Shown here in pieces: positions 1-64,000 of a DNA stretch of 64,000 nucleotides. The DNA is from Candidatus Enterousia sp. (GTDB taxonomy: Bacteria; Pseudomonadota; Alphaproteobacteria; Rs-D84), in contig JAZLBQ010000024.1 of NCBI GenBank assembly GCA_045613785.1, positions 32,001-96,000 of the forward strand, given 5' to 3'. A program made the position numbers and the translations under genes. Each line of letters starts with the position of its first letter. The stretch's first letter is position 1. The notes under the pieces were generated by a model, which worked only from the letters and a program-made list of their open reading frames with translations, was not told the DNA's origin and made no database searches.

Positions 1-1260
1 TATTATGACAGGGCAGGAAATTTATATCGCAAAGATAATCCAATAGATGCAAAAAAAGTAAAACAATTTGACACGGCTGGAAATTATGAACAGGCGAAAC
101 GTCATATGATTTATGAAGTCTTGCCTGCACTCCAAAGAGCAACCGGGGGAAAGAAAAATATAGAAGCACAGCAGGCAATTGCTATTGTATGGGCGGGACA
201 TCAAAGACCTGCAGATATGAATGAAATTGCAAGACGTATTTCAAATGCAACGACAGTGCAGCAGGTGGCAGATGCATTTGCATATTATCCAGGAGCTTTG
301 AAATGGAGAGAGGGAACTTTGATACGTCGTTGGTGGTGTGCTGCATATGCAGTTGGTTTAATTGATATGAAGGATTTCCTTAGTTTAAGACCAGATGCTT
401 TTTCATCGATAAATGTCAATAATGTTTACAGAGATGGGCATTTCTTGCTGGGGGAAGAAACGGTTAAATATGCACTGAACCGAGCAAAGGGAAGTAAACG
501 GACGGTGTCGGGTTTTATGGATGATTTTGATGGCGGACGAAAAATGCTGGCAACTGTAAATGGAAGAGTCGCTGGAAAAAAATTGGTTTTGTTAAGAGGT
601 GGTTCAAAGGACAAAATTTTTGAAAGTTCTATGGCAAAATTGAATAGTGCTACTGCTTTGTTTGCAAAGGCGGATTATAAGGGAGCTGTCAAGTTGTGTG
701 AAGAAGCAATTAAATTGGATCCTGATAATATGGAAGCATATAGCAGTCTGGCATTGGCGTATAAAAAATTAGGAGATAAGGAAAAGTCAATCTCGTATTA
801 TGAAAAGTGTCTTGCAACTGTTGTGGCTGGAAATAAGCGTATGAATGAAAATAAGTCTTTGCTGATGGATTATGATGTAAAGGCTGCGTCTTATTTTAAT
901 GCAGGTATGGCACGTGAAGAAATGGCAAAACTGTATCTGAAAACAAAGGATAAGGAAAAAGCACAACAGAATTTCAGAAAAGCTTTGAAGAATTATCAGA
1001 CTTCACTGGAAAATGCAGAGGTTGATAATATGAGCGAAAGAAGAAAACAAGTATATAAAGAAGCTGTTGAAAGAGTAGAAAAACAATTGAAGGAACTTGA
1101 TGGACAGGATAAAGGTAAAAAACTGGCGTTGTCAATGGATGCAGGAATAAAGAAAATACGCCAAAGAAATGCACTGAATAGTTCAGCAAAAAAATCACGG
1201 GGAGATGCGTTGTTGTATGGAAACGCAAAAATTGTCGGTGACGGAAATGAACTGGCCTGA
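1..1260 (+). CDS. TPR-repeat protein with a possible lysozyme-like (GH24-like) N-terminal region; 5'-truncated by the window edge
   Basis: Frame 1 is open from base 1 (YYDRAGNLYRKDNP...). TPR helices AKADYKGAVKLCEEAIKLDPDNMEAYSSLALAY and ASYFNAGMARE. QQAIAIVW...VADAFAYY...GTLIRRWW resembles the GH24 C-terminal lobe. Confidence 0.6.
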   Translation, partial: YYDRAGNLYRKDNPIDAKKVKQFDTAGNYEQAKRHMIYEVLPALQRATGGKKNIEAQQAIAIVWAGHQRPADMNEIARRISNATTVQQVADAFAYYPGALKWREGTLIRRWWCAAYAVGLIDMKDFLSLRPDAFSSINVNNVYRDGHFLLGEETVKYALNRAKGSKRTVSGFMDDFDGGRKMLATVNGRVAGKKLVLLRGGSKDKIFESSMAKLNSATALFAKADYKGAVKLCEEAIKLDPDNMEAYSSLALAYKKLGDKEKSISYYEKCLATVVAGNKRMNENKSLLMDYDVKAASYFNAGMAREEMAKLYLKTKDKEKAQQNFRKALKNYQTSLENAEVDNMSERRKQVYKEAVERVEKQLKELDGQDKGKKLALSMDAGIKKIRQRNALNSSAKKSRGDALLYGNAKIVGDGNELA

Positions 1261-1269
1261 TGAAGCAAG

Positions 1270-3282
1270 GTGGCGGATATGAAAGTATTTGTTGATGTTC
1301 ACGATAAACGTTGGAATAAGTATAAAATTGACTTTGAAAAAATCGCTAATACGGCGGTTTCTGGCGTGCACAAGAATTCAGAGGTATCAATTGTTTTGGT
1401 CGATGATTCTGAAATTCATGAATTAAACAAGAATTATCGTGGTATGGATAAACCTACGAATGTTATCTCTTTTGAATTGGGTGATGATGTTTTGTTGGGG
1501 GATATTTATATATCTTTTGATACCGCACTGCGTGAGGCAAAAGATGAAAATATTAGCCTAGAAAATCATGTGGCTCATTTGGTTGTGCATGGGGTCTTGC
1601 ATTTGCTGGGATTTGACCACATAACTGATGATCAGGCAAATATAATGGAGATGAAGGAAATTCAAGTATTGAAAAAATTAGGAATAAAAAATCCGTATCA
1701 GGACGAAGAAGATTTTGTGTGCGATTGTGAAGAGTGTTGTCCAGGGGGACGTTTCTTGTCTTGGTTTCGGAAACTAACAGTTAAAGAAAATGGGGTGTTG
1801 CAATACGCTCTATACGCAGTGTTTGGTGGACTTGCTGCATTTGGGTTTGCTCCATTTTATCAGTGGTGGTGGACAATTGTTGGTGTGGCAGGTGCGTTTT
1901 GGTTGACTGTCAGAAATAAAAATATTGGTGGGTTCTGGCAATCGTTGATGCGGGTCGCACCCTTTGGTGCAATGTATTCAGTTGCTATGTTTTGGTGGGT
2001 TCTGAATTCTATTTATGTTGTTCCAGAATTGGCCGAGCAATTTGCAATTTGGACATTGCCTGGAATTGTTGGGTTGGCACTGGCTGGTGTCTTTATCTTT
2101 TCTTGGCCGTTTGTTGCAGTGGCACAGAAGAAATTTAGTGCAGGGGGGCGAGTGTTCTTGTTCGCCGCTGTTTGGACACTGGTTTTGTGGGGGCGTGAGT
2201 GGTTGTTTACAGGTTTCCCATGGAATCCAATTGCAAATATAACAATGCCATGGCCAATGTTTGCAAATGCAATGTCGTTGTTTGGAACTTTGGGGTTGAC
2301 CTTTGTTATTGTTGGGGCGATTGCAGTTCTGGTTGAACTTTTAAGAAACCCAAAAAGCAAAGTTTTATGGTGTGTTTTGTTTGTCTTTGCTTTGCTGTTC
2401 GGTGGTGGGCTGTTCGCTGGCTATAAAAATATGCAAGCAAGTGATGTGGGGGCAGAAAATCCTGCGGTTTTGTTTCGAATCGTTCAACCTGCACAATCGC
2501 AATCACAAAAGGCAACACATAATCGTCAAAGTGCGTTAGAGCAGGCTCAGTTTAATTTACAAAATCTGGCTAAACTAGCAATGCAACCTGGAAATCCAGA
2601 TGTTATTGTTTTTCCTGAAACAACGTATCCTTTTGTTGTTGTGGAAAATGATAATATTGAGTTAGCACGTGTTTTGCAACGGCCTGTTATTATCGGAGCG
2701 ACAAGTTTTGATGCAGGAAAAATATTTAATTCTATGTTACTGATAGAACAAAATGGAGAAATTCAAAAGATTTATAGTAAATCGCATTTAGTGCCATTTG
2801 GTGAATATAGCCCTTTGGGGATATTGCCAAGTCCTGCAAATTTAACACGTGGAAATGGCCCAGAAATTTTGTCTGTCGCAAATTTAAAATTCGCACCAGC
2901 AATTTGTTATGAGGTTATTTTTTCTGATTCGTTATTAAATAGCGATGCTGATGATGTTCAGGCAATTATAAATATAACTAATGATAATTGGTTTGGTAAG
3001 ACACCTGGAATATATCAGCACTTGGATATGGTGCGGCGTTATGCAATCGAATCGGGTATGCCAATTATTCGAGCAAACTATTCTGGAATCAGTGCATTTG
3101 TTGGGGCAGATGGAGTGGTCATATCTTCTTTGCCTGTTGGGGCGGTTGATGTCCTGGACGGATATGTGTGGGGTGGACATAAAACACCATATCGTATGAT
3201 TGGTTTGAATAAGATGATGATACTGATTTTATTGGTCGCAATGTTGGGAATTGCATGTTGTCAGAAATTTGAAAAAGACTAA
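1270..3282 (+). CDS. ybeY-lnt: Fused rRNA maturation endoribonuclease YbeY / apolipoprotein N-acyltransferase Lnt
   Basis: YbeY motifs NKNYRGMDKPTNVISF and HLVVHGVLHLLGFDH. Lnt motifs GFPWNPI, PETT, KSHLVPFGEY, ICYE, TNDNWFG. One continuous frame from a GTG start. Confidence 0.92.
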   Translation: MADMKVFVDVHDKRWNKYKIDFEKIANTAVSGVHKNSEVSIVLVDDSEIHELNKNYRGMDKPTNVISFELGDDVLLGDIYISFDTALREAKDENISLENHVAHLVVHGVLHLLGFDHITDDQANIMEMKEIQVLKKLGIKNPYQDEEDFVCDCEECCPGGRFLSWFRKLTVKENGVLQYALYAVFGGLAAFGFAPFYQWWWTIVGVAGAFWLTVRNKNIGGFWQSLMRVAPFGAMYSVAMFWWVLNSIYVVPELAEQFAIWTLPGIVGLALAGVFIFSWPFVAVAQKKFSAGGRVFLFAAVWTLVLWGREWLFTGFPWNPIANITMPWPMFANAMSLFGTLGLTFVIVGAIAVLVELLRNPKSKVLWCVLFVFALLFGGGLFAGYKNMQASDVGAENPAVLFRIVQPAQSQSQKATHNRQSALEQAQFNLQNLAKLAMQPGNPDVIVFPETTYPFVVVENDNIELARVLQRPVIIGATSFDAGKIFNSMLLIEQNGEIQKIYSKSHLVPFGEYSPLGILPSPANLTRGNGPEILSVANLKFAPAICYEVIFSDSLLNSDADDVQAIINITNDNWFGKTPGIYQHLDMVRRYAIESGMPIIRANYSGISAFVGADGVVISSLPVGAVDVLDGYVWGGHKTPYRMIGLNKMMILILLVAMLGIACCQKFEKD

Positions 3283-3283
3283 G

Positions 3284-3306
3284 AAAACCGCCGTATAGGC
3301 GGTTTT
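3284..3306. terminator. Bidirectional intrinsic terminator
   Basis: AAAACCGCC-GTATA-GGCGGTTTT between convergent genes. Confidence 0.8.
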
Positions 3307-3524
3307 TAATTTTGTGAAATTCGTAATATCATTTGATTTAGAACCCATACCCGAACTGCTGATGATAGGTTCGTGTTTGCAGAGCGGTTTTCGTCGATTT
3401 CATTTATAATCGTTGCGACTGGTTTGCCACTGCGAATTGCCAGGGCGTTTAATGCATCAATAAATTCGGGTTCAAGTGTGATACTGGTTTGGTGGCCAGC
3501 AAGTGATACAGATAACTTCTTCAT
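3306..3524 (-). CDS. Ribbon-helix-helix (RHH_4-type) protein
   Basis: SVSLAGHQTSITLEPEF...NLSSAVRVWVL is typical of the alphaproteobacterial RHH_4 family. Confidence 0.8.
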   Translation of the reverse strand: MKKLSVSLAGHQTSITLEPEFIDALNALAIRSGKPVATIINEIDENRSANTNLSSAVRVWVLNQMILRISQN

Positions 3525-3531
3525 TTTTTAT

Positions 3532-3966
3532 TTACATTTTTCCTGCAATTAAACAATCTGATAATGCTTTATACGGGTCATCATAGCGACGTAATGGGGA
3601 TAATGTCAAGTTGTCGAACATATAGCAAACCCCAAATGCATCAAATCCAAACCAGAATAAATCATTACGACCAAATATTGTTTTGCCCATCGTTTGCGGT
3701 ATGTTTGTTAGGTCTTGGTTAAATTCAAGAATTGTTGGTGCAGGGAAATGTAATCCTTGGGCGAATTCTGATGGTCCAAATATATAACCGTTGCCCAGAT
3801 TTATCCCACCGGTATGTGTGTAAAGCTCAATCATAAATGATGGCAACATTGCACGACGGTGTTGTTGCAATGATGTGTTTATCAGTGAAACCTGACTCAT
3901 TGGGGCAGGTGGTGTTAGAACTGCACCACGGGACTGGATAAATGATAAAAATTCAGAGCATGTCAT
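3532..3966 (-). CDS. SMI1/KNR4 (SUKH)-like protein
   Basis: PPA...LPSFMIELYTHTGG...IFG...IFGRNDL..FGFD pattern. Confidence 0.6.
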   Translation of the reverse strand: MTCSEFLSFIQSRGAVLTPPAPMSQVSLINTSLQQHRRAMLPSFMIELYTHTGGINLGNGYIFGPSEFAQGLHFPAPTILEFNQDLTNIPQTMGKTIFGRNDLFWFGFDAFGVCYMFDNLTLSPLRRYDDPYKALSDCLIAGKM

Positions 3967-3980
3967 ACTTGTCCCTTTGG

Positions 3981-4481
3981 TTATTCACGGCCGCCTGCAA
4001 GTTGAGCACTCATTTGTGCAAGACGGTCTTCGGTTGCGTTGCCACCATCGCCACCACCAGCAGTGTGTGCAGGTAGGTATATCTTTTTCGCTGGGTTGGG
4101 TAACCATATCGTTTGAGCCCCAGTTTGTCCAATAATAAAACGATCAAGGTTATTGCTGTGCGGAAATGTCCAGCACATAAATAAATTGTCTAGTTCAAGT
4201 TTGCCGCCAAACGCCAGTGGAATTCGAAAACGAAAAGATATGTTCTGGGGAATGCTTTGCCCCATAATCAGACCCATAAATTCGTCCTGGGTTAGATTCA
4301 TAAATGCTAATGTTTCAACCGAATCGGTTAGCGTTGTTATGAATTCGTGGACAAGTTTTTTATACTGGTTAAACCAATCCGCAGGAATGTTTGATGGTGT
4401 GGGGTGTATCTCCATCAGGGGCATATCTGACATGCCCATATCTGATAATATCTTTTCTGCGGAGCCTTGTGTCAATTGCAT
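3981..4481 (-). CDS. Hypothetical protein with a degenerate HNH-like motif
   Basis: GQSIPQNISFRFRIPLAFGGKLELDNLFMCWTFPH resembles HH..PL..GG.....NL......H, but the catalytic His pair is replaced. Confidence 0.5.
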   Translation of the reverse strand: MQLTQGSAEKILSDMGMSDMPLMEIHPTPSNIPADWFNQYKKLVHEFITTLTDSVETLAFMNLTQDEFMGLIMGQSIPQNISFRFRIPLAFGGKLELDNLFMCWTFPHSNNLDRFIIGQTGAQTIWLPNPAKKIYLPAHTAGGGDGGNATEDRLAQMSAQLAGGRE

Positions 4482-4494
4482 CTTTTATCCTGTG

Positions 4495-5448
4495 TTAAAT
4501 TTTCGAAATGTAATCAATTACTGTTGAAATATATGATGAGAACGCTTCGAAACTTTCGTCGTCTGTTATAGGTGGATTTTTATGGGATTCCATATAAGTC
4601 CTTAATTCAGACGGGGTCGCAAATGTCAATATGTTCGCAGCACCAGGTGCTGATGCGTCGGGGGCAGAAATAACAAAGCCGTGAATGTTGATGACAACAT
4701 CGTCCAATGTGTCGTTGAATATTTCTTGCATTGTATCAATGGCACTTTGAAGGGCGGTGGTTGGAACACCAACTGCACCAATCCACAAGGTTTCATTTGT
4801 GCCAATGGCAATCAGGTTTGTTTGAAGATTGCCGATTCGGGCATTTTCTTTTGTTGTATAGCCAGAGTTTTTAAATATTTCCGGAAGTTCTGGCCAGTTT
4901 TGTTGCGAAGGTTGTGGTATTGAATTTGTTGTCGTGGGGACTGTAAAACTTTGTGTTTGTGAAGCACTGGGTAATGATGGAGTAATGCTGATGTTCAAGC
5001 GTGGTGGACGTGATAGACCTATTTCAGAAGTTTGAGGTGCTGTTGTTACAGGGGCGGTCGTCGCAGTCGGTGTTTGTTGAACAACAGGTTGTGGTGCAGG
5101 TGTTGCAGGTGTCGTTGCGTTTTGTGGCACTGCAGTTGTAGGCACTGGGGCAGGCGTTTGTTTTACAATGGCTTGTGATGATTTTTCAGGTTGGGTAATT
5201 TTTATTTTCTTGCGTGGTCGCAATAAGAAATGTAATCCCAGAACCATTATTATCACGGTTAGAACCGTTGAAATATAAAAATCGGGCTTTACCGGTTGTT
5301 GCGAGGCCTGCATATAAGCCAAATGCTGCCAGTGGGCAGATGAAAATATGTTAAAGCCGAATTTTATGTTAAACCAAAATGATGCACCAAGTATCGATAT
5401 GCTTAGCCATAAAAGTGATAGTAAAATGTTGTCTAGTTTATTTCTCAT
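4495..5448 (-). CDS. Membrane protein: two TM helices, Pro/Thr-rich linker, C-terminal alpha/beta (possibly NERD-like) domain
   Basis: Two hydrophobic segments, then low-complexity PAPVPTT..., then LPEIFKNSGY...TNLIAIGTNETLWIG. Confidence 0.6.
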   Translation of the reverse strand: MRNKLDNILLSLLWLSISILGASFWFNIKFGFNIFSSAHWQHLAYMQASQQPVKPDFYISTVLTVIIMVLGLHFLLRPRKKIKITQPEKSSQAIVKQTPAPVPTTAVPQNATTPATPAPQPVVQQTPTATTAPVTTAPQTSEIGLSRPPRLNISITPSLPSASQTQSFTVPTTTNSIPQPSQQNWPELPEIFKNSGYTTKENARIGNLQTNLIAIGTNETLWIGAVGVPTTALQSAIDTMQEIFNDTLDDVVINIHGFVISAPDASAPGAANILTFATPSELRTYMESHKNPPITDDESFEAFSSYISTVIDYISKI

Positions 5449-5492
5449 TATGTTTTTAATTGTAGCATATTTGTGATAAAGTAAAAAGCATT

Positions 5493-6164
5493 ATGATTGA
5501 TAAAAAATATTTAAATAATTTTTCTGAATTTGCTGCACTGTGGTGTCGGTCTGATATGGAAAATGCAGAATTGGCATTGGTGGCTGATCAAATTAGTGCA
5601 AATAATGTTCCGCTGGTGTCTTTGCTGCCAGAGCAGGTCGGCGTAATTTGGCCGTGGTTAGAGAATATGGATGTTAAAATTATGCCCAGATTCTTTATCC
5701 AGGATAAAAAAATTACAGAAAAAAATATTTCTGAATTGACTATTCAAATCAATAATGTCTTGAAACGGGGGGCAAGCGGTGCACAGGTGTTCTTGCCGTA
5801 TAAATTGTTGGCGGACTTGGTCGAGCAGACATATGTTGTCCGTGATGATTTGTTCTTTGACAAGGACTTGGCAATAGGAATAAATCTGTATGATGTTGCA
5901 CCACTGGATTGGTCGGAATTATATCAACAACTGCGAAAAATAAATGCTTCGTCTTTGATTCTGGTGCTGGGGGCAAAGGATGCACAAAAAAATGACTTTG
6001 TTGGCAGGATTTTCGCAATGCTGGATTTATGGGAACAGGATAATAAATTCGATTTGCAATTTGTGTTTGGTGGTAATTTATACTGTATGGAATCAACATT
6101 GCGATTGGTGCAAAAAATGCGACCAGATTTAATCGGTAGAATACGTTTCTTTGTAAACGCCTAG
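5493..6164 (+). CDS. Hypothetical protein, possibly a degenerate aldolase/DeoC-like TIM barrel
   Basis: 223-aa ORF with alternating beta/alpha pattern; INNVLKRGASGAQVFL resembles A...GA..ID.V of DeoC. Confidence 0.45.
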   Translation: MIDKKYLNNFSEFAALWCRSDMENAELALVADQISANNVPLVSLLPEQVGVIWPWLENMDVKIMPRFFIQDKKITEKNISELTIQINNVLKRGASGAQVFLPYKLLADLVEQTYVVRDDLFFDKDLAIGINLYDVAPLDWSELYQQLRKINASSLILVLGAKDAQKNDFVGRIFAMLDLWEQDNKFDLQFVFGGNLYCMESTLRLVQKMRPDLIGRIRFFVNA

Positions 6165-6781
6165 TGGCTGAGGATTAAATATTTTGGTGCAGTGGTGCCG
6201 GCCTTGTTTTTTGTCTGATAGCGTGTTTGGATTATGTCAAGATCTGCAATCGTTGCAGTTAGGTCGGTGTTTGCAATTTGTTCCAAAATCCAATCAAAAT
6301 AGCCCCAGTGGTCCGTGCCAATAATTATTTCACCGTCATCAGCCAGGTATTTTGACAAGGTGTTCAAAAAAGTCGCAGATAACAGGCGACGCTTTTCGTG
6401 GCGGCTTTTTGGCCAGGGGTCGGGGTGTAAAACCCAAATCTGAGAAAATTTCGAATCGGTTTCACGCAGAAAATCACGAACATCATCAGCCCAGATTCTG
6501 ACGTTTTTATATTCGTCCATAACCTGATTCGTTTTTTCGTCTGTTATGGCAGATAACAGGGACGCCACACCGTTCATAAATGGTTCTGCCCCAATAATAA
6601 TCTTGTCGGGGTTGGTGGTTGCCAGGGTGCGGACGTGTTCGCCAGCACCAAAGCCGATTTCCAAGATGTCGCCAGTTGTTGGTTTTAGATTTGGTAACAG
6701 GTTTTCAACCAGCCAATTTTGGCGGGCAGATAATTTTTTGCCGTGACGACGGCCAAATGTTCTTAGTTCTTGTATTTCCAT
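6161..6781 (-). CDS. trmB: tRNA (guanine-N7)-methyltransferase
   Basis: LEIGFGAGEH, HPDPWPKSRHEKRRL, GTDH, TRYQ. True start ATG at 6781; the longer ORF overlaps gltX. Confidence 0.93.
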   Translation of the reverse strand: MEIQELRTFGRRHGKKLSARQNWLVENLLPNLKPTTGDILEIGFGAGEHVRTLATTNPDKIIIGAEPFMNGVASLLSAITDEKTNQVMDEYKNVRIWADDVRDFLRETDSKFSQIWVLHPDPWPKSRHEKRRLLSATFLNTLSKYLADDGEIIIGTDHWGYFDWILEQIANTDLTATIADLDIIQTRYQTKNKAGTTAPKYLILSH

Positions 6782-6827
6782 AGTTTTAGTATAGAATTGA
6801 GTTTGATGAAAAACAAGGAATATATAG

Positions 6828-8405
6828 ATGAGAAACGGTTTGTCAAAAGATTTAATTGCACGTGTGTTAGGTGCGACACCAAAATATACAATTGAACAAT
6901 TAGAAGAAAAATTCCCAGCACGCAATCTGGCAGAAGGTGCATTTGTGACAAGATTTGCCCCAAGTCCAACAGGGTATATGCATATTGGTGGTCTGTATGG
7001 TGCGTTGATAGACTGTAAATTGGCACAGCAATCAGGTGGTGTGTTTATGTTGCGTATCGAAGATACTGATACAAAACGTGAAGTTGCAGATGCTGTTAAA
7101 ATCATCGAAGAATCAATGGATCGATTCGGACTGAAATACAATAATGTTGAGGAATATGGGCCTTATTATCAATCGCAAAGAAAAGATATTTACCACAGTG
7201 TTGTGGCACACTTGTTAGAGCAGGGGTTGGCTTATCCTTGTTTTTTAACTGCAAGCGATATGGAACAGATTCGTGAAAATCAAAAGGCAGCAGGTTTTTC
7301 AACGGGTATATATGGTGAATTTGCACGGGATAGAAATTTAACCGAAGAAGAAATCGTGGCTTATTTAGACAAAGGGTTAGTGCCATCGATTCGTTTGTAT
7401 TCAAATGGAAATCCAGAACAGCGTATATTTTGTAAAGATGCAGTTCGTGGTTCAATCGGATTCCCAGAAAATAACGAAGATATTGTTCTGATTAAATCAA
7501 ATGATGGTTTGCCAACGTATCATTTTGCTCATTTGTGTGATGATCACTTTATGCGAACGACACATGTTATTCGTGGGGAAGAGTGGTTGCCTTCGTTGCC
7601 ACTGCATGTGCAGCTGTTCCGTATGATGGGCTGGAATGCACCGTTGTATATTCATACGTCAACTATTGATAAGATTGATGAGGAAACAGGTAAACAGCGT
7701 AAACTGTCCAAACGTAAAGACCCAGAAGCAAATGTTGCGTTCTTTTTAGAGGCAGGTTGGCCAGTTGAGGCGGTAATTGAATACTTGGGGAATATTGCCG
7801 CATCGGGATACGAAGAAGCCAAAATGAAGGGGCAGGTTAAATCGTTCTGGGATTATGAAATGCGTGCAAAAAAAATTCCTATGTCTGGTGCGTTGTTTGA
7901 TATGAAAAAATTGGAATGGTGGGCCAAGGAATTTATTGGTGCGTTGCCAGTGCCAGAATTGGTCAATCGTGTTGTAAATTGGGCAAATGAATATGGAAAT
8001 GACGTCAATAAAATGCAGGTTGCAGATGTGGCTTATTTAACAGGCGTGTTGGGTATTGAACGTGATAATCCAAAACGTGTTCGTAAGGACTTTATTACGT
8101 GGTCACAGACGTTGGAAAATGTTGCGTTTTTCTGGGATGAATTGTTTGTGCCAAATACTGAATATGAATTTAATTCAGATGTTTTAAAGGCCTTTTTGGA
8201 AACGTATAACGAATCGGATGACAAGGATACTTGGTGGGGAAAAATTGTGGCTGTTGCCGAAAGCTTGGGCGTAAAAAATGGTGATGTGGCAATGAATTTG
8301 CGTGTGGCATTATCGGGACGCACAAATACACCTGATTTGTATTCTATTATGAGTGTAATGGGCGGTGATAGAGTTCAAAAACGAATCGAAGGGGTATTAA
8401 AATGA
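6828..8405 (+). CDS. gltX: Glutamate--tRNA ligase
   Basis: TRFAPSPTGYMHIGG, LRIEDTD, THVIRGEEW, KLSKR. Confidence 0.96.
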   Translation: MRNGLSKDLIARVLGATPKYTIEQLEEKFPARNLAEGAFVTRFAPSPTGYMHIGGLYGALIDCKLAQQSGGVFMLRIEDTDTKREVADAVKIIEESMDRFGLKYNNVEEYGPYYQSQRKDIYHSVVAHLLEQGLAYPCFLTASDMEQIRENQKAAGFSTGIYGEFARDRNLTEEEIVAYLDKGLVPSIRLYSNGNPEQRIFCKDAVRGSIGFPENNEDIVLIKSNDGLPTYHFAHLCDDHFMRTTHVIRGEEWLPSLPLHVQLFRMMGWNAPLYIHTSTIDKIDEETGKQRKLSKRKDPEANVAFFLEAGWPVEAVIEYLGNIAASGYEEAKMKGQVKSFWDYEMRAKKIPMSGALFDMKKLEWWAKEFIGALPVPELVNRVVNWANEYGNDVNKMQVADVAYLTGVLGIERDNPKRVRKDFITWSQTLENVAFFWDELFVPNTEYEFNSDVLKAFLETYNESDDKDTWWGKIVAVAESLGVKNGDVAMNLRVALSGRTNTPDLYSIMSVMGGDRVQKRIEGVLK

Positions 8406-9139
8406 CAGAGTCTAAACGGACTAGAATCAAGGCTGTAAAGAAAGATGAACATGGTTCACACCTGTTAAAGGTTTTGCGTGCAACAGGACTTTTCCGTTGG
8501 GAAAAACCGTCAACGCATGTTGAAGAAGTTGTAAATATTCTAACGCATGGGATTGGTATTGGACTTGCCATTGCAGCATTGACCTTGTTAGTTGTTTTTG
8601 CAGGAATAAAGGGTGATGTGTGGGCAATCGTTTCTTGTGCTGTATTTGGTGTGACAATGATAACCTTGTATTTTGGTTCGACAATGTGTCATGCAACAAT
8701 CGGAAAAAAACATGAATGCTTTTTTGAAGTATGGGATAGCGTTGCAATATATGCTTTGATTGCAGGAACTTATACGCCATTTTTATTGGTGAATTTGCGG
8801 GGTGTTATCGGCTGGACGGTTCTTGCAATTTTGTGGGGAATTGTGTTGTTTGGGGCTTATATGAAAATCCGGAATCCTCGTCAACAACCTAAGTGGATGG
8901 TGGCTCTGTATGTTGCAATGGGGTGGACGTTGTTGTTCATATTGCCTGCAATGATTCGTAGTATTCCAGAACGTGGATTGTGGTTTATTCTGGCTGGTGG
9001 ATTGGCATATACAATCGGGGTGATATTCTATCTGTGGCGACGTATGAAGTTTTCACATGCTGTGTGGCACTTGTTCGTAATTGGGGGCAGTGTGTGTTTC
9101 TTTTTTGCGGTTCTGTTCGGATGTATTTTTGATTTGTAA
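8402..9139 (+). CDS. Hemolysin III / PAQR family membrane protein
   Basis: EEVVNILTHG, D..AIYALIAGTYTP, HAVWHLFV. Confidence 0.9.
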   Translation: MTESKRTRIKAVKKDEHGSHLLKVLRATGLFRWEKPSTHVEEVVNILTHGIGIGLAIAALTLLVVFAGIKGDVWAIVSCAVFGVTMITLYFGSTMCHATIGKKHECFFEVWDSVAIYALIAGTYTPFLLVNLRGVIGWTVLAILWGIVLFGAYMKIRNPRQQPKWMVALYVAMGWTLLFILPAMIRSIPERGLWFILAGGLAYTIGVIFYLWRRMKFSHAVWHLFVIGGSVCFFFAVLFGCIFDL

Positions 9140-9149
9140 GGTATATGTT

Positions 9150-9545
9150 ATGCCGTATGAATATCAAAAAAATACAGGGGTGGATGAAGAAAAATTGCTG
9201 AAAAATCCATATAGGAATCTTGAATTAGATTTTCCCTATGTGTGTGATGGTTGTGCGGAAAAATGTCAGTTGTCTGTGAATTTATGCACTGTGCCAACAG
9301 ATACAAGATTTTGTTGTGGTGTTGATTCCGTTCGTTTCAAAGTTGTGCCCGAGATGTATGCAGGGGATAAGAAGTTCTTCGAATTTCCAGTGAACAGACC
9401 AAATGTATATTATCCACATGGATGTAATTTGACAGTGTTTCAGGTTTTAGGTGATACTTCGTTATGCTTACGTGAGGCAGAAGATAGGTATAAAAGTGCA
9501 TTGATGTGGTGCAGGGCGACTTGTAAACACAGCAAAATGAGATAA
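9150..9545 (+). CDS. Hypothetical Cys-rich protein (ORFan)
   Basis: ATG at 9150 after TAAGG; contains CDGCAEKC and C-terminal CRATCKH. Confidence 0.55.
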   Translation: MPYEYQKNTGVDEEKLLKNPYRNLELDFPYVCDGCAEKCQLSVNLCTVPTDTRFCCGVDSVRFKVVPEMYAGDKKFFEFPVNRPNVYYPHGCNLTVFQVLGDTSLCLREAEDRYKSALMWCRATCKHSKMR

Positions 9546-9601
9546 GTTGGAATAACAGATTGGTTTGCTGTGGTTGTGTCTTGTGTGATAAATTATATCG
9601 C

Positions 9602-9630
9602 TTGATTTTTATTTGGAATGGGAATACTAT
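9602..9630 (+). promoter_or_regulatory. Sigma70-type promoter of the thrS leader
   Basis: TTGATT(9602)-17 nt-TACTAT(9625), 7 nt before the leader ATG. Confidence 0.65.
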
Positions 9631-9637
9631 ATTAGGT

Positions 9638-9694
9638 ATGAATTTGTTTAAAATTTTCTTCACAACAACTACTACAACCCCGTTGGGGGTGTAA
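9638..9694 (+). CDS. thrS leader peptide MNLFKIFFTTTTTTPLGV
   Basis: Six consecutive Thr codons (ACA ACA ACT ACT ACA ACC) overlapping hairpin TACAACCCC/GGGGGTGTA, directly upstream of thrS. Confidence 0.8.
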   Translation: MNLFKIFFTTTTTTPLGV

Positions 9695-9775
9695 TTTCTG
9701 TGTTGCGTTCAAACGCATTTCTTAATTAAAATTTAATCAAATAAAAATAAAAACAAAAAAGCATAAGGATTTATT

Positions 9776-11509
9776 ATGTCGTATGATATTGAATTGATTC
9801 GTCATTCGCTGGCACATGTTATGGCGGCCGCAGTTAAAAAATTGCACCCAGATGTTAAATTTGCAGGGGGGCCTGCTATTGAAAATGGGTTCTATTATGA
9901 CTTTGATACAGAATATCGTTTTTCTGAAGAAGATTTTGCACAAATCGAAAAGGAAATGCGTGATTTAATCAAGTCAAATGGTCGCTTTGAACAGAGAAAT
10001 GTTTCATTAGATGAAGCAAAAGAAATTTTTGCAAATCAGCCATATAAAATGGAATGGTTAAATGAATATGATGCCGCAGGTGAGGCATTGTCAATTTATA
10101 CTTTCCGTGATTTTGTTGACTTGTGTCGTGGGCCACACGTTGAAAGTTCCAAGGATTTGCCACGTGATGCTTTCAAAATTCGCAGTGTTGCAGGGGCTTA
10201 TTGGAAGGGTGATGCAAAAAATAAAATGTTGCAGCGTATTTATGTCGATGCATTTGCAACAAAAGAAGAATTAGAACAGTTCTTGAAAATGCAGGAAGAA
10301 GCCGCTGCACGTGATAATCGCAAATTGGGGAAAGATATGGACTTGTTCCATTTTGAACCAGAATATGCACCAGGATCTGTGTTCTGGCATGACAAGGGAT
10401 ACAAAATGTATCGCAAGTTGATTGAATATGTCCGTTATCGTCAGGAATTGGCTGGATATCAGGAAATTTCAACGCCTGCTGTTATGGACAGATGTTTGTG
10501 GGAACGTTCTGGGCACTGGGCAAAATATGGTGAACATAATTATTCAGGTAAAACACAGGACGGGAAAGTGTTCTGTATTAAACCAATGTCTTGTCCAGGT
10601 GGTATGCTGGTATTTGGACACGGACTTCGTTCATACAAAGATTTGCCATTGTATATGGCGGAATTTGGTAAAGTGCATCGCTATGAAGCGGCAGGTGGTT
10701 TGTCTGGGTTGATGCGTGTGCGTGAATTTACACAGGATGATGCTCATATTTTCTGCACAGAAGAACAATTAGAAGAAGAAGTTGTTAAAATCTTGCAGTT
10801 CATCAAGGATATTTATGGAAAGTTCGGTTTCGAAAATATCACAATGAAGTTGGCAACACGTAAAGAATCTGAATTCCGTATCGGGTCTGATGAAATTTGG
10901 GACAAGGCCGAAGGGGCTTTGAAGCACGCACTGGACGCAAATGGTATTGAATACGAAATCGCCGAAGGTGATGCGGCATTCTATGGACCAAAGATTGACA
11001 ATTATCTGAAAGATTCTATGGGACGTGTATGGCAGTGTGGAACAGTTCAGTTGGATATGAATCTGCCAGAACGATTCGATTTGTCTTATGTTGGTGAAGA
11101 TGGTGAAAAACATCGCCCAATTATGTTGCATCGTGCAATGTTGGGGTCTATTGAAAGATTTATGGGCGTGTTGTTGGAATCAACAGGTGGTAATTTGCCT
11201 TTGTGGCTGAGTCCAGAACCAGTCGTTGTCGCACCAATTTCAGAAAAATATGCACAGTATGCTAATGAAATTGTTGCACAATTGCGTGCTGCTGGTGTAA
11301 ATGCACGTGCAGATTTGCGTGATGAAAAAGTAAACTATAAAATCCGTGAATTGTCGTTGGCAAAAACACCTATCATTGCAATTGTAGGCGAAAAAGAAAT
11401 GGCTGATAAAAATGTTACTCTGCGTCGCTTGGGCGTTGAAAAACAGGAAGTTATGCCAATGGCAGAATTCATTGAAATGATGAAAAATGCTGTGAAAATG
11501 CCATTGTAA
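9776..11509 (+). CDS. thrS: Threonine--tRNA ligase (no N-terminal TGS domain)
   Basis: RHSLAHVMA, DLCRGPHV, RVREFTQDDAH, AAFYGPKID, IMLHRA. Confidence 0.97.
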   Translation: MSYDIELIRHSLAHVMAAAVKKLHPDVKFAGGPAIENGFYYDFDTEYRFSEEDFAQIEKEMRDLIKSNGRFEQRNVSLDEAKEIFANQPYKMEWLNEYDAAGEALSIYTFRDFVDLCRGPHVESSKDLPRDAFKIRSVAGAYWKGDAKNKMLQRIYVDAFATKEELEQFLKMQEEAAARDNRKLGKDMDLFHFEPEYAPGSVFWHDKGYKMYRKLIEYVRYRQELAGYQEISTPAVMDRCLWERSGHWAKYGEHNYSGKTQDGKVFCIKPMSCPGGMLVFGHGLRSYKDLPLYMAEFGKVHRYEAAGGLSGLMRVREFTQDDAHIFCTEEQLEEEVVKILQFIKDIYGKFGFENITMKLATRKESEFRIGSDEIWDKAEGALKHALDANGIEYEIAEGDAAFYGPKIDNYLKDSMGRVWQCGTVQLDMNLPERFDLSYVGEDGEKHRPIMLHRAMLGSIERFMGVLLESTGGNLPLWLSPEPVVVAPISEKYAQYANEIVAQLRAAGVNARADLRDEKVNYKIRELSLAKTPIIAIVGEKEMADKNVTLRRLGVEKQEVMPMAEFIEMMKNAVKMPL

Positions 11510-11514
11510 TTTTT

Positions 11515-11537
11515 AGGGGTGGGAAACCACCCCTTTT
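11515..11537 (+). terminator. Intrinsic terminator after thrS
   Basis: AGGGGTGG-GAAA-CCACCCCT followed by TTT. Confidence 0.75.
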
Positions 11538-11555
11538 GAAAAAAAAGGGGGAAAG

Positions 11556-11699
11556 ATGAAAAAAATCTTGATTGTGTGCGTGCTGGGAATGCTGCCTGTG
11601 ATTTGTGGGGGCTGTGCAAAAAAGTGCGAAGTCGAACCAATCGTCGAACAAAATCACAAATTGATTGTGCCACCAAATTTTGGACAAATGCCAAAGTAA
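11556..11699 (+). CDS. Small lipoprotein (47 aa), DUF3035-like; absent from the ORF track
   Basis: MKKILIVCVLGMLPVICGGC signal/lipobox then LIVPPNF; GGGG upstream as SD. Confidence 0.6.
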   Translation: MKKILIVCVLGMLPVICGGCAKKCEVEPIVEQNHKLIVPPNFGQMPK

Positions 11700-11777
11700 A
11701 AAAAGTAAGCCAAAGCGTTTTGTTTTTGGCTTTTTTTATGATATAATGTCCATAATGAAATATGGGGGGATTTTATC

Positions 11778-12614
11778 ATGAATGATGATAATAACTTGGA
11801 TTTATTAGATTTAGACGATAACGGGGCAATGGATACTTTGCCTGATGCGACACCTTTTGTAAACCCACGTCCAAAAAAACCGTGGCTGTTGTTGACAATC
11901 GGATTGGTCGTTATTGTCTTGGCAACATATATCATCATTCAAGCGATTGGTGATGAAACTTCTTCGTCAATTGATGTTGATTTAGATGTGCCTGTGATGG
12001 TGGATTCAGGGGCAGGGCAACCAGTGCCGGTTGATATGAACGTGATGCCGCCTGTGCAGCCGGTAAATGTTGTGCCACAACCTGTGGTTCAGCCGCAGCC
12101 GCAACAGGTCGTGCAACCAAATCCACAGCCTGTGGTTCAGCCACAACCACAACAGCAGACCGCTGGTGTGCCTGTGCGGGTAATAGAAGAAAGAAAAGAA
12201 GTTGTGTTTAACCCAGAAAAAGCTGTTGCAGAGCCTGCACCAAAGATTGTCGAAAAACCAAAACCAGTGGCAGCAAAGCCTGCTGTGTCTGCGTCTAAAC
12301 CTGCTGCAAAGTCCGTTGCAAAACCAGCAGTGAAAACAACAGCAGCAAAGCCAGTGGCAAAACCTGTCACAGGGGCTTGGTATGTTCAGTTTGGATCATA
12401 CAGCACACGTGCTTTGGCAGAAAATGCACAACGCCAGATTCAAAATGCACACAAAAGCTTGTTTGAAGGACATCAATTCGTTATCTTGGCAGCACAGTTA
12501 AAAGATGGTAAAACAACATACAGATTGCGTGTGGCTTTCAAGACATCTAATGATGCAAATGGGTTCTGTCGTAATGCAAAATCTGATGGATTGGATTGTT
12601 ATGTAGCAAAATAA
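11778..12614 (+). CDS. SPOR-domain cell division protein (FtsN-like)
   Basis: Short cytoplasmic N-terminus, single TM, Pro/Gln/Ala/Lys linker, WYVQFGSYS...YRLRV...FC....GLDC. Confidence 0.85.
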   Translation: MNDDNNLDLLDLDDNGAMDTLPDATPFVNPRPKKPWLLLTIGLVVIVLATYIIIQAIGDETSSSIDVDLDVPVMVDSGAGQPVPVDMNVMPPVQPVNVVPQPVVQPQPQQVVQPNPQPVVQPQPQQQTAGVPVRVIEERKEVVFNPEKAVAEPAPKIVEKPKPVAAKPAVSASKPAAKSVAKPAVKTTAAKPVAKPVTGAWYVQFGSYSTRALAENAQRQIQNAHKSLFEGHQFVILAAQLKDGKTTYRLRVAFKTSNDANGFCRNAKSDGLDCYVAK

Positions 12615-12629
12615 AAAAAAGGACGAACG

Positions 12630-12824
12630 ATGAGATTAGGTTGGATGGAAATTCTTTTAATTGTTGTCTTGGTAATAATTTTGTTCGGACATAACAAAAT
12701 ACCAGGAATGATGAAAAATTTGGCAGATGGATTGAATATCTTTAAAAAAGAAATAAAGTCTGATTCCAAAAAAACAGAAAAAAAAGCACCAGTGAAGAAA
12801 AAAGTGCAATCAAAGAAAAAATAA
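12630..12824 (+). CDS. tatA: Twin-arginine translocase TatA
   Basis: GWMEILLIVVLVIILFG..KIP..MKNLADGLNIFKK. Confidence 0.9.
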   Translation: MRLGWMEILLIVVLVIILFGHNKIPGMMKNLADGLNIFKKEIKSDSKKTEKKAPVKKKVQSKKK

Positions 12825-12826
12825 AA

Positions 12827-12889
12827 AAAATTCCCCCGATTTGGGGGATTTTTTAAAGTAATAAAAATCCCCTGGTTAAGGGGATTTTT
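12827..12889. terminator. Two tandem terminator hairpins between convergent tatA and dksA
   Basis: TCCCCC-GATTT-GGGGGA and AAAAATCCCCT-GGTTA-AGGGGATTTTT. Confidence 0.7.
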
Positions 12890-12891
12890 GT

Positions 12892-13350
12892 TTAGTTTTT
12901 ATGTGCTTCGTATTCTTCTTGTTCGTCAACAGTCATTGTCGCCAATGGACGTGCCATCATTCGTTGAATACCGATTTCATCACCAGAAACAACGCTGTAA
13001 CCATATTTCTTGGACAGTTCCATATCTGGATTTGTGCTGTTTTCAATCCGTGTTAGTGCAACTTCTATTTTTTGCAATAGTTTGTTGTTGCGGTCATACA
13101 TACGCAAATCCATTGTGATGTCTTGGTTAAATGTGGCGTTGTCAGATTCGTCGCCAACACCTAGCGAATCGGTTTTTTCAGCCAAGCGAACAGCGTTCAA
13201 TACAGATTCTTTGCTGTTTTCGATTTCTTCTTTCTGAGCCTTTAAAATGCGATAGAAATACGCCAACTGCATCGGGCACATGTATGGCTCGCTCTTTTTA
13301 GGTTTGTAGTTGGCAGGTAGTTCAAGCGTCTTGTAATCTTGTGATGACAT
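12892..13350 (-). CDS. dksA: RNA polymerase-binding transcription factor DksA (Zn-finger cysteines absent)
   Basis: EPYMCPMQLAYF, DESDNA tip motif, YGYSVVSGDEIGIQRMMARP. Confidence 0.85.
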   Translation of the reverse strand: MSSQDYKTLELPANYKPKKSEPYMCPMQLAYFYRILKAQKEEIENSKESVLNAVRLAEKTDSLGVGDESDNATFNQDITMDLRMYDRNNKLLQKIEVALTRIENSTNPDMELSKKYGYSVVSGDEIGIQRMMARPLATMTVDEQEEYEAHKN

Positions 13351-13355
13351 TGTTT

Positions 13356-13673
13356 TTAACCTTTTAGTTCTTGAATCCAGGATAGTAGTGTTTCTTCGTC
13401 CATAACACCTGTGCGTGCTTCGACCAGTTCGCCGTTTTTAAATGCTAAAACAGATGGTATGCTGCGGATTCCGTATTTCGCAGGAGTTTGACGATTCGAT
13501 TCGTCTATTTCAAACTTTATAAATTTTGCATCGTTGGTTTTTTCAGATGTTGATTCAAAAATTGGACCAAACATACGGCATGGACCACACCAAACAGCCC
13601 AGAAATCAACCAAGGTTATGCCAGTGCCAATCATACTGTCAAATGTTGCGTCAGTTGCATGTTCTAATGCCAT
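13356..13673 (-). CDS. trxA: Thioredoxin
   Basis: VDFWAVWCGPCR, YGIRSIP; start MALEHAT after an AGGAG SD. Confidence 0.95.
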   Translation of the reverse strand: MALEHATDATFDSMIGTGITLVDFWAVWCGPCRMFGPIFESTSEKTNDAKFIKFEIDESNRQTPAKYGIRSIPSVLAFKNGELVEARTGVMDEETLLSWIQELKG

Positions 13674-13747
13674 ATTTTTCTCCTTTCTGTTATTGATATT
13701 CGGCAAGAGTGTATTATAATCACCATAAAATGCAAGAGAAATCATAA

Positions 13748-14836
13748 ATGAATAAAATCATATACTTAGACGCTGCCGCAAGTTATCTAAAATCATCTGC
13801 TGTTATAAATGCTCAGGTCGATTTTTTGCAGAATAATTATGCTAATGCTGGACGGGGGATTTGTGCCAGGGCTGTTGCTGTAGATAATATGATTTCTGGT
13901 GTGCGTCTTCGTGTGGCAGATTTTATTGGTGCAAAACCTGAAAATATTGTTTTTACGTCTGGAACAACTGATGGTATGAACAGGGTTGTTGCATTGGTTG
14001 GGCCGGATAAGTCAAAAACTGTTGCGTTGTCGGAACTGGATCATCACAGTGCTTGTTTGCCGTGGGTGGCAAGTGGGGCAAATGTTGTTATGTGTCCGTT
14101 AGACGCACAATATAATTTTGATATTGAAAATATCCCATGGGCAGATGTTTTGGTTTTGACAGCGATGTCTAATGTGTTGGGCGTTCCGCAAAAAGTGCAA
14201 GAAATTATACGCATGGCACGTGAAAAAAATCCGAATGTCATCGTCGTTGTTGATGCTGCACAATATGTTGTTCATGAAAAAATAAATGCAGAAAAGTGGG
14301 GGGCTGATTTTATTGTCTTTTCAGGGCATAAAATTGGTGCAGATACAGGTGTTGGGATTTTGTATATAAAAAATCCTGGTGCGTTTAGTCCTGATAAGTT
14401 TGGCGGTGGTATGGTTCAAACTGTTGATGGGTTTAATTGGGAATTGGCAAATCTGCCAGAGCGGTTCGAGGCAGGGACTTTGCCATTGACGCAAATCGCA
14501 GGTTTGGCAGTCGCTGTTGATGAAATTGAAAATAATCGACCCGATTTATCGCTGATAAAATATATGCGTGATGAATTATTAAAATTGGACAAGGTTCGTG
14601 TTCTTTCTTCTGATGGGGCAGCGGTGTTGTCTTTTGTTGTCGATGGTATGCATTGCTTGGATGTTGGTGTAATGCTGGGGGCAAGAAATGTTTGTGTGCG
14701 GGTTGGTCAAATGTGTGCTGCATGGATTCACAAGGCATTAGGTGTGCCTGGAACGATTCGAATTTCTGTTGGTGCATATAATACAATCGAAGAAGTAAAA
14801 GCAGTTGTTGATATAATAAAAGATATTGTGAAATGA
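13748..14836 (+). CDS. sufS: Cysteine desulfurase, SufS family
   Basis: YLDAAAS, DAAQ, FSGHK, RFEAGT, RVGQMCA. Confidence 0.9.
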   Translation: MNKIIYLDAAASYLKSSAVINAQVDFLQNNYANAGRGICARAVAVDNMISGVRLRVADFIGAKPENIVFTSGTTDGMNRVVALVGPDKSKTVALSELDHHSACLPWVASGANVVMCPLDAQYNFDIENIPWADVLVLTAMSNVLGVPQKVQEIIRMAREKNPNVIVVVDAAQYVVHEKINAEKWGADFIVFSGHKIGADTGVGILYIKNPGAFSPDKFGGGMVQTVDGFNWELANLPERFEAGTLPLTQIAGLAVAVDEIENNRPDLSLIKYMRDELLKLDKVRVLSSDGAAVLSFVVDGMHCLDVGVMLGARNVCVRVGQMCAAWIHKALGVPGTIRISVGAYNTIEEVKAVVDIIKDIVK

Positions 14837-15147
14837 CGTGGACAAAAGACGATATTATTGCAGGTTTGAAAACAATTTATGACCCAGAAATCCCAGTAAA
14901 TATTTGGGATATGGGGTTGATTTATAATATAGATATATCAGATGATATTGTTGTTTTGCAGATGACGTTTACCAGTCCAACCTGTCCAATGATGGAAGAA
15001 TTGTTAGAGCAGGTGCGTAGCGTCGTTCAAAATATTACAGGAACAACACCTGTTCGGGTTGATTTAGTTTGGGATCCACCGTGGGATTTAAGTCGTATGT
15101 CTGATGAGGCACGACTGGAACTGGATTTGACAAATCAGGGATGGTAG
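14833..15147 (+). CDS. sufT: Fe-S assembly protein SufT (DUF59)
   Basis: DPEIPVNIWDMGLIY, TSPTCP, WDPPW. Confidence 0.88.
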   Translation: MTWTKDDIIAGLKTIYDPEIPVNIWDMGLIYNIDISDDIVVLQMTFTSPTCPMMEELLEQVRSVVQNITGTTPVRVDLVWDPPWDLSRMSDEARLELDLTNQGW

Positions 15148-15512
15148 TTATGACATACGATGAAATAAAAAATGCGTTATCACTGGTTCAAAGCCCAATA
15201 GAAAAATTAGAGTTTGTTATGGAACTGGGGCGTGGCTTAGTAGCGGTTCCTGACGGGGCAGTGTGTTCCGAAATCAAAGGGTGTGCATCGTTTGTTCAAA
15301 TTTGTCGCAAGGAAAATAATTTTTATGCAACAGCCGATTCGGGGCTGGTGCGGGGAATTGTTGCAATTATTATCGCAATGGTTGATGGAAAAACACCAGA
15401 ACAGATAAAAAATATGGACTTGGATTCCGAGTTTTCGTCGCTGAATTTGAATCTGGGGGTGGGTAGGTTAAATGGTGTGAATTCTATGATTCGTTTTTTG
15501 AAAAATTTATGA
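15141..15512 (+). CDS. sufE: Sulfur acceptor SufE
   Basis: IKGCASFV, ADSGLVRGI, RLNG; start may be at 15150. Confidence 0.85.
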   Translation: MVVMTYDEIKNALSLVQSPIEKLEFVMELGRGLVAVPDGAVCSEIKGCASFVQICRKENNFYATADSGLVRGIVAIIIAMVDGKTPEQIKNMDLDSEFSSLNLNLGVGRLNGVNSMIRFLKNL

Positions 15513-15548
15513 TAAAATGCGGACAAGTAGTCTGACGGGGGTGGGGCA

Positions 15549-15842
15549 ATGCGTGATGATGAGAAAATGTTTCAGATTGGTATTTGGTCAATGGGGATTG
15601 TGCTGTTGATGACTGTGATTTTACAGGTCGCATTTAGAACTCAAAATCGTCAAATGAACAGAACAAGACGTGAAATTGTTCAGACTCAACAAAAAATCGC
15701 AGTTGCAGAGGCTAATTTTGCATCTTATGTTAGACCAGAAATTTTACGCAATTTGGTTGTAAGTGTCGAACCAAAATCAGAAGCAATCGGATTTAATAAA
15801 TTTGTTACAATAAATGATTTGCCACTAAGGGACGAAATCTAA
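15549..15842 (+). CDS. ftsL: Cell division protein FtsL-like
   Basis: TM plus coiled coil ending ASYVRPEIL, immediately upstream of ftsI. Confidence 0.7.
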   Translation: MRDDEKMFQIGIWSMGIVLLMTVILQVAFRTQNRQMNRTRREIVQTQQKIAVAEANFASYVRPEILRNLVVSVEPKSEAIGFNKFVTINDLPLRDEI

Positions 15843-17473
15843 TGTTCGAAATCGGTAAGGATATTTTTAGACACGGGGTTTCAGGTGCAAAAAGTGATGC
15901 TACTGCACGTAGCAGATTGTGGATTATGCACTTGGCTTTCTTGGTTATGTTCGCAGGTTTTATTGGGCGGACTTTGCAGTTGGGGATTCAGGGAACAGAC
16001 AGAACAAGATTGGCTGGCTCAGACGGAGAGTGGGCTGTTCAACGTGCAGATATTGTTGATAGAAATGGTGATATCTTGGCAAAAAATGTTGAGTCTGGAC
16101 ATATTATTTTGCGTAATAGAGCCGTGCGTGAAAAAGATAGAGATGCAGTCGCACAAACAATTCATCAGGCATTGCCATACGAGTATTCTTTGGCAGAAGC
16201 AATAGAGTTGGTAAATTCAGATAAACGATTCGTTCGATTGAAAAAATATGCCAGTGATAGCCAACGTGAAATTATTAAAAAAGCACGATTGGAAGGTTTG
16301 GAAGTCGAACGTATTCAGACTAGAAAATATCCAAAAAGAAGACTGTTTTCACATGTGGTCGGATTTGTCGGTGCTGATGGTAATGGACTGGAAGGGGCAG
16401 AGAGAGTTTATAATGACTATTTAAAGGAAAACAAAGACCCTTTGCGGTTGAGCTTGGATTCAAGAATTCAGGCTGTGTTCTATGACCAGTTGTCGTTCGC
16501 AATGCAAAAATATCAGACTAAGGCCGCTATGGGAATGCTGATGAATGCACGAACTGGCGAAATGATTGCTATGGTGTCTTTGCCAGACTATGATCCAGAA
16601 AACTTGTCTGCAGACCCTGTTGCAAATCGTTTGTTCAAACCAATGCGTAGTGTTTATGAAATGGGCTCTATTTTCAAAATATTCAATACTGCAATGGCGT
16701 TGGAAAATGGTATCGATAAGGAATATTATATTAAAGAACCTTTCAAGGTTTTAGATAAATTTGGACGGGTCGCAGCCAGAATTAGCGATGTGCGTAGTTT
16801 TAAACCGCCACGGCCATATTTGACAGTCGAAGAAATTATGGTGCATTCGTGTAATGCAGGAAGTGCACAAATCGCATTGGATTTACCAGATGGAACACAA
16901 AAAGAATTTTTTGAACGTCTGAATATGGACAAGGCATTGAGCTTGGAATTTGGACGCACTGAAAATTCTATCCCACAACGTAAATGGGGGCAGGTTGAAC
17001 GGGCAACTGTGTCTTTTGGACATGGGTATGCAGTAACACCAATGCATTTGATGTTGGCTGTAAATGCAGTTACAAATGGGGGGATTTATATCTATCCAAC
17101 GTTGCAAAAAAGAAGTGTTGGGGTTGTGCGTGGTGAACGTGTGTTGGCAGATGAAATTTCTGCAAAGTTGCGACCAATTATGTTGCGAGTCGCCGAAGAA
17201 ACTAGTGGTAAACAGGCCAGAGTTGCAGGTATTCAAATCGGTGGAAAAACAGCAACTGCTGAAAAAATTATCAATGGAAAAATTGATAGAAAGAAAAATA
17301 TTACGGCTTTTGTGGGAATCTTCCCAGTAAACGCACCACAATATACTATTTTAGTTGTGCTGGACGAACCACAGGGAACAAAAGAATCTTGGGGGTGGCG
17401 AACTGCAGCCTGGAACGCCGTGCCAACAACGGGAAAAATTCTTGATAGTATCCTGCCATTGCTATTTGAATAA
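15842..17473 (+). CDS. ftsI: Class B penicillin-binding protein (PBP3/FtsI)
   Basis: RADIVDRNG, RKYP, GLEGAE, GSIFK (SxxK), SCN, GGKTATA. Confidence 0.9.
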   Translation: MFEIGKDIFRHGVSGAKSDATARSRLWIMHLAFLVMFAGFIGRTLQLGIQGTDRTRLAGSDGEWAVQRADIVDRNGDILAKNVESGHIILRNRAVREKDRDAVAQTIHQALPYEYSLAEAIELVNSDKRFVRLKKYASDSQREIIKKARLEGLEVERIQTRKYPKRRLFSHVVGFVGADGNGLEGAERVYNDYLKENKDPLRLSLDSRIQAVFYDQLSFAMQKYQTKAAMGMLMNARTGEMIAMVSLPDYDPENLSADPVANRLFKPMRSVYEMGSIFKIFNTAMALENGIDKEYYIKEPFKVLDKFGRVAARISDVRSFKPPRPYLTVEEIMVHSCNAGSAQIALDLPDGTQKEFFERLNMDKALSLEFGRTENSIPQRKWGQVERATVSFGHGYAVTPMHLMLAVNAVTNGGIYIYPTLQKRSVGVVRGERVLADEISAKLRPIMLRVAEETSGKQARVAGIQIGGKTATAEKIINGKIDRKKNITAFVGIFPVNAPQYTILVVLDEPQGTKESWGWRTAAWNAVPTTGKILDSILPLLFE

Positions 17474-17516
17474 TTTTTGATTATAATGCTGCTGATAATA
17501 AAAAAAAGAGCAGAAG

Positions 17517-19247
17517 TTGAAGAAGATAGTAGAGAAATCCAAGCTGGGTAAAGCCTGGGTGGCAGATGGTGATGTGCTGGGGGCTGGAGACGATTTATTA
17601 AAAAAAATTTTAATCCGGCGTGGAATCGAAACAGATAGTGATATTCAGAAATTTTTAAATCCTTGTATCAAGGGATATATGCCTGACCCGTCCGTATTAA
17701 AGGATATGGATTTGGCTGCAAAAATTATTGCAGAATCTGTTTTAAATAATGAAAAAATTGCTATTTATGGGGACTATGATGTTGATGGTATTACGTCAAC
17801 TGCTGTGTTCGTAAAGTATTTGCGAGCGTTGGGGGTTGATGTTATGTGGCACTTGCCAACCCGTGAGGGTGAAGGTTATGGGCTAAATAATACCGCTGTT
17901 GAGGAAATTGCACAAACAGGTGCAAAGTTGCTGATTACTGTTGATTGTGGTATCAGTGGTGTCGAAGAAGTTTTGTGTGCAAAACAATTAGGACTTAAAG
18001 TGGTGGTGACAGACCATCATTCGCCTGATTCTGTTTTGCCAGATGCTGATGCAGTCGTAAATCCAAAACGTAGTGATGATGAGTCGGGGTTGTCTTATCT
18101 GGCAGGCGTTGGTGTCGCTTTCTTGACTGTTGTTGCGGTCAATAGAGAACTGAATGCCAAAGGGGGCGGAATCGATAAATCAGAACTGATAAATTATACA
18201 GACTTGGTGGCGTTGGGGACAATTTGCGATACGATGCCTTTGATTGAACTGAATAGGGCTTTCGTTGCAACAGGATTGAAGATTCTGGGTAAAAAACAAA
18301 ACTTGGGATTGACCAAGTTGATGGAAAAAGCAAATATTCAACATTCATCTGTATATGCAGCAGGGTTTGCGTTGGGACCTCGTTTGAATGCGGCAGGACG
18401 TTTGGATTCTGCAGCACCAGCGTTGGATTTGTTGCTGACAGATAATGCATTGATTGCTGATGAATTAGCAGAAAAATTGCATGATATGAACAAAGAACGA
18501 ATCGGTATCCAAAATGCAATTATGTTGACGGCAACAGAAATGGCTGAAAAATGCTGTGCAGCCGGAAAGTGCAGTTTATTTGTTTGTGGCGATAAATGGC
18601 ACGGTGGTGTTATGGGGATTATCGCAGGGCGATTAAAGGATAAGTATAATCTGCCTTCGTGTGTTGCAACCAGGGTAGATGGTGTTGTAAATGGATCAGG
18701 ACGTTCAATACCAGGGGTCGATTTAGGTAAAATTATTCATGATGCTTTGGCCAAAGGTATTGTTAGCGAAGGTGGTGGTCATGCCGCTGCTGCAGGATTT
18801 TCGTTGCCTGCGGAAAATGAAGAAGAATTTTGCAAATTTTTAGAGGCTGCAGTTGTTGAACAATTAAATGGTCAAGTGCCAGCACCACAGGTCTTGGTTG
18901 ATGCAGAACTGGATGCAGGGGCGGCAAATATGCGACTGTTTAATTTGTTGTCTGCGATGGAACCGTTCGGTCAGGGTAATCCAGAACCGGTATTGGTCTT
19001 GCGTGGGGCGTCTTTGATGCGGGCCAGCACAATGGGTAATGGTAATCATTTGCGTGGTATGGTTAAAACAAGTGCCGGAACAAAATTGGCTTTTGTTGGG
19101 TTCAATTTAGTTGGAACACCAGTCGGGGATTTTTTGCTGGACGATGAAAATACAAACACTAAAATAATGATGTTGGGTAGATTAAAATCCAATGAATACA
19201 AGGGTAGTGTAAGTGCACAATTCTTTCTGGAAGATATAGCAGTGTAA
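17517..19247 (+). CDS. recJ: ssDNA exonuclease RecJ
   Basis: YGDYDVDG, TDHH, GPRLNAAGR, GGHAAAAG, EPFGQGNPEP. Confidence 0.95.
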   Translation: MKKIVEKSKLGKAWVADGDVLGAGDDLLKKILIRRGIETDSDIQKFLNPCIKGYMPDPSVLKDMDLAAKIIAESVLNNEKIAIYGDYDVDGITSTAVFVKYLRALGVDVMWHLPTREGEGYGLNNTAVEEIAQTGAKLLITVDCGISGVEEVLCAKQLGLKVVVTDHHSPDSVLPDADAVVNPKRSDDESGLSYLAGVGVAFLTVVAVNRELNAKGGGIDKSELINYTDLVALGTICDTMPLIELNRAFVATGLKILGKKQNLGLTKLMEKANIQHSSVYAAGFALGPRLNAAGRLDSAAPALDLLLTDNALIADELAEKLHDMNKERIGIQNAIMLTATEMAEKCCAAGKCSLFVCGDKWHGGVMGIIAGRLKDKYNLPSCVATRVDGVVNGSGRSIPGVDLGKIIHDALAKGIVSEGGGHAAAAGFSLPAENEEEFCKFLEAAVVEQLNGQVPAPQVLVDAELDAGAANMRLFNLLSAMEPFGQGNPEPVLVLRGASLMRASTMGNGNHLRGMVKTSAGTKLAFVGFNLVGTPVGDFLLDDENTNTKIMMLGRLKSNEYKGSVSAQFFLEDIAV

Positions 19248-19259
19248 AAACAGAAGATT

Positions 19260-20213
19260 ATGATGGAACAAAAGATACAAGATTTTTTTGAACGTGTAAG
19301 AAATGCAAAAACAATCGCAATTATGGGACATAAAAATCCTGATGGCGATTCGCTGTGCAGTGTGTTGGCGTTGGCAAATCTGATTGAAAAAAATTTCGGA
19401 ATTCGATCTGTGTGTTTGTATGATGGTAATATTCCAGATGCACTGGATAATGTGCCGTTGCGTTCGTGGATAAAATATTATGAACGTGTTGATATGTCTC
19501 AACCTTTTGATATGGCAATCGTTATGGACTATGGCAACCCTGTTCATGTCGGTGGAGGACAACCGATTCTTGATAAGGCAAAGTTTGTCGTTGAAATAGA
19601 TCATCATAAAAATGATAACTATATAGGTCAGTTGTGCATAAATGATGAAAATGCTGCTGCAACCGCAGTGATTGTCTATAATATGATGCGGTTTGAGGGC
19701 TTGCACTTGGATTCTTTTACGGCAGATTTGTTGATGCTGGGAATTCTGACTGATACTGGGAATTTTAAATTTTGTCGAAACGGTGATGCGTTGCGAATCG
19801 CTGCAGATTTGGTTGATAGTGGTGTAAATATTCGTGCGTTGATTGAACTGATGGCAAATAAACCTCGTAAGTCTGTTCAGTTAGAAGCAAGAACAACCGC
19901 AAATGCAGAATTTTTTTATCGTGGACGTTTGGCGTTGGCAACGGTTTGCAAAAAGGATTATAAATATCTGGACGGACGTGGCGAAATGATTTTGAGTTTG
20001 TTAGGACAAATCCAAGGTGTGGATTATGTTGTCTTGTTAAAGGAACAAAAGCCTGAACAGATTGGTATATCGATTCGCAGTCGAAATAAACCAATTGATC
20101 AAATTGCTGCGGCGTTAGGTGGTGGTGGGCATGAGCGTGCGGCTGGGGCTGTTGTGCGGGATTCAATGGAAAATGTTCGTCAACGGGTCTTGGATTTATT
20201 TAAGGAGGCGTAA
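19260..20213 (+). CDS. nrnA: DHH-family oligoribonuclease/pAp phosphatase NrnA
   Basis: HKNPDGD, IDHH, TDTGNF, GGGGHERAAG. Confidence 0.88.
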   Translation: MMEQKIQDFFERVRNAKTIAIMGHKNPDGDSLCSVLALANLIEKNFGIRSVCLYDGNIPDALDNVPLRSWIKYYERVDMSQPFDMAIVMDYGNPVHVGGGQPILDKAKFVVEIDHHKNDNYIGQLCINDENAAATAVIVYNMMRFEGLHLDSFTADLLMLGILTDTGNFKFCRNGDALRIAADLVDSGVNIRALIELMANKPRKSVQLEARTTANAEFFYRGRLALATVCKKDYKYLDGRGEMILSLLGQIQGVDYVVLLKEQKPEQIGISIRSRNKPIDQIAAALGGGGHERAAGAVVRDSMENVRQRVLDLFKEA

Positions 20214-20214
20214 G

Positions 20215-20829
20215 GTGAGAAAAATTTTATTCGCATTATTGGCAATCTTCGTTGTATCAGGAGCAGGGGCTGGCGTTGATTCAAAATTAGTAAGCAAGGC
20301 GGAAAATTATCTAAATGCTGTGACCGGGTTGGAGGGTAAGTTTGTTCAGACCGCCAATGGTAATCAACAGGCTGGTGATTTTGCGATGCTGAGACCAGGG
20401 CGTGTGCGGTTGGATTATGATAATATGCCTGTTCAGTTGATTGCAGATGGACAAGATTTGTATTTCTTTGATAAGTCATTAGACCAAATTACAACTGTGC
20501 CAATTACAAGCACACCAGCAGGTATTTTAATTAGAAAAAATATCAATCTGACAAATGCTGATATAAATGTTGTTGAAACAACTGACTGGAAAAATTCTTT
20601 TGCGTTAAAAATGAATCTGAAAGGTCAAGAAGGCTTGGGGCATATGGTTGTGGTTTTTGATAAAAGTCCTGTGAAATTGAATTCGTGGACCGTTGTTGAC
20701 GCAACAGGTGCAACAACTGATGTGGTGTTTAAAAATCTGAAGGAAAAATCAAGTTTTGGTAAAAACTTTTTCCAGATTCAAAGACATAAAACAGTCAGCA
20801 CCAGCGGTGGTGATGATTACTATGATTAA
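20215..20829 (+). CDS. lolA: Outer-membrane lipoprotein carrier LolA
   Basis: GTG start after AGGAGG; signal peptide; FVQ...G.F.MLRPGRVRLDY, TPA. Confidence 0.85.
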   Translation: MRKILFALLAIFVVSGAGAGVDSKLVSKAENYLNAVTGLEGKFVQTANGNQQAGDFAMLRPGRVRLDYDNMPVQLIADGQDLYFFDKSLDQITTVPITSTPAGILIRKNINLTNADINVVETTDWKNSFALKMNLKGQEGLGHMVVVFDKSPVKLNSWTVVDATGATTDVVFKNLKEKSSFGKNFFQIQRHKTVSTSGGDDYYD

Positions 20830-20837
20830 ATAATGCG

Positions 20838-21128
20838 ATGTTTGGTATTAGTTGGGCTGAATTTTTTGTGATTTTATTGGTGGCTGTGCTGGTTGTGCCG
20901 GCACGGTTATGGCCTGATGTTGCACGATTCTTGGCACGGTGTGTCAAATTTGTGCGTCAGTTAGTTTGGAAAATTACAGATGCGTCTGAAAATATTAAAC
21001 AGCAAATTGAACTGGAAAAACCTATTGATGATTTGTTGAAAAATACTGCTGATGATGTAATTGACAGTTTTTCATCGGTGTTGCCAAAACCAAAAAAAAC
21101 AGTAAAGAAAAAGGCAAAGCAAAAATGA
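20838..21128 (+). CDS. tatB: Twin-arginine translocase TatB
   Basis: MFGISWAEFFVILLVAVLVV, directly upstream of tatC. Confidence 0.85.
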   Translation: MFGISWAEFFVILLVAVLVVPARLWPDVARFLARCVKFVRQLVWKITDASENIKQQIELEKPIDDLLKNTADDVIDSFSSVLPKPKKTVKKKAKQK

Positions 21129-21829
21129 AAAAAATGACTTTGTTGCAGCATTTTTCCGAACTGCGTCGCAGAATTTTGTGGTGTGCCTTGATTTTTGTTT
21201 TGGCGTTTGGAATAGGGTTGTGGATAGCACCAGTTATTCAAAGTTTTTTAACACAACCATTATTAAATGTTTGGCCTGATGGTGCGTTGTTGTATGTTGG
21301 ACTGTCTGACGGATTGATGATTCAATTTTCATTAGCGGCAATGTTTGCGTTGGTTGTTATTTTGCCTGTGGCGTTGTGGCATCTGTGGGCTTTTGTCGCA
21401 CCGGGATTAAAGGAAAATGAAAGAAGGTTTATTTGGCCTGTGTTGCTGATGTCGCCAATTTTATTTTGTGCAGGGGCGGCATTTGCCTTTTATTTCTTGT
21501 TCCCGATTGTATTTAAGTTCTTTGTAGAATTAAATCAAACAGCGGCTGTGCCAAGTGTTTTGTTGCCGGCTGCACGGGATTATTTAACCTTTGCAATCGG
21601 GCTGTTAAAGGTTTTTGGTGTGGCATTTCAATTACCGTTGGTGATGGTTTTATTAAACAGAATTGGGATTTTACAACGCTCGCAGGTTCTGAAAATGCGA
21701 CGCTATGCAATTATTTTTATTGTTGTTCTGGCTGCAATTTTAACACCACCTGATATTGTTTCCCAAGTTGTGCTGGCAGTGCCAATGTGGTTGCTGTTCG
21801 AGGTTAGTATTTTGTTTATGCGAAAGTAG
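21125..21829 (+). CDS. tatC: Twin-arginine translocase TatC
   Basis: HFSELRRR, FVAPGLKENE, FQLP, TPPD. Confidence 0.95.
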   Translation: MKKMTLLQHFSELRRRILWCALIFVLAFGIGLWIAPVIQSFLTQPLLNVWPDGALLYVGLSDGLMIQFSLAAMFALVVILPVALWHLWAFVAPGLKENERRFIWPVLLMSPILFCAGAAFAFYFLFPIVFKFFVELNQTAAVPSVLLPAARDYLTFAIGLLKVFGVAFQLPLVMVLLNRIGILQRSQVLKMRRYAIIFIVVLAAILTPPDIVSQVVLAVPMWLLFEVSILFMRK

Positions 21830-21852
21830 GCTTTTTGTGCTATAATTATAGC

Positions 21853-23316
21853 GTGAAAAAAATCAGTTTGATTTTAGGTGGTATTCTTTGCACGCTGACA
21901 GCGTGTGATTTGAAACCAAAAATTATGTCTTTGCCTGATTCCGTCGGTGAATTTATTTCAGACAGATATCCTGCTTTGTTGGCCGACCCAAATGTTTATC
22001 CAGAGATTTATAATTCTGCGGTGACAGACTATGGTGTGTATGCTTCGCCAGAATTATATGGAACTGATACATCAAATGACTATGTTGTTTATGCGTCTGT
22101 TGATGATTATATTGTGCCACCACAGGATAATTTGATTATTACAACAAATGAGGTCGAGTCTTCTGTTGATGCCAAAACTAAGGATTTAAACGAATCTACA
22201 GATGCAGAAGATAATGATGATGTTGAAACAGATGAGCAGGTAATTCAGACGCAACCATCGACTGATTTCTTGTTAGTGCCAATGTATGGTGGTCCACAGA
22301 CAGAAGTAAAGACAACTGAAGTTATTGTTCAGCCGGGAGATACGTTGTATAAACTGGCACAACAACACAGAACCTCGGTTGAGGACTTGGCTGCATTGAA
22401 TAAATTACAGGTGCCATACGTATTAAAGGTTGGTCAGAAATTGCAGGTCGCAGGGCAGGTCAAGGTCGCAGAATCTGACAAAGATGTCTTGAAAATAGCA
22501 AAGCCTGTTTCAGGTGTGCAAACGGCAACTCGTGTTGAGTTAGTTGATGTCGTCGTAAAACCTGGGGATACATTATATTCGCTGTCTAGAAAGTATTCTG
22601 TGCCGGTAAATGACTTGGCGGTGATGAATAATTTAAGCGTGCCGTTTAGTTTAAGCGTCGGACAAAAAATTCGTGTTCCAAATCTGGCACAGGCACCTGT
22701 GGCAAAGATAGAGGTTTCAGAAAAAGTTGCCGCTTCGTCAAAGGCAGAACAGATAAAAACAACACAAAAGATTTCTGAAAAATCCCAGAATTCTAGCGTA
22801 AAGGTCGTGAAGGTTGAAAAGACAGAACCGGTAAAAACAGTAGAAGCGGTCAAAGAAACCAAGGTTGTAAAAACAACGACAGAGCAAAAGATTTCTTCGG
22901 ACCCTACAAAGAAGTTGCCAAAGATTACAGCACGCTCGTCATCAAAGTTTTCGTGGCCAGTGCGTGGAAAAATTTTGTCTGGATATGGTGCTAAATCAAA
23001 CGGCTTGTTTAATGACGGGATAAATATTAGTGCAAAATTGGGAACAGCAGTAAAAGCGGCGGAAAATGGCGTGGTAGCATATGCCGGAAATGAAGTAAAA
23101 GGTATGGGAAATTTAATTATTATTCAGCACGATGCAGGTTGGATGACGGTCTATGCACATATGGATACAATGACTGTGCGTCGTGGAGCTAAGGTTAGTG
23201 TTGGTCAGAAAATTGGTGCTATTGGAAAAACAGGCAAGGTAGATAGTCCGCAGTTGCATTTTGAAATTCGTAAAGGAACGAAGGCTTATAATCCAACAGA
23301 ATACTTGAAAAAATAA
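21853..23316 (+). CDS. LysM x2 + M23 lipoprotein (NlpD/DipM-like)
   Basis: GTG at 21853; lipobox LTAC; two LysM (VQPGDTLY, VKPGDTLY); M23 with NDGIN (degenerate HxxxD), YAH, LHFEIR. Confidence 0.88.
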   Translation: MKKISLILGGILCTLTACDLKPKIMSLPDSVGEFISDRYPALLADPNVYPEIYNSAVTDYGVYASPELYGTDTSNDYVVYASVDDYIVPPQDNLIITTNEVESSVDAKTKDLNESTDAEDNDDVETDEQVIQTQPSTDFLLVPMYGGPQTEVKTTEVIVQPGDTLYKLAQQHRTSVEDLAALNKLQVPYVLKVGQKLQVAGQVKVAESDKDVLKIAKPVSGVQTATRVELVDVVVKPGDTLYSLSRKYSVPVNDLAVMNNLSVPFSLSVGQKIRVPNLAQAPVAKIEVSEKVAASSKAEQIKTTQKISEKSQNSSVKVVKVEKTEPVKTVEAVKETKVVKTTTEQKISSDPTKKLPKITARSSSKFSWPVRGKILSGYGAKSNGLFNDGINISAKLGTAVKAAENGVVAYAGNEVKGMGNLIIIQHDAGWMTVYAHMDTMTVRRGAKVSVGQKIGAIGKTGKVDSPQLHFEIRKGTKAYNPTEYLKK

Positions 23317-23415
23317 AAATGCCGCATTTGTTGCGGCTTTCTTTTTGTGAATAGTGTCAAATCAGTTTTTTTAATCCGTTTTGTTAGAATTTATTATAAC
23401 AAAGGGAGCGAGAAA

Positions 23416-24627
23416 ATGAAAAAACTGGTTTTTATCTTGTCTGTGATTTTAGTTGTGTTGGTGGTTGTTTGGTTGGTTTCAAGATTACACAGCGGAACAA
23501 CTAATTCTATTGATGAGTATCAGGCATCAACATTGGACGAAGATGTGAAAATTGTTGATATTCTTGATTTAGAAGAGATGGCCGCACAGGTTATCCCAGA
23601 AGGTGGATTTGGATATATTCAGGGCGGTGCAGAAACAGAAAGCACAATGCGTAGAAATGAAACAGCGTTTGATATGGTGGATATTTATCCTCGTGTTTTA
23701 ACGGGCGTAAATGATCCCAGCACACGGACATCTATTTTAGGAATTGATATTGCGTTGCCTGTAATTGTTGCACCAGCGGCGGCACATGGGTTGGCACATG
23801 TTTCCGCAGAGGCAGGAACAGCACGTGGGGCGGCAGTTGCAGGAACAATAATGAGTGTTAGTAATTATGCAAGTTCTACGCTGGCGGAAATTGCCAAAGC
23901 AGGTAAGGGTGCACCGCAGTGGTTTCAATTATATTTGAGTAAAGATGATGATTTTAATCGTAAAATAATAAAACAGGCGGAAGATTTGGGATATAGTGCA
24001 ATTATTCTGACAGTTGATGCACCTGTTGGAGGATACCGAATTGCAGATGTTCGAAATGACTTTAAATTTCCATTGGAATTGCCAAATGTTGCAAAAACTT
24101 CAATCAAGACAAAGGGACGTGGGGTAAGTAAAGTCTTTGCGGCTGCACAAAATGAACTGACCCCATACGATGTTATGAGGGTAAAATCAATGACTAGATT
24201 GCCCGTAATTGTCAAAGGCATTCAACATCCTGATGATGCAGAAATTGCAATCATTAGTGGTGCAGATGCAATATGGGTTTCAAATCATGGTGGACGGCAA
24301 CTTGATGGAGCACCAGGGGCATTCGAAGTTTTGCCGGAAATTGCAAGGAAAGTAAATAAGCGGGTGCCTATTATATTTGATAGTGGTGTTCGGCGTGGTC
24401 AAGATGTTTTCAAAGCAATTGCAAGCGGTGCAGATGTTGTTGCAATTGGACGACCTGTGATTTATGGTTTGGCGTTGGGTGGTTGGCGTGGTGTTGTGGC
24501 TGTCTTTGATTGGTTGAAAAAAGACTTGAAACGGGTAATGTGGTTGGCTGGAACACAGACTGTAAAAGAAATAAAAAGTGTAGAGCTGCGACCAAAGTGC
24601 ATGATGGTCAAGTGTGATGAATTGTGA
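23416..24627 (+). CDS. lctO: FMN-dependent alpha-hydroxy acid (L-lactate) oxidase with N-terminal membrane anchor
   Basis: IPEGGFGYIQGGA, QWFQLY, IVKGI, SNHGGRQLDG, DSGVRRG; hydrophobic N-terminus. Confidence 0.8.
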   Translation: MKKLVFILSVILVVLVVVWLVSRLHSGTTNSIDEYQASTLDEDVKIVDILDLEEMAAQVIPEGGFGYIQGGAETESTMRRNETAFDMVDIYPRVLTGVNDPSTRTSILGIDIALPVIVAPAAAHGLAHVSAEAGTARGAAVAGTIMSVSNYASSTLAEIAKAGKGAPQWFQLYLSKDDDFNRKIIKQAEDLGYSAIILTVDAPVGGYRIADVRNDFKFPLELPNVAKTSIKTKGRGVSKVFAAAQNELTPYDVMRVKSMTRLPVIVKGIQHPDDAEIAIISGADAIWVSNHGGRQLDGAPGAFEVLPEIARKVNKRVPIIFDSGVRRGQDVFKAIASGADVVAIGRPVIYGLALGGWRGVVAVFDWLKKDLKRVMWLAGTQTVKEIKSVELRPKCMMVKCDEL

Positions 24628-24631
24628 TACT

Positions 24632-24656
24632 AAAACCGCCGTATAGGCGGTTTTTT
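24632..24656. terminator. Bidirectional terminator, identical to 3284-3306
   Basis: AAAACCGCCGTATAGGCGGTTTTT. Confidence 0.8.
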
Positions 24657-24657
24657 A

Positions 24658-25623
24658 TTATCGCGTATGTGGTTGTTTTAGCAAGGCGATTCCATCATGA
24701 AATTTTTCGCCGTTTAATAATGCTGTTTTTATGCGTTGACGTAGGTATGTGTCAGAAGGGTATTTGGATATGTCGGATGATGATGTGTTAAATAAAAATT
24801 TTGATAGACTGGATTCGGGCAGGTGTTGCAGTGTTTCAAAACGCTCGCGAAATAAACGGATGTTTGATTCTGTGGGCAGATAAGGTTCTAGATTTTTATC
24901 CATCAGCCAACTGTCAATAAACATGTCGGGGTGTTTGGGGGCTTCTGGGAAATATGTAGGGATCTTTTTGTGGGCATTTGCCAGTGATTTTGAAACCGAA
25001 TCGTTTGATAATTTCTGACCACGTGGTACATGAATGTTTATGCAATATTCGTGTTTAGGGGTAATGTTTGGAATCTGGTAATCGTATTTTATCAATTCAT
25101 ATTGCAGACGTCCAAATTCGATAATGTGTGCATTGATAAAAAAACTGCCCCAGATTAGTTGTGATATTTCAGAACCTTGTATTTTATATACGTCCAGACC
25201 GCGTGTGCATGTTTCATTTATTCTGTATCTGTGTTTGTTTTCTTGATAGTCATCAAATTTTCTGGATTCCATGTTATCTTGGTGTGTTTTATAGCCTGAC
25301 AGCAGTATTAATGCGGGTAGGGGGTCAATCGTTTTTCGTTTTAAATCATGTGTCCAGTTGTATTTGTTTGGTGCAAATAAATAATTGCTTAGAATGTATG
25401 CGCCGGCTTGTAAGTTGGAATTAGAATTAAATTGTGCTGTATATTCACGGAATAATTTTTGAAATTCTGTGTGCTCATTTAGATTGTAAAATTGCAAGGC
25501 TGAATCAAAATCAATCGAATTTAACCAATTTCTGATTTTGTCTGGCGATGCGTCAATATTGGATATGTCGTGTGGGATGGTTGTGAAACCAATTTTTTCT
25601 AATATTGCTGAATTGTTTACCAT
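24658..25623 (-). CDS. Acyltransferase-domain (GNAT-like C-terminal) protein
   Basis: GRLQYE, INIHVPRGQKL, SWLMD, SNIRLFRERF; start MVNNS after GGAAAAGG. Confidence 0.7.
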   Translation of the reverse strand: MVNNSAILEKIGFTTIPHDISNIDASPDKIRNWLNSIDFDSALQFYNLNEHTEFQKLFREYTAQFNSNSNLQAGAYILSNYLFAPNKYNWTHDLKRKTIDPLPALILLSGYKTHQDNMESRKFDDYQENKHRYRINETCTRGLDVYKIQGSEISQLIWGSFFINAHIIEFGRLQYELIKYDYQIPNITPKHEYCINIHVPRGQKLSNDSVSKSLANAHKKIPTYFPEAPKHPDMFIDSWLMDKNLEPYLPTESNIRLFRERFETLQHLPESSLSKFLFNTSSSDISKYPSDTYLRQRIKTALLNGEKFHDGIALLKQPHTR

Positions 25624-25759
25624 ATGCTTTTTCCTTTTCCCATTGTGTAAAAGTATGTATTCTATAAGCATTTTATGGGAAATGTAAATAAGATTATAAA
25701 GGCTTGCATTTTCTGGAAAAAAGGATATAATTATCGCGCTGATTGAAAAATATAGTTCT

Positions 25760-25835
25760 GGATGCGTAGCTCAGTTGGTAGAGCAACTGACTCTTAATCA
25801 GTGGGTCCAGGGTTCGAGTCCCTGCGCGTCCACCA
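25760..25835 (+). tRNA. tRNA-Lys(CTT)
   Basis: GGATGCG acceptor stem, D-loop TAGCTCAGTTGGTAGAGC, anticodon loop CT-CTT-AA, GGTTCGAGTCC, encoded CCA. Confidence 0.97.
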
Positions 25836-25991
25836 GAAATTACCGGTCGTAGTGCGACCGGTTTTTTATTTCCTAAAAAAACGAATCGATAGCAGGGATT
25901 CATACCTATGCAAAAGTGTTTTTCGCATTGGTAAAATAGAGGTGTTGACATGAAACTTTAATATAAAACAAAAATACAAAAAGGAGAGAAA

Positions 25992-26603
25992 ATGAAAAAG
26001 TTAGCTATTTCAACACTGGCGGTGCTACTTGCGTGCCCAGCGTTCGCAATGAATCACCCTGACCAGGGTAGCAGTTGGCAAATGTGGGGTATGGATCCTT
26101 ATATTGCTATGCGTGGGGGTATGAGCTATACAAACTTAAATTATAAATATGAAGGCAACAAGGAATCGATGACTGATTATATTTTCCAAGGACGTGCCGC
26201 ATTAGGTTTGGAAGTTTGTGATACTGTGCGTTCAGAAATTGAATGGACATACTTTGGTAAAACATCAGACCAGGAAAAATTCGGTGCAGCAGGTGGCATT
26301 GATGTAGAAGCAAAAATGCAGACCTTGTTGTGGAACAACTATATGGAATTTGGACCTTATAAAATGGTTCGACCATTTGTTGGTGTAGGTGCAGGTATCG
26401 CAATGACAGATGTTAAACGTCATGGTGATTTGGTGCCGCGTAAAAGCGAAAGCAAAACACGCTTTTCTGCAATGGGAACAATGGGTGTGACATTTGATAT
26501 GGAACGCTTTGCTGTTGATTTGGCAGCACGCTATACTTATGTTGATATCCAGTCAGGATTGCATAACTTTGGTGGTGATGTTGGTATCAGATTTATGTTC
26601 TGA
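25992..26603 (+). CDS. Outer-membrane 8-stranded beta-barrel protein (opacity/OmpA-like)
   Basis: Signal peptide ending AFA; RPFVGVGAG; C-terminal GIRFMF. Confidence 0.82.
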   Translation: MKKLAISTLAVLLACPAFAMNHPDQGSSWQMWGMDPYIAMRGGMSYTNLNYKYEGNKESMTDYIFQGRAALGLEVCDTVRSEIEWTYFGKTSDQEKFGAAGGIDVEAKMQTLLWNNYMEFGPYKMVRPFVGVGAGIAMTDVKRHGDLVPRKSESKTRFSAMGTMGVTFDMERFAVDLAARYTYVDIQSGLHNFGGDVGIRFMF

Positions 26604-26613
26604 TGTAAATCAC

Positions 26614-26641
26614 AAGAACGCCCCGTTTGGGGCGTTTCTTT
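26614..26641. terminator. Intrinsic terminator
   Basis: AACGCCCC-GTTT-GGGGCGTT followed by a U-rich tail. Confidence 0.7.
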
Positions 26642-26701
26642 GTGCCTTGTTTTATAAAAAAATAACCCCACAGTTTTGTGGGGCTTTTTGTCGTGATTAT
26701 T

Positions 26702-27058
26702 TTAGGTTAGTTGTGCCAGGGCAAGTTTATTTAAAAAGCCAGATTCGATATCGCCAAGTAAGGATTTCTCGCCTTCGTTATTTTCGCCATCGGTCTGCAA
26801 TTCTTCAAGGTGGGAAATGATTGTTTCACAAGCCTTGACCAGGTTTTGATTTACATATTTTGGATTCAAGATGTCTGGTTTGAAAACTTTTTTATTATCG
26901 TTCGCCATAAAATATGTTTCTGCAATTGAATCGACCCAGGTGTCTATGTCTTCTTGGAGTCTGTCAAACAGCAAGTGTGCTGAATACTCGTCAGTTGACC
27001 AATGATTTAGTTTGCACGCATATTTAAACGCAATTAAATGTTGCATTAATTCATACAT
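26702..27058 (-). CDS. Short Dps/ferritin-like protein (DUF5856-like)
   Basis: NHWSTDEYSAHLLFDRLQEDIDTWVDSIAE matches Dps ferroxidase spacing. Confidence 0.65.
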   Translation of the reverse strand: MYELMQHLIAFKYACKLNHWSTDEYSAHLLFDRLQEDIDTWVDSIAETYFMANDNKKVFKPDILNPKYVNQNLVKACETIISHLEELQTDGENNEGEKSLLGDIESGFLNKLALAQLT

Positions 27059-27258
27059 TTTTGTTCCTTTTGGTTTGTAGCTGTAAAGCATTTTATAAAG
27101 TATCAAAATTGCTTTTTTATGTATATAGGATTGGTTTCTGAAAATACCGCTATACGCAAGGCTTCTGGGAAAAATTAGGTATTCAAACCTGGGGTAATCA
27201 ATAAAAAAATATAGTAAACTATGTTGCGTCCACACAAAGGAACAAAAAGGAGAAAATT

Positions 27259-27816
27259 ATGAAAAACTTTACAAAAAAAATCTTTATGTTTGCGTCAATG
27301 TTAGGGGCAGCAGTTTTGTTGTCTGGTTGTATGATGGAATGTCCAAATAAAAAAATGGCTCATCATAAAAAGGTTCAACGTGCACATCCAGTAGAAATAG
27401 TTGAGGAAACTGAAGCAATCGTCGTTTATCAGACATACGAAAATGCAGATATAAATAGCGTTTATGCAAAAATGTATACTCATAGTAGCCATGGCGGCGA
27501 ATCTAAAATGGGACATATCAAGTTCAAAGATACTGATAATGGGCTGAAAATGATGGTTGATTTGAAAGATATGCGACCAGGTGTTCAATATTATGTTAAA
27601 CTGTATCAATGTGCATCGTGCCACAATGATGCAAAGTGTTGCAATGAAGCAAAACGCTTTGATATGAATTTGCCAATGTTACAGACTGGAAAAAGTGGTC
27701 GGTTGAATCAGACTTATATGATTCAGGGTATGAGTGCCGCACAATTAAATGGTGCAAATATCTATCTGGAACGTGATGGTGGATATAAAGCAGGTTGGGG
27801 TAAGTTGGAAAAATAA
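27259..27816 (+). CDS. Lipoprotein with degenerate Cu/Zn-SOD-like fold
   Basis: Lipobox LSGC; GHIKFKDTDNGLKMMVDLKDMRPG and LPMLQTGKSG follow the SodC pattern, but the His ligands are absent. Confidence 0.55.
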   Translation: MKNFTKKIFMFASMLGAAVLLSGCMMECPNKKMAHHKKVQRAHPVEIVEETEAIVVYQTYENADINSVYAKMYTHSSHGGESKMGHIKFKDTDNGLKMMVDLKDMRPGVQYYVKLYQCASCHNDAKCCNEAKRFDMNLPMLQTGKSGRLNQTYMIQGMSAAQLNGANIYLERDGGYKAGWGKLEK

Positions 27817-27932
27817 TCTTTTGAACTTATTTATAACTGCTGTTGATAAATCGCCCCAGAAAGTTGGGGCGTTTTTCTTTTAGTTCTTTAAGAATATATT
27901 CAGGTGTGTTAGTATGTCGCCAGAGAAAAAGA

Positions 27933-29474
27933 ATGAGATTATTTTGCTTTTTTTGGGCGGTATGTTTTATGACTGTTGATGCCTCTTTTGGGGCAACAGT
28001 TGTGTCTGACGTTTATGGCGGACCAATAAGTTGTCGGACTGATTTTATTATTATGGAAAATGTTTCTTTTGGGCCGGATTCAGTGATGATTCAAGGGTCT
28101 GTGCAGATTGAAAATCGTGGTATGTTTCACAGCGATATTGTTGTGTGTGATGGGTGTAATTTATATGTGAGAAATAGTGGCGATTTTACTGCAAAAGTCC
28201 AGTTGGGAAACAATGCACAGGTAATCGCAGTTGTTGCAGAGCAGGCGGATATTTCAAACCTGAATATCGATTCGGAATATAGTGTTTTGGTACGTGGTGC
28301 AGATGGTATTAGTTTGGGCGATGTTGTTGAAAATTTTTCTGAGGCAAATCGAATTATATTAAATGACAGTTTTGTAGATATTACAGGGCTAAATTTAGAA
28401 TCTGATATTAGTATAGAATTAGACGGAAATGTTAGTTTTTATCTGGATGATTTAACAGAGTTTTATGCTGCTGGTATTCTTGAAAATCTTTCTGGTTGTG
28501 GAACAGTTACTTTCCTTGATAATTCAACAGATTCAATGTTTGTTGATGTCGGTATTGTTAAGGATGGTGTAATAGAGGTGCATCGTGAACGTGAGAAAAA
28601 TTATGTTCGTGTGCTGGGAAATGATAAACGTGCGATGCTGCTAAATCGATTGAGGACAAGTAAAGCAAATGATAATTTGTTTGCTGCCTTGGATACGGCA
28701 CAGGATAGGGCAGGTCTGGAAAATATAATGCGGCATTCTGTGCATTTTAATTCAGATGTGTTGGTTTCTGCTGGTCGAATGTTAAATATGGGGTTGATGA
28801 TAAATAATTCAATGACGAATAAACTTGATATTCGTCCTTTTGGTTTGTTCGCAGATGATTTTATTGCTTATGGGCTGGATGTTGGAGCTGTTTATAATTT
28901 TGATAGCAGGTTAAAGATAGACGGACGTATTCGCACTGGTGAATTAAAATATAGGTCTGAAATTGATGCGTTTAATGCTTGGTTCAATGGTATTAGGATT
29001 GCGGCAGAATATCAGTTCCCAAAAGATGATTTTATCAATATAAGTTTTCAGGGAATAAAAATTAAAACCGATATAAACGAAGTCTTGTATGATAATAAAT
29101 TTATTTCGAATCCAGATGTGTTGTCAGGTGTTGCGACATTTGATTATGGGTGGAATTTAAATTTAAGCGATTCGATTTTTGTTAGACCGCAGGTTGGTAT
29201 CACAGCGTATTTAGACAAGGTTGCAGATGAAATAGAATTTAATTGGTCTGGTCGTGCAGGGGCTGAGTTTGGATATAGTTTTGAATCACTGGGGTTGCGG
29301 TATGACTATGGTATTTTGACCGAAGTTGGAACAGAAAATCAATATAGTGTTTTAGGTCGTATGTCTGTATGGTCTGAATTTGATATGGCAGGTGGCCAAA
29401 TAAGCATAGGTGCATTACAGACAGGGAATGTAAAGGCCTGGCAATTATCAGTTGGGGTAAATATCGGATTTTGA
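27933..29474 (+). CDS. Autotransporter-like outer-membrane protein
   Basis: N-terminal signal, beta-rich passenger, amphipathic C-terminal strands (FVRPQVGI, RAGAEFGY), terminal Phe. Confidence 0.6.
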   Translation: MRLFCFFWAVCFMTVDASFGATVVSDVYGGPISCRTDFIIMENVSFGPDSVMIQGSVQIENRGMFHSDIVVCDGCNLYVRNSGDFTAKVQLGNNAQVIAVVAEQADISNLNIDSEYSVLVRGADGISLGDVVENFSEANRIILNDSFVDITGLNLESDISIELDGNVSFYLDDLTEFYAAGILENLSGCGTVTFLDNSTDSMFVDVGIVKDGVIEVHREREKNYVRVLGNDKRAMLLNRLRTSKANDNLFAALDTAQDRAGLENIMRHSVHFNSDVLVSAGRMLNMGLMINNSMTNKLDIRPFGLFADDFIAYGLDVGAVYNFDSRLKIDGRIRTGELKYRSEIDAFNAWFNGIRIAAEYQFPKDDFINISFQGIKIKTDINEVLYDNKFISNPDVLSGVATFDYGWNLNLSDSIFVRPQVGITAYLDKVADEIEFNWSGRAGAEFGYSFESLGLRYDYGILTEVGTENQYSVLGRMSVWSEFDMAGGQISIGALQTGNVKAWQLSVGVNIGF

Positions 29475-29475
29475 T

Positions 29476-30774
29476 TTAATCCGAAAATTTACCACGTAAT
29501 GATGCTTTGTTTGCTGATGTAATTGTAATGTTGGCAAGTTCTGGGGCGTTATCGACAGATGGAACAATGCACTGTTGCATAAAAGGTGTGCGATATACCA
29601 AATGTTTGCCTGTCTTGTCGGGGCCTTCGAGTAAGCATTGCAGGGTTTTATCAATGCAACTTTCGTTAAATTCACGTTGAACTTCGTTTAGATATGTGTC
29701 CAGACGTGCCAAGCGTGCGGCCTTGGTTGATTCTGGGATTTGATCTGGCATTAGTGCCGCTGCTGTGTGCGGACGTGGTGAATATTTGAACGAATATGAA
29801 TTGATATATTTTATTTGCTGGGCAATCTTCATTGTTTGTTCAAAGTCTTCATCAGTTTCACCAGGAAAACCAACAATAAAATCAGACGAGATTTGAATGT
29901 CAGGACGTGCCAATTTTAATTTGTTTATAATGTCGCAGTATAATTCCAGACTGTATGGACGGTTCATTCGTGATAGAACGTTTTGTGAGCCACTTTGGAT
30001 TGGCATGTTCAAAAATGGTAATAGTTTTGGTTCGATTTTGAACATTTCAATCAGGTCATCAGTCATTTCTGTTGGATAACTAGAAGTGAAACGTATACGT
30101 TGGATTTCTGGCATTTTTGCTGTTTCACGAATCAAATCAGACAGGCGATATGTCGTGCCGTTTTTATCGGTGTATTTATAGCCATTTACGTTCTGACCCA
30201 GGAAACAAATTTCAATTGCACCTGTTTTAGATGCGTGTAATGTTTCGGTAATAACCGATTCGAATGATCGAGATATTTCACGGCCACGTGTGTATGGAAC
30301 AATGCAATATGTGCAACAGTGATTACAACCTTCTTGGATTGGAATATAGGCAACACGTGGACTGCGTTCCATCTGGGGCAGAGAATCAAATTTTTCCAAA
30401 CCGCCCAAATCAATGTTTAACAGACGTGCGTCTGGATTTTCCAGAATTTGTGGCAGTTTATGATAACTTTGTGGGCCTAGGACAAAGTTCAAATCAGGAA
30501 TGCGACGAAATGCATCGCTGCCTGATTCACGGGCAACACAACCAACAATTCCAAACAGGGCGGTCGGCTTTTTTGCACGACGTATGCGACCCAGGGCTGA
30601 AAAAACTTTGTCCGTGGCCTTGGCACGAACGGCACAGGTATTTAGGATAATTATATCTGCATCGGGAATGTTGTCCGTCTGGGTCAGACCATGATGCGTC
30701 AGCATTGCTGCAATACGCCACCCATCATAAACATTCATTTGACAGCCAAAAGTTTGGATAAAGAATTTTTTCAT
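29476..30774 (-). CDS. miaB: tRNA-2-methylthio-i6A synthase MiaB
   Basis: TFGCQMNVYD, NTCAVR, QEGCNHCCTYC, DFIVGFPGET, YSPRPHT. Confidence 0.95.
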   Translation of the reverse strand: MKKFFIQTFGCQMNVYDGWRIAAMLTHHGLTQTDNIPDADIIILNTCAVRAKATDKVFSALGRIRRAKKPTALFGIVGCVARESGSDAFRRIPDLNFVLGPQSYHKLPQILENPDARLLNIDLGGLEKFDSLPQMERSPRVAYIPIQEGCNHCCTYCIVPYTRGREISRSFESVITETLHASKTGAIEICFLGQNVNGYKYTDKNGTTYRLSDLIRETAKMPEIQRIRFTSSYPTEMTDDLIEMFKIEPKLLPFLNMPIQSGSQNVLSRMNRPYSLELYCDIINKLKLARPDIQISSDFIVGFPGETDEDFEQTMKIAQQIKYINSYSFKYSPRPHTAAALMPDQIPESTKAARLARLDTYLNEVQREFNESCIDKTLQCLLEGPDKTGKHLVYRTPFMQQCIVPSVDNAPELANITITSANKASLRGKFSD

Positions 30775-30781
30775 TTGTTTC

Positions 30782-30955
30782 TTATTTGTTCTTGGTTCGT
30801 GTGTTGATAATTTTTTTGTTTATCTGTTTTTGTTTTGTGTTAAAAGCCCGCAAGGCATATTGCCGTTGGTATTTTTCAGACTTTGCAAGAATTTTACTTT
30901 GCGATTCGTGCATGCTCATTTGTTGCAGCATCGCCATAATTTCTTTTTGGGTCAT
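30782..30955 (-). CDS. Small basic hypothetical protein
   Basis: MTQKEIMAML...RTKNK; fills the gap just before miaB. Confidence 0.45.
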   Translation of the reverse strand: MTQKEIMAMLQQMSMHESQSKILAKSEKYQRQYALRAFNTKQKQINKKIINTRTKNK

Positions 30956-30959
30956 TGGC

Positions 30960-31208
30960 TTATCTGTGTTTTGTTCTGGTTGCGTCCTGTATGCGTTTTT
31001 TTGCCGCAGACATTTTAGTTTGCCATGAACGACCTGGCTGTTTAATAACAGGAGCCTGTTGTGGGGCAGGTTGTGGTGCAGCTGCAATAGATGTTTTTTT
31101 GTTTGGTGTGTGAATAGAAGTTGTTTCGACAATGTCAGGAATTTCTACTAGTCCGTATTGAACGCCTGTGATGCAGTTGTTTTCAATGATTTTGATAACT
31201 TTGGTCAT
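30960..31208 (-). CDS. Small hypothetical protein
   Basis: AAGGA SD then MTKVIKII..., directly after gatB. Confidence 0.55.
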   Translation of the reverse strand: MTKVIKIIENNCITGVQYGLVEIPDIVETTSIHTPNKKTSIAAAPQPAPQQAPVIKQPGRSWQTKMSAAKKRIQDATRTKHR

Positions 31209-31226
31209 AATTTTTCCTTTTTGTTT

Positions 31227-32747
31227 TTATGCTAATTTTGCGCGTAAGATTTCGTTTACAACGGCTGGGTTTGCAGTGCCACCTGTTTTCTTCATAACAT
31301 TTCCAACAAAGAAACCCAAGAGGCCAACCTTGCCTGATTTGTATTGTTCTACCTGAGATGGATTGGCAGCGATGACTTCGTCAACGATTGCTTCGATTGC
31401 ACCAGTGTCTGTCATTTGTTTCATGCCGTATTTGTCAGCAATTTCACGTGGTGTTCCCGATTCGCCGTCCAGCATTTTGATGAAGATTTCTTTGGCCTGT
31501 TTGCCGTTGATTGTGTTTTCGCTAATCATATCGACCAGTTCTGATAAGTCAGATGGGGTGATTATACGCATTTCATCGACAATACCTGATTTCTGATTTT
31601 TTACATCCCAATTTTCAGGGTGTGCAAACAGTTCACTTATCATCCAGTTGGCGATTGATTTTGCGTTCTGTTTTTTGCCGTTTACAGCGGCGTCATACCA
31701 GTGTGAAATGTCAACTGTTTCGGTAAGTCTTGCCGCATCATATTCGGACAGCCCGAAATCCGCTGTATAGCGTGCACGGGTCGCTGATGGTAGTTCTGGC
31801 ATTGTTGAACGTATGCGTTCGATTTGTTCGTCGGTGATTTCCACAGGCAACAGGTCTGGGTCTGGGAAATAACGATAATCCAGTGCGTCTTCCTTGCTTC
31901 GCATTACAGATGTTGTGCCGTCGTCCTGGTGAAAACGCATTGTGTCTTGGGAAACAGTGCCGCCGTTTTCATAAGCCTCTATCTGGCGGCGTGCTTCATA
32001 TTCAATCGCTGTTTTTATAAACTTAAATGAAACCATATTTTTTGTTTCGGTGCGGGTGCGGAATTCGGTTGATCCAACAGGGCGAACAGATACATTTACG
32101 TCCGCACGCATAGAGCCTTCTTCCATGTTTGCCTTGGATACGCCCAGGGCACGTGCAATTTCACGAATTTCACGAAGATAGCGTTCTGCTTCGTCTGGGG
32201 AAGAAATGTAAGAATTGTTTTCTGGATTTTTTGTGTCCAAATATGTGACGATTTCTAGCAAGGCAACCCCTGTGCGGTTATAGTCAGCAAAGGATTTTGT
32301 TGGATGAACGTCGTGTTTCAATTTTCCAGCGTCTTGTTCCAAGTGAGCACGTTCAATGAAAATCTTTTTAGGATTGCCATCGTCGCCCATAATTTCAACC
32401 CAGCCACGGCCAACAACAGGTGGTTCGTCCGCTGGTTGTGAAATCTGATAGCCTTGGGGCAGGTCGGGGTAGAAGTATTGCTTGCGTGCAAAACGACTGT
32501 GATGTGAAATTTCAGCATTTAGCCCCAATCCCATTTTTATAGCCTGGTCAACGCAATATTTGTTCAGAACTGGCAACATACCAGGCATTGCAACATCAAC
32601 CATTGAAACCTGGGTGTTTGGGGAAACTGTGGGGTTGTAATCCGCAGATGCACCACTGAATAATTTCGATTCGGACAGCACTTCGATGTGTGTTTCCAGA
32701 CCAATTACTAATTCCCAATCGCCTGTTTTGCCTTTTATTGTAAACAT
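31227..32747 (-). CDS. gatB: Asp/Glu-tRNA amidotransferase subunit B
   Basis: VIGLETH, YFYPDLPQGYQISQ, EQDAGK, MRADVNVS, DYRYFPDPDL. Confidence 0.97.
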   Translation of the reverse strand: MFTIKGKTGDWELVIGLETHIEVLSESKLFSGASADYNPTVSPNTQVSMVDVAMPGMLPVLNKYCVDQAIKMGLGLNAEISHHSRFARKQYFYPDLPQGYQISQPADEPPVVGRGWVEIMGDDGNPKKIFIERAHLEQDAGKLKHDVHPTKSFADYNRTGVALLEIVTYLDTKNPENNSYISSPDEAERYLREIREIARALGVSKANMEEGSMRADVNVSVRPVGSTEFRTRTETKNMVSFKFIKTAIEYEARRQIEAYENGGTVSQDTMRFHQDDGTTSVMRSKEDALDYRYFPDPDLLPVEITDEQIERIRSTMPELPSATRARYTADFGLSEYDAARLTETVDISHWYDAAVNGKKQNAKSIANWMISELFAHPENWDVKNQKSGIVDEMRIITPSDLSELVDMISENTINGKQAKEIFIKMLDGESGTPREIADKYGMKQMTDTGAIEAIVDEVIAANPSQVEQYKSGKVGLLGFFVGNVMKKTGGTANPAVVNEILRAKLA

Positions 32748-32803
32748 TTTATCTTTTTCCCTTGCTTTTTTATTTTTAGTATCTTATTATTTGTCCCGCA
32801 GTT

Positions 32804-32879
32804 GGCTAGGTAGCTCAGTTGGTAGAGCAAGGGACTGAAAATCCCTGTGTCGGCGGTTCGATTCCGTCCCTAGCCACCA
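32804..32879 (+). tRNA. tRNA-Phe(GAA)
   Basis: GGCTAGG acceptor stem, anticodon loop CT-GAA-AA, GGTTCGATTCC, CCA end. Confidence 0.97.
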
Positions 32880-32947
32880 CTTCTTTTATAGCGACCTTTG
32901 TGGTCGTTTTTTTATTGCCAAAAGAAGTGGACGGTAATTTCATTTCT

Positions 32948-34414
32948 TTATTTCCCCATAATTGTTGTTGGGCGGTTGTCAATGTCTGCTGCTGTTTCTA
33001 TGTGTTTTGCCAACTGTAAAACACGTTTGTCGTCAAAACGACGGCCAACAACCTGGACGCCCAAAGGCAGACCGTTTGTTGCCAGACCACATGGAACACT
33101 GCATGCAGGAACGCCAGCCAGATTCATTGCAACTGTAAATAAATCCAATGCATAGTATTCCAATGGTGACAGGTCAGAACTTAGTGGCATTGCTGTGCCA
33201 GCACTGGATGGGCATATGATTAAATCGCACTGTTCAAATGCTGAATTAAAGCTGTCTGCGATTTTGCGACGAACACGTGCCGCCTGCATAAAGTAAACAT
33301 CATAGGATTCACTGGATAAAACAGCTGTGCCAATAATCATACGACGTTGAACTTCGTCGCCAAAGCCCGCTGCACGTGATTTCTTGAATGTGTCATAGAT
33401 GTCAGAACCTTCAACACGCAGACCATAACGCATTCCGTCATAACGTGCCAGGTTTGATGATGCTTCGGCTGGGGCAATGATGTAGTATGCCGCCAATGCG
33501 TCCAAAATGTTTGGAATCGATATTTCAACAATTTCTGCACCAAGTGATTTTAAATCTGCGATTCGTTTTTCAAACAGGGTCTTCATATCGTCAGAAATTT
33601 TAACGTCATTAAATTCACGGATGATGCCAATGCGTAATTTCTTGCCATCGCCCAAGATTGGTTCTAGTGGTGTTTTGCAATCAAAACCATTTGTTGCACT
33701 GGTTGAATCTTTGACATCGTGGCTGGCCATTGCAGATAATAATAATGCTGCATCATCAACAGTGCGTGTGATTGGACCTGGGGTGTCCAGGCTGGACGCA
33801 AATGCAACGCAACCCCAACGTGAACATAGACCGTATGTTGGCTTCATTCCAACCATACCTGTGATTGCAGCAGGGAAACGAATTGAACCACCTGTGTCTG
33901 TGCCTGTTGCTGCAATTGCAAGACCACCAGCCACAGCAGATGTAGATCCACCAGATGAACCACCAGCGGTCAATTGCTTGTCCAGTTGCCATGGGTTGAT
34001 TGGTGCACCAAAGTATGAGGTTTGGCTGAATGTGCCCATTGCAAATTCGTCAAGGTTTGCCTTGCCCAGCAGGACTGTGCCAGCATCAATCAAGTTTTGT
34101 GATACTGTCGATTCATATTCTGGAACAAATTTTTCCAGCATACGTGATGCCGCCGTTGTGCGAATGCCACGTGTTGCAAATAAATCCTTCATTGCGATTG
34201 GTGCACCGTCCAGGAATTTTGCCTCGCCAGCACTGCGTCTGGCATCAGATGCTGCTGCATCGGCCATCGCACGTTCAGGTGTTGTTGTAATGTAACAATT
34301 CAAATCTGAACCATATTTTTCAATTCGATCCAGATAGCACCGTGTCAATTCAACAGCGGAAATTTCACCGTTGTTTAGTTTCTTTAAAGCTTCGGTCAAT
34401 GTTAGGTTTATCAT
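32948..34414 (-). CDS. gatA: Asp/Glu-tRNA amidotransferase subunit A
   Basis: GGSSGGS, GTDTGGSIRFPA, EASSNLARYDG. Confidence 0.96.
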   Translation of the reverse strand: MINLTLTEALKKLNNGEISAVELTRCYLDRIEKYGSDLNCYITTTPERAMADAAASDARRSAGEAKFLDGAPIAMKDLFATRGIRTTAASRMLEKFVPEYESTVSQNLIDAGTVLLGKANLDEFAMGTFSQTSYFGAPINPWQLDKQLTAGGSSGGSTSAVAGGLAIAATGTDTGGSIRFPAAITGMVGMKPTYGLCSRWGCVAFASSLDTPGPITRTVDDAALLLSAMASHDVKDSTSATNGFDCKTPLEPILGDGKKLRIGIIREFNDVKISDDMKTLFEKRIADLKSLGAEIVEISIPNILDALAAYYIIAPAEASSNLARYDGMRYGLRVEGSDIYDTFKKSRAAGFGDEVQRRMIIGTAVLSSESYDVYFMQAARVRRKIADSFNSAFEQCDLIICPSSAGTAMPLSSDLSPLEYYALDLFTVAMNLAGVPACSVPCGLATNGLPLGVQVVGRRFDDKRVLQLAKHIETAADIDNRPTTIMGK

Positions 34415-34450
34415 CTTTTCTTCGTCCCTGATTTTGTGAAATTTTAGTTC

Positions 34451-34882
34451 TTATTTCTGTTTGTCTTTTGCATAATGTTGTGGATATAAAATCGCACCCA
34501 GTGTGTTGCGTATAAATTCATCACAGCATTGGCCGTTCTTTAAATTGCGGGCACAGCGTTTTATTTTATCTGCCTCGCTTAGGGTGCAATTTTTCTTGCC
34601 ACATTGTGGGTATTGATCAAAATAAAACATTCCATCAATGGACAGTGAACGACGACGTTCGTTGCCACCAAAGACATTGCCAAATCCTGTGTGTTCGCTG
34701 TATTCCAAATTTAGTGTCTTTATACAGGCGTTGGGGGCAACGTTTCGTGTAGATAATTTTTCCATCAAAGCGTCAAGTTCAATGCGTGTGATACAACCCA
34801 ATGACGCAATGTGATTTGGGAAGTGTTCATACTGTTCATATTGAACAAAATTTACAGGAATGTTTTTTTCTGTGTTTGACAT
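34451..34882 (-). CDS. Hypothetical protein inserted between gatC and gatA
   Basis: Starts immediately after the gatC stop; Cys cluster; ends KDKQK. Confidence 0.65.
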   Translation of the reverse strand: MSNTEKNIPVNFVQYEQYEHFPNHIASLGCITRIELDALMEKLSTRNVAPNACIKTLNLEYSEHTGFGNVFGGNERRRSLSIDGMFYFDQYPQCGKKNCTLSEADKIKRCARNLKNGQCCDEFIRNTLGAILYPQHYAKDKQK

Positions 34883-35179
34883 TTATTCGCCATCCATAAC
34901 CTTGGGAACTGCAAAATAACCACGTGATGTACCAGCGTTATCAGGCGTGTTGGCCAAGACCAAATCACGAATGTTGCCGTCGGTAACAATGTCTTCACGT
35001 TGAGGTAATTTATGTTCTGCTGGATTTAACATCGGTTGAACGCCAGTTGTGTCAATCTGTTGTAATTTGTCCAGCCATTCGACAACAGAATCAATGTTCA
35101 TTTGTTCCAGTTTTTCGTCCGAGATTTCAATCTTTATCAAATCGGCGAATTTTTGTAATTGTTGCTTGCTAAATGCCAT
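34883..35179 (-). CDS. gatC: Amidotransferase subunit C
   Basis: LQQIDTTGVQPM, REDIVTDG, YFAVPKV. Confidence 0.9.
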   Translation of the reverse strand: MAFSKQQLQKFADLIKIEISDEKLEQMNIDSVVEWLDKLQQIDTTGVQPMLNPAEHKLPQREDIVTDGNIRDLVLANTPDNAGTSRGYFAVPKVMDGE

Positions 35180-35217
35180 TTTCAATCCTATATTTACAAA
35201 GTAAAAGGAATTATACA

Positions 35218-35664
35218 ATGATTTTGCCAGATTTCAAGGCTTTTCCGCCGTCAGGACGCATTTTGGGAATTGATTGGGGATTGCGACGAATAGGGGTTGC
35301 AGTCAGCAGTTTGGATAGGGAATTTGTCTTTGTTCGTGATGTGATTGCTGTGCCAAAAGGGGCAGATGCAGCACGATTGGTAGGCGCGGTTGTTCATCAA
35401 GAAAATGTCAATGCAGTTGTTGTAGGTTTGCCTGTTCGGTCTGATGGGACAGAGTCTGAAACAACACAGTTGGTAAGAGAGTTTGTGGCAGAATTAGAAA
35501 AAGTTATTTCACAACCAATTATTTTTATTGAAGAGAATTTAACTTCCCAGGCAGCACAGGAAGAAATGGGACGGGTTAGGGTTAGCGATATAAAGAAAAA
35601 ATTAGATTCAGAATCTGCACGTGTGATTTTAGAAAATGCAATTGCAATGATAAATCGGGCTTAG
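35218..35664 (+). CDS. ruvX: YqgF/RuvX pre-16S rRNA nuclease
   Basis: ILGIDWGLRRIGVAVS, VVGLP, EENLTS, DSESARVIL. Confidence 0.88.
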   Translation: MILPDFKAFPPSGRILGIDWGLRRIGVAVSSLDREFVFVRDVIAVPKGADAARLVGAVVHQENVNAVVVGLPVRSDGTESETTQLVREFVAELEKVISQPIIFIEENLTSQAAQEEMGRVRVSDIKKKLDSESARVILENAIAMINRA

Positions 35665-35707
35665 ATAAAAAGCCCGGTTTTTATGTGTATAGCGTGTTTT
35701 TATTTTG

Positions 35708-36754
35708 TTATTGTTCTTCGTTTTTGTCTGGGATATTGCCGTCAGCAGATAACAGGACTGCAATCCAACGAGTTGAGTCAAATTGGGCACAGATGATATA
35801 TACAGCAACCAGAATTGGAACGCTGAAAAACATGCCAGGAATTCCCCAAATCAGACCCCAAACAACCAGGTTTATCAAAATTGCCAATGTTGACAGGTTT
35901 AATGTCTTGCCTGTCAGTTTTGGTTCTATGATATTGCCGAATAATATTTGCATTGTAATAAGTCCAATAGCTGTCAAAACAGGTTGCTGTAATGATGGTG
36001 CAGAAACTAATGAATATAATATTGGCAACGAGCAAGCAACAATCGCACCAATTGTTGGAATATAACTGGTAATAAAAACGATGAACGCCCAAACGCCTGC
36101 AAATTCAACACCAATCATTTGAAGCCATATAAATGATGCAACGCCAGTGATCGCAGATATGGCGGTTTTTACAAATAAATACTTCTTCATGTTTGTGTCG
36201 ATACTGTCCAGAATATATCGCATTTTTTTATACTGACGACGACCCGGGAACATTGCTGAAAATTTTTTGTTAAATGTGCTTTGTTCTACAAACATAAATA
36301 TCATATAAACAATGACCATGCCCATAGATGCTGCAATACTTGCAATCGAAGAACCGATGTTTGTTGCTATCTTGGTAATGTTTGGAATCAGATTTGCATC
36401 AAACTTTATGCCAAGTGATTGAGATAGGTAGGTGCCAAGTGTTGTTAGGCGTTCTTGGATTGCGGGCAGGGCGTTGAACAGTTCGCTGAACATAGGACGA
36501 ATCTGGGTGGCAAACAGATAACCAACAATAAATATTGTAATAAATGTTGCAATGTATGAAACCCAATCAAAGAAACTCGAATATATTTTTGTGCGTTTGT
36601 TTGTTGGTGTGCGATATGGCAGAGCCCGACGATAATACTCGGATGTTGCGTTGGTCAGATACCACAAAAAACCAGCGATTAGTAATGGAATCAGTATAGA
36701 ACGAGCGACCCATAATAAAAAAATAAGTGCTGTAAAAATTATAATTCCGTGCAT
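35708..36754 (-). CDS. AI-2E (PerM) family transporter
   Basis: Multiple TM helices; YIPTIG, GNIIEPK, WGLIWGIPGMFFSVP. Confidence 0.88.
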   Translation of the reverse strand: MHGIIIFTALIFLLWVARSILIPLLIAGFLWYLTNATSEYYRRALPYRTPTNKRTKIYSSFFDWVSYIATFITIFIVGYLFATQIRPMFSELFNALPAIQERLTTLGTYLSQSLGIKFDANLIPNITKIATNIGSSIASIAASMGMVIVYMIFMFVEQSTFNKKFSAMFPGRRQYKKMRYILDSIDTNMKKYLFVKTAISAITGVASFIWLQMIGVEFAGVWAFIVFITSYIPTIGAIVACSLPILYSLVSAPSLQQPVLTAIGLITMQILFGNIIEPKLTGKTLNLSTLAILINLVVWGLIWGIPGMFFSVPILVAVYIICAQFDSTRWIAVLLSADGNIPDKNEEQ

Positions 36755-36801
36755 GATAAAATCCTTTGTTTGCTTTGAAACTGTGCGTATAGACGTTTTT
36801 T

Positions 36802-37722
36802 TTATTGTGTGTTTGTTGGTTCAGATTGTTCGTATGTGTCTGAAATTGTTATCTGAACATTTTGTGAAGTTGCGGGGATAAGTGTTATGTATAAAATTGT
36901 GCTTATCAATATCGTCAGATTAAATATCATTGTTGCAGTTGAATATTTTTTATCAATGCTTTTTATGAACTTTTTTTGCCCACTTTGAATAACCCAAAGA
37001 CCAAATATCAGTGCAAGGGAAAAGGTTAGAAGTGTTGTGCCAAAACCAAAGAAAAAACCGGAAATCAATGTGATGAATATGTAAGATGTGATTGTATGTG
37101 TTGGATGTGCAATAATCCAATCGTGGATTTTTTTATAGGTCGGTGTTGTTGGTATGATAGAAGAAGTGTTCTGTGTTGGTGTGTTCAGGATATAACCAGG
37201 TGTCCACAGGGCGGAAAAACCAAAAGGAACACAAAGTATTATTTTCCAGGTCGGGATATTAAATGCACGAATTTTGCGGAATTTAGCATATGCATTTGCA
37301 ATGAGCAGTCCAATTATAAATAAATAGAACATCAGGCCTGCAATCAAGGCTAGTAGAAAGCCTGATGAGATTTGTGTTTCAAGCATCAGTAGATTGAATA
37401 AAATTTGCTGAGCATATTTAATTACGAAGAAAGAAGAAAGTAAAAATGCAGAAGTCAAAATCAGGGTTTGAGAATTATGTATTGTGATAAAAGATGATTG
37501 ATCCAGATTTGTTTTTGGTAGTGTTCGAACTTGAACAAAAGCCCCAAATATCAAGGAAAGCGTTGTTATTGTTAGCACGGATGTGCGACTTATTTGTGTG
37601 GGGTTAAACATTAGGCTGAAAATGAAAGCGACCACAATCATTGTGCCAAACGAAATCAGTGCGAATTTTAAAGGCGACCAAAATGTCCAGGTTGATAAAC
37701 GTTGTGTGGTGTTTGATTTCAT
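36802..37722 (-). CDS. Polytopic membrane protein, unknown function
   Basis: About 8 hydrophobic segments. Confidence 0.7.
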   Translation of the reverse strand: MKSNTTQRLSTWTFWSPLKFALISFGTMIVVAFIFSLMFNPTQISRTSVLTITTLSLIFGAFVQVRTLPKTNLDQSSFITIHNSQTLILTSAFLLSSFFVIKYAQQILFNLLMLETQISSGFLLALIAGLMFYLFIIGLLIANAYAKFRKIRAFNIPTWKIILCVPFGFSALWTPGYILNTPTQNTSSIIPTTPTYKKIHDWIIAHPTHTITSYIFITLISGFFFGFGTTLLTFSLALIFGLWVIQSGQKKFIKSIDKKYSTATMIFNLTILISTILYITLIPATSQNVQITISDTYEQSEPTNTQ

Positions 37723-37744
37723 TTTTTCCTTCCTTTTTTGTTCT

Positions 37745-38422
37745 TTATTCTATCACAATTTTTCCATTGGATAAAGTTGTCGTGTTTGTTGGTGCGACTA
37801 GTTCTGTGAACTTTGATTGGTGCGATATAAATAAAAATGTTGTGTTTGACATTGTGTGAATTGTGTCCGCAATCAGTTGTTGGGTTTTTGTGTCTGCACC
37901 AGAGTCTGGTTCGTCAAGGATTGCTAACTTTGGTTGGGTTAAAAGCAGTTGTAATAACATCAAACGTTTGCGTTCACCGCCAGAAAATCCAACGTTTATA
38001 CTGCGGTTTAACCATTGTTTTGGAATGTCTAGGGCACTTCGTGCGTTTTCTAAATTTTGCAGAAATTCGCCCATAGATAAATCGTGGCCTGTGCGGAAAT
38101 GCGTGTGTGCAACAAGTGAGTGTTTCAGAAAACTGATAACTGTCAGACCTGGGATTTCTGGAACGTTTTGAGAACCGATAAATAATCCTAGTAATGCACG
38201 TGTTGTAATGTTTTCGTGTGTTATATCGTGGCCGTCAAATATGATTTTGCCAGATGAGATTGTGTATTCTGGGTTGCCAGCAATTGTTTGTGCCAGGGTC
38301 GATTTGCCAGAACCGTTATGACCGCAAAGCAGGTGGCGTTCGCCAGGTGCTATGTTTAGGTTTATGTCCGATAGTAATTTTGTGTCGCCTAGGTTGACGT
38401 TTAGATTTTCGATTTTTAGCAT
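37745..38422 (-). CDS. sufC: Fe-S assembly ATPase SufC
   Basis: GHNGSGKST, NVGFSGGERKR, ILDEPDSG. Confidence 0.9.
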   Translation of the reverse strand: MLKIENLNVNLGDTKLLSDINLNIAPGERHLLCGHNGSGKSTLAQTIAGNPEYTISSGKIIFDGHDITHENITTRALLGLFIGSQNVPEIPGLTVISFLKHSLVAHTHFRTGHDLSMGEFLQNLENARSALDIPKQWLNRSINVGFSGGERKRLMLLQLLLTQPKLAILDEPDSGADTKTQQLIADTIHTMSNTTFLFISHQSKFTELVAPTNTTTLSNGKIVIE

Positions 38423-38426
38423 TCGT

Positions 38427-39755
38427 TTAGTCCTTTGATAATGCCATTTGAATTAGTTGTTTAGACTCAACCAAAAATTCCATCGGCAGACGTGATAGAA
38501 TTGGGGTCGCAGCAGCACCAATGATTAGTGCAATTGCTGTATCTGTTTCAAGCCCAGCAGCATTTAGGTATACCAGTGTTGCAGCGTCGATTGTGCCTGT
38601 TGTTGCCTCGTGTGATTGGGTGTTGTTGTTGCCGTTGTGAATTATTCGGGGCAGGGTGTTTGCAGTTGCGGTGCTGGTTAGCAGGCGACTGTCGCATTTT
38701 GATGCGTTAGTGCAGTTGTTGCCGGAAAATGATACCAGACTGCGAAACGTTTGTGATGATATGTCTGTGGCAACGCCATATGAAACAATATTTGATGTTG
38801 AATTATCACCAATGTGAATCATTTTTGTGCCAGTATCTGCCATTTGGGCACCGTGTGTGATTGACAGTGAATAAAAGTCGCTGTACGCATTGTTTCCAAG
38901 TAAAATCGTAGATGGATATTTCCAGGTTAGGGCACTGCCGACTTCTATTTGTGTCCAAAGTAATTTTGCATTGTCGTGGCATTTTCCACGCTTGGTTACA
39001 AAGTTTAATATGCCACCAGTATTTTTTGTGCCGTCAAAATCGCCTGCAAACCAATTTTGGACGGTCGAGTATTTTACAGTAGCGTTATCCAAAGCAACTA
39101 TTTCTACAACCCCACTGTGTAATTGGTGGTTGGGGCGACGTGGGGCACTGCAACCTTCCATATAACTAAGTTCAGAGCCTTGGTCTGCGATGATAAGTGT
39201 GCGTTCAAATTGACCGATTTTTGCAGTTTCAATTCTGAAATAACTGGCTAGGTCAATTGGACATTTTGTGTTTGGTGGAATATAGACAAATGTTCCATCA
39301 GAAAATACAGCAGCGTTTAATGCGGCGAAAAAGTTGTCGGATGCAGGAACAACGCTGCCTAGATATTTTTTTACCAGGTCTGGATGTTGTTGGACAGCGT
39401 CAGAAAAAGGTAGGAATATTATGCCTAGTTTTTCAAGTTCTGCGGTGTATGAAGTGTGAACAGAACGGCTGTCGATTACGGTGTCTGTTGCCATGCCTAG
39501 AAGGGCTTGCTTTTCGCTTTCTGGTAGCCCCATTTTATCATAGACAGATGCTAAATCAGAATTGTCAATAGGGGCAGGTTCGTTGTAATAATTTAATTCG
39601 TCATAGTTTATGGGCTGATAGTCTATGTCGCCCCAATGTGGTTCAGATAATTTCTTCCAGGTGTGAAATGCATCAATACGCCATTGTAGTAACCACGCAG
39701 GCTCGTTTCGGGTGGCAGATATTTGGCGAATAAGATTTTCACATAGTTTTGTCAT
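38427..39755 (-). CDS. sufB: Fe-S assembly scaffold SufB
   Basis: GQFERTLI, EGCSAP, YSTVQNW, TWKYPS, ADTGTKM, HEAT. Confidence 0.93.
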   Translation of the reverse strand: MTKLCENLIRQISATRNEPAWLLQWRIDAFHTWKKLSEPHWGDIDYQPINYDELNYYNEPAPIDNSDLASVYDKMGLPESEKQALLGMATDTVIDSRSVHTSYTAELEKLGIIFLPFSDAVQQHPDLVKKYLGSVVPASDNFFAALNAAVFSDGTFVYIPPNTKCPIDLASYFRIETAKIGQFERTLIIADQGSELSYMEGCSAPRRPNHQLHSGVVEIVALDNATVKYSTVQNWFAGDFDGTKNTGGILNFVTKRGKCHDNAKLLWTQIEVGSALTWKYPSTILLGNNAYSDFYSLSITHGAQMADTGTKMIHIGDNSTSNIVSYGVATDISSQTFRSLVSFSGNNCTNASKCDSRLLTSTATANTLPRIIHNGNNNTQSHEATTGTIDAATLVYLNAAGLETDTAIALIIGAAATPILSRLPMEFLVESKQLIQMALSKD

Positions 39756-39764
39756 TTCTTTGGT

Positions 39765-40307
39765 TTAACTGCTTTGGGCGGCAAGTTGCTTTGCCTGGGC
39801 AAAAAATGTCATCGATTGCCCCAGCAATCCGTCCGTAAATGTATTTGACAGTAAACCATCTGGTTCGGTCGTTGTCAAATGGTGCAAGAAATTATCTGCA
39901 CGACGGATATAGTTGTCGATGTTGCGGGCAACTTCAGAGTCTAGTTTGATTGCACGGCGTAATTTTTCAAGGGCAAATGGATTTTTTGCATACTCGTCCA
40001 TTATTCCCCCTAGTGCACGCCATAGTGGGTGTTCAGGGGTGTTGCGTGGCATAATGTCAATTGATGCCATTATCGGTATCAGGTTTTGTAGTAAGTCTTG
40101 GTATATCATTTCGGCGTTTTCAGCAACCGCATTGGTCGCAGATTTGGTCTTTAACACTGATTGGATTTTTACAATCAGGGCGTATTGATGGTCTTGGGTT
40201 TTGGTAATGTTGCCAATTTGGGCGTTGATGCGATAGATGTAGAAAAGGATTGTGCCTGAAATCAACGTGATTAAAAATAAGCCCCCAAATATAATGGCGT
40301 TTTCCAT
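39765..40307 (-). CDS. Hypothetical membrane-anchored protein
   Basis: N-terminal TM and helical body; AGGGG SD; first gene of the run with sufBC. Confidence 0.7.
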   Translation of the reverse strand: MENAIIFGGLFLITLISGTILFYIYRINAQIGNITKTQDHQYALIVKIQSVLKTKSATNAVAENAEMIYQDLLQNLIPIMASIDIMPRNTPEHPLWRALGGIMDEYAKNPFALEKLRRAIKLDSEVARNIDNYIRRADNFLHHLTTTEPDGLLSNTFTDGLLGQSMTFFAQAKQLAAQSS

Positions 40308-40426
40308 AAATTTACCCCCTGGTGTGTTTGTGTGTCTTGATTGTGCCTAGTATAACATAAATTTTGCGATTCGTGCGGATTTATATAATCAGAAATTTTT
40401 TGATTGTTTTATGTGTGTTTTAGGTC

Positions 40427-40455
40427 TTGCACAGATTCGGTCAAATTGTTATAAT
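40427..40455 (+). promoter_or_regulatory. Sigma70-type promoter with internal GANTC site
   Basis: TTGCAC-17 nt-TATAAT containing ACAGATTCGGT. Confidence 0.6.
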
Positions 40456-40496
40456 ATTTATTAAATAAGGATATATATTAGGAAAGGAAGACGGTT

Positions 40497-41444
40497 ATGT
40501 TCCGCAAAATTTTGATTGTAGCAATGTTTGCAACGGCGGCTGGATATTGTTTTGCTGCAAATTCTTTGCCGCAGGTTGTTACGTCTCATGTGTTCTATGA
40601 ACAAGACAGAATTGTCGATGAACAGGTTGATACAACACAGGTCGATGTCGAAGAAAATGTTCAGGTCGCACGTGAAGTGCCTGCATGGCCATTGGCAGGG
40701 TCTGATGCAGACGTAGAAGTGGCTTGCGAAGGGGCGTTGTGTTCTAAGACTAAACAGCAGGATAATATTCGTATCGTGTCCAAAGTCGGGGCTGATTTAG
40801 TTGTCGAAAATAATTTTAACCTGGGGGCACGTGGTGAATTTGCTGGCTGGTCAGGTGGGGCAAATATGCTGCATGGAAACCAAATTCCTGTTGGATTCGC
40901 AGATGAATGTGATGGCTCTTCGGAAATGCCGTTGTTGCATCGTGAGGTTCTGGAAGATGATGGCGGTAATGTTTTGGCTGTTTCACGTAGTAGTCGTAAA
41001 ACATGTGGAAAATATGCAGATGGATATGAAGCCTTTGCAGTCCGTAATGGTATGAAGGTAGAAGGTGTAACTGCAGATGGTATGCGTATTTCTAATACAA
41101 CGGGTGATGGCACAGTCGTTATCGAAGAAGAAACAGAAATTGCAGTTGATACATCGGCAGATGCAGAAGCACCAGCTGTCTTGACAGATCAAGTTCGTTC
41201 ATGGGTTGTGGCAAATGGTCAGACCTTGCGTGAAGTTTTGCAGTCTTGGTGTGATAAGGAAGGCTGGGATTTGGTTTGGACAACTTCTCGTGAATACCCA
41301 ATAGAGGCAAGTGCAGTGTTTAAAGGGCGTTTTGTCGATGTTGCGTCTGCGTTGGTTCGTAACTTTGGACGTGCGACACCTGTCCCATATGCAAAATTCT
41401 ATAAAGGTAATAGAGTGTTGGTCATTTCAACAACAGAAGAATAA
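40497..41444 (+). CDS. Secreted protein with C-terminal TcpQ (type IVb pilus biogenesis) domain
   Basis: Signal peptide; WVVANGQTLREVLQSWC...GWDLVW...YPIEASAVFKGRF..YKGNRVLVI. Confidence 0.78.
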   Translation: MFRKILIVAMFATAAGYCFAANSLPQVVTSHVFYEQDRIVDEQVDTTQVDVEENVQVAREVPAWPLAGSDADVEVACEGALCSKTKQQDNIRIVSKVGADLVVENNFNLGARGEFAGWSGGANMLHGNQIPVGFADECDGSSEMPLLHREVLEDDGGNVLAVSRSSRKTCGKYADGYEAFAVRNGMKVEGVTADGMRISNTTGDGTVVIEEETEIAVDTSADAEAPAVLTDQVRSWVVANGQTLREVLQSWCDKEGWDLVWTTSREYPIEASAVFKGRFVDVASALVRNFGRATPVPYAKFYKGNRVLVISTTEE

Positions 41445-41479
41445 TTTTCTGGAACAAGATGTCGTAGGAGAAAATAATT

Positions 41480-43108
41480 ATGAAAATTCCATTTAAACTT
41501 TTAATTTTGGGCAGTTTGATTTTTGCAACAATGACAGGCTGTGCCAGAAAAGAGTCTGCCAAGGTCGCGGCATCTGTTGATCAGGATTTTATAAATGCTT
41601 ATGATGCATTCGAAATGGCTAAAAACCCAAGAGCCAAAGTCGCAACAGGTGATACAGTTTCTATGTCAGAGGGTGTTTGGTTGGGCAGTAAATCGATGGT
41701 TTTGGAACATCGTAATAATTTGCCTTCTAAATTTGAAACTGATACAGGTGTAACAATTTTATTAGATGAACCTGTTTCTTTGCAGGTTTTGGCAAATGAT
41801 ATTTATTCGATAACAGGTATCCCCGTTAAAATCGATGGTCAGGTTTCAGCAGAAAAATTAAAAAAACAGGTAAATATCGCTTATACCGGAAAATTGTCAG
41901 GATTGTTGAGCCAGGTCGCAACTGATTTGGATTTGCTGTGGTATTATGATAAAAATTCTATTGTGTTCTATGAAACAGAAACGAAAACATTTACTTTGTA
42001 TGCATTAGGAACAGAAGTTGCATATCAGACATCTGTTTCGACAGATAATTCTAATGAAGTGTCTTTGGAATCTACGTTGAAAGAGTGGGATGAAGTTGAA
42101 AGTGCGATTTCTTCAATTATTGGTAAGGCTTCAAATGCAGACTTTACTGTTTCTCGTAGTTTGGGAACAATCACAGTGACGGCATCACCGTCCATTTTGG
42201 CACGTGTTGGCGAATATATTGAACGTCAAAATAAACGTTTAAGCCAGTTGATTACAATTGATGTAAAGGTTTTGCAGGTTACAATTTCAAATGATTCTGC
42301 ATTTGGTTTGAACTTGGCGGCAGCAATAAATTCTGCTTCTGGGTTGAATATTGTTGCAAATCCAAAAAATAATTTGGCATCAACTGAGGCTAGTTCGATG
42401 AATATTGCGGTTCTGTCAAATACAGTTTCTGCATTGACTGGTGCGACACATCAGGAAGGCTCTTCAACCGTTGAAGGGGCATATACTAACGACCAGATTA
42501 TGAATGGTTCTTTGTCAGGGGCGGCTGGTAGTAATGCTTTGATTCAGGCGTTGGCAAAGCAAGGTAAGGTTTCTTTGGTCACAAATGTTGGCGTTACAAC
42601 ACGTTCAAATCGTGTTGCACCAGTCAGCAATACCAGAACAACTGGTTATATCAAACGTTTCGAATCTAGAAACTTTACAACAGTCGAATCTAGCACTGTT
42701 GACCAAGATGATTTGGAAACAGGATTTACAATGCAGCTGTTGCCAAATGTATTAGAAAATGGTCGAATCTTGTTGTTGTTCCGTATGTCTGTTCGTGAAT
42801 TGTTGCGTATGTCAACCCAGACAATTGGTGAAGTAACTTTGCAGTTGCCAGAGGTTGAAGAACGTAGCTTTATGCAGGAAGTAATTATGGAATCTGGCCA
42901 AATGCTGGTTGTTTCAGGATTTGAAAAACAGACTAATGAAGATACTCGTTATGGCTTAGGTGATCCTGACTTTATGGCGTTGTCTGGTTCTCGTGAAACA
43001 TCGGCAACTCGTGAGGTCTTGGTGGTTATCTTGACTCCACAGGTTTTGGTTAGCCCAATGGATGTAGAACGTGGGATACAACAGCACTGGGGTGCACCAC
43101 TGAACTAA
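41480..43108 (+). CDS. Type IVb pilus lipoprotein secretin (PilN/BfpB/TcpC-like)
   Basis: Lipobox MTGC; N-domains; ITIDVKVLQV, LIQALAKQGKVS, LQLPEV, SGQMLVVSGFE, LVVILTP. Confidence 0.85.
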   Translation: MKIPFKLLILGSLIFATMTGCARKESAKVAASVDQDFINAYDAFEMAKNPRAKVATGDTVSMSEGVWLGSKSMVLEHRNNLPSKFETDTGVTILLDEPVSLQVLANDIYSITGIPVKIDGQVSAEKLKKQVNIAYTGKLSGLLSQVATDLDLLWYYDKNSIVFYETETKTFTLYALGTEVAYQTSVSTDNSNEVSLESTLKEWDEVESAISSIIGKASNADFTVSRSLGTITVTASPSILARVGEYIERQNKRLSQLITIDVKVLQVTISNDSAFGLNLAAAINSASGLNIVANPKNNLASTEASSMNIAVLSNTVSALTGATHQEGSSTVEGAYTNDQIMNGSLSGAAGSNALIQALAKQGKVSLVTNVGVTTRSNRVAPVSNTRTTGYIKRFESRNFTTVESSTVDQDDLETGFTMQLLPNVLENGRILLLFRMSVRELLRMSTQTIGEVTLQLPEVEERSFMQEVIMESGQMLVVSGFEKQTNEDTRYGLGDPDFMALSGSRETSATREVLVVILTPQVLVSPMDVERGIQQHWGAPLN

Positions 43109-43118
43109 ATTAAATATA

Positions 43119-43315
43119 ATAATTCATCTATGCGTAAATCCGCTGGCTCATGTATGTTCAATGCACTACGCCAGCGGATTTTCACATATCTAAATAATTC
43201 TATTTAATTTCACTTATTTGTTGATAATTCATCTGTGAATGGTGTCGTTTCCTTGTGTCGCTTCTGGGCACTGCGGGGACGACACTGTCCGCATCTAAAT
43301 CATTTTATTTAATTT
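43119..43315 (+). repeat. Two-unit tandem element (105-bp period): conserved flanks and loop around variable self-complementary 18-nt arms; candidate structured sRNAs or micro-ORFs
   Basis: ATAATTCATCT-[58-nt hairpin]-ATCTAAATnATTyTATTTAATTT at 43119-43210 and 43224-43315. Confidence 0.75.
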
Positions 43316-43453
43316 TTTTGTGTTGAAAACTCGTGTCTTTATAAATTGTCATGTTTTATATAAAGTTTAGCACATTAGTATGTTTTGTTTGTTGTGTGCT
43401 AAGTTGTTGTTTATATGTGTTTTTTTATGCTGATAAGAAAGCTGATTTTTTTG

Positions 43454-43483
43454 TTGCGACAGATTCGGTTTTTTTCTTATAAT
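43454..43483 (+). promoter_or_regulatory. Sigma70-type promoter sharing ACAGATTCGGT-N8-TATAAT with the tcpQ promoter
   Basis: TTGCGA...ACAGATTCGGT(43459)...TATAAT(43478). Confidence 0.6.
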
Positions 43484-43548
43484 GGTGTCGTAGGATTGAA
43501 TGAAGTGCTGGTGGTTATTTTGGTGGCATTTTCATTAAACGGGAATTT

Positions 43549-43950
43549 ATGATGTTAAAACGGATTGTTGCAATTTGTATATTTTGCCTGGGGGGATTTT
43601 ATTTCCCAGGTGTTTCTTATGCAAATTTAACTTCCAAGGGTTATGTAGATGCAATTGTAGCAGCTGTTGCAAGCAGTAAAGTCGATAAGACTGAATTTAA
43701 TAGTCATGCAAGTAATAATTCTAACCCACATGCAGTTACAGCAGCACAAGTTGGTTTGGGTAATGTGAAAAATGTTGACCAGACTAATGCTGGTAATTTA
43801 TCTTCTGGAACAGTTGCGTATGGTCGTTTGCCGGTTGGTAATACCGCTAATACTGTGGCGGCTGGTGATGATGTGCGTTTTGGAACAATTCCGACTGTTG
43901 CACCAACAGGCACACCGCCAGAAGGACAGGTTTATGTCTGGTTTAATTAG
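43549..43950 (+). CDS. Secreted protein with a phage tail-fibre-like shaft motif
   Basis: Signal peptide ending SYA; TSKGYVD; NPHAVTAAQVGLGNVKN; LSSGTV...RLP; VAAGDD.R. Confidence 0.7.
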   Translation: MMLKRIVAICIFCLGGFYFPGVSYANLTSKGYVDAIVAAVASSKVDKTEFNSHASNNSNPHAVTAAQVGLGNVKNVDQTNAGNLSSGTVAYGRLPVGNTANTVAAGDDVRFGTIPTVAPTGTPPEGQVYVWFN

Positions 43951-43959
43951 GGTTGTGTA

Positions 43960-44952
43960 ATGCCTGCAATAAATATTGCTGATATTCAAATTGTTTTGCA
44001 GACGGTTCAGACAACACAACCGGCACTTAAGTTCATGGATTCTTCTGGAAATCTTTACTATGCAGAAGCTCATTTGGGGGCCTGTGCTGACAGTTTAGTC
44101 GTTGGTGATGGTGATGCATCGTGGACAATCGGAAAATCAACATTGGTTTATGAGGCAACAAAATTTGACTCGTGTGAAAAGGTAAGTTTAAGTCCGGGGT
44201 GTTATTCGGTTGTGCTTATGGGTGGTAAAGGTGGTGCTGGTGGTAATAATGGAGATGAAGGCTCTGTAACTACAGAAGAGTATTTGAGTTTTAATTTATA
44301 TCAGACAACTGATGTTTATCTTTTACGTGGCAGTGATGGTAAGGCAGGTGGCGTGAATTCGTCGGGTGGTTTGTATTCTGGCGGCGGTGGCGGTGCATCT
44401 GGTGTGCCAAGTTTTTTTGCCGTTGATGGTAAATATATTATTTCCCAGGGTGGAACAGGTGGAACTGGTGCTGTCGCAACAAAGTCTGATGGTACGGCAC
44501 AGGATTGTGCAGCAGGTGGTGGCGGCGGTATAAGTGGGGCTCAATCAGGCATGGGGTCTGTTGGTGCGGATGCTTGGGATGCTAAAGGCTTTGTTTGTGG
44601 TGCAGGTGGCGGTGGTTCGCTGGGTGGAAAAGGTGGTAATAAGTCGTCGGGTTTCTTGTATAATGGCTCAGCAGGATTGGATGCAACGGACACGTCGGGT
44701 GGTGATGGTGGAAGTTCGTCAATTGGCGGATTGTTAGGAACTAGTTCGTCGAGTGGCGGGGCAGGTGGTGCAAATGTTGCATATTCGTGTGGCGGTCAGA
44801 CTTTTTATTCTTATGGTGGCGGCGGTGGCGGTGGTGCATCAATGGGTGGTTTGTTTGGAATTGGTGTAAATGCAAACGGCGGTGTTGGTGGCAGTGGTGG
44901 GATTGGTTCAAGTTCAACCAGTTATGTCAAAATTTATCGCTTAGGTTTATAA
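43960..44952 (+). CDS. Glycine-rich protein (tail-fibre/adhesin-like Gly-rich domain)
   Basis: Repeated GGGGG/GGxGG blocks; LSPGCYSVVLMGGKGGAG and terminal YVKIY. Confidence 0.7.
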   Translation: MPAINIADIQIVLQTVQTTQPALKFMDSSGNLYYAEAHLGACADSLVVGDGDASWTIGKSTLVYEATKFDSCEKVSLSPGCYSVVLMGGKGGAGGNNGDEGSVTTEEYLSFNLYQTTDVYLLRGSDGKAGGVNSSGGLYSGGGGGASGVPSFFAVDGKYIISQGGTGGTGAVATKSDGTAQDCAAGGGGGISGAQSGMGSVGADAWDAKGFVCGAGGGGSLGGKGGNKSSGFLYNGSAGLDATDTSGGDGGSSSIGGLLGTSSSSGGAGGANVAYSCGGQTFYSYGGGGGGGASMGGLFGIGVNANGGVGGSGGIGSSSTSYVKIYRLGL

Positions 44953-45028
44953 GTTTTTTTTATTTCGTTATTTGTTGAATAAAAAAAATCCCCAAACAGG
45001 GGATTTTTAATTTTTTCTGAAATGGCAA

Positions 45029-45289
45029 TTATGCCATTTTAGCAACTTTTTTAGCCAAGCGAGAAATCTTGCGAGCTGCACGCTTCTTTGGCATGATTTT
45101 GCCAGCAGATTTCATAATCTTGCTTTCTGCATTGCGAGCCGCTGTTGTTGCAGCAGCCTTGTCCCCAGATTCAATGGCGACCAATGCTTTCTTCGTCGCT
45201 GTTTTAACAGCACTGCGACGTGATGTGTTGATTGCATTTTTCTTGGCAGTTACCAAAATTCTTTTTTCAGATGACTTGTGATTTGCCAC
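45029..45289 (-). CDS. rpsT: 30S ribosomal protein S20
   Basis: MANHKSSEKR...N.SRRSAVKT...AARKISRL; GTG start. Confidence 0.95.
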   Translation of the reverse strand: MANHKSSEKRILVTAKKNAINTSRRSAVKTATKKALVAIESGDKAAATTAARNAESKIMKSAGKIMPKKRAARKISRLAKKVAKMA

Positions 45290-45362
45290 GTTATTTTCCT
45301 TTTATTTTTGTTTTGATTTTGCTATTTTATAAAAAACAAACATAAAATCAAGGAAAAATAAC

Positions 45363-45950
45363 ATGGTGAACTTTATTGGAATAATTATTTCTTATTTGTT
45401 TGGCAGTGTGCCAATGGGTTTAATCCTGACAAAAATCGCAGGCAAGGGCGATTTGCGTAAGGTCGGCAGTGGTAATATCGGGGCAACAAATGTTATGCGG
45501 GTCGGTGGTTTGCGTATGGCAGGGTTGGTCTGGATTCTGGATATGGCCAAGGCAATCGCTGCTGTTTTCTTGGGAAAATATATCGCAGGTGAGGCATTCG
45601 GTGCGTGGTGTGGATTTGCCGCAATCGTTGGGCATTGCTATCCAATTTGGCTGAAGTTTAAGGGAGGTAAGGGGATTTCTTCGCTGTTTGGCGTGTTGTT
45701 GGCTGTCAGTCCTATTTCTTTTCTGACATGTGGGGCGTTGTGGTTGATTGTGGCGTTGAGTAGTGGGATTTCTTCGCTTGGGGCGTTGTTTGTTTTTTGC
45801 TATATCCCTGTGTTGGGGTTCTTAATCAGTCCGATGGTGGGTTGGGCTTTCCTGGCAATTGGTTTGTTGTGCATGTGGCGGCATCGGGAAAATATCAAGC
45901 GTTTGTTGGTCGGTAAAGAATCTAAAATTGAGTGGAAGTGGAAAAAATAA
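45363..45950 (+). CDS. plsY: Glycerol-3-phosphate acyltransferase PlsY
   Basis: GSGNIGATN, GHCYP, FKGGKGI, RHRENIKRL. Confidence 0.95.
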   Translation: MVNFIGIIISYLFGSVPMGLILTKIAGKGDLRKVGSGNIGATNVMRVGGLRMAGLVWILDMAKAIAAVFLGKYIAGEAFGAWCGFAAIVGHCYPIWLKFKGGKGISSLFGVLLAVSPISFLTCGALWLIVALSSGISSLGALFVFCYIPVLGFLISPMVGWAFLAIGLLCMWRHRENIKRLLVGKESKIEWKWKK

Positions 45951-46053
45951 TCGGTAAAAGGGGTGTTTCGCCCCTTTTGTTTTTTATTTATTCTTTATTT
46001 TTTATGCTTTTTGTGGTATAATATGTTGTAAGATATCAAGAGGGAAGTGAGCG

Positions 46054-46938
46054 ATGAGCAGATTTTTTTCAGTGTTTCTTTTAATCTTGGGAATTGGGCC
46101 TGCAGTGGCGTCTGTGCCAACATTGACACCAGCGACGGGGCGTGGAAGGGCATCTATGTCAAATCAGATGATGGCTGCACCTCGTGCGGTTGCATCAAAG
46201 GCTCAGATTTCAGCGGGGGCGGCATTGACACCAGAGTCTGTGACGGTAAATAAGCCAAGTGTCAAGGTGGAAGACGTTGATGCAAGTCTGGCCGTAAAAC
46301 CAGAAGAGATGAAACCTGTAGAAAAAGATATGCGTGAAAAAGAAAAACGTGCTTGCTTGCAGAATAATATTGGTGTTGGAAATACTTTTGTTTGGGCATC
46401 TCGTTATAGCAACTTGGGCAGTTATTCAACAATGATTGAAGATGTCGAAGAACCAGATAACAATACTTGTTTTGTAAAAGTCGAATTAAAATCAAATGAT
46501 TCAAGAATTAGTGTGGCGGACGTTTTGCCAAAATACTATGAAATGGGCAGAATTATAACCTGTGGTGAATGGGCAAATAAGGATACACTGAAAAAACGTA
46601 TTTTAGATGCTAAAAAATCTGCACGAACATGGGCAACAGTTGGTGGGGCAGTCGGTGGTGCAGCTGTTGGTGTTGGTGCAATGGAATTGTTTGGAAACAG
46701 ATTGATTGGTGGTAGTGTAGAAGGACAGAAACATTTGGAACGTAATGATCAGGTCGGCTTGTTGCGTTCACAGTTGGCTGTTCTACAAAAAGATAATGAA
46801 ACAGAATATGGACGTTTTATTGGTAATTTAAAGTCATTGAAGGAAGACTGTAATGATAAGGTTTGGGATACAGAGGCGACAAAAAAACCAGATGCCTGTA
46901 AAAAGTGGGAACCGTATTTCGTGATTCTGTCAGAATAA
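46054..46938 (+). CDS. Secreted hypothetical protein with glycine-zipper segment
   Basis: Signal peptide; ATVGGAVGGAAVGVGAMELFG. Confidence 0.7.
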   Translation: MSRFFSVFLLILGIGPAVASVPTLTPATGRGRASMSNQMMAAPRAVASKAQISAGAALTPESVTVNKPSVKVEDVDASLAVKPEEMKPVEKDMREKEKRACLQNNIGVGNTFVWASRYSNLGSYSTMIEDVEEPDNNTCFVKVELKSNDSRISVADVLPKYYEMGRIITCGEWANKDTLKKRILDAKKSARTWATVGGAVGGAAVGVGAMELFGNRLIGGSVEGQKHLERNDQVGLLRSQLAVLQKDNETEYGRFIGNLKSLKEDCNDKVWDTEATKKPDACKKWEPYFVILSE

Positions 46939-47034
46939 TAAAAGAAATCCGCATAAGCGGATTTTTTTTATGAACGCTTTTGCCATAATTAAATGCACTT
47001 GAATTAAATTTCAAAATTATCGTATAGTCCGACT

Positions 47035-48057
47035 ATGTCAGATATATATAATAAGTTGTTGATTTTGAGAACGCCGGGTATTGGACCAGTAAAGTATAGG
47101 GCATTGGTTGAACGTTTCGGTTCTGTGGCGACAGCTGCACAATCTTTGAATTCAGATTTAGCGTTTTGTGATTCGGTTCTGCATGAGATGGAGGCCGCTA
47201 AGAAACAACATATATATTATATAGATGATGAAGATGAACGTTATCCTGTGGCGTTGAAGGAAATAAAAAACCATCCGCCTGTTATTTCAGTGCGTGGAAA
47301 TTTAGATGTCTTGAAGAAACAGGCTGTCGCTATTGTTGGAACAAGGCACGCAACAGCCGCAGGTATGGAATTAGTCGCCGATATTGCACAACGATTCGCA
47401 GAAAATAATGTGGCGGTTATATCTGGTATGGCAATCGGAACAGATACGGCTGCACATCGTGGGGCATTGCGTGCGAGTGGGGATTCTCAAACGATTGCGG
47501 TTTTGGCTGGCGGGGTAGATTATATTTGGCCACTGGAAAACGAACGTTTGTATCACCAGATATTAGAGCGGGGTGCTGTTGTTAGCGAAATGCCGGTTGG
47601 TTATGTCCCTGTTGCAACTAATTTTGTTCAGCGAAACCGAATCGTCGCAGGATTCGCAAATCGCTTGATTCTGGGTGAGGCAGATTTGAAATCAGGTTCA
47701 ATGACAACAGCACGATTCGCAATCGATTTTGGACGTGATGTGTGGGCAATTCCATCGCACCCCGCAGATTCCCGGGCGTTGGGGCCTAATACACTGATTC
47801 GGAGTGGTGATGCAAAACTGTGTATGGGGGTAGATGATTTTTTTGCAACTGATGAAAAAAAATCAAATGTGAAAAAAATATCAAAAAAATCTGATGCGGA
47901 ATTTAATCTAATTGACGCAATAGGAACTGTTCCTGTGTCTGAATCTGTATTGACAGGTGTTGCCAAAAAAACGATTTCGGAAATTAAAAGCGAATTGGTT
48001 GTCTTGGAATTGCAGGGTTTAGTGCGAAAAGTTGACGGTGGCTATGTTCGAAACTGA
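47035..48057 (+). CDS. dprA: DNA-processing protein DprA
   Basis: VAIVGTR, ISGMAIGTDTAAH, RNRIVAG, SGSMTTA, C-terminal LELQG. Confidence 0.93.
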   Translation: MSDIYNKLLILRTPGIGPVKYRALVERFGSVATAAQSLNSDLAFCDSVLHEMEAAKKQHIYYIDDEDERYPVALKEIKNHPPVISVRGNLDVLKKQAVAIVGTRHATAAGMELVADIAQRFAENNVAVISGMAIGTDTAAHRGALRASGDSQTIAVLAGGVDYIWPLENERLYHQILERGAVVSEMPVGYVPVATNFVQRNRIVAGFANRLILGEADLKSGSMTTARFAIDFGRDVWAIPSHPADSRALGPNTLIRSGDAKLCMGVDDFFATDEKKSNVKKISKKSDAEFNLIDAIGTVPVSESVLTGVAKKTISEIKSELVVLELQGLVRKVDGGYVRN

Positions 48058-48194
48058 TTCTTTTTATGTATATACGCTGTATATACAAGCGGCGGAAAAT
48101 GGGTAAAAAAACGAATCGTTGTCAAAAAATAAAAGTGAAAAAATTGGTTAAAGTTTGGTTGTAAACTGGAAAATATCATTTAACTTATTTGACG

Positions 48195-48462
48195 TATCCA
48201 AAACGAAAAACAAACAAAAAAATGGGGCGGGGTTTTGAGAGAGATTTCAAAATAACGTTCTGAGAAAATGGATGGATTTTTATTTAGGTGCAATGACCAA
48301 AAATAAAATGAAGTTCGAAAATTTTAACGGCGAGAGAGTTAAAAGTAGGACAATAAAAATATCAGAATTCTGAACGGGAAGGCAGAAAATGATGTTTTGT
48401 GCAGGTGACTTTTACAACCTGGTTCGGAAGGCTCTCTTTTAGGGAAGGAAAGGAGAAACAGA
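48195..48462 (+). promoter_or_regulatory. Long structured dnaA leader with five to six consecutive hairpins
   Basis: GTTTTGAGA-GAGA-TTTCAAAAT; ATTT.GGT/ACC..AAAT; TTTTAAC/GTTAAAA; AAAATATCA..TTCTG/CAGAA..TGATGTTTT; CAGGT/ACCTG. Confidence 0.55.
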
Positions 48463-49740
48463 ATGCAGACAGCAGCAAAAATTCAGATGACAAACCTGGA
48501 AACAATCAAAGGGGCCATTGCTGCAAAAGTCGATTCTGCTACATTTACTTCTTGGATTGCACCTTTGTCTTTTGATGTTGTAGATGGTGTTTTGGTATTA
48601 GGTGCACAAAATCAGTTTTCTGCAGATTTTATCAACAGTGTTCATGCAGGTGTTTTGTCAGATGTTGCTGCATCTTTTGGTTTGGGCGTAAAAGTTGTTG
48701 TTCGTAATGCCAAAGTTGCTGCAGCACCAGTTGCAAATGACAACAAGGCACAGGCATTCGCACCAGTCGCAACACCAGTTGCTACAAACGTTGCTTTTGA
48801 TGCTTTTGTTACATCAGATGAAAATATGTTCGTTGTTTCTGCATGCAAGAAAGTTGCAGCAGGTGTGGTTGCGTTTTCTCCTTTGTTTATCTATGGTGCA
48901 GCAGGTTGTGGTAAATCTTTGTTGGCAGAATGCATTTGTGGTGCTGCAAATTCAAAAGTTGTAAAGATGAGTGGTGCACAGTTCGTTTCTGAATTTACAC
49001 GTAGCCTGAAAGAACACAATGTTTTCGCTTTTAAAGATTTCTGCCGTAATTGTGAAACTTTTATCTTGGACGATGTTCAGGCATTAAGTGGTAAAAAAGC
49101 ATCAACAGAAGAATTCTTGCAGTTGGTTGTTGATTTACGCAATGCTGGCAAAAATATTGTTATCACTGCAAATGCAGCACCAAGCAATTTGACAGGTTTT
49201 GATCGTCATGCCCAGGGGTTGTTGGCATCAGGTTTGGTTGCAGATGTCGTTGCACCAAATACATATGTAAAGTCAGTTATGTTGAAACGTGCAGGTGTAA
49301 AATCAGATGTTGCAGATGTTTTGGTAAAACGTATTGCAAATGATGGACATCAAATCGCAGGTGTTGCAACAAAAATCAAAGCATATGTTGAATTGATGGG
49401 TGCAAATGTTGATATGGAAATTGCACAGCGTTTGTTGGCAGATACGTTGCAGACTGCAAAAACACCAACAGCAATGGTCAAAGATATGTGTGAAAAATTG
49501 GCTGTTTCATATGATGCAGTTTGTGGCAGTGGTCGCAGTCGTTCATTGGTTTTGGCTCGTCAGATTATGATGGTTGTATTAAAAGAAGCGACACAGTTGT
49601 CTTTGTCAGAAATTGGTAATTTTGTTGGTGGTCGTGATCATGCAACGGTTTTGTATGCAATCAAACAAATTGAAAAGCAAAAGGCAAATGATTTGGTTTT
49701 GGCCGCCCAGATTCAACAGTTTGTAAATGAATGCAAATAA
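48463..49740 (+). CDS. dnaA: Chromosomal replication initiator DnaA (divergent)
   Basis: FTSWIAPL, PLFIYGAAGCGKS, LDDVQ, ARQIMM, SLSEIG..GGRDHATVLYA. Confidence 0.9.
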   Translation: MQTAAKIQMTNLETIKGAIAAKVDSATFTSWIAPLSFDVVDGVLVLGAQNQFSADFINSVHAGVLSDVAASFGLGVKVVVRNAKVAAAPVANDNKAQAFAPVATPVATNVAFDAFVTSDENMFVVSACKKVAAGVVAFSPLFIYGAAGCGKSLLAECICGAANSKVVKMSGAQFVSEFTRSLKEHNVFAFKDFCRNCETFILDDVQALSGKKASTEEFLQLVVDLRNAGKNIVITANAAPSNLTGFDRHAQGLLASGLVADVVAPNTYVKSVMLKRAGVKSDVADVLVKRIANDGHQIAGVATKIKAYVELMGANVDMEIAQRLLADTLQTAKTPTAMVKDMCEKLAVSYDAVCGSGRSRSLVLARQIMMVVLKEATQLSLSEIGNFVGGRDHATVLYAIKQIEKQKANDLVLAAQIQQFVNECK

Positions 49741-49835
49741 AAACCGCCCGTTTGGGCGTTTTTATATTTGGATTGATGGAGTAATTATGGTAAAATAAAA
49801 GCAATAATGATATCTAGATTCAAAGGGGAAAGGAT

Positions 49836-51377
49836 ATGAAAAAAATTCTGATGCTGTCAGTTTTTTGTGGAATCTTTATGCTTGCAGGTGGGGCAAGTTT
49901 TGCAAGTCCGACATTTGGGTATGGGATGCCACCAGTAACTTCTTCGGCGGGAAGCTCTTTGCAAAAGTGTATATTAGCAGCCTGTCCAAAGGAAGATTCG
50001 TATATTGGTGAAAACAAAGAATACATTCGTTCGACCCCAGATAGCGACCAATGTTATTCTTGTGATAGTGATAATGGGGCGTTTGGAAATGGGCAAGAGT
50101 GTGGTTATGGGCATATTATTGGGCAACGTGATGTGCATGATGGTGAAATTATTCATTTGTTTCAGTGTGTAGATGCTACTGGGGCTTGGGATGAGTGGCG
50201 CTCATTTAATCCAACGATGATTTGTAAAAATTCGCCTTTGAAACAAGAGGCGCCAAATAATGGACGTGTTAGGTATTTATTAGAAGGAACAAAAGCAACC
50301 CATACCGTAGAGACAGGTGGGGATAATAATATTACATTGGCAGGGAATGATACCTGTGTTTATTATGCGTGTAATGATGGGTATATTCCAAATACAGATA
50401 AAACAGATTGTATAGAGGACAATCGGCAAAATGTTTGTGAAACGTCTGGTGGCGTTTGGTCGAATAATACTTGTTCTTGTGATGCAGGAAAAAATTTGAA
50501 ATTAAAAGCAGACAGAACCGCTTGTGAATGTATCAATAATGATTATGAATTTAAGTCTGCAAGCGAGGGATGCGTCGAAACAGAAGCGTCAAAGCAAAAG
50601 AAAAAAGCAACAGAAGACGAATCTAGACGGCAGCGACAGGAACAACAAAATCAACAAAAAGCAAAAAGATGTCGTGATTCTGGTGGGGAGTGGAAAGGTA
50701 GTTTGTGCAAATGTGATAATGCTAAAAATTTACGTGAAGATGGTGGTGTTTGTGTTTGCTTAGATGATAATTACAAACGCAATGGAAACAAATGTGATTT
50801 GACAGATGAAGCCACTGCACGACGTGAATGTGAGGCTGCGTCTGGAACAGGAGCATATTGGGAAACAGGTCAATGTAAATGCGATAATCCACGTAATATT
50901 TATCGGGGTAAGAAATGTGTTTTGAATCCTGCAATCGTATCTTGTGAAAATATTCCAGGGGCGGTTTGGAATGTGGCGGAAGCGGATTGTCGTTGTGTAG
51001 ATGAAGGCAAGGTATTAAATGATGCGGGAACCGCTTGTGTTGAATCGGCTGATGCACGTGCGAAGCGTGAAAAATTGGAAGCGGAGGCTGAAGTGTCGGC
51101 GATTCAAAAACGTATAACCAGTGCGGCAGATGTGTTGGATTCGATTCGTTCTGGATTCAAGGTCAGTGTCTGGAAAGACGAAAAAGGTAATTTTAATACT
51201 TCACGTTTGGTATCAGATTCTGTGGCAGGGGTTGTTTTGGGAACTGCTGGGGGGTTGATAACCAGTAATATTGTAAAAAAGAACCAAATCGAAGATGGTT
51301 TCGAAGATATTCAATGCACTGTTGGAGGTCAGGTGATTTCTAACTGGGGCGATGAGTTCCGCGTCGGTATCCAATAA
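49836..51377 (+). CDS. Secreted Cys-rich repeat protein with C-terminal glycine zipper
   Basis: Signal peptide; four C-x3/6-G-x2-W-x4/6-CxC modules; SVAGVVLGTAGGLI; ends CTVGGQVISNWGDEFRVGIQ. Confidence 0.75.
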   Translation: MKKILMLSVFCGIFMLAGGASFASPTFGYGMPPVTSSAGSSLQKCILAACPKEDSYIGENKEYIRSTPDSDQCYSCDSDNGAFGNGQECGYGHIIGQRDVHDGEIIHLFQCVDATGAWDEWRSFNPTMICKNSPLKQEAPNNGRVRYLLEGTKATHTVETGGDNNITLAGNDTCVYYACNDGYIPNTDKTDCIEDNRQNVCETSGGVWSNNTCSCDAGKNLKLKADRTACECINNDYEFKSASEGCVETEASKQKKKATEDESRRQRQEQQNQQKAKRCRDSGGEWKGSLCKCDNAKNLREDGGVCVCLDDNYKRNGNKCDLTDEATARRECEAASGTGAYWETGQCKCDNPRNIYRGKKCVLNPAIVSCENIPGAVWNVAEADCRCVDEGKVLNDAGTACVESADARAKREKLEAEAEVSAIQKRITSAADVLDSIRSGFKVSVWKDEKGNFNTSRLVSDSVAGVVLGTAGGLITSNIVKKNQIEDGFEDIQCTVGGQVISNWGDEFRVGIQ

Positions 51378-51487
51378 AATGATGAGGAAAACCAAATAAA
51401 AAAATCCCAGTCCGGGGTTTTTTTATTTGAAATTTTTTGACTGTGCTTTTGCCGGCTTTTTATGGGTAGGGAAATTTATACAATTAC

Positions 51488-51516
51488 TTGATTTTTTGAG
51501 GTTTTTGTTTTATCCT
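51488..51516 (+). promoter_or_regulatory. Sigma70-type promoter of the ileS leader
   Basis: TTGATT(51488)-17 nt-TATCCT(51511). Confidence 0.55.
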
Positions 51517-51524
51517 GGTGCGTG

Positions 51525-51557
51525 ATGATTCAGACAACAATAATTATTATTAAATAA
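51525..51557 (+). CDS. ileS leader peptide MIQTTIIIIK
   Basis: Five Ile codons, four consecutive (ATA ATT ATT ATT); in-frame GTG at 51522. Confidence 0.8.
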   Translation: MIQTTIIIIK

Positions 51558-51566
51558 CTGGCGACT

Positions 51567-51606
51567 GCGCTTTGGCGGTGGCTGGGGCGCATGGGCGCCC
51601 GTTTTT
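51567..51606 (+). terminator. ileS attenuator: antiterminator/terminator
   Basis: GCGCTTTGGC can pair with GCTGGGGCGC, mutually exclusive with GGGCGC-ATGG-GCGCCC-GTTTTT. Confidence 0.78.
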
Positions 51607-51628
51607 AATTTAAAAACAGGTGATGAAT

Positions 51629-54600
51629 ATGGCTTATACAAAAACTGATGCACGTCCAGATTTTACAGCCTTGGAACAAGGTGTCTTGAAAAAGTGGGCA
51701 GATGAAAATACTTTCCATAAGTCGTTGGAACAGACTAAACAGGGACATCCGTTTAGTTTCTATGATGGGCCGCCTTTTGCAAATGGTTTGCCACACTGGG
51801 GACATTTGGGTGTGTCAGTGGTCAAGGATATGGTCGCACGTTTCCAGACAATGAACGGACGTTTCGTTCGTCGTGAATTGGGCTGGGATTGCCATGGATT
51901 GCCTGCGGAAAACTCGGTTGAAAAAAAACAGGGGCGAGCCGCCAAGGATATTGTTGCAAATGACGGAATTGCAGCATTCTGTGATATGTGCAGAACAGAT
52001 GTTATGACATATACTAATGAATGGAATCATTTTATTCAGCGTATGGGACGTTGGGTCGATATAGGTGATCAATATGGTTATAAAACCATGAATAAGAACT
52101 ATATGGAATCTATGTTGTGGACGTTAAAGTCGCTGTATGAAAAGGGCTTGTTATACAAAGATTACAGTGTGAATCCATATGATTGGGTAAATGGGACGGT
52201 GATTTCTAATTCAGAGGCGTCCAGTGATTATCGTGAAATTGTTGATGATGCTGTAACTGTTTGGTTCAAACTGGAAAATGGTGATCGTGCAATTGCATGG
52301 ACAACTACACCATGGACGTTGCCTGCAAATTCTGCGTTGGCGGTAAATCCAAATATGGAATATCTGCGTATGCAGGATAGTGATGGGGCGGTCTATGTCG
52401 TCGCAGCAAGTCGATTAAAGGCATATGAAAAACAGTTCGCAAATGCAACGCAGATTGGTTCTGTCAAAGGGGCTGACTTGGTTGGATTGCACTATGAGCC
52501 GTTGTTCCCATATTATGCAGGGCAATCTGATTTGTTGTTCCAGGTAATCCCAGCAGATTATGTTTCTGATTCTGATGGAACAGGTATTGTTCATATCGCA
52601 CCAGCATATGGGGCAGAAGACTTTTGGGCAGCAAAAAATGTCGATCCAAAATTCCCTGTGCTGTTAAATGTCGGAACATATGGGAACTTTGATGAAACAG
52701 TTGTCGATTTCGCAGGGGAAAATATCTTTGCCGCAACACCAAAAATTATGGATTGGTTAAAGGCAAATGGTCGCTTGGTCAAAAAAGAACAATATAAACA
52801 CTCGTATCCATTTGGAGATAGATCCAAAGAAAAATTGATTCAGCGTGCAACCGATTCGTGGTATATCGATGTGCCAAAAATCAAAGATAAATTATTGGCA
52901 AATAATGCAATGGTAAATTGGACTAGTGCAGGGGAACGTTTCCGTTCGTGGATTGAAAATGCACGTCCTTGGTCAATATCCAGAAACCGTTTCTGGGGTA
53001 TGCCTTTGCCAATATGGGAAAAAGATGGCGAATATAAAATCTTTGGTTCTATTGCAGAATTAGAAGAATTCTTTGGTGTGACTGTTGATGATTTGCATCG
53101 CCCAACGTTGGATAAACTGACCAAAGACGGATGGGTGCGTATCCCAGATGTTTTGGATTGCTGGGTGGAATCAGGGTCTATGCCGTGGGCTTCGTTGCAC
53201 TATCCATTTGAAAATGTTGACCGTTTTAACGCAACGTTCCCAGCAGACTATATTATCGAAGGACAAGACCAAACACGTGGTTGGTTCTATGCGTTGATGG
53301 TTCTGGCAACGGCTTTGTTTGATAAGCCTGCGTTTAGAGTTGTGTCCGCAAATGGTATGGTGGTCGATGAAAATAAAAAGAAGTTCTCGAAATCTTTGCG
53401 GAACTTTGTTGATCCAAGCGAACAGATTGAACAGTATGGTGCAGATGCAGTGCGTTTGTATATCTTGGGGTCTAACTTTATGAAGGCTGAACCTGTGCCT
53501 GTCGATAAAGATGGTAAAGTTTTCGTTGAATCAACAAAAACTATTCAAACACCGTTGTGGAATGCATATCACTTCTTTACATTGTATGCCAATGCAGGAA
53601 ATATCACAGCACGTGAAATGGTAAATCCAGAAAATGCACTGGATAAATATATCTTGGCAGAATTAAATGTGCTGATTGCAACAGTGAAAAAGTCTTTGGA
53701 CGAATATAAACCAGATGCTGCAATCAAGGAATTTGTGCGTTTCTTGGATATATTAAATAACTGGTATATCAGACGTGGTCGTGCAAGATTTTGGGACGAA
53801 GAACAAGATGCGTTCGATACGCTGTGGACAGTGCTGACCGGCGTATGCAGGGTTTTGGCACCTTTCGCACCGTTCGTTTCTGAATATATCTTTACAAATT
53901 TGACAGGTGATGAATCTGTGCATTTGACTAAGTTCCCTGTGCCAGGTGATGTCGATAACAAAATCGTTGATGATATGCGTCGTGTGCAGGCAATTGTGTC
54001 TGTCGGAAAGCAATTGCGTGAACAATATGGTCTGCGTAATCGTTTGCCATTGAATATGTTGACTGTGGCAGGGGTAAATCTGGAAAAGTATGCAGATATT
54101 ATCAAGGACGAATTAAATGTGAAATCGATAAAGTTTGATGCCAATATCGAAACGGTTGCTGATAGCTTTGTCTATTTGATTACACCAAAAATTGGTGGTA
54201 GATTGGGTGGTGCTTTGAAAGAAATTATCCCAGCAGTAAAACGTGGTGATTATGAAATCGATGGCGATAAGTTGGTTGCCGCAGGGCATGTGCTGAACGC
54301 AGATGAATTTGAAATGCGTTTGACAGTGCGTCCTGGAATTACGGGGGCAGCATTGTCAGATAATACTGCTGTTGTTGTGCTGGATACCGAAATCAGTGCC
54401 GAGTTGGTCGCCGAAGGATTGGCCAATGACGCATTGCGTTTTATCCAGGATACTCGCAAGGCAGCAGGGCTGGATGTGTCAGATAGAATTATTTTGACAT
54501 ATACGGCAGAACCAGCATTGGCAAATGCAATTGAACAGCACAAGCGTCGCATTATGCGTGATGCGCTGGTTGTTGAAATGAATACCGGCGATGGTGAATA

Positions 54601-54652
54601 TAACACCGATATCGAAGGATACAACCTGAGTATTTCTGTTAACAAGGCATAA
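51629..54652 (+). CDS. ileS: Isoleucine--tRNA ligase, type 2 (IleRS2)
   Basis: YDGPPFANGLPHWGH, WTTTPWTLP, SRNRFWG, KFSKS, IleRS2-type C-terminal IQDTRK...VSDRI. Alternative starts at 51620 and 51623. Confidence 0.96.
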   Translation: MAYTKTDARPDFTALEQGVLKKWADENTFHKSLEQTKQGHPFSFYDGPPFANGLPHWGHLGVSVVKDMVARFQTMNGRFVRRELGWDCHGLPAENSVEKKQGRAAKDIVANDGIAAFCDMCRTDVMTYTNEWNHFIQRMGRWVDIGDQYGYKTMNKNYMESMLWTLKSLYEKGLLYKDYSVNPYDWVNGTVISNSEASSDYREIVDDAVTVWFKLENGDRAIAWTTTPWTLPANSALAVNPNMEYLRMQDSDGAVYVVAASRLKAYEKQFANATQIGSVKGADLVGLHYEPLFPYYAGQSDLLFQVIPADYVSDSDGTGIVHIAPAYGAEDFWAAKNVDPKFPVLLNVGTYGNFDETVVDFAGENIFAATPKIMDWLKANGRLVKKEQYKHSYPFGDRSKEKLIQRATDSWYIDVPKIKDKLLANNAMVNWTSAGERFRSWIENARPWSISRNRFWGMPLPIWEKDGEYKIFGSIAELEEFFGVTVDDLHRPTLDKLTKDGWVRIPDVLDCWVESGSMPWASLHYPFENVDRFNATFPADYIIEGQDQTRGWFYALMVLATALFDKPAFRVVSANGMVVDENKKKFSKSLRNFVDPSEQIEQYGADAVRLYILGSNFMKAEPVPVDKDGKVFVESTKTIQTPLWNAYHFFTLYANAGNITAREMVNPENALDKYILAELNVLIATVKKSLDEYKPDAAIKEFVRFLDILNNWYIRRGRARFWDEEQDAFDTLWTVLTGVCRVLAPFAPFVSEYIFTNLTGDESVHLTKFPVPGDVDNKIVDDMRRVQAIVSVGKQLREQYGLRNRLPLNMLTVAGVNLEKYADIIKDELNVKSIKFDANIETVADSFVYLITPKIGGRLGGALKEIIPAVKRGDYEIDGDKLVAAGHVLNADEFEMRLTVRPGITGAALSDNTAVVVLDTEISAELVAEGLANDALRFIQDTRKAAGLDVSDRIILTYTAEPALANAIEQHKRRIMRDALVVEMNTGDGEYNTDIEGYNLSISVNKA

Positions 54653-54663
54653 AGGAGTAAGTT

Positions 54664-54870
54664 ATGGCAGAAAAATATTGTTTAAACCCGTTACAAAAAT
54701 GTAAATACCGTGCAGCAAGAACAGGAGATTGTGTAACATCAGAACATTGTGGGTATAAAGCCTGTTTTAAGTTTGGGATATCAAAAGAAACTGAGCTGTT
54801 GTTGCGCAACATGTGTGCAATTCAAATACAAAATGCACAAATTTTGGAACTGTTGCAGAAACAGAAATAG
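54664..54870 (+). CDS. Small Cys-rich ORFan
   Basis: AAGGAG SD; MAEKYC..C..C..C; ends QNAQILELLQKQK. Confidence 0.6.
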   Translation: MAEKYCLNPLQKCKYRAARTGDCVTSEHCGYKACFKFGISKETELLLRNMCAIQIQNAQILELLQKQK

Positions 54871-54895
54871 GTAACAATGAAATAAGAGATAAGTT

Positions 54896-55153
54896 GTGGC
54901 AAAATATTATTGTAAAAAATATTTTTACCCAGAAAAATACGATAGATACAAATGTGAACAAAATGAAATGCGAGTATGTCCGCGCGAATGTTGTTCTTCT
55001 AGTTGGTGTTCACACAAATTGTATTTGGATAATGAACAGTTCGCAGTACTGGACAGTTTTCGTGTTGTAAAGGCACAAAATCTGGAAATCTTGAAACAAA
55101 ATAAACAGATTATTGAAGAACTGGCATTGCAACAATTACAGAAATTAAAATAA
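54896..55153 (+). CDS. Small Cys-rich ORFan, similar to the preceding gene
   Basis: GTG start MAKYYC; QNLEIL...QLQKLK; stop overlaps the nth ATG. Confidence 0.55.
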   Translation: MAKYYCKKYFYPEKYDRYKCEQNEMRVCPRECCSSSWCSHKLYLDNEQFAVLDSFRVVKAQNLEILKQNKQIIEELALQQLQKLK

Positions 55154-55797
55154 TGAAACCGGCACAATATTTTGATGCAGTTATTCCGATCGTTGATATG
55201 ACGATTCGGTCGGAACTGTATCATACAAATGAATTTAATTTTGCCGTGGCGGTTATTCTGTCTGCACAGGCAACCGATAAAAAGGTAAATGAGGTGACGC
55301 CTGAATTGTTTCGTGTGGCACCAACGCCTAAAAAGATGTTGGAGTTGGGGCTGGACGGTTTAAAAGAGCATATCAGGGTCATTTCATTCTTTAATAACAA
55401 AGCAAAGAATATTATTGCGTTGGCAGAACGGTTGGTTGCTGAAAATGTTGAAGATGTGTTCCCTGAAAAATATCACAATCGAGATAATTTGATGCAGTTG
55501 CCGGGCATTGGGCAAAAGACCGCAAATGTTGTTTGTAATGTTTTGTGGGGGGCACCTAACATTGGTGTGGATACGCATGTTTTTCGCAATGCACATCGTT
55601 ATGGGTGGGTTAGTGATGCAGATAATACACCAGAAAAAGTTGAACGTAGGTTGTTGGAATTTATCCCTAAAAAATATCACTCAATTGTAAACCATGTGAT
55701 GGTTTTGCATGGGCGTTATGTATGCAAGGCTTTGCGGCCAGATTGTAAGAATTGTCCTGTTGCAAATATTTGTCCGTATAATAAAAAAGATAAATAA
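55153..55797 (+). CDS. nth: Endonuclease III
   Basis: AVILSAQATDKKVN, LPGIGQKTANV, VDTHV, CKALRPDCKNCPVANIC. Confidence 0.95.
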   Translation: MKPAQYFDAVIPIVDMTIRSELYHTNEFNFAVAVILSAQATDKKVNEVTPELFRVAPTPKKMLELGLDGLKEHIRVISFFNNKAKNIIALAERLVAENVEDVFPEKYHNRDNLMQLPGIGQKTANVVCNVLWGAPNIGVDTHVFRNAHRYGWVSDADNTPEKVERRLLEFIPKKYHSIVNHVMVLHGRYVCKALRPDCKNCPVANICPYNKKDK

Positions 55798-55825
55798 AAA
55801 GGTCGGAATTTTCCGACCTTTTCGT

Positions 55826-56359
55826 TTATTTTTGGTTTTGGCTTTTTGCAAATTCTGCCCATAATTTTTCACGCAGGGCAATTTGGTATTTTAAATCACG
55901 GCGTGATTTATGATTTAAGTGTGATTCGTAATCTTGTTCGTATTCATCGAATATGTGTATCATTCCTGGGTATATTTGAATAACAGGTTTGCCAGTGCTT
56001 TTGTCTAGATATTCAATGATTGTTGTTGCGATTTTTTCGCCGGTTATTTTTTTTATTAGTTCTTGCTGGGCAGCCATGTCAGTGGCACATGGGTTTGGAA
56101 AATCTTTGGCGGAAACCCAACCTGATTGTGTGTCCTGGCGGATGCCATTTAATTCAATAATTGCCAATGGGGTGTTCTTGCATAACGCAAACATTTCATA
56201 GGCAGTAAATGGATTAAACATAATTTTGTATGTGTTCTTTTTCTTTTTGCTGATGTGGTTTGCAGGAATAGTTTTTGCAACAGGGGCAACTTCGGCAGGA
56301 ATAGCCTCGATAGGTTGTTGGTTAGTTTTTTTTGATTTAAAATATTCAAATATATTCAT
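55826..56359 (-). CDS. Hypothetical protein (ORFan)
   Basis: 177 aa, AAGGA SD, ends AKSQNQK. Confidence 0.65.
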   Translation of the reverse strand: MNIFEYFKSKKTNQQPIEAIPAEVAPVAKTIPANHISKKKKNTYKIMFNPFTAYEMFALCKNTPLAIIELNGIRQDTQSGWVSAKDFPNPCATDMAAQQELIKKITGEKIATTIIEYLDKSTGKPVIQIYPGMIHIFDEYEQDYESHLNHKSRRDLKYQIALREKLWAEFAKSQNQK

Positions 56360-56481
56360 ATTTTATCCTTATTTATCTTTTATGTTATATTTTTATTATA
56401 GGACGTATCTTTTGTTTGTCAAACTTTTGAGTAAAGAAAAGCACCTGAAATAGGTGCTGTTGTATTTTTATAAAAGTCTTT

Positions 56482-58461
56482 TTATACGAACAAATCTTTG
56501 ACGAATTGGGCGTGTTCAGTGATGAATTTAAAACGAAATTCAGGTTTTTTACCCATCAGTTCAGAAACAATTGTTCGTGTTTTTTCTGTGTCTTCGGCAC
56601 CTTCTTCGGTGCGTGGGGGCAGGTCAACACGTATTAAACGTCGTGTCTTGGGCGACATTGTTGTTTCTTTTAGTTGGTTGGGCATCATTTCACCAAGCCC
56701 TTTGAATCGAGATATTTCAACACGTTTGTTTTTATATTTTGTTGTTTTTAGTGTTTCTAGTTCTTCGTCAGAATCAACGTAAATCGATTCGGTGCCAGAT
56801 GTCAATTTATACAATGGTGGACAGGATAAATACAGATGACCGCCATAAATCAACTGAGGCATGTGTTGATAGAAAAATGCCATCAGCAGTGATGCAATAT
56901 GACTGCCGTCAACGTCAGCATCGGTCATGATGATGATTTTTTCATAACGTAATTTATCATCATTCCAATTGTTGGCAGTGCCAGCACCAATAATATCGAC
57001 CAAGTCATTTAATTCTTTGTTCGCACCAAAGCGTTCATCAGAATTTGATATTACATTTAGCACCTTGCCACGCAGGGGCATAATTGCCTGGGTTGCACGA
57101 TCACGTGCCTGTTTTGCAGTTCCACCAGCCGATTCACCTTCGACGATAAACAGTTCTGTGCCAGCAATACCGTGCTTGGAACAGTCTGCCAATTTTGCAG
57201 GCATACGAATACGTTTGGTCGGGGTTTTGCGTGCGACATCTTTGACTTGTTTTGTCTTTATACGGGCATTCGCCAGGTTTATGACAAAATCAAGCAGTGC
57301 ATTTGCTGTCTTTGGGTCGGACGCCAAAAACATTTCCCATGGATCACGCAGGGCGTTTTCTGTGAAACGAGCAACCTCTGGATTAGATAATTTTTCCTTG
57401 GTTTGACCCAAGAACTGTGGCGTTTTATAAAAGACAGAAACAATCGCAGCAACCGAATCGAATACGTCATCACCAATAATTGTTGCAGCGGATTTATTGT
57501 TTACTTTTTCGCCGTATGCCTTTATCCCTTTGGTAATCGCAGATTTAAATCCTGTTTCGTGCGTTCCACCGTCAATCGTTGCAATCGTATTACAATAGGA
57601 CGAGAAAAATCCGTCGTCAGATGCCGCACCATTTTCATCGGTTAAAAATGTCAATGCCCATTCTACACGGCCACTGTCGTCAGGAAAGTCAACGCTGCCA
57701 CTGAATATGCGTGGTAAAATGCGTGGCTTGGAATCTGTCTTTTCGGCCAGGAAATCAGCAACGCCATTTGGATAATAAAATGTGGTGTTGGCAGGGATAT
57801 TCATATCCTCTGTTAGTAATTCCGGATTGCAGCGCCAATCGATTTTTACACCACGTGATAAAAACGCCTTGGCACGAGCCATACGATAAATCTTTATCGG
57901 TTTGAACACAGCAGATGTGCCAAAGATTTCGTCGTCAATTGTAAAGCGTATTTTTGTCCCGTGAGATTTTGTCGCTTCGCCACGGGTCATAGGAGATGTG
58001 GTCTGACCACGTGAAAATGTCTGGTGCCAGTTATATCCATCACGGGCAATGTCAACAATCATTTCTGATGACAAAGCGTTCACAACCGCAGATCCAACCC
58101 CGTGCAGACCACCACTGGTTTTATATACGTTGTTATTAAATTTACCGCCAGAATGCAATGTGGTCAAAATTACTTCTAGGGCAGATTTGCCAGGATATTT
58201 TGGATGCTCGTCCACGGGAATACCACGGCCGTCGTCCGCAATCTCAATAGTCTTGGAATCAATTAAATGCACAGTTATTTTCTTGGCAAAGCCAGCAACC
58301 GCTTCGTCAATCGAATTGTCCATTATTTCAATCGGCAGGTGATGCCATGCTTTTTCATCTGTGCCACCAATATACATTCCAGGACGTAGACGAACGGGCT
58401 CAAGCCCTTCGAGAACCTGGATGTCGGATGCGTCGTATGTTTGTGTCTTTTTCTCTGTCAT
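56482..58461 (-). CDS. parE: DNA topoisomerase IV subunit B
   Basis: LEPVRLRPGMY, SGGLHGVG, VEGESAGG, PLRGK, DADVDG, RFKGLGEM; short ParE-type C-terminus. Confidence 0.88.
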   Translation of the reverse strand: MTEKKTQTYDASDIQVLEGLEPVRLRPGMYIGGTDEKAWHHLPIEIMDNSIDEAVAGFAKKITVHLIDSKTIEIADDGRGIPVDEHPKYPGKSALEVILTTLHSGGKFNNNVYKTSGGLHGVGSAVVNALSSEMIVDIARDGYNWHQTFSRGQTTSPMTRGEATKSHGTKIRFTIDDEIFGTSAVFKPIKIYRMARAKAFLSRGVKIDWRCNPELLTEDMNIPANTTFYYPNGVADFLAEKTDSKPRILPRIFSGSVDFPDDSGRVEWALTFLTDENGAASDDGFFSSYCNTIATIDGGTHETGFKSAITKGIKAYGEKVNNKSAATIIGDDVFDSVAAIVSVFYKTPQFLGQTKEKLSNPEVARFTENALRDPWEMFLASDPKTANALLDFVINLANARIKTKQVKDVARKTPTKRIRMPAKLADCSKHGIAGTELFIVEGESAGGTAKQARDRATQAIMPLRGKVLNVISNSDERFGANKELNDLVDIIGAGTANNWNDDKLRYEKIIIMTDADVDGSHIASLLMAFFYQHMPQLIYGGHLYLSCPPLYKLTSGTESIYVDSDEELETLKTTKYKNKRVEISRFKGLGEMMPNQLKETTMSPKTRRLIRVDLPPRTEEGAEDTEKTRTIVSELMGKKPEFRFKFITEHAQFVKDLFV

Positions 58462-58601
58462 AATGCTATTATTATTAGAACATTTTTAAAATTTGTGCAA
58501 GCCTAAAGAATTTAAGCCTAAATTGCATTTTGGGGTTGAATTTCTTTCTGTCGGTCTTATATATTTGGTATCGTAATTTAATAAATATATGGAATCCAGA
58601 T

Positions 58602-59732
58602 ATGAATAAAAATCCTTATGAAGTGCTGGGGGTGGCACGTGATGCGTCAGATGCAGATATTAAAAAGGCGTATCATAAATTGGTGATGAAGTATCATCCT
58701 GATAGAAATCCAGATAACAAAGACGCAGAAGAAAAATTTAAAGAAGTCAATAATGCCTTTGATATCTTGAAAGACCCACAGAAACGTGCGGCATATGACC
58801 GGTTTGGGGATGCTGCGTTTGCAAATGGTAATGGGGCAGGTGCTGGATTCGGCGGTGGCAATCCGTTTGGTAATGGTGGTTTCCACTTTAATATGGGTGG
58901 TGGTGCCGGTATGGAAGACATCCTGCGTGAAGCAATGAGAGGTTTTGGTTTTGGCGACTTTGGCGGTGGGCCACAACGTGGTGCACCACAGCGTGGTGGT
59001 CGTGATTTGCTGGACGAGGTTGTTATCGATTTAAAAGATGCTTATTTTGGAAAAACACATACTGTAAATTTTTCAAGCAATGTTCAGTGTGAAAAATGCC
59101 ATGGAAACGGAACTGCAGATGGAAAGCAGGCTCCGCTGTGTTCAAGGTGTGGGGGCAGTGGCTTTATTCAAACTCGTCAGGGGTTCTTTGCAATGGAGGC
59201 ACCATGTCCAGAATGTAATGGGTTAGGACGCAAGATTTCAAAAAAGTGCAGTCAGTGTGATGGCAGTGGAACAGAACACAAACAACGAACATTGGAAGTA
59301 AAAATACCTGCGGGTATTGAAGATGGTGCACGGTTGCGTTTGGCAGGACAAGGTGAAGCAGGTGCCAATGGTGGACCAGCAGGGGATTTTTATTTAGATG
59401 TCAGAATTCGTCCAGACAAGCGGTTTGAACGCCGTGGAAATGATTTGATTATGCGTGTTGATGTGCCGTTTACAACGTTGGCCTTGGGTGGTGAAATTGA
59501 AGTCCAAACAATTGATGATAAAAAGTTGTCGGTCAAGGTGCCCGGTGGAACGCAGGTTGGTGAAAAGCTGCGTGTTCGTGGGCATGGTATGCCATCTGTT
59601 CGCAGGGCAGGTAGTTTTGGAGATTTGTATATAGAAGTGGCGATTAAAATCCCAACAAAACTGTCTGATAAACAAAAGAAATTATTAAATGAATTTGCAG
59701 AAACCAAGACAGAGAAAAAAGGTTGGTTTTAG
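58602..59732 (+). CDS. dnaJ: Chaperone DnaJ
   Basis: YHPDRN J-domain, G/F region, four CxxCxGxG repeats. Confidence 0.96.
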
Positions 59733-59806
59733 GTAAGTAAATAATTTGATTGTGAAAAAATAAAAACCGGCAATTGTGCCGGTTTTTATGCGTATAGCAC
59801 GTTTTT

Positions 59807-60406
59807 TTATTTTATTTTTTTCATGTGGCCGATAAATGTTTGTGTGTATTGTGTTGCAGACCAAACAGATGCAACCAATGACAGCCACAAGCCCCAGATT
59901 CCAATGTATGGTAAAATGGTGATTGCCCACATTATAAAGCTGCTGTCGCTGCTTGGAGTTATCATTGTGCCGATAACAAATATCAACAGAAATGCAGCAA
60001 TCGAAATCATTTGAAGTGTGGTTTTAATTTTGCCCATTGAGAAACGTGCTTTTGGAACAGGCATTTCAATTTTCTGAGTGCCTAAAAATTCACGAAGGCC
60101 AGAGATGTAAAGTTCACGTGCAATCATTATAATTACAGGAACAACAACAAACCATACTGGCATCATAACTGTCAACATAATCAATGTGTTTACGACTAAC
60201 AGTTTGTCGCCAATGTGATCCATGACGCCGCCTATTTTAGAGCAGACGTTATATTTGCGTGCCAAGTAGCCATCAAACCAATCTGATAATGCAGCCAGCA
60301 TAAACAAAATAAAAGTTGTCCAATACATTTGGAACATCAAGGTTGGTATTATTGCAAATGATGCAGCAATACGAAATGCAGATAAAAAGTTTACAAAAAA
60401 TTTCAT
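59807..60406 (-). CDS. pgsA: CDP-alcohol phosphatidyltransferase (PgsA-like)
   Basis: DWFDGYLAR...G..MDHIGDK, RELYISGLRE, GKIKTTLQM; follows uvrC. Confidence 0.85.
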   Translation of the reverse strand: MKFFVNFLSAFRIAASFAIIPTLMFQMYWTTFILFMLAALSDWFDGYLARKYNVCSKIGGVMDHIGDKLLVVNTLIMLTVMMPVWFVVVPVIIMIARELYISGLREFLGTQKIEMPVPKARFSMGKIKTTLQMISIAAFLLIFVIGTMITPSSDSSFIMWAITILPYIGIWGLWLSLVASVWSATQYTQTFIGHMKKIK

Positions 60407-60446
60407 ATACGTCTCCTTTATTTATAATTATATATGAATGGTCTTA

Positions 60447-61874
60447 TTATATCATTTCCGAGTGGAAATGGGCATATATTTTTTTTGCAGCACTTATTCC
60501 TAAGCCTGGGACATGTTGCAAGGCGTTTAGGTCTGCGTCCATTATTGCACGGACAGACCCAAAGTGTTGCAATAATGCACGTTTGCGAGTTGGCCCAACC
60601 CCGTCAATTTCGTCCAGAACAGATGCGGTTAGTTGCTTGGCACGGACATTGCGATGGTATGTAATTACAAAACGGTGGGCTTCGTCACGGACAGTGCGTA
60701 GCATTAAAAATAATGGTGAGTCTTTGGGCAGGGTGTCAAGAATGCTGCCGTCTGGTAGAATAAAATGTTCGTCGCCATTTCGAACCTGACCCTTGGTGAC
60801 GCCCAGGACTGGAATGCCACCAGAGTTGCGATTCGCAATGTTCCATTGTGCGATTCCACCGTCAACGATAATTAAATCAAGTTTTGGACCACGTTCAACG
60901 GCACGTTTGATAAATTCTGACATCATTGCAATGTCGTTTCCTGCACGTGATTTGTCTTGCAATTTAAAGTGGCGATATCCTGCTTTTTCAAAGCCCGTGT
61001 GTCCAAAAGTTATCATTGCACCAACGGATTGTTTGCCGAACAGGTGCGAGTTATCAAATACCCCAACAAGATTTAATTTTAGGTTTAATAGGTTTTCAAG
61101 TTCTGAAACATTTTTGTCCCAGTCAAGATTTGATGTATGCGTTGGTTTCTGGCGTATGCCACGATTTGATGTGTGTGTAAGTGCGGCAATTTTATCACGG
61201 ACAATTGCAGCAGATTCATAATCCATATTTTCAGAAAATGTTTTCATTTGTTCTGTTAAATCTGCAATTATTGGTGTGCTGTCGCCGGTTAAAATTTTTC
61301 GTGCTATACGCACGTTTTCTGCGTATTTTTGTTTGTCAGGAAAACAACATGGTGCACTGCAACGACCAATTTGGTGCAACAGACATGGACGTGTGCGGTT
61401 TCGCATTTGGATGTCTGTGCAGGTGCGAATCTGACAAACACGTTGTATCGTTTTTATCGTTTCGTTTAATGCGGAAACGGACGGGTATGGTCCGTAGACA
61501 TCACGACGTTGTGAAATTTTGCCACGAAATTTTAACAGACGTGGAAAGTCCCCAGATGTCAATGCCAACATTGGATACATTTTTCCGTCCGTTAGCATAA
61601 TGTTATATTTGGGCTTTTGTGTTTTTATTAGTTCTTGTTCACGAAGTAGGGCGTCCGATTCTGTCTGGACGGTTTCCCAATCAACACGGCAAACCAATGA
61701 ACGTATAACTTGTTTGTGTAATTCAAGTCTTGATATGTCCTGGTATTGACGAAGCCGATTGTTTAGGTTCTTGGCCTTGCCGACATACAGCAGGTTATCT
61801 TCGCAATCGAACATCAAATACACGCCTGGGGCGTGTGGTGCGTTTGCGATTAAATCTGAAAATTGAATATTCAT
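60447..61874 (-). CDS. uvrC: Excinuclease ABC subunit C (compact)
   Basis: PGVY...LYVGKAKNL, PKYN, FDNSH, VDGG, RDEAHRF, HhH. Confidence 0.93.
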   Translation of the reverse strand: MNIQFSDLIANAPHAPGVYLMFDCEDNLLYVGKAKNLNNRLRQYQDISRLELHKQVIRSLVCRVDWETVQTESDALLREQELIKTQKPKYNIMLTDGKMYPMLALTSGDFPRLLKFRGKISQRRDVYGPYPSVSALNETIKTIQRVCQIRTCTDIQMRNRTRPCLLHQIGRCSAPCCFPDKQKYAENVRIARKILTGDSTPIIADLTEQMKTFSENMDYESAAIVRDKIAALTHTSNRGIRQKPTHTSNLDWDKNVSELENLLNLKLNLVGVFDNSHLFGKQSVGAMITFGHTGFEKAGYRHFKLQDKSRAGNDIAMMSEFIKRAVERGPKLDLIIVDGGIAQWNIANRNSGGIPVLGVTKGQVRNGDEHFILPDGSILDTLPKDSPLFLMLRTVRDEAHRFVITYHRNVRAKQLTASVLDEIDGVGPTRKRALLQHFGSVRAIMDADLNALQHVPGLGISAAKKIYAHFHSEMI

Positions 61875-61925
61875 AATCTTTATGATAAAATAATATTTAT
61901 AGAATAGCAAATAAGAGGTTTTTCA

Positions 61926-62390
61926 ATGAATCAAGAATCTGGACGTTCGATGATTGAGATGTTGGGTGTGTTGGCAATTATGGGAATCATTACCGTAGGA
62001 GCTATCGGTATGATTTCAACTGCAATGCGAACACAGAAGTTGACCGAAGTAAATGATGAAGTTATCCAAATGGTAACTATGGTTCGCAATATTCACGGCG
62101 AATATGATGATTTTTCGAATATGAACGGTCAGACAATTTTTGGTGCAATTGGTATGAGTAATAAAAATCCATACGGTGGTTCTTATGAGTTGTCAGTCAA
62201 TCAATCTAATCCTCGGCAATTTGTTGTCACGATAAATGGATTGGGACAGGCCGAGTGCGAATCACTGGTTGCCAAGGCCTGGTCCGATTCGATTGGGTAT
62301 CAGAGCTCTGGTGGTAAAGAAGGCGGTGCAACAGGAAGTTGTAAGGGGCAAAATGGAACAAATTATGTTCAGATTGTGTATGGTGAATAA
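61926..62390 (+). CDS. Type IV pilin (PilS-like body)
   Basis: MNQESG|RSMIEMLGVLAI, KNPYGG, C-terminal Cys pair. Confidence 0.8.
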   Translation: MNQESGRSMIEMLGVLAIMGIITVGAIGMISTAMRTQKLTEVNDEVIQMVTMVRNIHGEYDDFSNMNGQTIFGAIGMSNKNPYGGSYELSVNQSNPRQFVVTINGLGQAECESLVAKAWSDSIGYQSSGGKEGGATGSCKGQNGTNYVQIVYGE

Positions 62391-63364
62391 TGGCTGATTT
62401 TATTGAAGTTTCCAAGGTAGAAGATGGAACACGGCTGTTGCGGTGGTTCTTGCGGCATTTCCCAGCAATGCCACAGCGTGAGTTTTATGAACTTTGTCGT
62501 GGTGGACAGATTAGGGTAAATTCAAAACGTGTTCGTGGAACAGAAATTTTGAAAACTGGTGATGCAGTGCGAATTCCTCCTACTGTCGCTGGATATGCAC
62601 AGGAAAAACCCAAAAAAACAGAAAGTGGTATTGTGTTCTCGTTGGGGGATTTGGAATCGTTGCGTAAATGTATTATTCACAATGATGAAGATATTGTTGT
62701 GTTTAACAAGCCTGCTGGATTGGCTGTGCAGGGCGGAACAGGAATACGAAAGTCAATCGATAAAATGGCGGCGGCTTTGTTCCCATACGACAAGATTGCT
62801 TTGGTTCATCGTTTGGACAAGGAAACAAGTGGTTTGTTGGTTGTGGCAAAAAATCAACGGGCTGCACAGAACTTGTCAAATCAGTTTCAGAATAAAACAG
62901 CACACAAGGAATATTTGGCCTTGTTAAAAGGTGATGTCAATCCAAAGAAGGGGTTGATTGATAACTATGTGTTGAAGGGGCAGGTCTTTGATAATCCTGC
63001 ACGTTTGAATAATGGTACGGGGCCACGACCACAACGGGCAATAACAGAGTATTCTGTGTTGTCGTGTGCGGCAGGGTGTGTTTCGTGGGTGCGTTTCTCG
63101 CCAAAAACAGGCCGAACCCATCAATTAAGATTACATAGTGCATACTCGCTGGGGGCACCAATCGTTGGTGATGCGTTGTATGGTGGACGACAGAACCTGG
63201 ACGACGGTGCGTTAGGACTGATGCTGGAAACAAATAACTTGTTTTTATTTGCGTATAAGCTAACATTTCAGCACCCGTCGACTGGGCGTATGATGACGCT
63301 GCGGGCAGAAGTGCCAGGATTTATGCAGCCTGTGATGCGGTTTTTAGAATTTCAATTGCCATGA
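62390..63364 (+). CDS. rluC: RluA-family pseudouridine synthase (RluC-like)
   Basis: S4 domain, NKPAGL, VHRLDKETSG, TGRTHQLR, PIVGD. Confidence 0.85.
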   Translation: MADFIEVSKVEDGTRLLRWFLRHFPAMPQREFYELCRGGQIRVNSKRVRGTEILKTGDAVRIPPTVAGYAQEKPKKTESGIVFSLGDLESLRKCIIHNDEDIVVFNKPAGLAVQGGTGIRKSIDKMAAALFPYDKIALVHRLDKETSGLLVVAKNQRAAQNLSNQFQNKTAHKEYLALLKGDVNPKKGLIDNYVLKGQVFDNPARLNNGTGPRPQRAITEYSVLSCAAGCVSWVRFSPKTGRTHQLRLHSAYSLGAPIVGDALYGGRQNLDDGALGLMLETNNLFLFAYKLTFQHPSTGRMMTLRAEVPGFMQPVMRFLEFQLP

Positions 63365-64000
63365 AAAAAATAAGAAAAAGTATCTTTTTTTCAATTATGC
63401 GAATTTTGGGCCTGTGTCTTGTCGGTATGGTCGTGGCTATTGTTGTTGCACTGCGGCAGGTCAATCTGGAAACTTTGCGTGGAAATTTGTTGACTTTGTT
63501 GCGTGATGCAACAGATATGCCAATCGAAATCGATGGTGCTGTGTCGTGGAAGTTGTCGCTGCGGCCACATGTGGAATTAAACAAAGTTAGAATCGCAAAC
63601 CAAAGTTGGGCAAAAAATAAAGATGCTTTTAGTGCAGAAAAAATTGATGTCCGCTTAAATCTAATCTCGTTGTTTCGTAATCGGCCAACTGTTCAAAATG
63701 TCAAGGTTTATGACGCAAGGTTAAATATTGAAAAAAATTCAGATGGACAATACTCTATACAGCGGATTTCAAGGGCTGTGACAGAACAAGAACAAACTGG
63801 AAAATCAGTTGAACCTGAAAAGTATCCTTTTAAAGATGCAGGGCTTGGTGGGTTCGAAATCAAGAATTTAAAGGCGGATATTTTTGGGCAGAAATATTCG
63901 TTGTCAGGTTTCCATATTCGTTTGATGCCGATGGCAAAAGGCAGAGAATATTCTGGCTGGATTAAGGTTGATACAGATGTTTCGCCTTTTATTATCAATT
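63361..64000 (+). CDS. AsmA-family protein, 3'-truncated by the window edge
   Basis: MKKIRK...TM, DATDMPIEIDGAVSWKLSLRPHVEL..V.IAN..W; frame open to the end. Confidence 0.7.
   Translation, partial: MKKIRKSIFFSIMRILGLCLVGMVVAIVVALRQVNLETLRGNLLTLLRDATDMPIEIDGAVSWKLSLRPHVELNKVRIANQSWAKNKDAFSAEKIDVRLNLISLFRNRPTVQNVKVYDARLNIEKNSDGQYSIQRISRAVTEQEQTGKSVEPEKYPFKDAGLGGFEIKNLKADIFGQKYSLSGFHIRLMPMAKGREYSGWIKVDTDVSPFIIN

Follow-up and report, generated by a model that had tools for sequence, protein, structure and literature searches.

CRISPR arrays consist of near-identical direct repeats separated by unique spacers that do not pair, and they are accompanied by cas genes. The REP sequences and BIMEs of enterobacteria and pseudomonads are intergenic imperfect palindromes that lie behind genes, sometimes in clusters, and are thought to protect the upstream mRNA and to modulate termination; REPs are tied to RAYT (Y1) transposases. 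The attC sites of integrons are hairpin sites located directly behind ORFs and recognized by their structure; within an array, they come after cassette ORFs that lack promoters, and they have conserved R''/R' core sites, conserved irregularities, a variable central part, and one strand that folds better than the other. According to the abstract of PMC2649163 and a table in PMC2229807, the Correia elements of Neisseria (CREE/NEMIS) are transcribed into mRNAs as long hairpins that are bound or cut by RNase III, and they influence the expression of neighboring genes. PMC2229807 also gives 24-bp terminal repeats and TA target duplications for these elements. The RPEs of Rickettsia are palindromic repeats of 105-146 bp that are predicted to form long stem-loops and are known to insert in frame into protein-coding genes (passages in PMC2229807).

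We analyzed a window of 64,000 nt (contig JAZLBQ010000024.1) from a 'Candidatus Enterousia' MAG with a genome of 1.04 Mb that is 96.5% complete. The order Rs-D84, which comprises Enterousia and sister genera, consists of gut Alphaproteobacteria with genomes of ~1 Mb. Behind a secretin gene, the window contains two tandem hairpin units (43107-43315) with the same flanks and segment lengths and with different self-complementary 18-nt arms. The initial annotation of this stretch saw no match to CRISPR, attC, or REP patterns, and this judgment stands. In contrast to CRISPR, the units vary in two arms that are complementary to each other and enclose a conserved loop; neither Cas1 nor, with regard to retron-type linkage, RVT_1 was found in the host genome. 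Like REPs, the units are intergenic imperfect palindromes behind genes and are sometimes clustered; however, REPs are much shorter and RAYT-linked, whereas a Y1 transposase (PF01797) was found in 1 of 41 genomes of the genus and not in the host, and the pattern of a fixed scaffold with free arms belongs to the element and not to REPs. With attC sites, the units share the hairpin behind an ORF, the conserved irregularities, the variable middle, and the unequal strands, but there is no integron integrase, there are no cassette arrays, the neighbors are housekeeping genes, and the end sequences are different. Correia elements are similar in size (~100-150 bp), in their inverted ends, and in having a conserved core, but the Enterousia units lack a target duplication, have a fixed orientation and an exact place at stop codons, and carry hypervariable stems. 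RNase III is encoded in the host genome. RPEs, compared by description, also come from Alphaproteobacteria with reduced genomes and are palindromic, with predicted long stem-loops; they differ in that no unit of the Enterousia family was seen within an ORF.

Full-text searches of the literature on Enterousia and on Rs-D84 yielded no description of the family: the Enterousia paper PMC12306168 has no mention of 'repeat' or 'palindrom', and the match that links Rs-D84 with palindromic sequences concerns Endomicrobia. On these searches, the ~104-nt hairpin family is previously undescribed.

Two tandem units behind the secretin gene

The repeat had been described as tandem units 105 nt apart, with identical segment lengths, that extend from 43119 to 43315. 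The spacing, the segment lengths, and the right-hand end were confirmed on reading the sequence. The start has to be moved: unit 1 begins at 43107, with the helix P1 (AAATTAAATA/TATTTAATTT) added to its outside (Table 1). The TAA stop of the secretin gene (43106-43108) overlaps the first two bases of unit 1. The arms pair at 16 of 18 positions in unit 1 and at 17 of 18 in unit 2 (five of them G-U on the + strand), in agreement with the earlier description, and the neighborhood was also as first reported, with TcpQ-like and secretin genes upstream and ORFs without a Pfam match downstream. The apical region of unit 1 is composed of a T.C mismatch, a Y:R pair, an A-T pair, a 4-bp mini-helix of the TGTA/TACA type, a variable 7-nt loop, and a bulged C. 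The linker between the units is also present in two other arrays (C24:21.8k and C26:35.4k).

Table 1. Features of the two-unit array and the preceding gene (window coordinates).
Feature	Position	Strand	Basis or remark
Secretin gene, 542 aa	41480..43108	+	ORF list; Pfam Secretin E 1.7e-13
Unit 1, subtype A, complete 104-nt quasi-palindrome (P1-P2-P3, apical hairpin, P3'-P2'-P1')	43107..43210	+
Unit 1, P1 5' strand AAATTAAATA	43107..43116	+	pairs with 43201-43210 TATTTAATTT (fold)
Unit 1, P2 5' strand, conserved ..CATCT	43118..43129	+	T.C / C.T tandem mismatch against 43188-43199
Unit 1, left flank as delimited in the initial annotation, ATAATTCATCT	43119-43129	+	sequence
Unit 1, variable arm 1 (P3 5' strand)	43130..43147	+
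Unit 1, conserved apical region, 22 nt	43148..43169	+
Unit 1, variable arm 2 (P3 3' strand)	43170..43187	+
Unit 1, right flank ATCTAAATAATTCTATTTAATTT (P2 and P1 3' strands)	43188..43210	+
Linker CACTTATTTGTTG, 13 nt	43211..43223	+	replaces P1 5' strand in second units of arrays
Unit 2, subtype B	43224..43315	+	exactly 105 nt after unit 1 (counted from 43119)
Unit 2, left flank	43224-43234	+
Unit 2, arm	43235-43252	+
Unit 2, apical region	43253-43274	+
Unit 2, arm	43275-43292	+
Unit 2, right flank	43293-43315	+

The two units are identical in 63 of 114 aligned columns, and these columns are clustered in the flanks and the loop. Two occurrences of the flank-gap-flank pattern were found in the window and none in 100 shuffles. 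Tandem Repeats Finder did not report the pair because the arms of the two units are too different. Unit 1 scored 119 bits with covariance model R1 and 104.5 bits with model R2; the corresponding scores for unit 2 are 107.8 and 76.5 bits. The predicted folding energies are -33.4 kcal/mol on the + strand and -40.6 on the - strand for unit 1, and -31.3 and -24.6 kcal/mol, respectively, for unit 2. Compared to shuffled sequences, the fold z values for units 1 and 2 are -8.3 and -4.0 on the + strand and -8.8 and -4.0 on the - strand; with the narrower boundaries first proposed, they range from -4.4 to -6.5. An Rfam cmscan of 42000-44500 on both strands (E<=10) returned no match to any Rfam family on 43107-43315. 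Two unrelated weak matches in the same scan fall at 43946-43976 and 44324-44466. Both units of the window can be read as small ORFs (ATG/GTG...stop), but this possibility was rejected: the start reads GCG in five of six B units, and in one B unit a single nucleotide is deleted.

Structure and covariation

Each unit forms one long irregular hairpin closed by a conserved apical mini-hairpin. The outer helix P1 comprises 10 bp of A and T only, with an A-rich 5' strand and a T-rich 3' strand on either DNA strand. The second helix, P2, is interrupted by conserved mismatches, and P3 is a G+C-rich helix of 18 bp whose sequence is free provided that pairing is kept.

Covariation was assessed in 107 units that are at most 95% alike. 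In this set, 89.0% of the cells pair, compared to 70.4% in shuffles (0 of 500 reached the observed value) and 33-44% in slid controls. Double-sided changes were found in 40 of the 42 pairs (908 cells). P1 covaries as well, with AT<->TA exchanges at two columns (48/45 and 47/42 of the 107 units). On the gene strand, the mismatch columns 21.84 and 22.83 read T.C in 102 and C.T in 104 of the 107 units, respectively, a second T.C is present in 102, and the bulged C in 105. Conservation extends to the four pyrimidine-pyrimidine mismatches, the bulged C, the flanks, and the apical mini-hairpin; the 18-bp arms, in contrast, are free to vary. The covariation bears out the original description of structured hairpins in which the scaffold is fixed and the stems vary with compensation. 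The suggestion that hairpin cassettes were inserted at an ATCT core found no support; there is no target-site duplication, and the ATCT...ATCT pair belongs, as a conserved mismatch, to the interior of a single long hairpin.

In 114 of 125 units, the better predicted fold is that of the strand opposite to the gene (-46.1 versus -36.9 kcal/mol on average), and the conserved mismatches read as G.A and G.U on that strand. As a test for the functional strand, the G.U counts are contradictory: P2 has 171 A.C/C.A cells and 20 G.U cells on the gene strand, which points to the opposite strand, whereas G.U pairs in the variable arms favor the gene strand, 123 versus 71. The apical loop is flipped relative to the flanks in 1 of 155 best-strand units (L092).

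The apical loop and the flanks are more than 90% conserved, whereas the coding DNA of the same genomes, including loci that encode an identical EF-P protein, is only ~81-84% identical. Given this divergence between loci with identical EF-P, the candidate interpretation that arms were replaced between near-identical genomes was rejected.

Distribution of the family and copy dynamics

The host genome contains 15 units at 10 loci, and the flanks beyond ~210 bp are not shared between loci. Two arm types are found repeatedly in this genome, one at 4 places and the other at 6. Covariance-model searches of the host and related genomes retrieved homologues with strong covariation: model R1 detected the family in 18 of 24 genomes of the genus, and model R2 (E<=1e-4) in 83 of 97 genomes of the genus, 8 of 14 genomes from other genera of the same family, 1 of 4 genomes of a second family, and 0 of 25 genomes of four further families. 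Across the order, 93 of 141 genomes yielded covariance-model matches, at least 779 in total, a number in which both strands of one unit may be counted. In a scan of viral contigs for the apical motif, the one match was located within a coding region, had no covariance-model match, and was judged to be due to chance.

Arrays contain one (90 arrays), two (22), three (5), or six units (1). In contigs from two other studies, 43187 is followed directly by 43293, and exactly 105 nt are missing. In the closest pair of loci, one from the host genome and the other being L057 (91.5% identical), the units are arranged as B-A and A-A', respectively.

Position relative to genes

A unit was counted as located behind a gene if an open frame on the same strand, 70 codons or longer, ended between -15 and +25 nt from it. 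This was the case for 48 of 69 units, and all 48 stop codons are TAA. The remaining 21 comprise 19 inner units of arrays, one unit at the edge of a locus, and one without such an ORF. All assessable arrays but one begin no more than about 15 nt from the TAA stop of a gene on the same strand. A single orientation was found in 48 of 49 assessable arrays, and no unit was observed within an ORF. Upstream, the element is preceded by housekeeping genes (efp, ftsK, dnaA, dnaN, rpoA, groEL, tsf, rpsM, rpsK, and others), and it occupies the same gene ends across many species. Some copies sit within operons (rpsM-rpsK, rpsR-rplI), where efficient termination in the direction of the genes would be harmful. 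The gene strand is the G-rich strand at 10 of 10 loci in the host genome, compared to 70% of long ORFs (251/361).

Exchange with canonical terminators

We scanned for canonical terminators, defined as a stem of at least 6 pairs with at least 4 G-C, a loop of 3-8 nt, and at least 5 T in 8. In the host genome these are present at 202 of 692 long-ORF ends, where the median distance from the stop codon to their start is 6 nt. Behind the secretin orthologue, 14 of 30 genomes have only the element, 13 only a terminator, 3 neither, and none has both. Behind efp (80 loci), the element alone is present at 52, a terminator alone at 25, neither at 2, and both at 1. At these two gene ends, the element and the terminator are mutually exclusive. 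The efp phylogeny was restricted to 67 loci (13 of the 80 were left out as contig-limited, and L110 was set to 'element' by eye); it requires at least 10 state changes between element and terminator, of which 9 fall on branches with good support. Among 10 independent pairs, the terminator changed in the direction opposite to the element in 8-9 and in the same direction in none (sign test, p 0.004-0.008). Canonical terminators are located within 130 nt downstream of 24 of 115 arrays versus 202 of 692 ordinary gene ends, which is no clear depletion genome-wide; the informative test is the site-specific comparison at efp and secretin and not this count.

The element resembles intrinsic (bidirectional) terminators in its slot a few nucleotides after the stop codon and in its layout, which on both strands has a G+C-rich hairpin between an A-rich 5' side and a T-rich 3' side. 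It is longer (~104 versus ~25-35 nt), its T-rich strand is broken by A and lies 12-13 nt of mismatched helix away from the G+C helix, and it has conserved flanks, a conserved apical hairpin, and the ability to form tandem arrays. The element thus has the position of a terminator and is interchangeable with one, but it lacks the G+C stem followed immediately by a T-tract. Immediately after the G+C-rich helix, the gene strand reads AUCUAAAU, and of 118 arrays the scanner found a terminator within only 1.

Discussion

We interpret the units as a lineage-specific hairpin module, similar to REP or Correia elements, that occupies the terminator slot behind the stop codon in the orientation of the gene, and assign this reading a probability of about 0.6. 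Most probably, the element would be transcribed together with the upstream gene and form the 3' end of its mRNA, where it may serve as a terminator-equivalent hairpin that stops or attenuates transcription and may protect the mRNA 3' end. It may also block transcription entering from the opposite side, on which the hairpin is predicted to be stronger. Copies would be gained and lost in the 105-nt register through recombination between the conserved flanks, and the arms would drift by compensatory change and be homogenized within a genome, while the flanks and the apical loop are apparently under selection for a recognition step. A plain 3'-UTR function does not explain the stronger predicted fold of the opposite strand or the G.A/G.U mismatches, and plain termination does not account for the high conservation of the apical loop and the flanks.

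The initial annotation had considered a mini-array of structured RNAs with stems that might act as guides; the variable arms would then be directed at other nucleic acids. The arms do differ between units and genomes on a fixed scaffold, but they pair with each other, and two arm types recur within one genome. Apart from copies of the element and one 16-mer that contains flank sequence, the arms have no other match of at least 14 nt in the genome, and BLAST searches of phage and plasmid collections (E<=10) yielded chance-level matches that were confined to the A/T-rich flanks. Searches of the host genome with the Cas1, RVT_1, Y1_Tnp, and integron integrase profiles did not reveal an effector-type gene family, and plain terminators fill the same slot in sister genomes. 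The guide-array reading is already largely refuted, and we regard it as highly improbable. The units could also be MITEs of the Correia/RUP/RPE kind, mobilized by a transposase in trans, with gene ends as tolerated insertion sites. The terminal inverted repeats (the covarying 10-bp P1), the dispersed copies with unrelated flanks, the presence or absence at orthologous sites, and a size close to that given for RUP (107 bp) and RPE (105-146 bp) in passages of PMC2229807 are in line with this. Among 83 single units with distinct flanks, however, at most 4 share a 4-mer with boundaries at or outside the element; the apparent maxima of shared k-mers fall inside it, and outside nothing exceeds the control. 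DDE_Tnp_1, rve, and RVT_1, which with Y1_Tnp were the families tested, were not found in the host genome, and the scarcity of Y1 transposases in the genus, the near-uniform orientation, the lack of units observed inside ORFs, and the occupation of the same gene ends across many species all argue against MITEs, an origin that we consider quite unlikely. A site that acts as a hairpin in single-stranded DNA (attC-like, Xer-like, or replication-related) on the strand opposite to the gene would agree with the better folding of that strand, with the mismatches that become G.A/G.U there and the A.C/C.A excess in P2, with the strand bias at the host loci, with the gain and loss of units in register, and with the one inverted loop. 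It conflicts with the G.U pairs of the variable arms. The best match to the integron integrase model TIGR02249 reaches 72.3 bits against a cut-off of 265, tyrosine recombinases are represented by two genes only, the flanked genes are housekeeping genes and not cassettes, and the ends AAATTAAATA/TATTTAATTT are unlike attC core sites; a function of this kind is very unlikely.

A further alternative overlaps with the terminator-slot module instead of excluding it. The units could be structured RNAs recognized by a protein, either 3'-UTR-derived sRNAs or dedicated marks of mRNA 3' ends, in which the conserved apical hairpin and the internal loops are the functional part and the 18-bp arms a spacer helix. 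The combination of a near-invariant loop, bulge, and mismatches with freely covarying helices, the orientation fixed relative to the gene, and the rarity of flipped loops fit this alternative; it lacks both a candidate partner protein and a relative in Rfam, and the opposite strand is predicted to fold better. We consider it rather unlikely. Taken further, the analysis raises the speculative and somewhat less probable idea that a subset of Rs-D84 housekeeping genes may end in a dedicated, protein-recognized 3'-end element and not in a terminator. If so, the element would be a bacterial counterpart, in its logic, of the histone mRNA stem-loop, and a factor would read the apical hairpin, the bulged C, and the G.A or pyrimidine mismatches. 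The element would be polar: the gene's own transcript would pass or be processed, and the stronger hairpin on the opposite strand would shield the gene from antisense transcription or act on single-stranded DNA.

With regard to the terminator-slot module, the repeated and phylogenetically independent swaps between a terminator and a 104-nt repeat at one gene end offer a natural experiment on the requirements of a terminator slot. The family is large, absent from Rfam, and supported by unusually clear covariation, and it comes from an uncultured, genome-reduced gut lineage. Its fixed loops and mismatches, free stems, and strand asymmetry, together with the lack of a detected transposase, raise the questions of how repeats of this kind spread in 1-Mb genomes and whether a factor reads the units. 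For annotation, the family marks the ends of genes or operons in Rs-D84 genomes, and it accounts for assembly breaks and coverage peaks at gene ends there.

Many apical loops contain TAGCGT, presumably resembling the CS-6 motif of plasmid single-strand origins; because the apical loop is variable, we take this resemblance to be a coincidence.

The two units of the element and their copies in the genome

The window holds two units spaced by exactly 105 nt, and both follow one plan: ATAATTCATCT comes first, then an arm of 18 nt, a loop of 22 nt, the complementary arm of 18 nt and, last, ATCTAAATnATTyTATTTAATTT. The arms pair at 16/18 positions in unit 1 and at 17/18 in unit 2, where five of the pairs are G-U on the + strand; the description of two tandem units with a fixed scaffold and self-complementary 18-nt arms in the initial annotation was borne out. 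The units are identical at 63 of 114 aligned columns, almost all of them within the flanks and the loop. None of 100 shuffles reproduces the flank-gap-flank pattern, of which the window has two instances, and both units fold far better than their own shuffles on either strand. Tandem Repeats Finder, run on the window, did not report the pair because the arms are too unlike. The true start of unit 1 lies earlier than first thought, and the TAA stop of the secretin gene shares two bases with it.

Positions of the features in the window and in related genomes
Feature	Position	Remark
TcpQ-domain protein gene	40497-41444	paired with the secretin gene
Secretin gene	41480-43108	
Unit 1 (subtype A)	43107-43210	begins with AAATTAAATA; its exact complement, TATTTAATTT, is at 43201-43210
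Unit 2 (subtype B)	43224-43315	
Two-unit stretch, as first noted	43119-43315	
Stretch of raised contig depth	43112-43315	
Promoter-like site	43454-43483	next after the secretin stop
First downstream ORF	43549-43950	no Pfam match
Second downstream ORF	43960-44952	no Pfam match; short 9-nt repeats GGTGGTAAA / GGTGGAACA
dprA	47035-48057	
Y1 transposase	G044:C6:33971-34330	119.6 bits, 153-aa open frame
Chimeric units (examples)	L066:1381-1476, L053:1501-1604, L071:3174-3278	two arms of different types
Unit with reversed loop	L092:3065-3168	efp locus of a related MAG

The same genome (1.04 Mb in 26 contigs, 96.5% complete) was searched by pattern, BLAST, and covariance model, which gave 15 units at 10 loci. 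A published survey (PMC12306168) assigns the genus Candidatus Enterousia to Rs-D84, an order of uncultured Alphaproteobacteria with reduced genomes. The A-B pair of the window also occurs behind ftsK and behind one gene without a name, a B-A pair sits between efp and a convergent aldolase gene, and single B units are found behind yebC and one other gene; five further units are more diverged, two of them behind rpsM and rpsR. The loci have nothing in common beyond about 210 bp. The arms had been called exchangeable. They do differ between the two units, but they are two subtypes of one repeat, since the same types recur at other loci of the genome (A four times, B six times). Compensatory differences occur even inside one subtype (CCGCTGG/CCAGCGG versus CCGTTGG/CCAACGG).

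All 10 loci lie on contigs C24 (the window contig), C26, C8, and C1 (about 347 kb) and none on the large contigs C3, C4, C7, and C12 (about 523 kb), a distribution that could stem from regional clustering along the chromosome or from a mixed bin. Over the two units, summed contig depth was several-fold to about 20-fold that of the flanks in four metagenome runs (988-1054 versus 56 in run X1); this fits a multi-copy repeat common to many strains, which would break short-read assemblies.

A conserved hairpin with variable arms

A first covariance model, R1, built from ten good units of this genome, had matches in 18/24 genomes of the genus and in one of 16 from other families. We gathered 69 best-strand units from 47 loci and 86 units from 80 efp loci; dropping incomplete sequences and those more than 95% alike left an alignment of 107 units. 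The structure scored against it consists of 42 pairs across the whole unit and was written by hand from these aligned sequences. Standard pairs fill 89.0% of the cells, versus 70.4% in column shuffles (0/500 reach 89.0%), a test that exaggerates significance, the sequences being related and the structure having been taken from them. When the partner was slid by one to three columns, only 33-44% of the cells paired. Changes on both sides were present in 40 of the 42 pairs (908 cells in the 107 units). Given the slid controls and the variety of pair types in each column, there is little doubt about the predicted long hairpin.

The outer helix, P1, has 10 A-T pairs, and two of its columns switch between AT and TA together (48/45 and 47/42 of 107). 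The second helix, P2, is broken by mismatches. An invariant tandem mismatch follows the T.C (102/107), C.T (104/107) pattern; the ATCT noted earlier on both sides of each hairpin corresponds to this tandem mismatch inside one hairpin. P3, the arm helix, is 18 bp long, G+C-rich, and of nearly any sequence, with only the central C-G/G-C pairs common. The apical part has a further T.C mismatch (102/107), then one pyrimidine:purine pair and one A-T pair; a C is bulged in 105/107 units, and a TGTA/TACA helix of 4 bp is capped by a variable loop of 7 nt.

Model R2, which describes the whole-unit structure, had matches at E<=1e-4 in 83 of 97 genomes of the genus, 8/14 from other genera of the family, 1/4 from a second family, and 0/25 from four further families; these counts describe the genomes searched and do not prove absence outside them. 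Two of the checks suggested in the initial annotation turned out in favor of a new family: covariance models recovered covarying homologues from relatives, and the Rfam scan matched the units to no family. The element is almost certainly a real, selected hairpin family.

The element and canonical terminators as alternative occupants

Same-strand open frames of at least 70 codons precede 48 of the 69 units, with the stop -15 to +25 nt from the first base of the unit; among the other 21, 19 are second or later in an array, one is cut by the end of its locus, and one, from another family, has no such ORF. The stop is TAA in all 48 frames, versus 531 of 695 long-ORF stops genome-wide. Upstream genes are efp (9), ftsK (5), dnaA, secretin, and yebC (3 each), dnaN, rpoA, and T2SS-F-like (2 each), and, once each, groEL, tsf, rpsK, rpsM, fabF, murG, RNase J, and genes for DAC-domain, FKBP, thioredoxin-reductase-like, and AMP-binding proteins; 11 had no Pfam match. 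Canonical terminators (A-tract/GC-hairpin/T-tract) are found within 130 nt of 202 of 692 long-ORF ends in the genome of the window, and closeness to the stop is not peculiar to the element because they too start a median of 6 nt past it.

Behind the secretin orthologue in 30 genomes of the genus, 14 loci have the element without a terminator within 40 nt, 13 a terminator without the element, three neither, and none both. The corresponding numbers for 80 efp loci are 52, 25, two, and one. Of the secretin loci that lack both, two carry hairpins that are A/T-rich or long-looped, which the scanner misses, and the third runs straight into the next gene; the two such efp loci resemble, by eye, degenerate copies of the element. 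Because the genomes are kin, we calculated an efp tree with 67 loci, using coding DNA alone (13/80 were left out for short contigs). It requires at least 10 state changes, nine on well-supported branches. Among the phylogenetically independent pairs with a difference in the element, 10 in all, the terminator differs in the opposite direction in 8-9 and in the same direction in none (sign test, p 0.004-0.008). The element and the canonical terminator are alternative occupants behind efp and the secretin orthologues. This swap is the strongest evidence bearing on function, and the element appears able to replace whatever the terminator does behind efp and the secretin operon. In the window, the stretch from the secretin stop to the next promoter-like site has no other terminator-like hairpin.

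Strand asymmetry and departures from a plain terminator

A simple terminator scanner called only 1/118 arrays, the units have no T-tract right after the G+C-rich helix, and some lie within usual operons (rpsM-rpsK, rpsR-rplI). A canonical terminator follows within 130 nt of 24/115 arrays, not clearly below the 29% baseline. The opposite strand is predicted to fold better than the gene strand in 114 of 125 distinct units (means -46.1 versus -36.9 kcal/mol). Unit A of the window does so (-40.6 versus -33.4 kcal/mol), whereas unit B goes against the family trend (-24.6 versus -31.3 kcal/mol). Each of the four conserved pyrimidine-pyrimidine mismatches becomes G.A when the opposite strand is read, and the two at ATCT/ATCT then make up a 5'-GA-3'/3'-AG-5' tandem. 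P2 has 171 A.C/C.A cells, which are G.U on the opposite strand, against 20 G.U cells, and its variation follows the path U-A, U.G, C-G on that strand; the variable arms have the reverse bias (123 versus 71).

Our best guess is that the element is polar. Transcription arriving from downstream would meet a strong hairpin and then a U-rich strand; the gene's own transcript would meet a weaker, open-flanked hairpin that could attenuate it, be processed, or protect the 3' end. RNase III is encoded in the genome. Rho is also present, so termination could also be factor-dependent.

Alternative explanations and known systems

We consider the element a putative 3'-end hairpin module of the terminator slot, with a probability of about 0.6. 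That it is instead a putative mark recognized by a protein in the RNA is rather unlikely. Somewhat less probable still is MITE-like mobile DNA: 83 single units with distinct flanks gave no sign of a target-site duplication, and Y1 transposase/RAYT, DDE_Tnp_1, and rve were not found in this genome. A putative single-stranded-DNA site is improbable. GC skew is very strong for a bacterial genome (+0.215 on C24, -0.196 on C8, +0.19 on C3), the gene-strand version of the element lies on the G-rich strand at 10/10 loci, and in other genomes the units of one contig are usually all on one strand. This leaves a DNA-level reading alive without strongly supporting it; 251 of 361 long non-overlapping ORFs (70%) are also on the G-rich strand, and the orientation may just mirror important genes on the leading strand. 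A guide array is very improbable.

By its mode of working, the element stands nearest to intrinsic terminators and to the palindromic repeats of intergenic DNA (REP/BIME, Correia elements, Rickettsia palindromic elements), whose properties are described in part in PMC2229807 and PMC2649163. It belongs to none of the REP, Correia/RUP, RPE, attC, CRISPR, or Rfam families. Unlike REP it has no RAYT and the wrong size; unlike Correia or RUP it lacks a TA duplication and has a fixed orientation; in-frame insertions as in RPE are absent, as are the IntI, core sites, and cassettes of attC and the spacers and cas genes of CRISPR. The earlier statement that it does not match CRISPR, attC, or REP patterns therefore holds. 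Within the published literature searched, what appears new is the combination of free arms on a fixed scaffold, G.A/pyrimidine mismatches that are conserved, location exactly in the terminator slot, an array register of 105 nt, and no visible mobilizing enzyme among the families searched. We regard the element as a solid, new family of structured elements, with strand asymmetry and an instructive pattern of swaps with terminators.

Spread and change of the units

RVT_1 and Cas1 were likewise not found in this genome, the integron integrase search gave nothing above its cut-off, and there are only two tyrosine recombinase genes. A Y1 transposase was detected in one of 41 genus genomes. Arrays are mostly single (90), with 22 double, five triple, and one of six units. 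Contigs of two other studies join 43187 to 43293, so that one 105-nt unit is missing exactly, with only 8 bases common at the joint. Some units are chimeric. In the L092 unit, the apical loop is reverse-complemented, the flanks and arms being oriented as usual; the model gives the two strands similar scores (69.7 and 69.1 bits), and the unit looks like the product of a loop flip between inverted arms, seen in one of 155 best-strand units. Exact unit loss, array sizes, chimeras, and the loop flip fit recombination between conserved flanks, loops, and arms (unequal exchange, gene conversion, loop flipping) rather than transposition.

A whole terminator could be swapped for the element at one site through homologous exchange with a relative's DNA; dprA is encoded in the window. 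Where the EF-P protein is identical, the DNA of the loci agrees at only about 81-84%, so arm diversity needs no special mutator. At this divergence, 36 flank and loop columns are more than 90% conserved, which we take as purifying selection or frequent homogenization.

At four loci 3' of secretin orthologues (L138, L139, L143, L145), the second array unit is cut at the same junction, ...TATTTAATTTAAGCCTGGCAAGGAGTTTGT..., and only its 3' half remains; this junction recurs across several species. In another relative (L156), a homologue of the first downstream ORF directly follows the secretin stop, with neither element nor terminator. Together, the TcpQ, secretin, and dprA genes hint that this 1-Mb genome encodes a competence apparatus or a pilus of type IVb-like kind.
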